Shown here: in pieces, positions 1 to 29,350 of the stretch | Numbering within the stretch: the stretch's first letter is position 1 | Layout: the number at the start of each line of letters is the position of its first letter | Source of the DNA: a virus | Taxonomy: Duplodnaviria; Caudoviricetes | Reading direction: 5' to 3' (one strand) | Length of the DNA stretch: 29,350 bases | IMG/VR virus record: IMGVR_UViG_3300020042_006920 | Span: 1 to 29,350 of that record | Position numbers and translations under genes: made by a program | The notes under the pieces: generated by a model | Told to the model about the DNA's origin: nothing | Databases searched by the model: none | What the model saw: only the letters and a program-made list of their open reading frames with translations

Positions 1-706
1 AACCTGATGAAATTGTTGAAGAAATAAGAATTCTTGATGGTAGAGTTTGACCGACTATCATATATCTACTTTGTTCTGTGCTATATGCTATTGCTCTACC
101 ATCACCATCCGACCAGAATGTATCAGTTGTAGTGTTATTTTCAGTGAAGGTGGTTCCATTTGTAGTCCAGACAACTTTTAAATTTGATGTTCCTTGTCCG
201 AACTCTTTTACCAAAGTGCATGCCCATAAATAACCTTGGTCTGCTGTGTAAGCATACATCGGTTGATAAGCCTCACCACCCCAAGTTGAACCAACTGAAA
301 AAGTATGAGCTACAACCCAAGTAGTAGAGTTAGTTGAGGTCAATATATTTTGATAAGTATTTACTATAAATAAATTAAATGAAGAACACCATTTTATACC
401 AACTGTGGTATTTGTAGTTGTTCTTGTTCGTGAGGTCCAAGTAACACCATTTGTTGAACTCATAATAGCCGCGGTTGTTGATGCAATTTCAGCCACACCT
501 ACATAAAGTCCAAGCTCAGGTGAAAAATCAACACTTGTATAACTTGATGAATTTGGAGTCGTAGCTGTAGCCCAAGTTATACCATCATTAGACCATGCTG
601 CTCTTAAATTTGTGCCAGTTTTTCTAACAGCAACCCATCGTCCATAAGTAAGACCTGGTGTTACTGGTGCTTCTGCTAATTGCCAAAATGCTACTCCTGA
701 AAACAT
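1..706 (-). CDS. BNR/Asp-box repeat (beta-propeller-like) protein, putative tail-tip/receptor-binding protein; partial, runs off the window start
   Basis: Not in the ORF track. ATG at 706-704 overlaps the TAA of the upstream fibre gene (TAATG). Hand translation MFSGVAFWQLAEAPVTPG... is open to position 1, with Asp-box-like repeats WSNDGITW, SSTNGVTW, TSTNSTTW, WTTNGTTF. Confidence 0.75.
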   Translation of the reverse strand, partial: MFSGVAFWQLAEAPVTPGLTYGRWVAVRKTGTNLRAAWSNDGITWATATTPNSSSYTSVDFSPELGLYVGVAEIASTTAAIMSSTNGVTWTSRTRTTTNTTVGIKWCSSFNLFIVNTYQNILTSTNSTTWVVAHTFSVGSTWGGEAYQPMYAYTADQGYLWACTLVKEFGQGTSNLKVVWTTNGTTFTENNTTTDTFWSDGDGRAIAYSTEQSRYMIVGQTLPSRILISSTISSG

Positions 707-3375
707 TAGAAAGATTGAAAGTTTTTTATTGACGAAACCCACATATCTGTTCCATCATAAGCCATACTCATTATAAACGAACCAGTCGCTGATATAGCAG
801 TTGCTCCAACACTTAACCAATTGGATGCGGAGTTCAAATTAAAACTATAAGTTCCTGCTTTAATAAAGAAATTATAAACACTATATGTCGCTGATGTATA
901 ACTAAAAGTAGCATTACCAGTTAGAGTATAGAAATAAGTATTTGATGCTAAACTTTGAGTAAATATCCCAGTAACAGCTGTATTTATAACTGGGTCATAT
1001 TGATAATAAAAATCAAGTCCTATACTATACGTTCCACTCTCATTTCCAAGTGATAAAGTTTGTTGTAAGTTTTGATTTGGAGATGTTCCTGATGTTCCAG
1101 CAGTTCCTGCCGAACTAACACCCCCAGACATTTCTATAAAACTAACTTGTAAATTTCTAATTAATACCTCATCTGTTCCAGTTTGCATTTGGCATGAAAC
1201 ATCAAACCAATAATCAGTAAAGGTATTTAAACCAGAAACTATACCTTGTAAATCTAAATCTTGTCTTACATTATATGACCCCGATGGTTCAATATCATCT
1301 AAAACTTTTGATGATATTATTGTTCCTGTTAATGATGAACCATTTGTTGGTGGTGTTCCAGTTCCATATCTTAATGATAATGTATATCTTGCACCGTCAG
1401 CAGTCAGTGTATCACAATCACCAGATATAATAATAAAGGTTGTTCCTGCGTTTATCATAGAGAAGGTAGCGGAAATACCAGCCATCTCACCACTTGAGCC
1501 ACCAAAAGAAGGTGGGTCTGATGGTTGAACTGATTTACTATTCATATTAGCATATCCTGCTACTGTTGATGTTCCACTTGTTCCATTTTGACCTGACGAA
1601 CCCGCGGAGCCACTTGAACCTGAACTACCTGATGAACCAGAACTACCCGATGAGCCGTTTAATCCACTTGAACCTGAACTACCACTTGAACCTGATGAAC
1701 CTGATGAACCATTTAAACCTGATGTTCCTGATGAACCACTTGTTCCAGATTGAGATATTAATGATAAAAACAATTGGTGATTATTTGAAAAGTTTGTTGT
1801 TCCTGTTCCTGCTGATGAGATTAAAGACACAGGCACTTCCCAATAATTACTCGCTCCAGCAATTAAAGTTGGAGTTGATGTAATAACCCATATTTGGTAA
1901 TTACCACTATTGCTTCTATCTTGTATTGTAATCCTTTGTCCTATATGTAAGAGTGCTAAAAATATATCTATATCTATAATCGGGGCATCTGTAAGATGAT
2001 TTATATTTATTTGAGTTGCTGATATTTGAGTTGCGTTATTCCATAGAATATGACCTGAACCAGGATTGCCTGTAATAATTGATGTCTCGGCTTCATATAA
2101 AAATATATTAGAACTTAAACCATCAATACCACTTGAACCACTTGTTCCAGTTGAACCAGAACTGCCACTTGAACCCGATGAGCCAGAACTACCTGATGAA
2201 CCATTTAAACCGCTTGAACCATTTAAACCGCTTGAACCATTTAAACCGCTTGAACCATTTATACCTGACGTTCCAGTTGAACCTGAACTACCTGATGAAC
2301 CACTTGTTCCAGTTGAACCAGAACTGCCACTTGAACCCGATGAACCTGATGAGCCAGAACTGCCACTTGAACCTGATGAACCTGATGAACCAGAACTACC
2401 TGACGAACCACTTGAACCAGAACTACCAGATGAACCTGAACTACCTGATGAACCTGATGAACCCGATGAGCCGTTTAATCCACTTGAACCTGAACTACCT
2501 GATGAACCTGATGAACCTGATGAACCATTTAATCCACTTGAACCTGACGAACCACTTGAACCTGAATTACCTGATGAACCTGATGTTCCAGTTGTTCCCG
2601 ATGAACCATTTAAACCACTTGTTCCGTTTAAACCTGATGTTCCATTTAAACCTGAACTACCTGATGAACCTGAACTACCTGATGAACCCGAATTACCTGA
2701 TGACCCACTTGAACCAGCCGAACCAGATGTTCCGTTAATACCACTCGTTCCGTTAATACCACTTGTTCCATTTTGACCTGACGAACCTGATGTTCCAGAT
2801 GAACCAGCAAATGAACCAGTAGCAGAAATAGTTGCTCCAGTATTTAAAGTAAAAATCATTTGTGTTTGAGATGGTAAAACAACACCAGATACAATATAAG
2901 GACCAGTTGGACCTATTGGACCCGTTGCTCCTGTTATACCAATTACAATTGGACCTACGTTTTGGTCGTAATAAAGATAATCATCATTTATACAATCAAT
3001 ATAAAAATCATCACAACTCGCAGTTATACTACAAGTTTCAACAACAGTCATTAAACCAATTTCTAATATACCACTCGCAGAAGCAGATGATGTATTACCA
3101 ACATATGATGTTTGATAAACTCTATAATCATAAGTTCCTGGATTAACAGTAAAATAACCATTAACACTTTGTGTAGCAGTGGTTGAATAAGTTCCTCTTT
3201 CCGAAAATGTAAATGATTGATAAACTGATTGATAAGATGAATTATCACCAGACATCATATAAGTCAAATTACCAGTATCATTTGAAGCAAATTCAAATAA
3301 ATAATAAACTGGACTTATAGTTGGATTTAAAGTAAAATAAACCTTTTTGGTTTCGGCTTTATTTATTAATATCAT
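706..3375 (-). CDS. Virion fibre protein: N-terminal structural/neck-like domain, Gly-Ser-Ser repeats, C-terminal module shared with 9594..14033
   Basis: 889 aa with long (G-S/T-S)n tracts and a short GPT/GPI collagen-like stretch; lies in the structural operon; C-terminal ~92 aa paralogous to the 1479 aa tail protein. Confidence 0.7.
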   Translation of the reverse strand: MILINKAETKKVYFTLNPTISPVYYLFEFASNDTGNLTYMMSGDNSSYQSVYQSFTFSERGTYSTTATQSVNGYFTVNPGTYDYRVYQTSYVGNTSSASASGILEIGLMTVVETCSITASCDDFYIDCINDDYLYYDQNVGPIVIGITGATGPIGPTGPYIVSGVVLPSQTQMIFTLNTGATISATGSFAGSSGTSGSSGQNGTSGINGTSGINGTSGSAGSSGSSGNSGSSGSSGSSGSSGLNGTSGLNGTSGLNGSSGTTGTSGSSGNSGSSGSSGSSGLNGSSGSSGSSGSSGSSGLNGSSGSSGSSGSSGSSGSSGSSGSSGSSGSSGSSGSSGSSGSSGSSGSSGSSGSTGTSGSSGSSGSTGTSGINGSSGLNGSSGLNGSSGLNGSSGSSGSSGSSGSSGSTGTSGSSGIDGLSSNIFLYEAETSIITGNPGSGHILWNNATQISATQININHLTDAPIIDIDIFLALLHIGQRITIQDRSNSGNYQIWVITSTPTLIAGASNYWEVPVSLISSAGTGTTNFSNNHQLFLSLISQSGTSGSSGTSGLNGSSGSSGSSGSSGSSGLNGSSGSSGSSGSSGSSGSAGSSGQNGTSGTSTVAGYANMNSKSVQPSDPPSFGGSSGEMAGISATFSMINAGTTFIIISGDCDTLTADGARYTLSLRYGTGTPPTNGSSLTGTIISSKVLDDIEPSGSYNVRQDLDLQGIVSGLNTFTDYWFDVSCQMQTGTDEVLIRNLQVSFIEMSGGVSSAGTAGTSGTSPNQNLQQTLSLGNESGTYSIGLDFYYQYDPVINTAVTGIFTQSLASNTYFYTLTGNATFSYTSATYSVYNFFIKAGTYSFNLNSASNWLSVGATAISATGSFIMSMAYDGTDMWVSSIKNFQSF
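1570..1750 (-). repeat. Coding Gly-Ser-Ser triplet repeat (second block of the fibre gene)
   Basis: Degenerate 9-nt units such as cctgatgaa, cctgaacta, ccacttgaa; boundaries approximate. Confidence 0.85.
2120..2810 (-). repeat. Coding Gly-Ser-Ser triplet repeat (main block, ~230 codons)
   Basis: Degenerate 9-nt tandem units encoding SGSSGSSG/SGLNGSSG, Gly at every third residue; boundaries approximate. Confidence 0.9.
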
Positions 3376-3571
3376 TTTCTATATCTTTATTATTTGAAAT
3401 TTCCTTTTTAGTTTCTTTCTTTTCAACAATAACTTCTTCAAAAAACTCACTATAACCATTTAAATAGTAGTATTCCCATAAAGATGGGTCTAAATTTGTA
3501 AGTTTCAAAGGACGATTTCTTCCACCACCGATAGACCACTCTTTATATTCCTCTTTTATTTTTAGTTTCAT
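3359..3571 (-). CDS. Small hypothetical protein downstream of the tail tube gene (70 aa, MKLKIKEEYKEW...)
   Basis: The track starts this ORF at 3610, but that ATG lies inside the late-promoter motif (3590..3616); the ATG at 3571 is more plausible. Confidence 0.6.
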   Translation of the reverse strand: MKLKIKEEYKEWSIGGGRNRPLKLTNLDPSLWEYYYLNGYSEFFEEVIVEKKETKKEISNNKDIENDINK

Positions 3572-3589
3572 AATACTCACTTTTTCTAT

Positions 3590-3616
3590 TAAATATACTT
3601 TTTTATCCATTTGTCT
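3590..3616 (-). promoter_or_regulatory. Putative late promoter AGACAA-N13-TATATTTA (copy 1)
   Basis: Minus strand AGACAA ATGGATAAAAAAG TATATTTA; same motif and spacing at five sites upstream of virion genes. Confidence 0.75.
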
Positions 3617-3623
3617 TTTATAT

Positions 3624-3660
3624 AAAAAAAGAAAACCCCACCATAATTGATGAGGTTTTC
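3624..3660 (-). terminator. Intrinsic terminator after the tail tube gene
   Basis: Minus strand GAAAACCTCATCA-ATTA-TGGTGGGGTTTTC (13-bp stem with G-U pairs) followed by T7; a second hairpin AAACTCTT/AAGAGTTT lies at 3674..3696. Confidence 0.85.
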
Positions 3661-3701
3661 TAAAGGATATAATAAACTCTTAATATAAAAGAGTTTTTTA
3701 A

Positions 3702-4217
3702 TTAGTTTCCTGCTGGGAATCCAGATGCTGTTGAACTAATTGGTAGTGCTGGTTCTGGTTCTTTCGCTGTTAAAGTGATTGTAAATCCATTTAAATCTCC
3801 GAAAGCCTTCCCAGTATTCATTGCTCCTGCTGTTGCTCTAACTCCATTTTGATAGCCCATTAACCAATAAACACCTCGCTGGTCTTTAACAATTACCGAC
3901 ATATTAGCTTGTGATAAAACTAATAATTGGTTTCTTAAAGTAGCGTCGTTTTTGTGGAACGTAAGCATTAATTCTTGGGTAAAGAACACTGTTCCGTTTT
4001 CCACCGAGTAAGCCCCGTTTTGGTTAAATTGTCCCGTCTCCATCTCCTGCTCAAACTTAAAGTAAGAAACAGTTCCGCCTGTAAAAGCAGTAATAGTGTT
4101 GGTCGCATTCAAAGTGTATGAAGCAGTTCCTGAATAGTTGCCAATCCACACGTCTTGTATGCCGCCAATTGAGTCCCTACATCCAAGTGTATATCCTGTT
4201 GATAATAAACATGCCAT
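3702..4217 (-). CDS. Major tail (tube) protein
   Basis: 171 aa immediately after the capsid gene; MAC...GCRDSIGGI start and ENGTVFFTQEL, GKAFGDLNGFTITL.AKEP motifs typical of Bacteroidota siphovirus tube proteins. Confidence 0.75.
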   Translation of the reverse strand: MACLLSTGYTLGCRDSIGGIQDVWIGNYSGTASYTLNATNTITAFTGGTVSYFKFEQEMETGQFNQNGAYSVENGTVFFTQELMLTFHKNDATLRNQLLVLSQANMSVIVKDQRGVYWLMGYQNGVRATAGAMNTGKAFGDLNGFTITLTAKEPEPALPISSTASGFPAGN

Positions 4218-4249
4218 TATATTTTAATTTTTTTTTATTCCTCAAAGGA

Positions 4250-5185
4250 TTACGAACCGATATAATATACTACTTCCTCTAAATAAGCAACTTGAACTCC
4301 AAGTTTCCATTTTGCTAAGAAACGAACTTCGTCATTATCTTGTGAGTAGAAAATTCTAAAATCTTCTGCATCAGATAGTAAATCAGTTCCAACATAAATG
4401 TTAGAAGCTCTTGTTAATACCCATCTATTTGCCGAGTTCAAACCTCTTACCGCGATTACTCTTACGTTTGTTCCTGGATGCATTTGTGAGAACTCTTGTC
4501 CTTGGTCTTCAGCACCACTATAAGCAAAGTAATTTGCGTCTCTTAATGCTCTTGCGTAAATTCTGTAATCTGCATATCCCATGAAAAGGTGTAAATCATC
4601 AGTATCAATAATGTCTGTATCAATTTTTCCACAAGCCTCATCAACTTTCGCGATTATTGTTGAAGCTAAAGTTGTAGTGTTTATTGAATAAGTTCCGAAA
4701 TTTGATAAAGTAGATGCTGTTGCTGCGTGGAATAGTTTAATAAGACCATCACAAAGTGCTAAGTTTCCAGTTCCTGTTGCTGTATTACCTTTCCAGATTA
4801 AGTCCTCAATAAGAGCCATAATAACATCTTTTTTGTTTTCAGCGTATAATTGCTCAAAAGGAATTTCTGTGTTGTATGAACCTGGGTTCATTTGGATTTG
4901 AGTATAATAATTTTCCAAATCGTTAAGACATACTGATTCATTTACCTTGATGTCGCAAACGCTTATTGTTCTTTGGTCCAAGATAGTTGAGTTCGTTGCC
5001 GACCAACCACAAGCACCTGCTGCTGCGTTTAAAGTTGTAGATAATCTATTGATAGTCGCTGATGATTTTACTCCACCTTGAACTGTTACTAAATCTACGG
5101 TTCTACCTTTTAAAACTGCTTCTTTAATTAAGTCCATAGCATTTTGGTCTGTGTATGCACTTAATCCTGCTAAATTTAAAGCCAT
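4250..5185 (-). CDS. Major capsid protein
   Basis: 311 aa after the protease and scaffold genes; motifs CGW, ESVCLNDL, LIWKG, DGLIK, NIYVGTDLLSD typical of this phage group's HK97-fold capsids. Confidence 0.85.
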   Translation of the reverse strand: MALNLAGLSAYTDQNAMDLIKEAVLKGRTVDLVTVQGGVKSSATINRLSTTLNAAAGACGWSATNSTILDQRTISVCDIKVNESVCLNDLENYYTQIQMNPGSYNTEIPFEQLYAENKKDVIMALIEDLIWKGNTATGTGNLALCDGLIKLFHAATASTLSNFGTYSINTTTLASTIIAKVDEACGKIDTDIIDTDDLHLFMGYADYRIYARALRDANYFAYSGAEDQGQEFSQMHPGTNVRVIAVRGLNSANRWVLTRASNIYVGTDLLSDAEDFRIFYSQDNDEVRFLAKWKLGVQVAYLEEVVYYIGS

Positions 5186-5218
5186 AATTAATTAATTTTT
5201 TTTTGTATCCTAAAAGGA

Positions 5219-5833
5219 TTATTTCTTTCTTATATTTTTTATTCCTTCAAGACCATTCATTTTTCTTTCTTTGTTGTCTCTAACGAACTCTTTATATTCT
5301 GATTTAATAGATGAGAATTGAACCTCTGCTGGTGTTTCTTTTACAAATGTATCTAACTTTGTTAAAACGTCGTTAGAGAACTCTGATGCTTGTTTAACAA
5401 CTGGTAGCATCTCATTCATCATTTTCTCAACTTCAGCAATTCTTGCTTCCATCTCCTCCATTTTCTTTTTATACATTTCCTCTACCTTTGGTTCCTCAAC
5501 TTTAACCTCATCTTCAACTTTAACCTCATCAGCTAAAGTTTCCTCAACTGCTGCTGGCATTTCTGGCATTTCACCCAATTCAACTGTTTCAATTTCTGTG
5601 ATAATACCTGCTTCATCAACATATATTTTAACACCTTCTAATGTAGTGTGTTCTCCTGCTGGTGCTGGAATTAAACCATCTGGTGTAACCAAACTTAATT
5701 GTGCTCCAACTTCAAAAGTATCACCTTCTGATTGAACGATGGTTTCATTATCTGTAAGTTTAGCATCTATGAACTTATGTTCCGAAAACTTAATAAGATT
5801 TTTAATTTGTTTTAGAATGTTTTTTCTATCCAT
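5219..5833 (-). CDS. Capsid scaffolding protein
   Basis: 204 aa, acidic/coiled-coil, PAPAGEH..EG..I.V..GII.EI motif; between protease and capsid genes. Confidence 0.7.
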   Translation of the reverse strand: MDRKNILKQIKNLIKFSEHKFIDAKLTDNETIVQSEGDTFEVGAQLSLVTPDGLIPAPAGEHTTLEGVKIYVDEAGIITEIETVELGEMPEMPAAVEETLADEVKVEDEVKVEEPKVEEMYKKKMEEMEARIAEVEKMMNEMLPVVKQASEFSNDVLTKLDTFVKETPAEVQFSSIKSEYKEFVRDNKERKMNGLEGIKNIRKK

Positions 5834-5853
5834 TTTACTATTCTTTTTTTTTC

Positions 5854-5880
5854 TAAATATACATATAGTATCTTTTGTCT
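5854..5880 (-). promoter_or_regulatory. Putative late promoter AGACAA-N13-TATATTTA (copy 2)
   Basis: AGACAA AAGATACTATATG TATATTTA, 21 nt upstream of the scaffold ATG. Confidence 0.75.
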
Positions 5881-5899
5881 TTTATTTAATCAAAAGCCC

Positions 5900-6910
5900 T
5901 TATTTCTTTGGGTGTTTAGTAGGTAGTAAATCATTATCATTTACATATTTTGGATTCTCTGGTCTTCCATTTTTGACTAAATAAAGATAAGCATTTACTC
6001 TTGCGTAAGCCCACTGTTGTTGTGATGATACTTTTGGTGAGTGTGATACGGCAAATGCTCCAACACCTCTTTGATATACTGTTTTAAGTTGTCCGATAGT
6101 AACACCATAACCTAACTTTTCTTTATATCTTTCATTAAAATCATCTGACTTTTTTTGTAATGTATCTTCTACCTCTTTTGGAACTTCAGCACCCCTTGTG
6201 TTTTTAGCGGAGCCTTCTGCTTTTGGTTTTGGACTTTTATCTGGATTTGGAGTTGATGACTTTGGAGCCTTTGGTGATTTCACTATTCCACCTCTTGGAC
6301 CGACTACAGCAAAAAGACTTTCTATAATTTCAAAAGTATCTTCATCAGAAAAACCAAAATCTACTAATTCAGCTATTATATCTAAAAGCTCTACATCTTT
6401 TTCACCTGCTTTAACCTCAACAGAAAAACCACGGATTAAACCTGTTTTTAAATAATTATTCCAAACTTCGTCATTATCTACTTTCATACTTACAAACCAG
6501 TCGCCTTCTCTTACATCAGTAAATCCGAGTGCTATGGCTTTATCCATTTTAGGGTCTTCTACTATCCAACTTTCATAAACATAAACTCCATCAACTTCAA
6601 ACTCATGTTCTAAATTAGTTTTGTTTGCGTTTGAATTATTTTTAAAGAATAACTCTGCTGCTTTTCTAACTGTATCTTTACTAAAAAATCCATAATATAA
6701 TTCACCATTTTCATCTTTTCTTGGTATATGTATATCAGGTCTCATAGCAGCTCCAGTTACAATTCTTTTTGTAGCATCAATTGTTGAAAACTGCAAATCT
6801 GTGTTAAAAAGTAAAAACTCTTCCTCAATAGCAGGAACTGATACAAGTGATATTCTTTTCAACTCACCCATAACATCATCAAGAAACCATTCAATTAATT
6901 TATTTTCCAT
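5900..6910 (-). CDS. Prohead protease (XkdF / Peptidase_S78_2-like) with an extra C-terminal domain
   Basis: ISLVSVPAIEE, NLEHE, VYESWIVED, W..SMKVDN..VW, GFSVE motifs; C-terminal VYQRG.GA...HSP...QWAYARVNAY module. Confidence 0.8.
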   Translation of the reverse strand: MENKLIEWFLDDVMGELKRISLVSVPAIEEEFLLFNTDLQFSTIDATKRIVTGAAMRPDIHIPRKDENGELYYGFFSKDTVRKAAELFFKNNSNANKTNLEHEFEVDGVYVYESWIVEDPKMDKAIALGFTDVREGDWFVSMKVDNDEVWNNYLKTGLIRGFSVEVKAGEKDVELLDIIAELVDFGFSDEDTFEIIESLFAVVGPRGGIVKSPKAPKSSTPNPDKSPKPKAEGSAKNTRGAEVPKEVEDTLQKKSDDFNERYKEKLGYGVTIGQLKTVYQRGVGAFAVSHSPKVSSQQQWAYARVNAYLYLVKNGRPENPKYVNDNDLLPTKHPKK

Positions 6911-6950
6911 ATTTTATTTATTTTTTTTATTAAAAACTTTAGCACTATCC

Positions 6951-9563
6951 TCAACCTACCTCAGCACGTTGTTGGTAATTTTGTAATCTATTTTGTGTTC
7001 CAGTAATATCGGATTCCACGACCACTGCTCTTATCGTTTGTTGTCTCATACCAGGACCTTCTTGTCCCATACCCTCTGAACCTGGAAGGGCTTGTCCGAA
7101 TAAGGATAAACTTGGTGGAGTTGGTGCGCTGCTTTGTGTGGTTTGTGTTCCACCAGTTGATACGCCACCACCAGCTCCACCACCAGCATCACCACCACCT
7201 TCAAATTTAGTTGCTTTAATCTTTGCTACATTCATAGCAGTCATCGCTGCTACTGCTCCTGCTAAAATACCACCAACAATTGGACCTGCAATTGGACCTA
7301 AACTCATAGCTCCTGTAAATGCTTGAACCGCACCTTGAACTCCAGCTATTAAAGCTGATGCTATTTTATATTTTTTGTCTGTCTCAAATGCCTTCCTTTT
7401 AACCACATCTGCGTCATCTTTTGCTTTACTATCTAAATCTTTAACTCCTTTTTCATACTCATCTTTTAAAATTAACCCATTATCATATTGTGTTTTTAAC
7501 AACTCTTTTTCTTTATCAGCACCATCTTCAATACTTTGTATATTAGAATCTAATTTTGCCTGATTTGCTTCGCTCATAGCACTAACAATACCAGTAAGTG
7601 TATCACCAATTGCTTGTGCATATGCGCTTACTTTTTCGGTTAGTTTTTCAAACTTTTGTGATGATAAGGTTGTAAAAGCAGCAATAGCATCTAAACCAGT
7701 AGTAGTTAAGTCATTTAACCAACCACTTTCCTCCATCCTTAAACCTTTAATAATACCAGACAAATTTGAATAAGTGTCTGCTCTCTGTTGGACTAATGCT
7801 TGTTCTCTTAAAAGTTCCTCATCTTTATACTTTTTATCCAACGCGGCTAAATCAATAGCCTGTTGTTCTTTTAGTGTTAATTCTAATTGGGCATTTTGTC
7901 CCTGGACCTCCAACTTTCTTGCTGCATAAGTGTCTTCAATTGCTTGTTTCTGTTCTGCTGATAAACCTTCAACTGCTAATTCCGCCTTTTTTGTTGATTC
8001 AAGTTTCCCCAAGTTGTTTATACCAATTTGTGCTTTCTCTTCATAAGATTTTGCAAGTGCTAAAACATCTTTATCATAATTTAATTGTGATTGTTTTTGT
8101 TCTTTCTCAAAACCATCTTTCATCAAATCAATTTGTGATTGTTGAAAAGCAAAATCCAAATCTTGTAGTTGTGTGTTAAGCTCACTTTGTATTAAAGCAA
8201 AAGCATCATTTCCAGCTTTAGTAACATCAATTCGTTTTTGATTAAAATCTTCCAACCTTTTTGTTTCTTCATCTGCGAACTTTTTACTTATTTCCGCATT
8301 AGTTGATTCAAAACTTAATTTTAAAGTCGTGGCATCTAAATTATATTTTTTAGCAATTGCAAATAACTCGTCATATTTTCTCTTATTAGCCGCAAGTTCA
8401 GCATCAACATCAGATAAGAGTTTATCTTGATAATCAATTTCAATTGCTCTAATTTTATCTTGTGCTGCTTTTTTATCAGCGGCAAACTTTGCAGCTGCTT
8501 GTCTTCTTTTTTCTAATGCTTCCTCCTCTTTCTTTCTTGCATCCTCCCCTGCCTGAACCTGTTGGTTTAGTAGTTTCATTTCTAATTGATGTGAGAGTTC
8601 ATTTGATTTTGCTCTTGCCGCATTTAAAGCTTTTTCTGCTTTATCAAACTGTTCCATCGTTGATTTTTTAGCATTTAAAACTTTATTATATTCTCTTAAT
8701 GCGACATCAGTTGCATTCTGTTGAAATGCAAGGTTCAGTTCTAATCCGTCTTTTTCGGCCGCAAAAATCTCATCTTGTGTCGCACCTTTCAACTTTAGAT
8801 TTGCCACATTTGTTTCTATGTCTCTGTTGTTTGCTGCTATTAAACTACTTGTGCTTTCTTGTGCTGCCTGAGTGAGTTCCATTCCTCTTTCTACCTCAGC
8901 ATTTAATTTCTCTTGTTGCTTTTTAGCGTCTTCTGCACTATCTCCAAATATCATAAAAGCCGCAACTAAAGCACCGATTGCGACAACTAACAACATGACT
9001 GGATTGGCCGCCATAACAACATTCATTATTTTTTGGGCTGTTGTTGCCGTTCCAGTTGCTACAGCTTGTGCGACTGTAGCTGAATTAAATAAAGTTGATT
9101 GAGCAAAAGCAGCAGCAAAAGCAGCTTTCACACCAGTCATAGTGTCTTTTAATCCACCTAAACTTTTAACAGCATCGGATAAACCAGCGAGTGCTTGTAA
9201 TTTAAGTAAAACCTTTGTAACCTCCTGACTTTCACCGCCAAATAAAGCCTGAGCAGATGCTATACCTTGAAAAGCAGAAATACCAACTCCAGCTAACGAT
9301 GTAAATGCCCCACCTAAATTTTGTGTGGTATTACCAGCAGTAGCGTTTATAGCGGAATTTGTATCACCAATTGTATCTCTTAATTGACCGGCTCTTGATG
9401 TTAATTCATTAAACTTATCTGAACCTGGGTCTAACCCTTGAAGCTCTTGTGTAAGTTGTCTTAATTCAGCACGCAAACTTTGAGTAGATTTAGCCGCCGC
9501 ATCTATTTGTTCTCCAGCATTACCTTTAACATCTATCTCTAAAACTATTTTTTCGTTAGCCAT
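6951..9563 (-). CDS. Tail tape measure protein
   Basis: 870 aa, Ala/Leu/Lys/Glu-rich coiled coil with hydrophobic segments (MNVVMAANPVMLLVVAIGALVAA; GPIAGPIVGG) and a C-terminal RAVVVESDITGTQ motif. Confidence 0.85.
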   Translation of the reverse strand: MANEKIVLEIDVKGNAGEQIDAAAKSTQSLRAELRQLTQELQGLDPGSDKFNELTSRAGQLRDTIGDTNSAINATAGNTTQNLGGAFTSLAGVGISAFQGIASAQALFGGESQEVTKVLLKLQALAGLSDAVKSLGGLKDTMTGVKAAFAAAFAQSTLFNSATVAQAVATGTATTAQKIMNVVMAANPVMLLVVAIGALVAAFMIFGDSAEDAKKQQEKLNAEVERGMELTQAAQESTSSLIAANNRDIETNVANLKLKGATQDEIFAAEKDGLELNLAFQQNATDVALREYNKVLNAKKSTMEQFDKAEKALNAARAKSNELSHQLEMKLLNQQVQAGEDARKKEEEALEKRRQAAAKFAADKKAAQDKIRAIEIDYQDKLLSDVDAELAANKRKYDELFAIAKKYNLDATTLKLSFESTNAEISKKFADEETKRLEDFNQKRIDVTKAGNDAFALIQSELNTQLQDLDFAFQQSQIDLMKDGFEKEQKQSQLNYDKDVLALAKSYEEKAQIGINNLGKLESTKKAELAVEGLSAEQKQAIEDTYAARKLEVQGQNAQLELTLKEQQAIDLAALDKKYKDEELLREQALVQQRADTYSNLSGIIKGLRMEESGWLNDLTTTGLDAIAAFTTLSSQKFEKLTEKVSAYAQAIGDTLTGIVSAMSEANQAKLDSNIQSIEDGADKEKELLKTQYDNGLILKDEYEKGVKDLDSKAKDDADVVKRKAFETDKKYKIASALIAGVQGAVQAFTGAMSLGPIAGPIVGGILAGAVAAMTAMNVAKIKATKFEGGGDAGGGAGGGVSTGGTQTTQSSAPTPPSLSLFGQALPGSEGMGQEGPGMRQQTIRAVVVESDITGTQNRLQNYQQRAEVG

Positions 9564-9582
9564 TACTTTTATTATTTTTTAT

Positions 9583-9608
9583 TAAATATATTTTTAATAA
9601 GATTGATA
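9583..9608 (-). promoter_or_regulatory. Possible degenerate late promoter upstream of the tape measure gene
   Basis: TATATTTA element at the usual ~20 nt from the ATG, but the upstream hexamer is TATCAA/TTATCA rather than AGACAA because it overlaps the upstream CDS. Confidence 0.4.
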
Positions 9609-12600
9609 ATTTCTTATTGTTGAAACCCACATATCAGTTCCATCATAAATAGCACTCATTACAAATGAACCAGTAAAACCCAGAGCGGTTGCTCCAACAG
9701 TCTGCCAGTTAGAAGCACTATTTAAACTAAAACTATAAGTTCCTGCTTTTATCATAAAGTTATATACCGATTGAGTTGCGTTTGAATAACCAAAAGTTGT
9801 ATTTCCAGTAAGAGTATAAGCATAATTGTTTGCATCTATAAGAGATTGCGTAAGAGTTCCAGTAACAGATGTATTAGTCATAACTTGTGTTGAATATACT
9901 GGAACTTTAATACCAGCATACGCAGAACCATCATAAAAACTTGCTGCTGTTAAACCACCAACTACTATACTTAATTCATTTGTAGCATTTCTGTATATTC
10001 CAGTATCAACATCATCAATAAAATGTAATCCACCTTGGAGGAGTTGTCCGTCTGGAATAGCTATACCACCTTCTTTAAAAAGTGATGCTGTTTTTCCATT
10101 TACTGCTATACCAATTCTACTTGTAGTTGGATGTTGGAATGAATGATATAAACCACTTTGGGTCCAACTTTGAAAACTATAACTTGGTTGGCTAACCGAA
10201 CCAACCTCAAGTTGTATAGTAAGTGATGAGGTATTCCCGAGTGCTAAAGTTTGTTGTAAGTTTTGAGAACTCGCAGAAGCACCATTTTTAATTAAACCTA
10301 ATGAATAAACTTGTCCTACCGAGTGAGTTGCGAAACCACCTAAAAGTGATATATCAAAACTAAACCATCCTCCGCCACCATAAGCACCATAGTTGGTTAT
10401 TTCATAAGCAGTCCAATTTTCAGTTCCTGCTTGTGATAGTTGTAAATATACTGGGTTTGAAGCATATTGACCTAACGTAGTTGTAATCCACGTTTGTATA
10501 TCTCTACCTAAATAATCATATCTATTTACATAAACTACTGATGCGGTTGTTGATGTAGCAGAATCAATTGTAAATGAACTTGTTCCAGGGTCTATACCTT
10601 GTGTTATACCACTTAAAGTAAATCTAAAAGTAGAAGGTCCATCAACACCATTTTGACCTGATGTTCCAGTTGTTCCTGACGTTCCAGTTGTTCCTGATGT
10701 TCCAGTTTGACCTGATGAACCATTTAAACCAGAAGAACCTGATGAACCACTAACTCCTGATGAGCCTGAACTACCTGAACTTCCATTTAAACCACTTGAA
10801 CCATCTTGGCCTGATGAGCCTGATGAACCTGATGAACCTGAACTTCCAGTTGTTCCTGACGTTCCACTTTGGCCTGATGAGCCTGATGAACCACTAACTC
10901 CTGATGAACCACTAACTCCTGATGAACCACTAACTCCTGAACTCCCTGATTGACCTGATGAACCGGATGAACCACTAACTCCTGATGAGCCTGAACTACC
11001 TGAACTTCCATTTAAACCACTTGAACCATCTTGGCCTGATGAACCTGAACTCCCTGATTGACCTGATGAACCGGATGAACCTGATGAACCTGAACTCCCT
11101 GATTGACCTGATGAACCTGATGAACCTGATGAACCAGATTGACCTGATGAACCTGAACTCCCTGATTGACCTGATGAACCTGATGAACCTGATGAACCTG
11201 AACTCCCTGATTGACCTGATGAACCTGATGAACCTGATGAACCAGATTGACCTGATGAACCTGACGTTCCACTACCACCACTAAACGTAATACCATTAAA
11301 AAACATATCACCAGTATTTGATACCGAAAAAGAAGGTCCGATAAAGACCATGCCACTTTGAGTAGCAGTCATATTATTAACGTTAATCATTGTAATGTTT
11401 GTATCTGTTATAGTGTTTCCACTACCACCAATTACAATTGATTTGTCTGCTTCTATAACATTATCACTACCACCAATAACCGCTGAATCATCACCAGTTA
11501 CAAAGTTTCTATCACCACTTACTATTGTATTATTTCCAGAAGCTATATTACCATCACCTATAACAGCCTGTGATTTTACTTTTATAATTCCGTCTTTTGT
11601 TACTGCAACTCCACCGACAGTATTATTTGAACCTATAACAACGCCGGTATTACCAGTATTATTTGAACCAGAAACTACCAAAAGTCCATCAACTTTTGTT
11701 GTGCTTAATCCAGGTTTTGTTCCAATAGATGATGTTAATCCTCTCTTTGGATTGTATTTAACACCTTCATTTATTTTAATTAACTCAACAGTTGTTACTT
11801 GATTATTTAATGGTTTATAATCAATAATTTTATTAACATAGTAATAACTATCCAATATAAATATCTTTGTATTGAAATTATCTTTAACATATCTTATATC
11901 ATACTCATCAAGATAAAACTTACTTGTTACTAATCTACCATCTTCAATTTGATCTACATAGTTAGACCAGTATGTGTTATACATATTTGATTGTGGTATT
12001 GACCCCCAGTCGTTATAAAAATAAAACTTACAAGTTCCGAAATTTATATCAAGTGTTGGAGATACTGGGTCATCAAAATGTCCTGCGTATGGATATGTAG
12101 TAAAACTTTCAGTTGAACCAGTAGCACCAGTTGATTGGTCTTGAAAAGTCCATTGCCATCCAGCACCATATGATTTTAATCCACCCCAATAAAGAACCCT
12201 TTGATTACCTTTTGGTTTCTCTGGGTCAATTGCTGGTAAATAAGCATTCCACGGAGTTTTAATAATTGGGGTTGGTGAGAATATACTTTCAATTTTATTC
12301 TCACCTTTAACGAAATCATTATCAAATGTAAATCTATATTGTCCGTAAATATCTCCACCGACATTATCAATATATGATTTGTTGTAAAAATCACTATCTG
12401 ATTTATAAGTAAATAACATTTGTTTAAATTGTAAATCAGATAATAACTCAATGCTGTCTTCGGATGAGTAATCTTTTTTATTAGTCCAATCTAAAACTGA
12501 ACCAGTTGAATAAAAGTCAGGTCTTGTATCAAAGATTAATTGTCTTGGATTATCCTGGTCTGTTTGAATAAATAAATTATATCTTTTTATTAAATCACTA

Positions 12601-14033
12601 ATTAAATCTCTTTGTTTTACTTTGTCTGATAAAAATTGTGATATGTCTATGACGTCTCCCTGTGATATATCAGTTGTAAAACATTTATTTTGCATTGTAT
12701 TACCACCATTATCATTTCTAAATACAATAAAACCAGTCATGCTTGGTGTAAATGCACCTCCAGTTCCAGACCAAGCAGCACCTGGATTTGTCTGCCAAGG
12801 TCTCATAGTTAATCTAACCTTATCACCTAAGTTTAAGGCCTTTTCTGCTGTGGTTACATTGATATTATAATATCTTGAGGCTGAGGCTCCAAGACCAATT
12901 GTAGATTGATTATATATTCTTGTTAAACTATCAACTTGCCAATCGGTCCATGTTGTTCCCCCATTTTTAGAAACTTGAAGCATAAAATTAACTTTGATTG
13001 TTGGATATAGGGGCTGTGAATACGGATTAGTATTCACAGCCATTGTTGTAGTTCCACTTGTATTTCTTAAGTTTAAATTGAATGATAAATTATAATTAAT
13101 TGAAAAATTACCATTTCTATCAACATCCCATAGATATAAAGCCTCATCCCAGTTATTATCATTATCATAAAAACCAGAAGCTGTTGCTGTATTTGCTAAT
13201 GGTAGTGGTAAATAATTTCCGTTATAACTTGGAAACGCACTATATGGAGCAGGATTATTTCCCGAGTTGGCATAACCCCCAAGTGATACATTTAACGTAG
13301 AGTTGGTAAGTCCAACCTTATACAACCTTCGCGTGATTTCATCTGCTGGTATTTTTGGTTTTCCATCACCAGTGTATGCTAAAATCTCTTGATTAAATTG
13401 TGTGTTTTGTTTTAATGAACCAGTCCAACCGAAGCCGGCTTGTTGAACCATAGCATCTATTATGGTTCTATAAAATGGTGCTGGGTAAAAGTATTCAATT
13501 CTATAATTATTATCTTTTGTGAATGTTCCATACATCGGATAAACATAACCATCTTCATAAGTATTATTCCAACTATCTTTAACATTTGTGTTAGAAAATG
13601 TATGTCCGTATTTAGATAAGTTAAGGTCTGCTAATGATTTCTCACCTAATTCCGACATCAAATCAACAGCGTTATTATACATAACAATTTCATATTGTAT
13701 TGTATTACCTTGATGGTCTGTATTGACTAATTTCTTAATCTTTTTTAATTGAATAAAACCATCCATTACATTTTCAGTATTAACTAATAGGACAGCACTG
13801 ACTTTTTTATTCGGATTAAACATCGTAAAATCCGCGTTTATATCAAATAGATTTCCGAACCAATAGTTATTATTTTTAGAACCAGGTAGAACCATCGTCT
13901 TTGAATAAGCAGCATTTCTTTTAGTAATGTCTTTTATATCAGCTATAGAGTATTGTAATGCTATGTCTAACTCTTGGTTTAAATCAAGTTTAGCATTTGC
14001 TGGTTCGTTTATAAATAATTCTACAAAATTCAT
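9594..14033 (-). CDS. Large tail tip/baseplate hub protein fused to fibre modules
   Basis: 1479 aa; N-terminal LDL...YSIADIKDITKRNAAYSKTMVLPG..NN typical of Bacteroidota phage tail-tip proteins; then beta-roll-like V/I-G-x-x-N repeats, a GSS tract and the C-terminal module shared with 706..3375. Confidence 0.75.
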   Translation of the reverse strand: MNFVELFINEPANAKLDLNQELDIALQYSIADIKDITKRNAAYSKTMVLPGSKNNNYWFGNLFDINADFTMFNPNKKVSAVLLVNTENVMDGFIQLKKIKKLVNTDHQGNTIQYEIVMYNNAVDLMSELGEKSLADLNLSKYGHTFSNTNVKDSWNNTYEDGYVYPMYGTFTKDNNYRIEYFYPAPFYRTIIDAMVQQAGFGWTGSLKQNTQFNQEILAYTGDGKPKIPADEITRRLYKVGLTNSTLNVSLGGYANSGNNPAPYSAFPSYNGNYLPLPLANTATASGFYDNDNNWDEALYLWDVDRNGNFSINYNLSFNLNLRNTSGTTTMAVNTNPYSQPLYPTIKVNFMLQVSKNGGTTWTDWQVDSLTRIYNQSTIGLGASASRYYNINVTTAEKALNLGDKVRLTMRPWQTNPGAAWSGTGGAFTPSMTGFIVFRNDNGGNTMQNKCFTTDISQGDVIDISQFLSDKVKQRDLISDLIKRYNLFIQTDQDNPRQLIFDTRPDFYSTGSVLDWTNKKDYSSEDSIELLSDLQFKQMLFTYKSDSDFYNKSYIDNVGGDIYGQYRFTFDNDFVKGENKIESIFSPTPIIKTPWNAYLPAIDPEKPKGNQRVLYWGGLKSYGAGWQWTFQDQSTGATGSTESFTTYPYAGHFDDPVSPTLDINFGTCKFYFYNDWGSIPQSNMYNTYWSNYVDQIEDGRLVTSKFYLDEYDIRYVKDNFNTKIFILDSYYYVNKIIDYKPLNNQVTTVELIKINEGVKYNPKRGLTSSIGTKPGLSTTKVDGLLVVSGSNNTGNTGVVIGSNNTVGGVAVTKDGIIKVKSQAVIGDGNIASGNNTIVSGDRNFVTGDDSAVIGGSDNVIEADKSIVIGGSGNTITDTNITMINVNNMTATQSGMVFIGPSFSVSNTGDMFFNGITFSGGSGTSGSSGQSGSSGSSGSSGQSGSSGSSGSSGSSGQSGSSGSSGQSGSSGSSGSSGQSGSSGSSGSSGSSGQSGSSGSSGQDGSSGLNGSSGSSGSSGVSGSSGSSGQSGSSGVSGSSGVSGSSGVSGSSGSSGQSGTSGTTGSSGSSGSSGSSGQDGSSGLNGSSGSSGSSGVSGSSGSSGLNGSSGQTGTSGTTGTSGTTGTSGQNGVDGPSTFRFTLSGITQGIDPGTSSFTIDSATSTTASVVYVNRYDYLGRDIQTWITTTLGQYASNPVYLQLSQAGTENWTAYEITNYGAYGGGGWFSFDISLLGGFATHSVGQVYSLGLIKNGASASSQNLQQTLALGNTSSLTIQLEVGSVSQPSYSFQSWTQSGLYHSFQHPTTSRIGIAVNGKTASLFKEGGIAIPDGQLLQGGLHFIDDVDTGIYRNATNELSIVVGGLTAASFYDGSAYAGIKVPVYSTQVMTNTSVTGTLTQSLIDANNYAYTLTGNTTFGYSNATQSVYNFMIKAGTYSFSLNSASNWQTVGATALGFTGSFVMSAIYDGTDMWVSTIRNYQSY
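10650..11280 (-). repeat. Coding Gly-Ser-Ser/Gly-Gln-Ser triplet repeat
   Basis: Tandem 9-nt units (cctgatgaa) with higher-order duplications, encoding SGQSGSSGSSG; boundaries approximate. Confidence 0.9.
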
Positions 14034-15508
14034 TATCCTCTTTGGTTCATATTTTTGTTAGCCAACTCAAATGTAAGCGTATAGTTTATTACTTGGTCGT
14101 TTATGATTTGCTTTCTTTCAACAGCATTAGATACTATATTAATAGCAAGCACAATTCCGTTTTCATTAATCCAATAAACTTCTGGACTTTCAAATAAATC
14201 CATTAAGAAATCTGATGTTGTTTGATTAACCCAATTTGAGTTGATTGTATATTGGTCTAAAACAACTATGTCTAATGTTTTTCTACCTCTATCGTATGAC
14301 TTATAGTTCCAGTTATTAGATGCTGGTGCGTATGAACCATAATGTTGTTGATAGTCAGCTTTGTTAATAGTTTTGTTATGCTTATTCACCATATTAAAAG
14401 TAAATGGAATAAATGAACCCATCTTATCCAAGAATACTAATTGTATTTTTTCATATTTAGAACATTGTGTTTTAATCTTAAATGTCTTGGTTGCTATTGT
14501 TTGTTGATTTGATGAATTAACCACCCATATATCCATATCAGTTGTTGATGAGTTAATCACTGGAAAAGTATAAGACCCAGTTGATATAGAAGCCGTAGCA
14601 TTCAACAATTGATAAGGTCCTATACCAATCCTTAATAATCTATTATTATCTATTGTAGATGATGTAAATGAATTTGTTATTGAGTATGTTCCAAGATTTG
14701 TTTTTATATAAACTTTACTAATACTATTGGTAGTATTTTGATAAAGATTTAACCACATTCTACTATCTAATCCAAGTTCATATTCGTCTGGAACGCCAGT
14801 AAAAAACTTACCATAAGGTAGAGTTGTGTTTGCATACCAATCTGTATAATCCCAGTCAATATAATCTAAATATGATAAAACCCCGTTAAAGGCAAATAAC
14901 TTTCCAGTTGATGCGGTTGTTGATATAACATTTAAGTTAAAGTTTGCTAAACTCATTGTTCCACTATTTGTTGATGATGCCACTCCAAATGGTTGGTCTG
15001 TTGTAATCCTCCAATTACCAGCGGAAAATGTTTTAGCGACTATGGTTGAATTGCCTTCATATGAGACATTTGTATAACCAGTATTTTGTGCTACAAATAT
15101 CTCATCACCAACAACAAAAAAAGGTTCTGTTGGTCCATAGAATCCAACTTTTCCAATGTTTGGAGAATTACTTTCATAAAAATTATCAGTAAAAGGCCAG
15201 TTTTGTCTAAACTCTTCCGAGAAATTAACAGAGTATGTCGCCATAGATTGCGTTGCTCTTGTAAAGTAGTTGGCGTTCGGGTCAAAATCAAAAGAAATTC
15301 TGTTCTCAATATGTTTATGTAAATCAAATACTCCATACCCATCTGGATTTACTGGAACTTTCATTTTTGTAACAGCCAAGCCATTACAATAAACATCACC
15401 TATAAATTGAAAGCTTTCTTTTGTTTGATTTGATGAGGTTGCAACAATCATCAGTTGGTTATAAACTGGTGATAATTCTTGTGGTTGTTTATTTATTGTG
15501 ATACTCAT
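14033..15508 (-). CDS. Tail protein (distal tail/baseplate-like)
   Basis: 491 aa, translationally coupled to the tail-tip gene; C-terminal FLDKMG...FTF, NSNWV, LFESPEVY motifs. Confidence 0.65.
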   Translation of the reverse strand: MSITINKQPQELSPVYNQLMIVATSSNQTKESFQFIGDVYCNGLAVTKMKVPVNPDGYGVFDLHKHIENRISFDFDPNANYFTRATQSMATYSVNFSEEFRQNWPFTDNFYESNSPNIGKVGFYGPTEPFFVVGDEIFVAQNTGYTNVSYEGNSTIVAKTFSAGNWRITTDQPFGVASSTNSGTMSLANFNLNVISTTASTGKLFAFNGVLSYLDYIDWDYTDWYANTTLPYGKFFTGVPDEYELGLDSRMWLNLYQNTTNSISKVYIKTNLGTYSITNSFTSSTIDNNRLLRIGIGPYQLLNATASISTGSYTFPVINSSTTDMDIWVVNSSNQQTIATKTFKIKTQCSKYEKIQLVFLDKMGSFIPFTFNMVNKHNKTINKADYQQHYGSYAPASNNWNYKSYDRGRKTLDIVVLDQYTINSNWVNQTTSDFLMDLFESPEVYWINENGIVLAINIVSNAVERKQIINDQVINYTLTFELANKNMNQRG

Positions 15509-15530
15509 TACTATTTTATATCTTTATTAT

Positions 15531-15557
15531 TAAATATAGTTTAGTAAAGAATTGTCT
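15531..15557 (-). promoter_or_regulatory. Putative late promoter AGACAA-N13-TATATTTA (copy 3)
   Basis: AGACAA TTCTTTACTAAAC TATATTTA upstream of the ATG at 15508. Confidence 0.75.
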
Positions 15558-15564
15558 TTGTCTT

Positions 15565-15598
15565 AAAATGAAAAACCCCTCATGTCTGTAAGGGGTTT
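15565..15598 (-). terminator. Intrinsic terminator
   Basis: Minus strand AAACCCCTTA-CAGACA-TGAGGGGTTT followed by TTCATTTT. Confidence 0.8.
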
Positions 15599-15632
15599 AT
15601 CTAACAAAAAAAACATCCGTTTATGAATATAA
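15565..15632 (-). ncRNA. Candidate ~65-nt small RNA
   Basis: Short non-coding stretch between a promoter-like motif (15637..15662) and the terminator; inference only. Confidence 0.3.
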
Positions 15633-15636
15633 ATTT

Positions 15637-15662
15637 TATATTCTACTTTATTGAAAAAGTTT
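15637..15662 (-). promoter_or_regulatory. Promoter-like motif AAACTTT-N13-AATATA
   Basis: Same elements and spacing as 24700..24725 upstream of the polymerase-like gene. Confidence 0.45.
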
Positions 15663-15683
15663 TATCGTAGCGTATTTTATTAT

Positions 15684-16085
15684 TTATGTTTTTTTATCCT
15701 CTGAAAGAACTCTTATTATTGTTCTTCTGGTTGCATCAGTCATTAATTCTTTTATCTTATCTAATATCTGTTTGTCCTCAAAGATAGCCTCCGAGAAATA
15801 CCAATTTAATTTATCTCTTCTATCATCATCAAGATACTTGAAATAACTAACCATATTTAATTTTATTTCAAACCCACCATTTTTACCTTGTTTTACAAAA
15901 TTTCTATTTGCTTTTAACTTTCTTCTTAAACTACCAGTTTTATCTTCTACTAATAAACCACCTTCCACCTTTTGTAATCCACTCGGTCTCTTATGTTCTT
16001 CAAATATAATGTTTTCAACACGGGTTAGTATAAGTTTTTCTAACTCTCTTATATCTTTTTTATCAAGTTCTATATCTTCTGCCAT
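15684..16085 (-). CDS. Putative neck/tail-completion protein
   Basis: 133 aa basic protein with a KTGSLRR motif reminiscent of HK97 gp10-like TG.L motifs; tail operon context. Confidence 0.45.
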   Translation of the reverse strand: MAEDIELDKKDIRELEKLILTRVENIIFEEHKRPSGLQKVEGGLLVEDKTGSLRRKLKANRNFVKQGKNGGFEIKLNMVSYFKYLDDDRRDKLNWYFSEAIFEDKQILDKIKELMTDATRRTIIRVLSEDKKT

Positions 16086-17008
16086 TATCTAAAAGTTCCC
16101 CCTGGATTAAAACCAATTCCTTTTTGTATTAAGTATTGATGAACCGCTGCTCCCACAGAAGGCGAAACTCCTTTCGTCCATGAGCCATATTCATTTTCAC
16201 CTGTTGTAGTAGGGGCAGCATTACCTTCACTTACATTATTAAATAGATTTTCATCTACACCAACATAAGTATAAGTTGAACCATCATTAAATCTTATAAC
16301 TAATTCCAAAGTTTCAGAGTTCCACATCATCTTATCTACATTACTACTTTTAACTACAGCTCTAATTTTTTCAAAGTTAATTGATAGTTTTTCTTTTCTA
16401 ATCTGTTCCAGTTTTCTACCTGCCCATTCAACTCCTTCGTCTCCACCCCAAGCTAACCACATTAATCTACCACAACCATCACCTAATTTTTTATTAGAGT
16501 TTTGTCTTTGTCTTTCAAAAGAAGCCATCCGAGAAATTGTTTCCTCACTAATAGCCTCGCCTTTTGCTAATTGATTTGCTCTTTGTTTTCCAACAGGAGT
16601 CCCACAAGAACCCCAACCATTTTTATCAGCCCAGTTTAAAGCTGCTTGTGCGTTTTGAATTGCTGCTTTTGGGTAATCTGTATAACTTTCAAAAGATAAG
16701 TTCTTTAATTCATCCTCATGATATAAATACTCCGAATCCTCTGTGTGTGTCTCACCAGTCATTAAACGACCTGATGCGTCTTTGTGTGTCGGTCCAGTCC
16801 ATAATTTACCATCAGCGGTATAGTGAGGCATACCAGCCTTATACTTTTTATTTCTTATTCTTTTAACAGCAGATAATTGTTTTTCATCCCAAGTAGAATA
16901 ACATATAGCAGCGGCTTGTTCTGATGACTTACCACTTTTAATCTCAATTGGAATACAACGAGTTATAAACTCATCTTTTGTTTCACCTTGTTTTCTTTTA
17001 ATTGGCAT
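16085..17008 (-). CDS. Multi-module putative head-associated protein with a C-terminal KTSC-like domain
   Basis: 307 aa; modules MP....GE..DEFI.RC...QAAAICY, HY..DG..W.G.THK..G.LMTG..HT, SYTDYP...GKQRANQLA...W.AWGG, and KTSC-like SSNV....W......L.I.F.DGSTYTY.GV. Confidence 0.6.
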   Translation of the reverse strand: MPIKRKQGETKDEFITRCIPIEIKSGKSSEQAAAICYSTWDEKQLSAVKRIRNKKYKAGMPHYTADGKLWTGPTHKDASGRLMTGETHTEDSEYLYHEDELKNLSFESYTDYPKAAIQNAQAALNWADKNGWGSCGTPVGKQRANQLAKGEAISEETISRMASFERQRQNSNKKLGDGCGRLMWLAWGGDEGVEWAGRKLEQIRKEKLSINFEKIRAVVKSSNVDKMMWNSETLELVIRFNDGSTYTYVGVDENLFNNVSEGNAAPTTTGENEYGSWTKGVSPSVGAAVHQYLIQKGIGFNPGGTFR

Positions 17009-17025
17009 GTTTTATTTTATATTTT

Positions 17026-17517
17026 TTAAGCAGTTATTGGACTGATACACGGATTCTCATTTTTAACTCTTAAAGTTATTGAGGCTTCAAATCCATTTAC
17101 ATCTCCACTATCCTCATTATAAAAAGGTTCAACTGAAATATCATCAATTAAACTTATAGTAGAAAAAGTTCCTAAACTATCCTCACTTATGCAATTAATT
17201 ATATCTGTTATAATAGTAAAGCAATCTGAAAGAACATCTTGTCCGTTATTTGAATTTAAACCCACTGCTTGATAAGCGTTTATTTGATTATTGTTTTTAT
17301 CAGCAATTCTTAACACAAAGTTATATTCTACTGCTCTATATTTATTAACATCCGAAAAAGGTAAGTCGTGTGCTAAATCACTAACAATCCAAAAGTAAGG
17401 ATAGTATTTTATGTCTGTTAATATATCATATCTTTGTCCTGTTCCAAAAGCATTAATCCTTGGGTCGGAGTCAGAGATAAACTTAAACTTATTCATCATT
17501 TGATTTATTGTAATCAT
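17026..17517 (-). CDS. Putative tail terminator/completion protein
   Basis: 163 aa acidic protein; G...D.....YP..W and EPF....D..GF...ITL motifs; tail operon context. Confidence 0.55.
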   Translation of the reverse strand: MITINQMMNKFKFISDSDPRINAFGTGQRYDILTDIKYYPYFWIVSDLAHDLPFSDVNKYRAVEYNFVLRIADKNNNQINAYQAVGLNSNNGQDVLSDCFTIITDIINCISEDSLGTFSTISLIDDISVEPFYNEDSGDVNGFEASITLRVKNENPCISPITA

Positions 17518-17538
17518 CTTTTTTCTATTTTTTTGTCT

Positions 17539-17811
17539 TTATTTTTCTAACGTCTTTATATATTTTTCTCTTTCATTAAACAAACTTAACCAATTTAAAC
17601 AATCTATATAATTCATTTCATATACTTTATCAGGCGTGAGGTTCAATTCTTTAACTAACTTTTCTATCATCATATGCCATTGCCACTTTTTGTAATCAAA
17701 TGAGTAATTTGTCGGACCACTTGTTATAGTTTCTTCCTCATCATCACTTATGACTTTTCTCTTACCAAAATATCCTTCAAAGTTATAAAATATACCCTCA
17801 CGCCATCTTAA
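17539..17811 (-). CDS. -1 frameshift extension of the tail assembly chaperone (gpT-like, 90 aa)
   Basis: Not in the ORF track. The -1 frame is open from the T8 run to TAA at 17539: LRWREGIFYNFEGYFGKRKVISDDEEE...KKWQWHMMIEKLVKELNLTPDKVYEMNYIDCLNWLSLFNEREKYIKTLEK. Confidence 0.75.
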   Translation of the reverse strand, partial: LRWREGIFYNFEGYFGKRKVISDDEEETITSGPTNYSFDYKKWQWHMMIEKLVKELNLTPDKVYEMNYIDCLNWLSLFNEREKYIKTLEK

Positions 17812-18359
17812 AAAAAATCTTTCAACTCATTCACATCAGCAACCATTAAGTGTTTTCTAAATAATTGTTTTGTTTCCTCATAATTATCAGCATCAAATTT
17901 TTCTGGAACTTTCTTTGTGTCTCCATTTGGTAAAGTAATTACTTTTACTTTTCTTACTAAAATTGGTAAGATATTAGTAAGTAGTTCATGAGCAGATGAG
18001 TTTGCTATTTGTAATTCTAAACTAACCACCTCGCCCATCTCTAAACTATTTAAATTTTTAACGGCCATATATTCAACTTTATCAATAATGAATTCTTTTA
18101 CACCAGTTGGCTGAATTGGGTCATTAGACCACTTTACTTTTTCAGTCAGGATTTCAAACGAACCTTTTGTGATTTTACTCAAAGTTTCAATTGGAGACCC
18201 TAACATAATTGCAAATAACTCAATTGCATATTGGTATTGTGATTTATATTCACTTAAAATTGAATAGTGATTTATCAACTTTTCAAACTTTTCTATATTA
18301 ATCTCACTCCAACTTTCGGGTAAGTTATACTCAACCCCTTCTAATTCAATAACCATCAT
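17808..18359 (-). CDS. Tail assembly chaperone (gpG-like)
   Basis: 183 aa with LPESWSEI near the start; ends ...KDFF on the slippery sequence GAT TTT TTT TAA. Confidence 0.7.
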   Translation of the reverse strand: MMVIELEGVEYNLPESWSEINIEKFEKLINHYSILSEYKSQYQYAIELFAIMLGSPIETLSKITKGSFEILTEKVKWSNDPIQPTGVKEFIIDKVEYMAVKNLNSLEMGEVVSLELQIANSSAHELLTNILPILVRKVKVITLPNGDTKKVPEKFDADNYEETKQLFRKHLMVADVNELKDFF

Positions 18360-18386
18360 ATCTTTATCCTTTTCTTTTTTTTATAT

Positions 18387-18413
18387 TAAATATATTTATC
18401 TCACCCTTTGTCT
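18387..18413 (-). promoter_or_regulatory. Putative late promoter AGACAA-N13-TATATTTA (copy 4)
   Basis: AGACAA AGGGTGAGATAAA TATATTTA upstream of the chaperone gene. Confidence 0.75.
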
Positions 18414-18626
18414 TTAAGGATGTATTCCTTTTTGTTCTGCCCAGTTTCTTAAAACACTAAACATCTGTCTTATTGCTGGGTCGCAAGTCATACACCATTT
18501 ACCACCCTCATTAATATATCTATTGATTATGCTTTGGCATGAGTTCTTATCACCCATATCAGCAATCTTTATAGTCAATAATCTTTTGATTTCAACTATG
18601 TCTGCTTGTGTTAATTCAGTTTCCAT
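18414..18626 (-). CDS. Hypothetical protein with CxxC
   Basis: 70 aa containing WCMTCDP; tightly packed in the operon. Confidence 0.6.
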   Translation of the reverse strand: METELTQADIVEIKRLLTIKIADMGDKNSCQSIINRYINEGGKWCMTCDPAIRQMFSVLRNWAEQKGIHP

Positions 18627-18628
18627 AT

Positions 18629-18910
18629 TTATAATTCTGTTTTATTCTTACTTAATTTATATTCAACCGACTTAATTATGTTTATTATAATCGCTACTAA
18701 ACAAGCGATAAATAAACTACCAGTAAATATCAAACTAAACCAAAATGAAAAACACTTCGGACAGCTAAGCATATAAGTAAATAAGTTTTGAATAATCTTA
18801 ATCCACTTTCTTTTAAATGTAAATTCATATGCCAACCCTGATATAAATTCTGATAAGTCAGATAAAACATAACATATCAAAGTAATTTGTAATAACTCAA
18901 TCCAATTCAT
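18629..18910 (-). CDS. Small membrane protein (DUF1360-like)
   Basis: 93 aa with hydrophobic segments and an LSCPKCFSFW motif. Confidence 0.55.
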   Translation of the reverse strand: MNWIELLQITLICYVLSDLSEFISGLAYEFTFKRKWIKIIQNLFTYMLSCPKCFSFWFSLIFTGSLFIACLVAIIINIIKSVEYKLSKNKTEL

Positions 18911-19574
18911 TTTCTTTTAAATAATACTTTATTCTCATTAAAGAGCGGTTTAAACTTAATCTTATAGTATCATACCCAATAGTTATTTTCTTACCCTCTA
19001 TTGTAGTTATTGCTAATTTGTTTTCAACCTTTCTTAAACTTGATATTGACTTTTTACAATTCGTGTCTCGTAAATCACCTAACCATCTATCATACCTGCC
19101 TATTTTATAATATATTTTAAATAGTTCTCTATCAACTAAATCTAACTTATTATCAACAAACCAAATAATCTTTTCCATTAACTCCTCTGGAAAAACATAA
19201 GTATCAGGTTCTATTTCAAGTGGTGAGTTATACTTCCACTCATTCTCTGATTGATAGCGGGGGTCAATAACAATAACATTTCCATCATAATTATTTCCCA
19301 TCTCTTTTCTAAACTTTTTATGAAATGGACTTGTTTTAGAATGGTATTGTTTCTTTAATATATTTACACATAAGTAATGTAAGTAATTATTATTATATGC
19401 TCCTAAAATCCTTCTATCATCCATCTCAAAAAGAATTAAGAATAGTTCTGCTTTTAAATCATCTTTTAATTGATTACCAGATGTTATAGTCCAGATTAAA
19501 TCTTTGATAAAATCACTTTTGTATAATTGAACTAATATATCATCTTTTGTTATTAATCGGGTTTTATGTTGCAC
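18897..19574 (-). CDS. Sigma-factor-like transcription regulator
   Basis: Region-2-like DDLKAELFLILFE...LHYLCVNILKKQY; region-4-like LDLVDRELFKIYY...SLRKV...TIRLSLNRSLMRIK. Start codon (GTG) uncertain. Confidence 0.6.
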   Translation of the reverse strand: MQHKTRLITKDDILVQLYKSDFIKDLIWTITSGNQLKDDLKAELFLILFEMDDRRILGAYNNNYLHYLCVNILKKQYHSKTSPFHKKFRKEMGNNYDGNVIVIDPRYQSENEWKYNSPLEIEPDTYVFPEELMEKIIWFVDNKLDLVDRELFKIYYKIGRYDRWLGDLRDTNCKKSISSLRKVENKLAITTIEGKKITIGYDTIRLSLNRSLMRIKYYLKENELD

Positions 19575-19589
19575 TAAATAGATTTGTTT

Positions 19590-20768
19590 TTATCTGATTC
19601 TAAATGGAACACGAACCTTACCCATTTTACCTCCGTGTGTAAATGCTGCATATCTCATAGCATCAAGTCCATCATCCCATTTTTTAACTATCTCATCAGT
19701 TATAGTTCCATCCTTTTTCTCAACCCATGAATACATCTTACTTTCTCTCCATAGATTTTCACTATTGATATATATTAATACTTGCTTACTCTTAATAAAA
19801 TCAATACCTTCTTTTACTCTTTTATCTGATAAGGATGCTCTTATTCCTTTTCTTCTTAAACTTTCTATAATATCAGGTCTCGCACTATCCACGTAAATCA
19901 TTTTAGTTCTATCATAGTTTGATTGTGAGACAAGATTTACTATGTCTTCAGCAGTTTTACCAGCCTCATAAAAAAGTTCTCTTATATACAATCTATTATC
20001 AGTAGCAAAAACCACCTCAATAAAAGCAGTGTAGTGATTAAATCCAATATCAATACCATAAGACCTATCCATTATTTCTGCTTCAAGTGGTAGATTATCA
20101 TACTTTACAAAGTGTGTATAAACAAGTGCTTGTGGAGCCATTCTTTCACCAAGAGCATAAACTTTATAATATCCCTCATCTACTTTAATTAAGTCCTCAA
20201 TATATTTGATTTGTTCTTTTGATAAGAACGGATTATCTTTATATGTAGATTTTATTAAAATAGAATCTGGTTGGTTAATTAAGTCATAAGCCCAGTGTTC
20301 TAATTCAGATGGGTTATAATCAATAAAAACTTTACCAGTTGTTCTCATTTTTAATTGAACCCAACTTTCTAAATCTATTTCATTTGCTTCATTACAATAA
20401 AGTATATCTCTTTTTCTACCACGAACTTTTTGAGCATCATCTAATGAAAAGAACTCTATGGTCGAACCATTTGGAAAGTTATAAATATACTCTGTCTTTT
20501 GATGGTTTTTATCTTCATAAACGTCAAGAGCATGCATTATCTCTTTCCAATCTCTCATAACCGAACCTCTTAAAGAAGGAAATGATTTTCTTACAATAGA
20601 TATTTGTGTATTTGGTTTAGTGAGTGCTATTATTATTAAGACCTGAACTATTGAATAAGTTTTGCTTGAACGTGAGCCACCCTGATTGATAATAGTTTTA
20701 AATTCAGGATTGTTCCAAGCAGAATAGTTTTGCTCAAATACAGGTGTTGCTTCTATATCTAAAATCAC
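19590..20768 (-). CDS. terL: Terminase large subunit (PBSX family)
   Basis: Walker A GGSRSSKT, RG.KRDIL, Walker B YCNEANE, DYNP, STYKDNPFL, and nuclease motifs GIDIGF, DSARP, DGLDAMRY. Confidence 0.95.
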   Translation of the reverse strand: MILDIEATPVFEQNYSAWNNPEFKTIINQGGSRSSKTYSIVQVLIIIALTKPNTQISIVRKSFPSLRGSVMRDWKEIMHALDVYEDKNHQKTEYIYNFPNGSTIEFFSLDDAQKVRGRKRDILYCNEANEIDLESWVQLKMRTTGKVFIDYNPSELEHWAYDLINQPDSILIKSTYKDNPFLSKEQIKYIEDLIKVDEGYYKVYALGERMAPQALVYTHFVKYDNLPLEAEIMDRSYGIDIGFNHYTAFIEVVFATDNRLYIRELFYEAGKTAEDIVNLVSQSNYDRTKMIYVDSARPDIIESLRRKGIRASLSDKRVKEGIDFIKSKQVLIYINSENLWRESKMYSWVEKKDGTITDEIVKKWDDGLDAMRYAAFTHGGKMGKVRVPFRIR

Positions 20769-21142
20769 TCACTGCTATCTTTTTTAATTACGATATTAAT
20801 TCCTTCTATTGTTTTTGATTCTATCTCTATTTTTTGAATGTATAATTGATTTACTTTATTCAACTCTTTTTGAACTTCAAGAGCACCCTTTGTATCACCA
20901 CTGCCAAGTAGTTTTTCTTTAAGGTTTTCTAAAAATAAGATTGCGTCTTGAAGAGCATTCCAATTCATCTCATTATAGATTTCACCCATGAGCTCTCTTG
21001 CTTCTTTAATTAACTCATAAGCTCTTGCTTGGTTAATATCATATGTTTCTTTTAAGTATTGAACTAATGATGTAGATGAGAATCCCCTTTTACATCTTAA
21101 TTCAACTAACTCTTCTATTACTTTATTCTTATCTGCTTTCAT
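20765..21142 (-). CDS. Putative terminase small subunit
   Basis: 125 aa helical protein with an HTH-like N-terminus and beta-strand tail (KIEIE...INIVI); 4-nt overlap with terL. Confidence 0.6.
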   Translation of the reverse strand: MKADKNKVIEELVELRCKRGFSSTSLVQYLKETYDINQARAYELIKEARELMGEIYNEMNWNALQDAILFLENLKEKLLGSGDTKGALEVQKELNKVNQLYIQKIEIESKTIEGINIVIKKDSSE

Positions 21143-21171
21143 AAACTACACTTTTTACACTTATATATTAA

Positions 21172-21468
21172 TTAAAAGTATTTAAAACTTACTGGGAAGC
21201 TTTGCCACAGTTGCTTATCATTAAAATAATCAGTTAATATAAGGTGGGCCTCCCATCGTTTAGCATCACCCATATTATCAAATTCTTTTATAAGATTTAC
21301 TTTTATATCTTTATTACCTTCTAATTTAATCTTTTTGTAAAGATATTTACTATCTGATTCTTTTTCTATCTCTTTAAAGTGTTGTCTTTTTCTACGATTA
21401 AAGTTATTAGTATAACCAATATACCTTCTAACCCCATCAATTAAGATTTCATAAACACAATAAATCAT
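21172..21468 (-). CDS. GIY-YIG family endonuclease
   Basis: CVY...RYIGYTNNFNRRKRQH and a conserved Glu in AKRWEAHLI. Confidence 0.8.
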   Translation of the reverse strand: MIYCVYEILIDGVRRYIGYTNNFNRRKRQHFKEIEKESDSKYLYKKIKLEGNKDIKVNLIKEFDNMGDAKRWEAHLILTDYFNDKQLWQSFPVSFKYF

Positions 21469-21689
21469 TTGTTTTTTGGAACTGATTTTAAAAGGTTATA
21501 ATGTTCTTCACTAACCATTATAAGTGTATCATTATAAGTTACAAATTTTGTTTTACCTGCTTCTATGTTTTCATTATATGTTAATAAGTCCATTACAAAC
21601 TCTCTACCATTAAGGTCTATATTAATTACTGCTGTTGGTAGTTGTTGAGACCAACCTCCTTCTTTCCATTCTAAATCATTTATACTCAT
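21465..21689 (-). CDS. Hypothetical protein
   Basis: 74 aa, translationally coupled to both neighbours. Confidence 0.6.
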   Translation of the reverse strand: MSINDLEWKEGGWSQQLPTAVINIDLNGREFVMDLLTYNENIEAGKTKFVTYNDTLIMVSEEHYNLLKSVPKNK

Positions 21690-23653
21690 TATTTAATAAA
21701 CTTTTTATATTGTTCGTAGTTCTCTATTCTTGCCTCAGCAATCTTAAAGTAATCTCCGTCCATCTCCATGCCACAAAATCTAAACCCTTCTAATTGTGCG
21801 GCTATACCAGTTGAACCAGAACCCATAAAAGGGTCAAAGACAATACCATTTGGTGGTGTTACTAATCTAACAAGATAAGCCATAAGAGCAACTGGCTTAA
21901 TAGTTGGATGTGTGTTCTTCTTTTTAGCATTTAATCTTTCTGGTTCTTCACAAACGCATTGACTATTTTTTGGTGCTAAAAATTGTTTATTACATTTACC
22001 ACATTTATCTTGTGCACCGTGTGGCATCTCTTGTTCTTCAAACTCATCTAACCCCATATTTCTTTCTTGTTTAGAAACTTTTGCTTGATAGAAAAATCTA
22101 TCGCTTTTTATATTCTCTGTGGTATTCGTTATGGTGTTCTCTATTATCGTCTCTCCACTCTTTAAGTTTTCTTCCAGAACATAACTTACAATAGGCACTA
22201 ATACCTCTTGATTTGTTTTTATAGAACTCACTAACGCATTTTGATTGCTTACAATCTGAACATTCAATATATTCTCTTCCGTCAATAAGTGTGACTGCTT
22301 TTCGTCTATCATCAGCGTGAAGTTTCCAATGGTCGTCTTTGTGTAAGCATTCAAGATTGTTAAGTTCATTATTGAGTTTGTTTTCATCTTTGTGATGGAT
22401 ATGGTGGTCATCAGGTATTGAGCCGTTGTGTTGTTCCCATACAACTCTGGCTTCTGGCATATACTTTCTCTTGCCTGTTTTAAGGCATCTGACGCTTCTA
22501 TATTCTCTTCCGTGTTGTATTCTTGTGTAGTTAAGGATTTTATATTCCATAGTATTATATTATTTTCTTTATATATAAAAAAATCCTCTGTCCCTCCACC
22601 TTTTATCTGTTGAAAATAACGACTTGCTCCACCTTTATCATTATATTCATAATTTTTGTTTCCACCACCAAATGTCTTACCACCTGGCTTACCATCTTTC
22701 TTTTTACTATAATCACTTACACCACTTTGTTCGTCCATCAAACGACAAGGACACATAGGATTAGTGTGTATATCACCTTTATCATTATAATTATCTGGTG
22801 CTGCGCCTTCTTTACTACCAAAATTACCAACTGAATTATAATCGTGTTTAGTTCTATCTCTACTACCACTTCTTTTAACTTCACCTTTTTCACCTTTAAT
22901 AACCTCATCACATAAACACTCTAATATGATGTTGGCTGGAAATCTACCTTCATTTAGTTCAGCAACCATACCGCTATTATGTCTTCCACCCTCAAACATA
23001 GTATCACTATCTTTGTTTATATCAACTTTCATAGTTCCACCTTCTGTTCCAACACGACAACCATCTATATTTATACCACCAGTTCCCCATCTTAAAACAT
23101 TCTCAGCAACTGACTTCTCACTTAGTGGCTTACGAGCAACACAGATAGGTTCATTTGCTGGTTTAAGAGCAGTTCCCCAACCTTCCCACTCAGAGTTTCC
23201 TTTTGTTATATCTGGGTGTGTTGTTCTTCCATTTTGTGAGGCACCAGCACTTCTTCTCTCAGCCTCATCACTTGCTTTATATGGGCTTTCGCATACCCAC
23301 TCTCTTTCATTACCTTGTAATTTATCAACTGCCTTTCCTATGTTATGACTTTTAGGAAATCCACTTCCATATAACCACATAATTTGGTCTCTAATCTCAA
23401 AACCAGCATCTTCTATATTCACAACCATTCTGTGATATGTTCTTGTGCCACCAAAACTGAGAACGTGGCCTCCTGGTTTTAGAACTCTAAGGACTTCTTT
23501 CCAGAACTCAACAGATGGAACATCATAATCCCACTTCTTACCCATAAAAGATAAACCGTAAGGTGGGTCTGTTACGATTGAATCAATTGAATTGTCTGGT
23601 AGTTTTTGTAGTGATTTGATGTTGTCTCCCAACATTAGTTTAGTTTTTTTCAT
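21689..23653 (-). CDS. DNA methyltransferase, N6-A/N4-C beta class, carrying a 174-codon in-frame insertion
   Basis: TDPPY catalytic motif, RVLKPGG, YGSGFPKS, GRFPAN, HPTIKP and the DPFMGSGSTG SAM-binding motif. Confidence 0.9.
   Translation of the reverse strand: MKKTKLMLGDNIKSLQKLPDNSIDSIVTDPPYGLSFMGKKWDYDVPSVEFWKEVLRVLKPGGHVLSFGGTRTYHRMVVNIEDAGFEIRDQIMWLYGSGFPKSHNIGKAVDKLQGNEREWVCESPYKASDEAERRSAGASQNGRTTHPDITKGNSEWEGWGTALKPANEPICVARKPLSEKSVAENVLRWGTGGINIDGCRVGTEGGTMKVDINKDSDTMFEGGRHNSGMVAELNEGRFPANIILECLCDEVIKGEKGEVKRSGSRDRTKHDYNSVGNFGSKEGAAPDNYNDKGDIHTNPMCPCRLMDEQSGVSDYSKKKDGKPGGKTFGGGNKNYEYNDKGGASRYFQQIKGGGTEDFFIYKENNIILWNIKSLTTQEYNTEENIEASDALKQARESICQKPELYGNNTTAQYLMTTISITKMKTNSIMNLTILNAYTKTTIGNFTLMIDEKQSHLLTEENILNVQIVSNQNALVSSIKTNQEVLVPIVSYVLEENLKSGETIIENTITNTTENIKSDRFFYQAKVSKQERNMGLDEFEEQEMPHGAQDKCGKCNKQFLAPKNSQCVCEEPERLNAKKKNTHPTIKPVALMAYLVRLVTPPNGIVFDPFMGSGSTGIAAQLEGFRFCGMEMDGDYFKIAEARIENYEQYKKFIK
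22098..22550 (-). CDS. HNH endonuclease (HNH_3-like) with a C-terminal CxxC...CxxC zinc finger, nested in another frame of the methyltransferase gene
   Basis: RVVWEQHNGSIP..HHIHHKDENKLNN.L.NLECL....H...H; CSDC...YCKLC; has its own ATG, stop and upstream promoter-like motif. Confidence 0.9.
   Translation of the reverse strand: MEYKILNYTRIQHGREYRSVRCLKTGKRKYMPEARVVWEQHNGSIPDDHHIHHKDENKLNNELNNLECLHKDDHWKLHADDRRKAVTLIDGREYIECSDCKQSKCVSEFYKNKSRGISAYCKLCSGRKLKEWRDDNREHHNEYHREYKKR
22100..22621 (-). mobile_element. Putative splicing-independent homing-endonuclease insertion (522 nt)
   Basis: Separates GGAS from RFFYQAK of the methyltransferase; length is a multiple of 3; contains only a promoter-like motif plus the HNH ORF. 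Confidence 0.6.
22569..22594 (-). promoter_or_regulatory. Internal promoter-like motif for the nested HNH gene
   Basis: GGGACAGAGGATTTTTTTATATATAA, 21/26 identical without gaps to the motif at 23675..23700. Confidence 0.65.
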
Positions 23654-23674
23654 ATATCCTTTTTTTTATATTTA

Positions 23675-23700
23675 TTATATATTAAAAAGTATTCAGTCCC
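23675..23700 (-). promoter_or_regulatory. Promoter-like motif upstream of the methyltransferase gene (AATATATA class)
   Basis: GGGACTGAATACTTTTTAATATATAA; TAATATATA recurs upstream of the starts at 21142, 24693, 25317 and 26001. Confidence 0.6.
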
Positions 23701-23712
23701 TAAAAAAATTGT

Positions 23713-24693
23713 TTATAATTCCTTAAAGTCAAACTCTATCTGTGGATATTTGTTTTTACAATATAAAAGAACATCGTCAGCATCAACTGTTCTTACTAAT
23801 AAAGCATCGTGTATAGGAAGGGCAAAGTTTGTTGGTATATTTTGTAATAAATCATCAATCCATATTTTAGCTTCTCGTCTTTGTAAAAAGGCAGAAGCAT
23901 CTTTATAACTTCTTGTCTTTAATGATTTAATAAAGTTAGATGTATTTTGAAATAATTGGAATATACCTGTGTTTGGAACATAACCATCGGCATTAATCCA
24001 AAACATAAAAAGGTCTTTTGCTTCTTGTCTTGTTTTTAGATTCAATTCTTTTATTAGAACATTATAAAAATCTCTACCACTCTCAAATACATCATAATAC
24101 TCTTTATCATAAATACCCTTTTCTTTCATTATAAGGTAAAGTAATCTCGGTTGAGAACATTTAGCATCTATAATACTAAATCCCTTATCTTTTAAGAATG
24201 ATTTGTGGTTGTATATTGCGTTATGATGAACTCTACGTCCAAATGTATCTCTTGATATATTTGGTTCGTAAGCGAGTGATATAAGTGATGATTTTATAAT
24301 CTCATACCACCTCATATTATTTGGGTTCTCAACATCAAAATCATATTCAGTTCCAATTTCAGTATCAATTAAGAACTTATATTTCATACAAAATCCTAAT
24401 GTTTTGTTGTAGTATTTCTTTTCAACACTATTGAATATATCGTTTGGGTCGGTTGTAGGTCTTGAATAGTATTTGATAATTCCATCTTCTATAAACTTAT
24501 CAATAATTTTGTAATACCTTAAATTTATTACTTTAAGATACTCTGATGGGACATCAAAATATCCAGTTTGTGGATTTTTCCTATCTTCTCTGCCTTTGAG
24601 AGCGCAGTATATTTTATATGCTTTTTCTTTTACATCTTTTCTTTTAAATTCATTTATTGAATCTATTACTTGTTGTGGTATTATCATTTTCAT
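23713..24693 (-). CDS. Minimal family-A polymerase / T7-RNAP-like palm protein (TV-Pol-like) with an N-terminal putative wHTH
   Basis: DTFGRRVH, motif A IIDAKCSQPRLL, DFY, motif B RQEAKDLF, LQRREA, motif C PIHDALLV. ATG 24693 preferred over TTG 24720, which lies within the promoter motif. Confidence 0.65.
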   Translation of the reverse strand: MKMIIPQQVIDSINEFKRKDVKEKAYKIYCALKGREDRKNPQTGYFDVPSEYLKVINLRYYKIIDKFIEDGIIKYYSRPTTDPNDIFNSVEKKYYNKTLGFCMKYKFLIDTEIGTEYDFDVENPNNMRWYEIIKSSLISLAYEPNISRDTFGRRVHHNAIYNHKSFLKDKGFSIIDAKCSQPRLLYLIMKEKGIYDKEYYDVFESGRDFYNVLIKELNLKTRQEAKDLFMFWINADGYVPNTGIFQLFQNTSNFIKSLKTRSYKDASAFLQRREAKIWIDDLLQNIPTNFALPIHDALLVRTVDADDVLLYCKNKYPQIEFDFKEL

Positions 24694-24697
24694 ATAG

Positions 24698-24725
24698 TAT
24701 ATATTAAAAGTGAATAACAAAGTTT
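24698..24725 (-). promoter_or_regulatory. Promoter-like motif AAACTTT-N13-AATATATA
   Basis: Shares the 15-nt CACTTTTAATATATA with 25981..25995 (+) and the AAACTTT-N13-AATATA layout with 15637..15662. Confidence 0.55.
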
Positions 24726-24806
24726 ATAAAGTGAGGATTTTATATGGTATAAAATGTAAAGTGGGATAAAGTGAATAAGATTATATATGATATAGATATA
24801 TATATT
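24706..24806. repeat. Four AAAGTG-core direct repeats plus a TA-rich tract; possible origin or operator
   Basis: (A/T)AAAGTG at 24706, 24727, 24757 and 24767; AAAGTGAATAA occurs twice; TA-rich tract at 24781..24806. Confidence 0.45.
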
Positions 24807-24850
24807 TGGTTTTACCCACCACACTCTTAACTTGTTTAAATGTTTTTAAG

Positions 24851-24875
24851 TTAAAGACACTCACCCAAGAGTGTC
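24851..24875 (-). terminator. Probable terminator after the early operon
   Basis: GACACTC-N6-GAGTGTC hairpin (24856..24875), 10 nt after the stop at 24886; short T tract. Confidence 0.55.
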
Positions 24876-24885
24876 GTTTTAAACC

Positions 24886-25317
24886 TTAATCTTTCCATTC
24901 AAACCCGAAAACATCTATCTCTTTATTACCATCAACTATATCTTTTTGTTTTAAAATATAATCCATACCATCACTCGCTCCATAAATAGCATCGGCTCTT
25001 GCTCTTAAAGATTTAATCATAGCAATAATTTCATCTCTTTCATAACTTACATAATAACCATTTGAGGTTGATATTACTGGTAAAGTAGCGGTGCATCTAA
25101 AATAATTAACCATTTTTCTTAAACGTGCTTCTGTAAAAGGTTTTGTTAAACAATAGTTAGTTAATCCATCCTCCCTTCTTTTATTAACACCACGCACTAT
25201 ATCTTTTGCGTAAAGTGGTTTTTTTGGATTTGTTTTTAACAGAACTCTTTTTAAAGTTGGTAGAAAATTAATCTCCTCATCGTTTAATTTCTCCAAGTGT
25301 ATTACTTCATTTATCAT
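24886..25317 (-). CDS. Winged helix-turn-helix DNA-binding protein
   Basis: TEARLRKMVNYFR....PVISTSNGYY is a recognition helix plus wing pattern. Confidence 0.65.
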   Translation of the reverse strand: MINEVIHLEKLNDEEINFLPTLKRVLLKTNPKKPLYAKDIVRGVNKRREDGLTNYCLTKPFTEARLRKMVNYFRCTATLPVISTSNGYYVSYERDEIIAMIKSLRARADAIYGASDGMDYILKQKDIVDGNKEIDVFGFEWKD

Positions 25318-25347
25318 ATCTTTTTGTTTTTTCTTATATATATTAAA

Positions 25348-25680
25348 TTAAACATCCTCTCTTATAATCTTTTTTAATTTCCAATCTCTAAAATCATTAA
25401 AAGGTATTTGCATATGAATTACTTGCGACGTCCAACACTTACACCAATTAGAATTTTCTATATCAATTGGAAATTGAAACTCAATACAAACACCTATATT
25501 TAACTTATTATCTTTAAGATAAGAACCAGCCCATTTTATCTTTGTTAATTTTGCTATCATACCTTTTGGTAGTTTCATCTTTTGAAATGATTCTAAAATA
25601 ACCTCACGAACCATTTTTTTATCATTTTTATTCCATACAATATATGAACCACCCCAGTCCATCGTTTCTTCTTTAAACAT
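25348..25680 (-). CDS. Hypothetical protein
   Basis: 110 aa, operon-packed; ends FRDWKLKKIIREDV. Confidence 0.6.
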   Translation of the reverse strand: MFKEETMDWGGSYIVWNKNDKKMVREVILESFQKMKLPKGMIAKLTKIKWAGSYLKDNKLNIGVCIEFQFPIDIENSNWCKCWTSQVIHMQIPFNDFRDWKLKKIIREDV

Positions 25681-25681
25681 A

Positions 25682-25891
25682 TTAATCTTTATTTGTATAG
25701 TAATCCCAGAACGTGTGTTCTATATTCTTTAAAAGTAGTAAATCTTTTTGATAATCCTCTTTTGATACATCCTTAAAGATATACTTACTCCGAATTAACT
25801 TTAATTCCATACCCCAAATACTCCCTTCAACAAGTGGAAACCATTCATCAATCTTTGAAATGATTTCTCCTTTACATTTATCATTTATCAT
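25682..25891 (-). CDS. Hypothetical protein (69 aa, MINDKCKGE...)
   Basis: The track's start at 25909 lies inside the -7 promoter element; ATG 25891 preferred. Confidence 0.55.
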   Translation of the reverse strand: MINDKCKGEIISKIDEWFPLVEGSIWGMELKLIRSKYIFKDVSKEDYQKDLLLLKNIEHTFWDYYTNKD

Positions 25892-25906
25892 ATCCTTATA
25901 TTTCCA

Positions 25907-25937
25907 CAAATATACGGACTAATTATAAAAAAACAAA
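25907..25937 (-). promoter_or_regulatory. Bacteroidota housekeeping-sigma promoter (-33 TTTG / -7 TAnnTTTG)
   Basis: Minus strand TTTG-N19-TATATTTG in the divergent intergenic region, ending 16 nt from ATG 25891. Confidence 0.75.
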
Positions 25938-25970
25938 ATAATTTCAATCTTTTTTTAAATTTTCTTTAAA

Positions 25971-25995
25971 GGTGGAACTCCACTTTTAATATATA
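25971..25995 (+). promoter_or_regulatory. AATATATA-class promoter-like motif for the plus-strand operon
   Basis: GGTGGAACTCCACTTTTAATATATA; same GG...ATATATA register as 23700 and 22594. Confidence 0.55.
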
Positions 25996-26000
25996 TTAAT

Positions 26001-26276
26001 ATGATTAAGGATAGTTTTGGAAAAGAGTGGTATTCAGGCGAGCAAGACCCGTTACATCAATTTATAAAAATGAATAGATTAGAACTCACAATTGAGTATA
26101 TCACAGAAAAGGGTAAATTGTTTTATATTTGTAAGGTTAGAAGCAGACCTTTCAGTCGTTCAAAAAGACAAGTAATTTTAGATATAAAGGATGTAAAACC
26201 CATGAGTGATAGTGAGATACTAATGATACTTAAAAACATCGTTAGAAGCGATAAAATTGATAAATTATTAGAATGA
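26001..26276 (+). CDS. Hypothetical protein
   Basis: 91 aa; first of three overlapping plus-strand ORFs; ends VRSDKIDKLLE. Confidence 0.6.
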   Translation: MIKDSFGKEWYSGEQDPLHQFIKMNRLELTIEYITEKGKLFYICKVRSRPFSRSKRQVILDIKDVKPMSDSEILMILKNIVRSDKIDKLLE

Positions 26277-26500
26277 AAGAAAAAGAAGAAATAAATTATT
26301 TTAAAGAATACTATAAAGAAAACAAATTCCGTTTTAAAGAATTACATAGTGTGTGGATTAAAAAGAATAAGTTAAAATGGAATAAGTATCAAGCTTGGCA
26401 TAGTAGAGTTCGTTATTGGGAAAAGAAATTGATTTCTGACCCAACGAATGAGAACTTTATATCTAAACTTAATAAGACCTATGATGAACGTCCAAATTAA
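26273..26500 (+). CDS. Hypothetical basic protein
   Basis: 75 aa, ATGA overlap with the previous ORF; YFKEYYKENK-type basic helix. Confidence 0.55.
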   Translation: MKEKEEINYFKEYYKENKFRFKELHSVWIKKNKLKWNKYQAWHSRVRYWEKKLISDPTNENFISKLNKTYDERPN

Positions 26501-26921
26501 AAATTGTGATTGGTGTGATGCAGAGTTTTTAAGAACAAGATTTGATAAAAAAACTTGTAGTAAAAAGTGTTCTGCTGCTCTTTCTTATTCAAAACATTCA
26601 AAAAGTTATAAATCAAATAAACAAAAAAAAGAGATTAAAGCTGTTGAGGTTAAAATCAAATTTTATAAAGACCAAGCAATTTATGATGAGGTTAATCAGT
26701 TTATATTTCAAATGAAATCACAACACTTTATAGCCGATGCTATTGATGTATTTAGATTAGTAGATTTATTTGATAAAGTTTTTCCTACTACACAAAAAGT
26801 TCCAAATTGTAATAACATAGACAAATCAGTTAATATAATGTTTTTTAGAATAGTAAATTGGTGGAGAATAACAAATAGTAAAAAACCTTTACCAACTCCA
26901 AATTTTAGTAGTATAAAATAA
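26481..26921 (+). CDS. Zinc-finger protein
   Basis: CDWC..EF...KTCSKKC; start at 26481 or 26484 is more plausible than 26448. Confidence 0.6.
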   Translation: MMNVQIKNCDWCDAEFLRTRFDKKTCSKKCSAALSYSKHSKSYKSNKQKKEIKAVEVKIKFYKDQAIYDEVNQFIFQMKSQHFIADAIDVFRLVDLFDKVFPTTQKVPNCNNIDKSVNIMFFRIVNWWRITNSKKPLPTPNFSSIK

Positions 26922-26922
26922 A

Positions 26923-27174
26923 TTACTTTTGAAAACTTTTTCTAAGCTCTTTAATCTCATTAGTTAAATCTTTCATAGCGGCGTATAAAAGGTCAAATCT
27001 ATCATTTAAGTTAGCAACTTTATTAAGGTAATCGTTTTCTATAACACTCAACTTATTTTTATTCTCATAAGTTATAGTTTTAACCTTCTCTAACTCATCC
27101 AGGGTCTTTTTAAGAAAGTATCCTATGATGGATATACTAACCCCTCCTAAAACAAAAAGTAATTGCTCTATCAT
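26923..27174 (-). CDS. Small membrane-anchored coiled-coil protein (holin/XhlA-like?)
   Basis: 83 aa; one N-terminal hydrophobic helix ending GYFLKK, then a coiled coil. Confidence 0.45.
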   Translation of the reverse strand: MIEQLLFVLGGVSISIIGYFLKKTLDELEKVKTITYENKNKLSVIENDYLNKVANLNDRFDLLYAAMKDLTNEIKELRKSFQK

Positions 27175-27737
27175 GTTAAATCAGTAAATTTATCTCCTAA
27201 ACCCCAGTCGCAATCTTTTGACCTACCACCACCTAAATAAACTCCGTTAAAGTAAGCGGATGAGTTCGGTATAATTTTATCTAAACCAGAGTTGGTATTA
27301 TATTCTGGATAAAGGTCAGAGTATTCTTTTAAGTAATTAATTACTCTTGTTCCATAAAACTCAGCAGTGTCTCTTACAGTTTGTCTTAAATACTTTAAGT
27401 CAGCTAAATCCGCTTCTGCTAAGTAATCAGCATTACCTCTACCAATTGACTTATTAGTTAATTTTAAAGATATAAAAGGTAAGACCTCATAAAAACTCCA
27501 CTCAACTAAACAATTACCAATATAATCATCCATAAGAGTTTTATAAACCCCAGTAAGAGTGTTAGTAACAATTCTATTCTTTAAAGCGTTATACAAGTCA
27601 GTTCCTAAATACTGATGTATATGAGTTTCTTGTGCTCTAAAAATATAGTTGTTTAACAAATCGTCATCAACATTTTGCTGGATTGGAGTTTGTTTTTTTA
27701 AACGTGCTGTGCCGATGAAAAGGACTCTACTACTCAT
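27171..27737 (-). CDS. Head-tail adaptor/connector protein
   Basis: 188 aa directly after the portal gene; NVDDDLL...AQ..HI..YLGTDLY, AEFY..R..YL, YPEY motifs. Confidence 0.7.
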   Translation of the reverse strand: MSSRVLFIGTARLKKQTPIQQNVDDDLLNNYIFRAQETHIHQYLGTDLYNALKNRIVTNTLTGVYKTLMDDYIGNCLVEWSFYEVLPFISLKLTNKSIGRGNADYLAEADLADLKYLRQTVRDTAEFYGTRVINYLKEYSDLYPEYNTNSGLDKIIPNSSAYFNGVYLGGGRSKDCDWGLGDKFTDLT

Positions 27738-28924
27738 TTCAATACATTTTCTTTTATTATAGAAGCGGTCTTACCAACCTCTTTTACATATGGTGGAACA
27801 CCTGGTAATTCAAGACCTAATTGTTGTGTCGGTGCTTCAACAGTCGCAAAATCAATTTCATACTTATTAAATTCAATTGGTTCTGAAACACCAGCATAGA
27901 AACTTAATTTATTTAATTGCTTTTGTAAAATCCTTTGTCTGTTATTAATATACGTTGATTGAAAGATAGCTAAGTTTTGTAATAACTGGTCTTTACCGCC
28001 CAACTCACCAGCAACTCTAACACCAAATAACTGTGGGTCTGTAACTGAATGACCGATAAAAACTTCCTCCATCATTTCTTTATGTAATAATAAAAATCTT
28101 TCATCACTATCATTTAAATTAATTGGTATAAGTTCTGGTTTTTGGTCTGCTCCTTCTGAAAAAGTAAGTATAAACTTACCAGCGTTTTCCGAACCAGTAT
28201 ATTTTCTTTCAAACTCTTTGTAAGCAGATTCCATTTCCTCCATAGTTGGAATACCAGTTGCGAAATTTAAGATAAATCCAGGCATAAAACCATTTCTTAC
28301 TGATGATAAGTGGAAATTACCAACCTCATAATCTAACTCAATCCACGTTAAAGTAGATGAATAATAAGGTAAAGGATAATACTCAACACCATTTGTTTCT
28401 AAAACAAAATAAAATATCTGTGTTGGAAATTCTTTTGCTTTTAAAGGGTCAAACCTACAATACTCAACTGGTTTATTTTCAGTTCTTCTAAAATTCTCCC
28501 AGTCCTTACTTACAAGAATAGTTCTCTCATCAGGTGATAATCTACATTTATGATAAGGCATCCAGTCAAGAGCAGCAATTCTTGTTCCGTCTAAATTCCA
28601 TTTTACAAGTAAAGCAAAACCATTCATAATTTCAAAATCAAAGTCAATATGGATTAAGATTTCCTCTAAATCTTTTGTTCCCCAAGCGTTTTTAATAAAC
28701 TTTTGTAGTTCTGGTGTTGTTGGAGTTTTAATTCCATTACCAACAGTCATATCAACTTTTCTGTTAATAATTGCTTTATGCTTGTTGCTTCTGTGATGGA
28801 AAACATCTAATAGATATTGAGGATATAAATTATCACTACCATAATCTATCCAATTACCATTTCTATTTTCTTTAAAAGTTGGCAAAACCTGTCCTTTTGC
28901 GAAATTGAGTATCTTAAATTGCAT
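27734..28924 (-). CDS. Portal protein
   Basis: 396 aa; W..YG.DNLYPQYL, H.AIIN.K, YYPLPYY, NGF.P, TGSENAGKFILTF, H.VT.P.LFGV motifs. Confidence 0.85.
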   Translation of the reverse strand: MQFKILNFAKGQVLPTFKENRNGNWIDYGSDNLYPQYLLDVFHHRSNKHKAIINRKVDMTVGNGIKTPTTPELQKFIKNAWGTKDLEEILIHIDFDFEIMNGFALLVKWNLDGTRIAALDWMPYHKCRLSPDERTILVSKDWENFRRTENKPVEYCRFDPLKAKEFPTQIFYFVLETNGVEYYPLPYYSSTLTWIELDYEVGNFHLSSVRNGFMPGFILNFATGIPTMEEMESAYKEFERKYTGSENAGKFILTFSEGADQKPELIPINLNDSDERFLLLHKEMMEEVFIGHSVTDPQLFGVRVAGELGGKDQLLQNLAIFQSTYINNRQRILQKQLNKLSFYAGVSEPIEFNKYEIDFATVEAPTQQLGLELPGVPPYVKEVGKTASIIKENVLK

Positions 28925-28942
28925 TTATCTCTGTCTTTTTTT

Positions 28943-28969
28943 TAAATATACTTTTAGACCCTTTTGTCT
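28943..28969 (-). promoter_or_regulatory. Putative late promoter AGACAA-N13-TATATTTA (copy 5)
   Basis: AGACAA AAGGGTCTAAAAG TATATTTA upstream of the portal ATG. Confidence 0.75.
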
Positions 28970-28970
28970 T

Positions 28971-29264
28971 TTATGGTAGTTCATCTGTCTCATCAGGTGG
29001 TGCTGGTGGTGTTGGTGTTATATCAACATATTCATAAGTTCCATCTTCTAAAACATAAAACTTATAAATTCTATCTGGGTCTGGTTGAGTTGTGTCCGTA
29101 TAAATTATATAAAGGTCTCTATCAACAGTTCCAATAAAAAAGTATCCAAATTCTTGTTCTGGAAACATATTTACTTTAATAAGGTTTTTTTCATCACCAA
29201 CATCAACTCTTGTTATTTCTGGTGCTGAGCCTTGAACGAAATGTTCTGTATCTACTACTATCAT
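28971..29264 (-). CDS. Hypothetical acidic protein with a Pro-rich tail (possible fibre assembly factor)
   Basis: 97 aa with an A-rich leader; ends TPTPPAPPDETDELP. Confidence 0.5.
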   Translation of the reverse strand: MIVVDTEHFVQGSAPEITRVDVGDEKNLIKVNMFPEQEFGYFFIGTVDRDLYIIYTDTTQPDPDRIYKFYVLEDGTYEYVDITPTPPAPPDETDELP

Positions 29265-29280
29265 TATTTTATTTTTATTT

Positions 29281-29350
29281 TTATGTTATTCCTGCTCCTT
29301 GTTTATATCCAGTTGTTCTAACACCAGGTCCAAAAACAACAGCATGTATC
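29281..29350 (-). CDS. C-terminal fragment of a CDS entering from the window end
   Basis: Reads ...IHAVVFGPGVRTTGYKQGAGIT* with the stop at 29283-29281. Confidence 0.5.
   Translation of the reverse strand, partial: IHAVVFGPGVRTTGYKQGAGIT

Follow-up and report, generated by a model that had tools for sequence, protein, structure and literature searches.

A 522-nucleotide insert in a phage DNA methyltransferase gene encodes an HNH endonuclease in a second reading frame, and the methyltransferase frame runs through the insert unbroken. We propose, with a probability of roughly 0.7, that this nuclease belongs to a homing element that is never spliced out, and that the enzyme carries the resulting 174-residue by-product as a loose loop. 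The window analysed is a 29,350-nt virus record, which encodes portal, terminase and tail genes according to family annotation. A sequence-only reading of this DNA had described a 150-amino-acid ORF with HNH and zinc-finger motifs nested in a 654-amino-acid methyltransferase ORF, on the same strand and in another frame; both ORFs were found.

The host gene (positions 21689–23653, minus strand, as for all features below) encodes 654 amino acids and is open through the insert. The product matches the Pfam family N6_N4_Mtase (E 4e-32) and PHROG 67. Its relatives in the PDB are CcrM, M1.HpyAVI, M.RsrI and M.PvuII, which are beta-class enzymes. The catalytic motif DPPY (residues 29–32; 23558–23569) lies upstream of the insert, and D29, P31 and Y32 are invariant across 63 aligned sequences. 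The cofactor-binding motif DPFMGSGS (residues 607–614; 21812–21835) aligns to CcrM and M1.HpyAVI. It lies 3' of the insert and hence can be reached solely by translating through it. The order of DPPY, variable region and FxGxG is that of a beta-class amino DNA methyltransferase, which we take the enzyme to be from this motif order. The only annotated relatives of the portal protein are in Nonlabens and Bacteroides phages (22–26% identity, five records), and the phage host is probably a member of the Bacteroidota. The capsid candidate had no match among annotated phages.

Comparison with empty relatives places the insert at 22100–22621 (residues 345–518, 174 codons in the methyltransferase frame), between GGAS on the 5' side and RFFYQAK on the 3' side, in agreement with the block proposed from the sequence alone. 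The border can shift by a few codons because an RFFYxxK motif stands at both ends. The insert is missing from empty alleles, is 99–100% identical in three further proteins (P0003–P0005) and is modelled mostly with pLDDT below 50. Host sequence resumes as RFFYQAK (residues 519–525; 22079–22099), where R519, Y522 and K525 are invariant in the 63 sequences and where pLDDT is 79–92 over residues 521–540. The insert itself begins RYF and ends KSD; its DNA begins CGTTA and ends in T. At its 5' end, RYFQQIK (22601–22621) resembles the host motif downstream, with which it shares 15 of 27 nt in the window and 20 of 27 in the relative L080, where a 14-nt perfect repeat marks the insert ends. A leader of 71 nt separates the start of the insert from the HNH ATG, which lies 1103 nt into the methyltransferase gene in frame +2 relative to it. 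HNH coding sequence takes up 453 of the 522 nt. The HNH stop codon, TAG (22098–22100), is formed by the last base of the insert and the first two bases of the host Arg519 codon, and the same straddle occurs in L080, L146, L149, L152 and L154. The RYF look-alike start and the overlap of TAG with the GAT AGA codons had also been noticed beforehand and are confirmed. The insert is read in frame in ten other proteins of near full length, and positions 22034–22640 are covered by one contig of run X8. Hence, the insert is not an assembly artefact.

The HNH gene (22098–22550, frame +2) encodes 150 amino acids with an HNH_3 domain at residues 35–74 (E 5e-13), and its structure is modelled at pLDDT 87.7. 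A C-terminal four-cysteine zinc finger (22179–22262) consists of C97, C100, C121 and C124; all four are invariant in 11 aligned relatives, and we infer that they bind zinc. In a structure alignment, residues 1–83 superimpose on I-HmuI (PDB 1u3e) with Z 8.1, rmsd 2.8 and 21% identity over 81 aligned residues. I-HmuI was also the top, though weak, Foldseek match (E 0.16). The predicted model has the N-terminal sheet and HNH fold of I-HmuI-type enzymes. I-HmuI is a nicking homing endonuclease encoded by a group I intron. Conversely, the HNH of the window lies outside any group I intron, has a zinc finger and helix where I-HmuI has its distal domain, and is a nuclease by prediction. I-HmuI and the Mob enzymes nick one strand (PMC2988022). 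The HNH had no match in an annotated phage collection at 1e-5, no close copy but distant HNHs in a genome collection, and weak, unrelated rows in a sequence search of the PDB. A profile search returned 48,551 proteins, for which genomic context was absent.

The nuclease probably has its own promoter, judging by its leader. A promoter-like AT motif (22568–22583), picked by eye after inspection of that leader, stands 17 nt before the HNH ATG; six of its eight minus-strand matches lie 6–22 nt before a gene start. It also precedes five other phage genes, the methyltransferase included. L080, L146 and L148 conserve the leader as well. The translation start region (22551–22585) is A-rich and has A at −3, no Shine-Dalgarno sequence and an in-frame TAA at 22560–22562. 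Its profile score of 5.9, taken over the 35 nt before the ATG, was topped by one of 501 other internal ATGs. Starts in Flavobacterium likewise have A at −3 and no Shine-Dalgarno sequence (PMC6847099), and the starts of this phage are alike. By local RNA openness, the HNH ATG ranks no higher than the top 9% of windows along the gene. A scan for sigma-70 sites gave six against 7.5 expected, with none directly before the HNH, and no terminators. The HNH frame is open for 153 codons only. A methyltransferase-HNH fusion made by an earlier frameshift was considered and is ruled out by the TAA three codons before the ATG.

That the methyltransferase frame is open over the nuclease is highly improbable by chance. 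Holding the HNH protein constant and drawing codons according to their usage in the window's 21 other genes, we obtain an exact probability of 1.05e-6 that this frame contains no stop. Recoded HNH genes held a mean of 7.7 stops in the methyltransferase frame, and none of 200,000 recodings was free of them. Among 463 windows of 150 codons in the 21 other genes, the same-phase frame was never open. The third frame of the region holds 27 stops. Where a Leu, Ile or Val codon precedes a purine, and so is at risk, it ends in T or C in 14 of 14 cases. Chance or faulty assembly as the source of the open frame therefore has a negligible probability. It is true that this phase is less costly to hold free of stops, with 14 codon pairs at risk compared with 62 in the other phase, and that in GC-rich relatives the odds are 0.01–0.015. 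However, the odds are 1e-4 in L152 and 2.6e-7 in L080, many independent contigs are involved, and for the window chance is refuted. The lower cost of keeping this phase open likely explains its dominance.

Selection on the two frames was compared in a single independent DNA pair, the window and L080; L080, L146 and L148 are one lineage, with 81% HNH identity. The pair differs at 56 of 453 nt. In the HNH frame dN/dS is 0.34 (Fisher p 0.0006), and in the host frame it is 0.63 (p 0.21). We also placed the same substitutions at random in 2000 simulations, with stops avoided in both frames. Whereas 38.9 ± 2.8 changes were expected in the HNH frame, 29 were observed, and none of the 2000 simulations was as low. 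The host frame had 35 changes against 37.5 ± 2.9 expected (p 0.24). By this one pair, the HNH frame is under purifying selection, and the host-frame peptide fits a sequence with no detectable constraint beyond staying open. This is the pattern that the sequence-only reading had predicted, namely that the HNH frame would be constrained while the methyltransferase frame would only avoid stops.

We infer that the insert is not spliced because the methyltransferase frame is kept open by selection. The earlier claim that intein termini and an intron core are lacking held up. No Hint or intein family was found on the methyltransferase protein, in a family scan that does detect such families in 47 of 56 nested HNH relatives, and the insert has no Cys or Ser start with a His-Asn end. 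An Rfam search that admitted E values of up to 5 found no intron family; its single weak hit, to an sRNA (E 0.43), was treated as chance. The insert RNA fold is not unusual (z −1.58). For a group I intron, no conserved core was found and the insert ends in T, not G; sliding the border within the repeat never yields a U/G pair of ends. An atypical intron of this group may be imagined. A group II intron was rejected, as the insert starts CGTTA and not GUGYG, has no Rfam match and holds no reverse transcriptase ORF. Reads of runs X1–X4 contain no joint across the insert. In run X19, which is probably DNA, one 147-nt piece covers 22481–22627 with no joint, and we give it no weight as evidence. Two joints in run X8 that skip about 620 nt were set aside, with unknown letters between their parts.

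Removal of the insert by some other route, whether as an atypical intron, by ribosome bypassing between the look-alike ends or by excision from the protein, is in our view improbable. The look-alike ends, and the 14-nt repeat of L080 in particular, could supply matched points for take-off and landing, or a guide. Yet a route at the RNA level needs no 174 open codons (P 1e-6), nearly the whole insert (453 of 522 nt) is HNH coding sequence, and the intron and intein signals described above, including U/G ends, are all missing.

A methyltransferase translated through the insert would have to tolerate it. In the structure model (pTM 0.53) the core and residues 519–535 are confident, and the native variable region, like the insert, is largely of low confidence. 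The model is compatible with a loose loop. The insertion site adjoins invariant residues and is not obviously a harmless place. The 3' RFFY is altered in five of 12 carriers, four of which retain R[YF]FF at the 5' copy; these sequences hint that either RFFY-like copy may serve the enzyme.

It is unlikely, though worth weighing, that the element homes but cripples the methyltransferase, with the frame held open only against polarity or for coupling to the next gene. The methyltransferase stop does overlap the ATG of the next gene at 21689, methylases of this kind are dispensable (PMC11855218), and the altered 3' RFFY copies point the same way. So do methyltransferase frameshifts in one carrier lineage (P0011, P0023–P0028); they lie on four contigs, at a position that differs from contig to contig, and may reflect read errors or decay. 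Against this, full-length carriers in the alignment retain both the catalytic and the cofactor motif, the DGPY or DAPY variants occur among empty alleles too, and the frame is open across inserts of 65–100% identity. Counting against a tolerated loop, two of 17 carrier clusters (11 from the insert search and six further) are broken inside the insert: P0018 ends about 33 residues into it, and P0028/P0015 is split at a T run. Four other carrier clusters start inside the insert, one with a read-through cluster-mate (P0029) and three on contigs of 1–2.2 kb. Protein searches favour open frames by design, but DNA scans that start from the HNH do not, and all RFFY-site loci from such scans are open over the HNH.

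The homing reading that we prefer called for empty alleles reading GGASRFFY, and these are present and common. When loci were collected by their methyltransferase, the element was absent from all 79, and the site in most of them has the sequence GGASRFFY or a variant of it; among 55 empty rows, 50 match RFFY or RYFY. Searching with the insert region gave 11 near-length proteins, the query included, at 65–100% identity. The inserts of P0003, P0004 and P0005 are 100, 99.4 and 98.9% identical to that of the window, whereas their N-flanks are 62–67% and their C-flanks 69–72% identical. The exteins nearest to those of the window's protein, at 72.5 and 72.1%, are both empty. We built a tree of 22 rows, eight of them carriers, from which the insert and variable region were removed and 41 more distant rows left out. 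Seven changes are needed to account for the eight carriers. A single carrier clade was rejected (AU p 0.0036), as was a clade of the trio with identical inserts (AU p 0.046), on a tree with strong support at four of 19 inner branches. Contig X8-17 has two listed differences from the insert and departs from the window at 22640 and 22034, respectively 19 nt before and about 65 nt after the insert. Run X6 contains both a piece of the insert and the empty junction. The best of the listed holders of the insert are freshwater metagenomes, and no RNA run is among those listed. Divergent hosts that carry almost the same insert and have short flanks in common are what recent homing would be expected to leave.

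This pattern also bears on whether the gene could be a domesticated methylase-nuclease module, akin to restriction-modification, or whether the insert is a passenger of ordinary recombination with no homing. Nuclease and methylase do share one gene here, and phage methylases of this type are mosaic (PMC9957025). But the insert occurs patchily, in nearly the same form, in hosts that are otherwise divergent and have short flanks in common; it is absent from all 79 methyltransferase-first loci, and close HNH relatives are free-standing or in inteins. We regard either version as very unlikely.

Other nested endonucleases at this position had been foreseen by the sequence-only reading as well, and were found at and near the GGAS/RFFY site. 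The same RFFY site is occupied in L149, L152 and L154 (45, 51 and 40% HNH identity, respectively), each with an open host frame, a 5' look-alike and a TAG straddling the Arg codon. L150 was left out of this site family because its methyltransferase is rearranged. L151 is a free-standing HNH relative (46%). Nucleases are nested elsewhere in the enzyme family: just before HPTxKP in L083, L042, L269, L275 and L289, at about the RFFY site in L026, and upstream and in the other phase in L068. In L015, a nuclease at another site splits the methyltransferase gene.

The wider survey suggests that the nested layout is common. Among the 107 clusters of HNH relatives in the matches listed, 56 lie nested in a host frame at +1 and none in one of the other phase; 45 are free, five are in-frame domains and one is at an edge. 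The 56 nested hosts comprise 47 with Hint or intein hits (many below the curated cut-off), five methyltransferases and four without a hit. In a larger set, among the 235 clusters listed, 100 are nested in +1, four in +2, eight in frame and 123 are other, with about four of the nested calls looking spurious; the scans are pattern-biased and these counts are not frequencies in nature.

Taken together, a history of the following kind may be proposed. An HNH gene that stood alone and brought its upstream signals along would have inserted immediately 5' of the invariant RFFYxxK Arg. The landing would have left an RFFYxxK motif at both ends and borrowed the Arg codon for the HNH stop. Translation of the nuclease would start at its own ATG, probably on a transcript from a promoter of its own, and would not depend on frameshifting. 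In mixed infections the nuclease would act as I-HmuI-type enzymes do and nick empty alleles close to GGAS-RFFY, and repair would then copy the insert, together with short flanks, into the nicked allele. Full-length methyltransferase, translated through the insert, would stay useful, and stops in the host frame would accordingly be purged. The overall interpretation of the sequence-only reading, a nuclease spread by homing within a tolerated loop, is thus supported, in that each computational check run came out as predicted; the tolerated-loop step is the conjectural part.

More tentatively, at somewhat less than even odds, overprinting in a fixed phase may be a general third lifestyle of HNH homing endonucleases and no peculiarity of mycobacteriophages. 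A single HNH superfamily, with its hosts in the +1 frame, would follow it both in inteins and, unspliced, at a minimum of four sites within one family of phage methylases. At the site studied here it would take the form of an own promoter, a duplicated RFFYxxK of which either copy could complete the fold, a borrowed Arg stop, a fully active enzyme and a neutral loop of 174 residues. Its small size (522 nt) and matched empty alleles make the element well suited to testing homing without splicing. It also carries a warning for annotation: calling the longer frame hides nested nucleases, and the by-product passes for a methylase domain.

The nested HNH layout and the tolerated-loop idea were published in 2025 for the ShiLan domain (PMC11855218). 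The premise that the present case is novel in layout and explanation hence fell. ShiLan and the insert of the window lie in the same methylase family (46–48% identity). In both, the HNH is in the third frame (+2), the host frame has no stops and there is no intron or intein signature. In both, the 5' end resembles downstream host residues, spread is patchy and near-identical, and a tolerated-loop model is put forward. The sites differ. ShiLan is at GWGTALKP/A (P165/A166 of the window), whereas the insert of the window is at GGAS/RFFY (S344/R519); the ShiLan site is empty in the window, and the insert stands 179 residues further on. The two HNHs look unrelated, at 24% identity over 79 residues. 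That of the window has an I-HmuI-like N-terminus and one C-terminal zinc finger, while that of ShiLan has flanking fingers. The window's ATG follows a 71-nt AT-rich leader; the ShiLan nuclease starts with GTG 18 nt in, and leaderless initiation has been proposed for it. The window is from an AT-rich freshwater phage, probably of Bacteroidota, and ShiLan is from Mycobacterium phages. From these comparisons, the insert appears to be a ShiLan-type element by layout, and not the ShiLan domain proper.

Other systems share parts of the arrangement. Pacc40 gp60 (PMC11855218) and Applejack gp54/gp55 (PMC12613952) likewise have an out-of-frame nuclease nested in a phage methylase; both were compared by description. 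The Pacc40 nuclease has free-standing relatives, as does the family studied here (L151), and gp60 is a different, poorly alignable methylase (PMC11855218). Inteins with a frame-3 endonuclease (bioRxiv 10.1101/2025.01.02.630785) use the same overprinting phase as the window. Their out-of-frame enzyme, however, is endonuclease VII-like and not of the present HNH type, and intein hosts splice the by-product out, whereas the insert of the window has no splicing domain. Aeh1 mobE in nrdA and T4 mobA in gene 60 are HNH genes that, like the one here, are placed inside coding sequence with no splicing (PMC2988022). These genes split the host gene into pieces; conversely, the host frame of the window is continuous.

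A literature search, outside of which most subscription journals lay, found no paper on the GGAS/RFFY site or on selection per frame, and the supplements or repository of PMC11855218 may list more cases. The published cases are from actinobacteriophages only, and the main text of PMC11855218 has no test of which frame is selected or of hidden-gene expression. The member described here adds, computationally, an estimate of selection on each frame and a leader that resembles the phage's own gene starts. Compared with these systems, what is new is another site in the same enzyme family, an HNH that looks unrelated, a family with its stop codon across the host's invariant Arg codon, and selection resolved by frame.

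The insertion point of the HNH gene, between GGAS and RFFYQAK of the methyltransferase, is arranged differently in relatives of that enzyme (L-numbers denote their loci, or those of HNH relatives, with local coordinates). In L026 (1095-2861) a different, cysteine-rich nuclease is nested at about the same site. In L150 (131-2077) the methyltransferase ORF is rearranged; a GRFPAN-GGASRYF piece lies ahead of the N-terminus, and all sequence between ARKP and SSRFFY is replaced by HNH. This rearrangement may be an assembly artefact. The empty allele of L010 reads GGA GCA AGT CGC TAT TTT (GGASRYFY), close to the 5' end of the element. It could be target-like, or could have been left by loss between the element's two look-alike ends.

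At a site after GRFPAN, L068 (2514-4412) carries a nested HNH gene, this one in the other phase. The methyltransferase gene is split there by an HNH in L015 (2989-4907), and is split without a nuclease ORF in L069 (2983-4511). These are possibly stages in the life of one element.

HNH genes of a second family are nested in this methyltransferase family too, again with the host frame open, mostly between ERNxGL and HPTxKP (L083:2932-3342, L042:3906-4331, L269:2360-2812, L275:2375-2845, L289:2411-2848 and L271:2489-2923). One methyltransferase, that of L269, carries two nested HNH genes (1342-1863 and 2360-2812), in differing frames, and its host frame is open. Separately, L080 (4520-4837) and L082 (1475-1792) have a short ORF in which a terminase-like N-terminus is fused to a duplicate of the C-terminal part of the methyltransferase.

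Elsewhere in the window, all on the minus strand, are a stand-alone GIY-YIG gene (98 aa, 21172-21468), two genes downstream of the methyltransferase, and two long tail proteins with collagen repeats (706-3375 and 9594-14033). Five of the eight minus-strand matches to TATATTTA lie 18-27 nt upstream of gene starts (at 28924, 18359, 15508, 9563 and 5833), in two cases with AAAGACAAA ~40 nt further upstream; this is a candidate late promoter.

Inteins house the majority of the nested relatives of the window HNH, out of frame (L092-L095, L103-L105, L156-L225, L270-L345 and others). Among the matches listed, 47 of 56 hosts had Hint or intein matches. Many intein hosts are terminase large subunits, and the phase is nearly always the same. 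The out-of-frame intein enzyme described in a preprint (bioRxiv 10.1101/2025.01.02.630785) is endonuclease VII, a type other than the window HNH.

Follow-up and report, generated by a model that had tools for sequence, protein, structure and literature searches.

A mobile HNH endonuclease gene nested out of frame in a phage DNA methyltransferase gene that stays open across the insert

In the window analysed here, an entire contig of 29,350 nt, a DNA methyltransferase gene carries a mobile insert of 522 nt, and within this insert lies, on the same strand and in a different frame, a complete open reading frame for an HNH endonuclease. The methyltransferase frame runs through the insert without a stop codon, which is far beyond chance. 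We consider it probable that the HNH gene is the cargo of an insert that homes into one methylase site, is tolerated through selection for a stop-free frame and is read through as a 174-residue loop into an active methylase. Because the methylase frame is stop-free far beyond chance, the insert is likely read straight through without splicing. As judged from gene content (terminase, portal and collagen-repeat genes), the window comes from a tailed phage; its GC content is 27-41%, and the runs with the locus are mostly freshwater metagenomes (15 of 21 runs at a word share of at least 0.22). The features of the locus are as follows.

21465..21689, minus strand: 74-aa ORF whose ATG overlaps the methylase stop (TAATG; from the ORF list)
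21689..23653, minus strand: beta-class N6/N4 DNA methyltransferase ORF, 654 aa, open across the insert (Pfam N6_N4_Mtase, E 4e-32)
21815..21835, minus strand: DPFMGSG, aa 607-613, intact, downstream of the insert (translation and alignment)
22045..22096, minus strand: downstream flank (FFYQAKVSKQERNMG) common to divergent filled alleles, a conserved exon (the X11 contig matches to 22045, the X8 contig to 22034)
22097..22618, minus strand: mobile insert, 522 nt or 174 host-frame codons, between GGASR and FFYQAK, absent from empty alleles
22098..22550, minus strand: HNH endonuclease ORF, 150 aa, the host frame being HNH +1 (Pfam HNH_3, E 5e-13; PHROGs HNH)
22179..22262, minus strand: C-terminal CxxC...CxxC (C97, C100, C121, C124), invariant in 13 of 13 aligned HNHs
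22551..22618, minus strand: 68-nt insert leader, host-frame reading YFQQIKGGGTEDFFIYKENNIIL, A-rich ahead of the HNH ATG, with DFFIYKE in 11 of 11 full-length filled proteins
22568..22592, minus strand: promoter-like motif (GAC, 14 nt, TATATAAA), 25-27 nt ahead of the HNH ATG (TATATWWA enrichment in upstream zones)
22601..22624, minus strand: 5' junction SR-YFQQIK, a degenerate copy of the downstream exon DR-FFYQAK (junction comparison)
22619..22640, minus strand: upstream flank common to divergent filled alleles (contigs of runs X8, X11 and X21 stop matching at 22639-22640)
23558..23569, minus strand: DPPY, aa 29-32, intact (translation)

The host gene is identified as a beta-class N6/N4 methyltransferase by its Pfam match, by PDB sequence matches (CcrM, RsrI, PvuII), by its motif order and by a predicted model. 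DPPY, which we take to be the catalytic motif IV, is followed by a variable region and then by DPFMGSG, presumably the SAM-binding motif I, and this is the order of the beta class. The fold was checked on the empty allele L070, whose model (mean pLDDT 72) matches the structures of CcrM, M.BceJIV and RsrI and shows the CcrM/RsrI fold. In this model the insertion site falls after a low-confidence stretch (aa 258-302) and just before a strand (303-305); the location, in a weak part of the model, suggests a tolerant loop. The model of the filled protein was uninformative (pLDDT 36), yielded no fold and was set aside. Wherever a filled allele includes one of these motifs, the motif is intact. We considered, and rejected, the idea that motif IV decays in filled alleles: the variants DGPY and DAPY, found in 6 of the 79 loci of a methylase scan, are present in insert-free alleles too.

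The insert is located in the variable region, in frame, and consists of the leader, the HNH ORF and one further base, so that the HNH stop codon (TAG) falls within its last four bases. Empty alleles read GGASR|FFYxAK. The insert boundary can slide by about 6 nt because the start of the insert is a degenerate copy of the downstream exon; in another filled allele, L001, the junctions read SRFFFNAK...SRFFYVAK. The upstream copy keeps R[YF]F in all 11 filled proteins, whereas the downstream copy keeps FF in only 6 of them. Insert length is a multiple of three and amounts to 173-175 aa in each of the 11 full-length filled proteins, the single length variant of the leader being one whole codon. Residues H52, H53, N65, H74 and H78 of the HNH protein are invariant in 13 of 13 aligned relatives, and the active site thus appears intact. 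The C-terminal pair of CxxC motifs is likely a DNA-recognition module, with zinc binding predicted from the cysteines. An HNH query of PDB sequences gave no relevant match, and a query of the ESM Atlas with the host-frame insert gave no usable match, which shows neither novelty nor absence. Among the 79 loci of the methylase scan, 59 have the pattern ..RFF-Y..K.. without extra residues, one has a loop of 14 aa, one an insert of 163 aa, and 18 fall outside the pattern. Short extra loops occur at the site in the empty relatives L114 (14 aa), L149 and Lilac, and L091 has an unrelated HNH-like ORF at the same methylase site.

A search with the host-frame translation yielded 11 protein clusters with the insert (that of the window included) at 66-100% identity, all in the same methylase and at the same site; a search with the HNH protein found only two. 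Such HNHs are easily missed, since the methylase frame is the only one that gene callers report. The full-length filled proteins, 11 in all, came from a host-frame query and are open by ascertainment. The inserts of P0004, P0005 and P0006 are 100, 99.4 and 98.9% identical to that of the window, and the flanks of these proteins are 50-60% identical upstream (230 aa) and 69-72% downstream. At the DNA level, the comparison covered contigs from 7 of the 24 listed runs. A contig of run X11, 30,786 nt long, matches positions 22045-22640 with 4 differences and diverges from the window on both sides, while an 843-nt contig of X8 matches 22034-22640 with 13 differences. In run X21 one piece stops at 22639, and one joint, which would represent an empty allele, skips 522 nt net; the shorter side of this joint has only 21 letters. 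Beyond the insert, identity at the DNA level is lost after about 20-50 nt, and the segments 22619..22640 and 22045..22096 would accordingly represent co-conversion tracts. Near-identical inserts in divergent hosts, together with short matching flanks, are a homing signature with short co-conversion tracts, and the HNH protein is likely a homing endonuclease that would cleave the empty allele.

Quick trees agree with this distribution. On 130 conserved columns of 11 filled and 14 empty alleles, the two kinds are mixed (8 changes versus a shuffled mean of 8.5), and a single clade of filled alleles was rejected (p-AU 0.019); a clade of the four alleles with near-identical inserts was not (p-AU 0.155). 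In a larger tree all 12 filled rows lie within one group of 24 rows, alongside 12 empty rows. Two DNA-pattern scans yielded no new loci, and a genome-contig search yielded distant HNHs only. Run X14 showed coverage of the flank only. Record 3 of run X1, a candidate empty allele, was rejected as evidence, as it ends at the junction, and expression from run X22 was likewise dismissed, the run being probably DNA; the listed runs with the locus include no RNA run.

The first-pass annotation had pointed to the codon choice of the HNH gene as a sign of selection for the open frame. The offset between the HNH and host frames is 1103 nt; a host codon consists of HNH positions 2 and 3 plus the next position 1, and host-frame stops arise in this phase only from NTA followed by A or G or from NTG followed by A. 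The earlier counts of the 22 Leu, Ile and Val codons were all reproduced exactly: the 14 that precede a purine are CTT (6), ATT (3), GTC (2), GTT (2) and CTC (1), with no NTA, and the 8 that precede a pyrimidine are ATA (2), TTA (2), GTA (1), ATC (2) and CTT (1). The p of about 0.002 attached to this contrast was recovered numerically (Fisher p=0.0021), but it is partly circular, because the open frame itself forces zero NTA before purines, and it is inflated by the pooling of the three amino acids.

When the HNH gene's own codons were shuffled within each amino acid, the host frame was open in 1894 of 200,000 trials (0.0095). A better null is synonymous recoding with genome usage, which the annotation had proposed as a check: with the codon usage of the 27 other window genes the frame was open in none of 200,000 trials, with a mean of 7.6 stops and a context-aware analytic P of 2.3e-7. 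The methylase's own codon usage gave a log10 P of -5.6. The second proposed check, on non-overlapping genes, showed no avoidance of NTA before purines: in the 27 genes NTA accounts for 580 of the 1141 codons that precede a purine and for 250 of the 486 that precede a pyrimidine, and the GIY-YIG gene has 8 of 14 and 1 of 6, respectively. None of 4556 windows of 150 codons in the other window genes is open in +1, the longest open run being 118 codons. Recoding, control windows and the family pattern described below thus bear out the claim that the open frame is unlikely by chance, and neither check refuted it. That the HNH is a mobile insert, and that its design has been published, lie beyond what the annotation had covered.

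The open host frame is a trait of the HNH family. From 153 loci of the HNH search, 84 entered the family set after duplicates, long in-frame fusions and edge fragments had been removed by hand, and 72 distinct relatives were scored after near-duplicates and ORFs outside 300-1200 nt had been dropped. Sixteen are free of +1 stops, each of them nested in a longer open host frame; the other 56 have 2-34 stops. No relative has exactly one stop, and the pattern is bimodal. The hosts of the nested relatives are 7 methylases and 9 ORFs with intein domains, 8 of the latter with terminase matches. The 56 non-nested relatives show no context effect (NTA 460/1086 versus 271/692, p 0.20).

Pairwise comparison with L001 revealed 56 differences in 447 nt, with 0.27 differences per HNH-synonymous site versus 0.09-0.18 per HNH-nonsynonymous site; the HNH frame is thus the one under stronger purifying selection in this pair. 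None of the 56 differences creates a host stop alone, whereas simulations of 60 substitutions under HNH constraint only gave 2.5-3.2 stops (P of zero stops 0.03-0.07). The selection proposed in the annotation is supported by the recodings and the family pattern; the pairwise test is only suggestive of selection still acting. A low-depth contig of X21 has NTA where the window has CTT followed by G; the next base is now C, and the frame is still open. For the host-frame residues themselves a constraint is only hinted at: of the HNH-synonymous transitions with a radical effect on the host residue, 6 of 41 were observed, versus 33 of 101 of those with a milder effect (p 0.02), these counts being derived from 8 proteins, not DNA, and stratification by direction gave p 0.10 or 0.02 depending on the reference. 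The selected trait may be an active methylase or merely continued translation into the downstream gene.

As to expression of the hidden gene, the leader contains a candidate internal promoter of the HNH at 22568..22592. The motif TATATWWA occurs 23 times on the minus strand, and 10 of these copies lie 12-50 nt before a start, a zone that makes up 4% of the strand; it is present in 9 of 30 upstream zones against a shuffle mean of 1.7, and one of 5000 shuffles reached 9, for a motif that was picked after viewing the sequences. The HNH start is one of the nine. GAC-N14/15-TATATWWW is also found ahead of the methylase start, and both the leader and the methylase upstream region carry GGGAC...TTTTT.ATATATAA. 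In all 11 proteins the same stretch of the leader encodes DFFIYKE in the host frame. A sigma-70 promoter scan gave 8 sites versus 14.6 in shuffles, none of them useful, and found no terminator.

The in-frame insert, the out-of-frame HNH ORF, the empty alleles and the near-identical inserts in divergent hosts form the base of the mechanism that we propose. The HNH gene would be transcribed from the promoter-like motif in the leader and translated from its own ATG, its product would cut empty GGASR|FFYxAK alleles during co-infection, and repair would copy the insert plus about 20-50 nt of flank. As only NTA before a purine and NTG before A give host stops in this phase, synonymous choice at 14 codons suffices to keep the host frame open. 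The insert would add a loop to the protein where a flexible region ends, with the catalytic half on one side and the SAM-binding half on the other, and enough methylase activity would be retained for carriers to persist.

A design of this kind is known from the ShiLan domain, published in 2025 with expression and splicing left untested: the methylase gene of an actinophage contains an HNH in another frame while its own frame stays open (PMC11855218). The spread of this domain is described as patchy in PMC9957025. ShiLan gp65 is homologous to the window methylase (blocks of 44-72% identity), and the phase is the same (host = HNH +1; offsets 1730 and 1103, both 2 mod 3). Both inserts are open in the host frame, have the HNH stop in the last four bases and a 5' end like the downstream exon, lack intron and intein features, and show a patchy distribution with near-identical inserts in divergent hosts. 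The sites differ, however: ShiLan occupies GTALK|P (window aa 164/165), about 180 residues upstream of GGASR|FFY (aa 345/346). Identity between the two HNHs is 24% over 79 aa, and a tblastn search with the window HNH (E 1e-5) against 50,697 phage records, ShiLan included, gave no match. The ShiLan HNH is flanked by zinc fingers and begins at a GTG 18 nt in, whereas that of the window has one C-terminal CxxC pair, an ATG and the 68-nt leader with its promoter-like motif. Unlike the ShiLan case, the window phage is AT-rich, and its open frame is far less likely by chance; the accessible text of the two ShiLan papers (PMC11855218; PMC9957025) contains no codon-level test. Identity with the ShiLan element was rejected on site and HNH divergence, as was a ShiLan site suspected from the proline in Lilac RFFPVFK. 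By sequence comparison the window insert is of the ShiLan-type design, already published, yet a separate element with a new site and a candidate internal promoter.

Homing genes inside coding sequences are also known in other forms. In phage Aeh1 the homing HNH gene mobE reportedly splits nrdA into genes-in-pieces, the two polypeptides of which reassemble; as in the window, a homing endonuclease would lie inside a coding sequence with no splicing element, but the host gene there is said to be broken in two, whereas the host frame of the window is continuous. Inteins with out-of-frame or antisense homing endonucleases are described in the accessible part of a preprint (bioRxiv 10.1101/2025.01.02.630785), where the types are endonuclease VII, antisense LAGLIDADG and VSR, and the HNH type is in frame. 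Like the window insert, these combine an endonuclease in another frame with a host frame that stays open. Of the 16 nested relatives of the window HNH, 9 likewise sit in intein-bearing ORFs; according to the same part of the preprint such inteins are removed by protein splicing, whereas the window insert is without a splicing domain. A literature search, with subscription journals outside its scope, found no further papers on the ShiLan-type design, and supplements of the cited papers may list more inserts.

The insert might home and its open frame be selected, yet to protect ribosome traffic (downstream coupling, avoidance of polarity) and not methylase activity, the filled methylase maybe being dead; we regard this as unlikely. 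It draws on the overlap of the methylase stop with the ATG of the 74-aa ORF, which is possibly translationally coupled to the methylase, and on annotated split forms: in ShiLan, gp65 stops short of the SAM-binding half, and a short 'DNA methylase' is annotated separately as gp67. Broken filled alleles also speak for it. Shorter forms were searched for, and 6 proteins emerged. Four of them start within the insert, where they may simply meet a contig edge; the start of P0015 coincides with a slip in the T-run of the leader, and P0018 breaks off about 18 codons into the overlap with the HNH. One near-identical filled allele is represented by four records, each frameshifted at a different place (P0021; P0022+P0024; P0023+P0012; P0025+P0026+P0015), one of them in the leader T-run. 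As the slips differ between copies that are otherwise near-identical, they resemble sequencing errors; they may also be real decay, in which case the filled methylase would be dispensable. Against a role in ribosome traffic only, filled alleles that extend over the catalytic motifs have them intact, radical host changes are seen less often than milder ones, a deficit that mere stop avoidance would not produce, and the gene preceding terminase has its own promoter-like motif.

That the open frame was inherited and is not maintained seems to us distinctly improbable. The lineage would have long been stop-free, for example in terminase inteins, and would spread faster than stops accumulate in a dispensable methylase. 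The intein-bearing hosts of nested relatives, in the same phase, the recent homing and the weak pairwise selection test all fit this reading. It accounts poorly, however, for an open frame in an insert whose host-frame identity at the same methylase site has fallen to 66%, for changes in length by whole codons, one of them in the leader and thus not in the HNH, and for six more distant HNHs that are open in methylases at another site.

It is very improbable that the insert is eliminated, whether through RNA splicing of an unrecognised kind, through ribosome hopping or through recombination of the degenerate end repeats, with the open frame as a back-up. The resemblance of the 5' end to the downstream exon, raised as intron-like in PMC11855218, is what favours it. 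A group I or II intron was nevertheless rejected: the locus has no Rfam intron match (one chance-level sRNA match, E 0.47), and no unusual RNA stability of the insert was found (fold z -1.3). An intein was rejected too, as the insert has no Hint or intein domain by Pfam or NCBIfam and no conserved nucleophile at the junction, where D, N or S precedes the downstream R; the intein-like Ser...Gln/Ser look of L001 is not common to other alleles. Only 68 nt lie outside the HNH ORF, probably too little for a ribozyme core, and efficient splicing would not require 174 open codons. Chance, which could appeal to the few risky codons and the roughly 1% of own-codon shuffles that stay open, is already refuted by the recodings, the analytic P, the control windows and the bimodal family, and its probability is practically nil.

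Homing with read-through into an active methylase remains the reading that we prefer. Going further, and only as a tentative possibility, the insert could be a self-contained, splicing-free homing cassette with its own phage promoter, an HNH in +1 and a host-frame 'shadow' polypeptide under amino-acid-level selection; one HNH clan would then move between terminase inteins and bare methylase loops, at three or more sites and sometimes at two at once (L145). If this is true, it would be a route for selfish DNA to create new protein domains. The ShiLan papers leave open whether selection acts on the host frame and by what means the hidden HNH comes to be expressed. The window bears on both questions, as its AT-rich sequence excludes chance (about 2e-7) and shows a candidate internal promoter, and the natural empty and filled alleles provide a clean pair for studying whether a homing endonuclease can live in a coding gene without splicing.

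As a control for NTA avoidance, the shunning of NTA codons for leucine, isoleucine and valine before a purine, we used the free-standing GIY-YIG gene (window 21172-21468), in which the avoidance is absent; it is flanked by the methylase on one side and the terminase region on the other. Several structural genes of the window are preceded by TATATTTA, often with GAC 15 nt further upstream, and this motif is a candidate phage promoter.

Positions of TATATTTA in the window (all on the minus strand).
28950
18394
15538
9590
5861
3597

Out-of-frame HNH genes were also found in other methylases. A second group, nested +1 in N6/N4 methylases directly upstream of the HPTxKP motif, occurs at six database loci with a GC content of 33-64%. 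In the methylase family of the window, an unrelated cysteine-rich HNH-like ORF without a Pfam match is nested +1 at the same RFF|Y site as the insert of the window (L091:1991-2479). A NUMOD3/HNH_3 gene lies in a methylase in the other phase (+2), upstream of the GGASR site (L133:2285-2857).

HNH genes of the second group (locus: coordinates).
L004:2884-3339
L149:1183-1641
L150:2159-2623
L153:1062-1496
L162:54-446
L186:2249-2629

At L145:171-2474, a single methylase ORF stays open through two HNH genes (1262-1714 and 1835-2269) that differ from each other and are both out of frame; upstream of its ATG, the latter gene has the same TATATAAA-type motif. The filled methylase P0027, a protein record, apparently carries two additional long inserts: one seems to extend as far as NEPICLARK, close to the ShiLan site, while the other would precede GRFPAN.

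HNH genes are likewise nested +1 in intein-bearing ORFs, mostly terminase large subunits, at nine loci (L010, L013, L016, L024, L025, L026, L167, L183 and L206, with the HNH gene at each locus match), where the surrounding intein frame must remain open. In a Clostridia genome bin, a 245-aa HNH protein is encoded +2 within an intein of a terminase gene (L236:1883-2620), with zero host-frame stops at 30% GC.

ShiLan gp65 terminates upstream of the SAM-binding half and is followed by gp67, a separate short "DNA methylase" (L239:4786-8059); thus the methylase family may tolerate a split in the region before this half. Furthermore, methylase matches of 1.8-2.8 kb are broken into more than one ORF at eight loci (L077, L082, L098, L110, L111, L118, L122 and L132), which suggests further interrupting elements in the methylase gene family.
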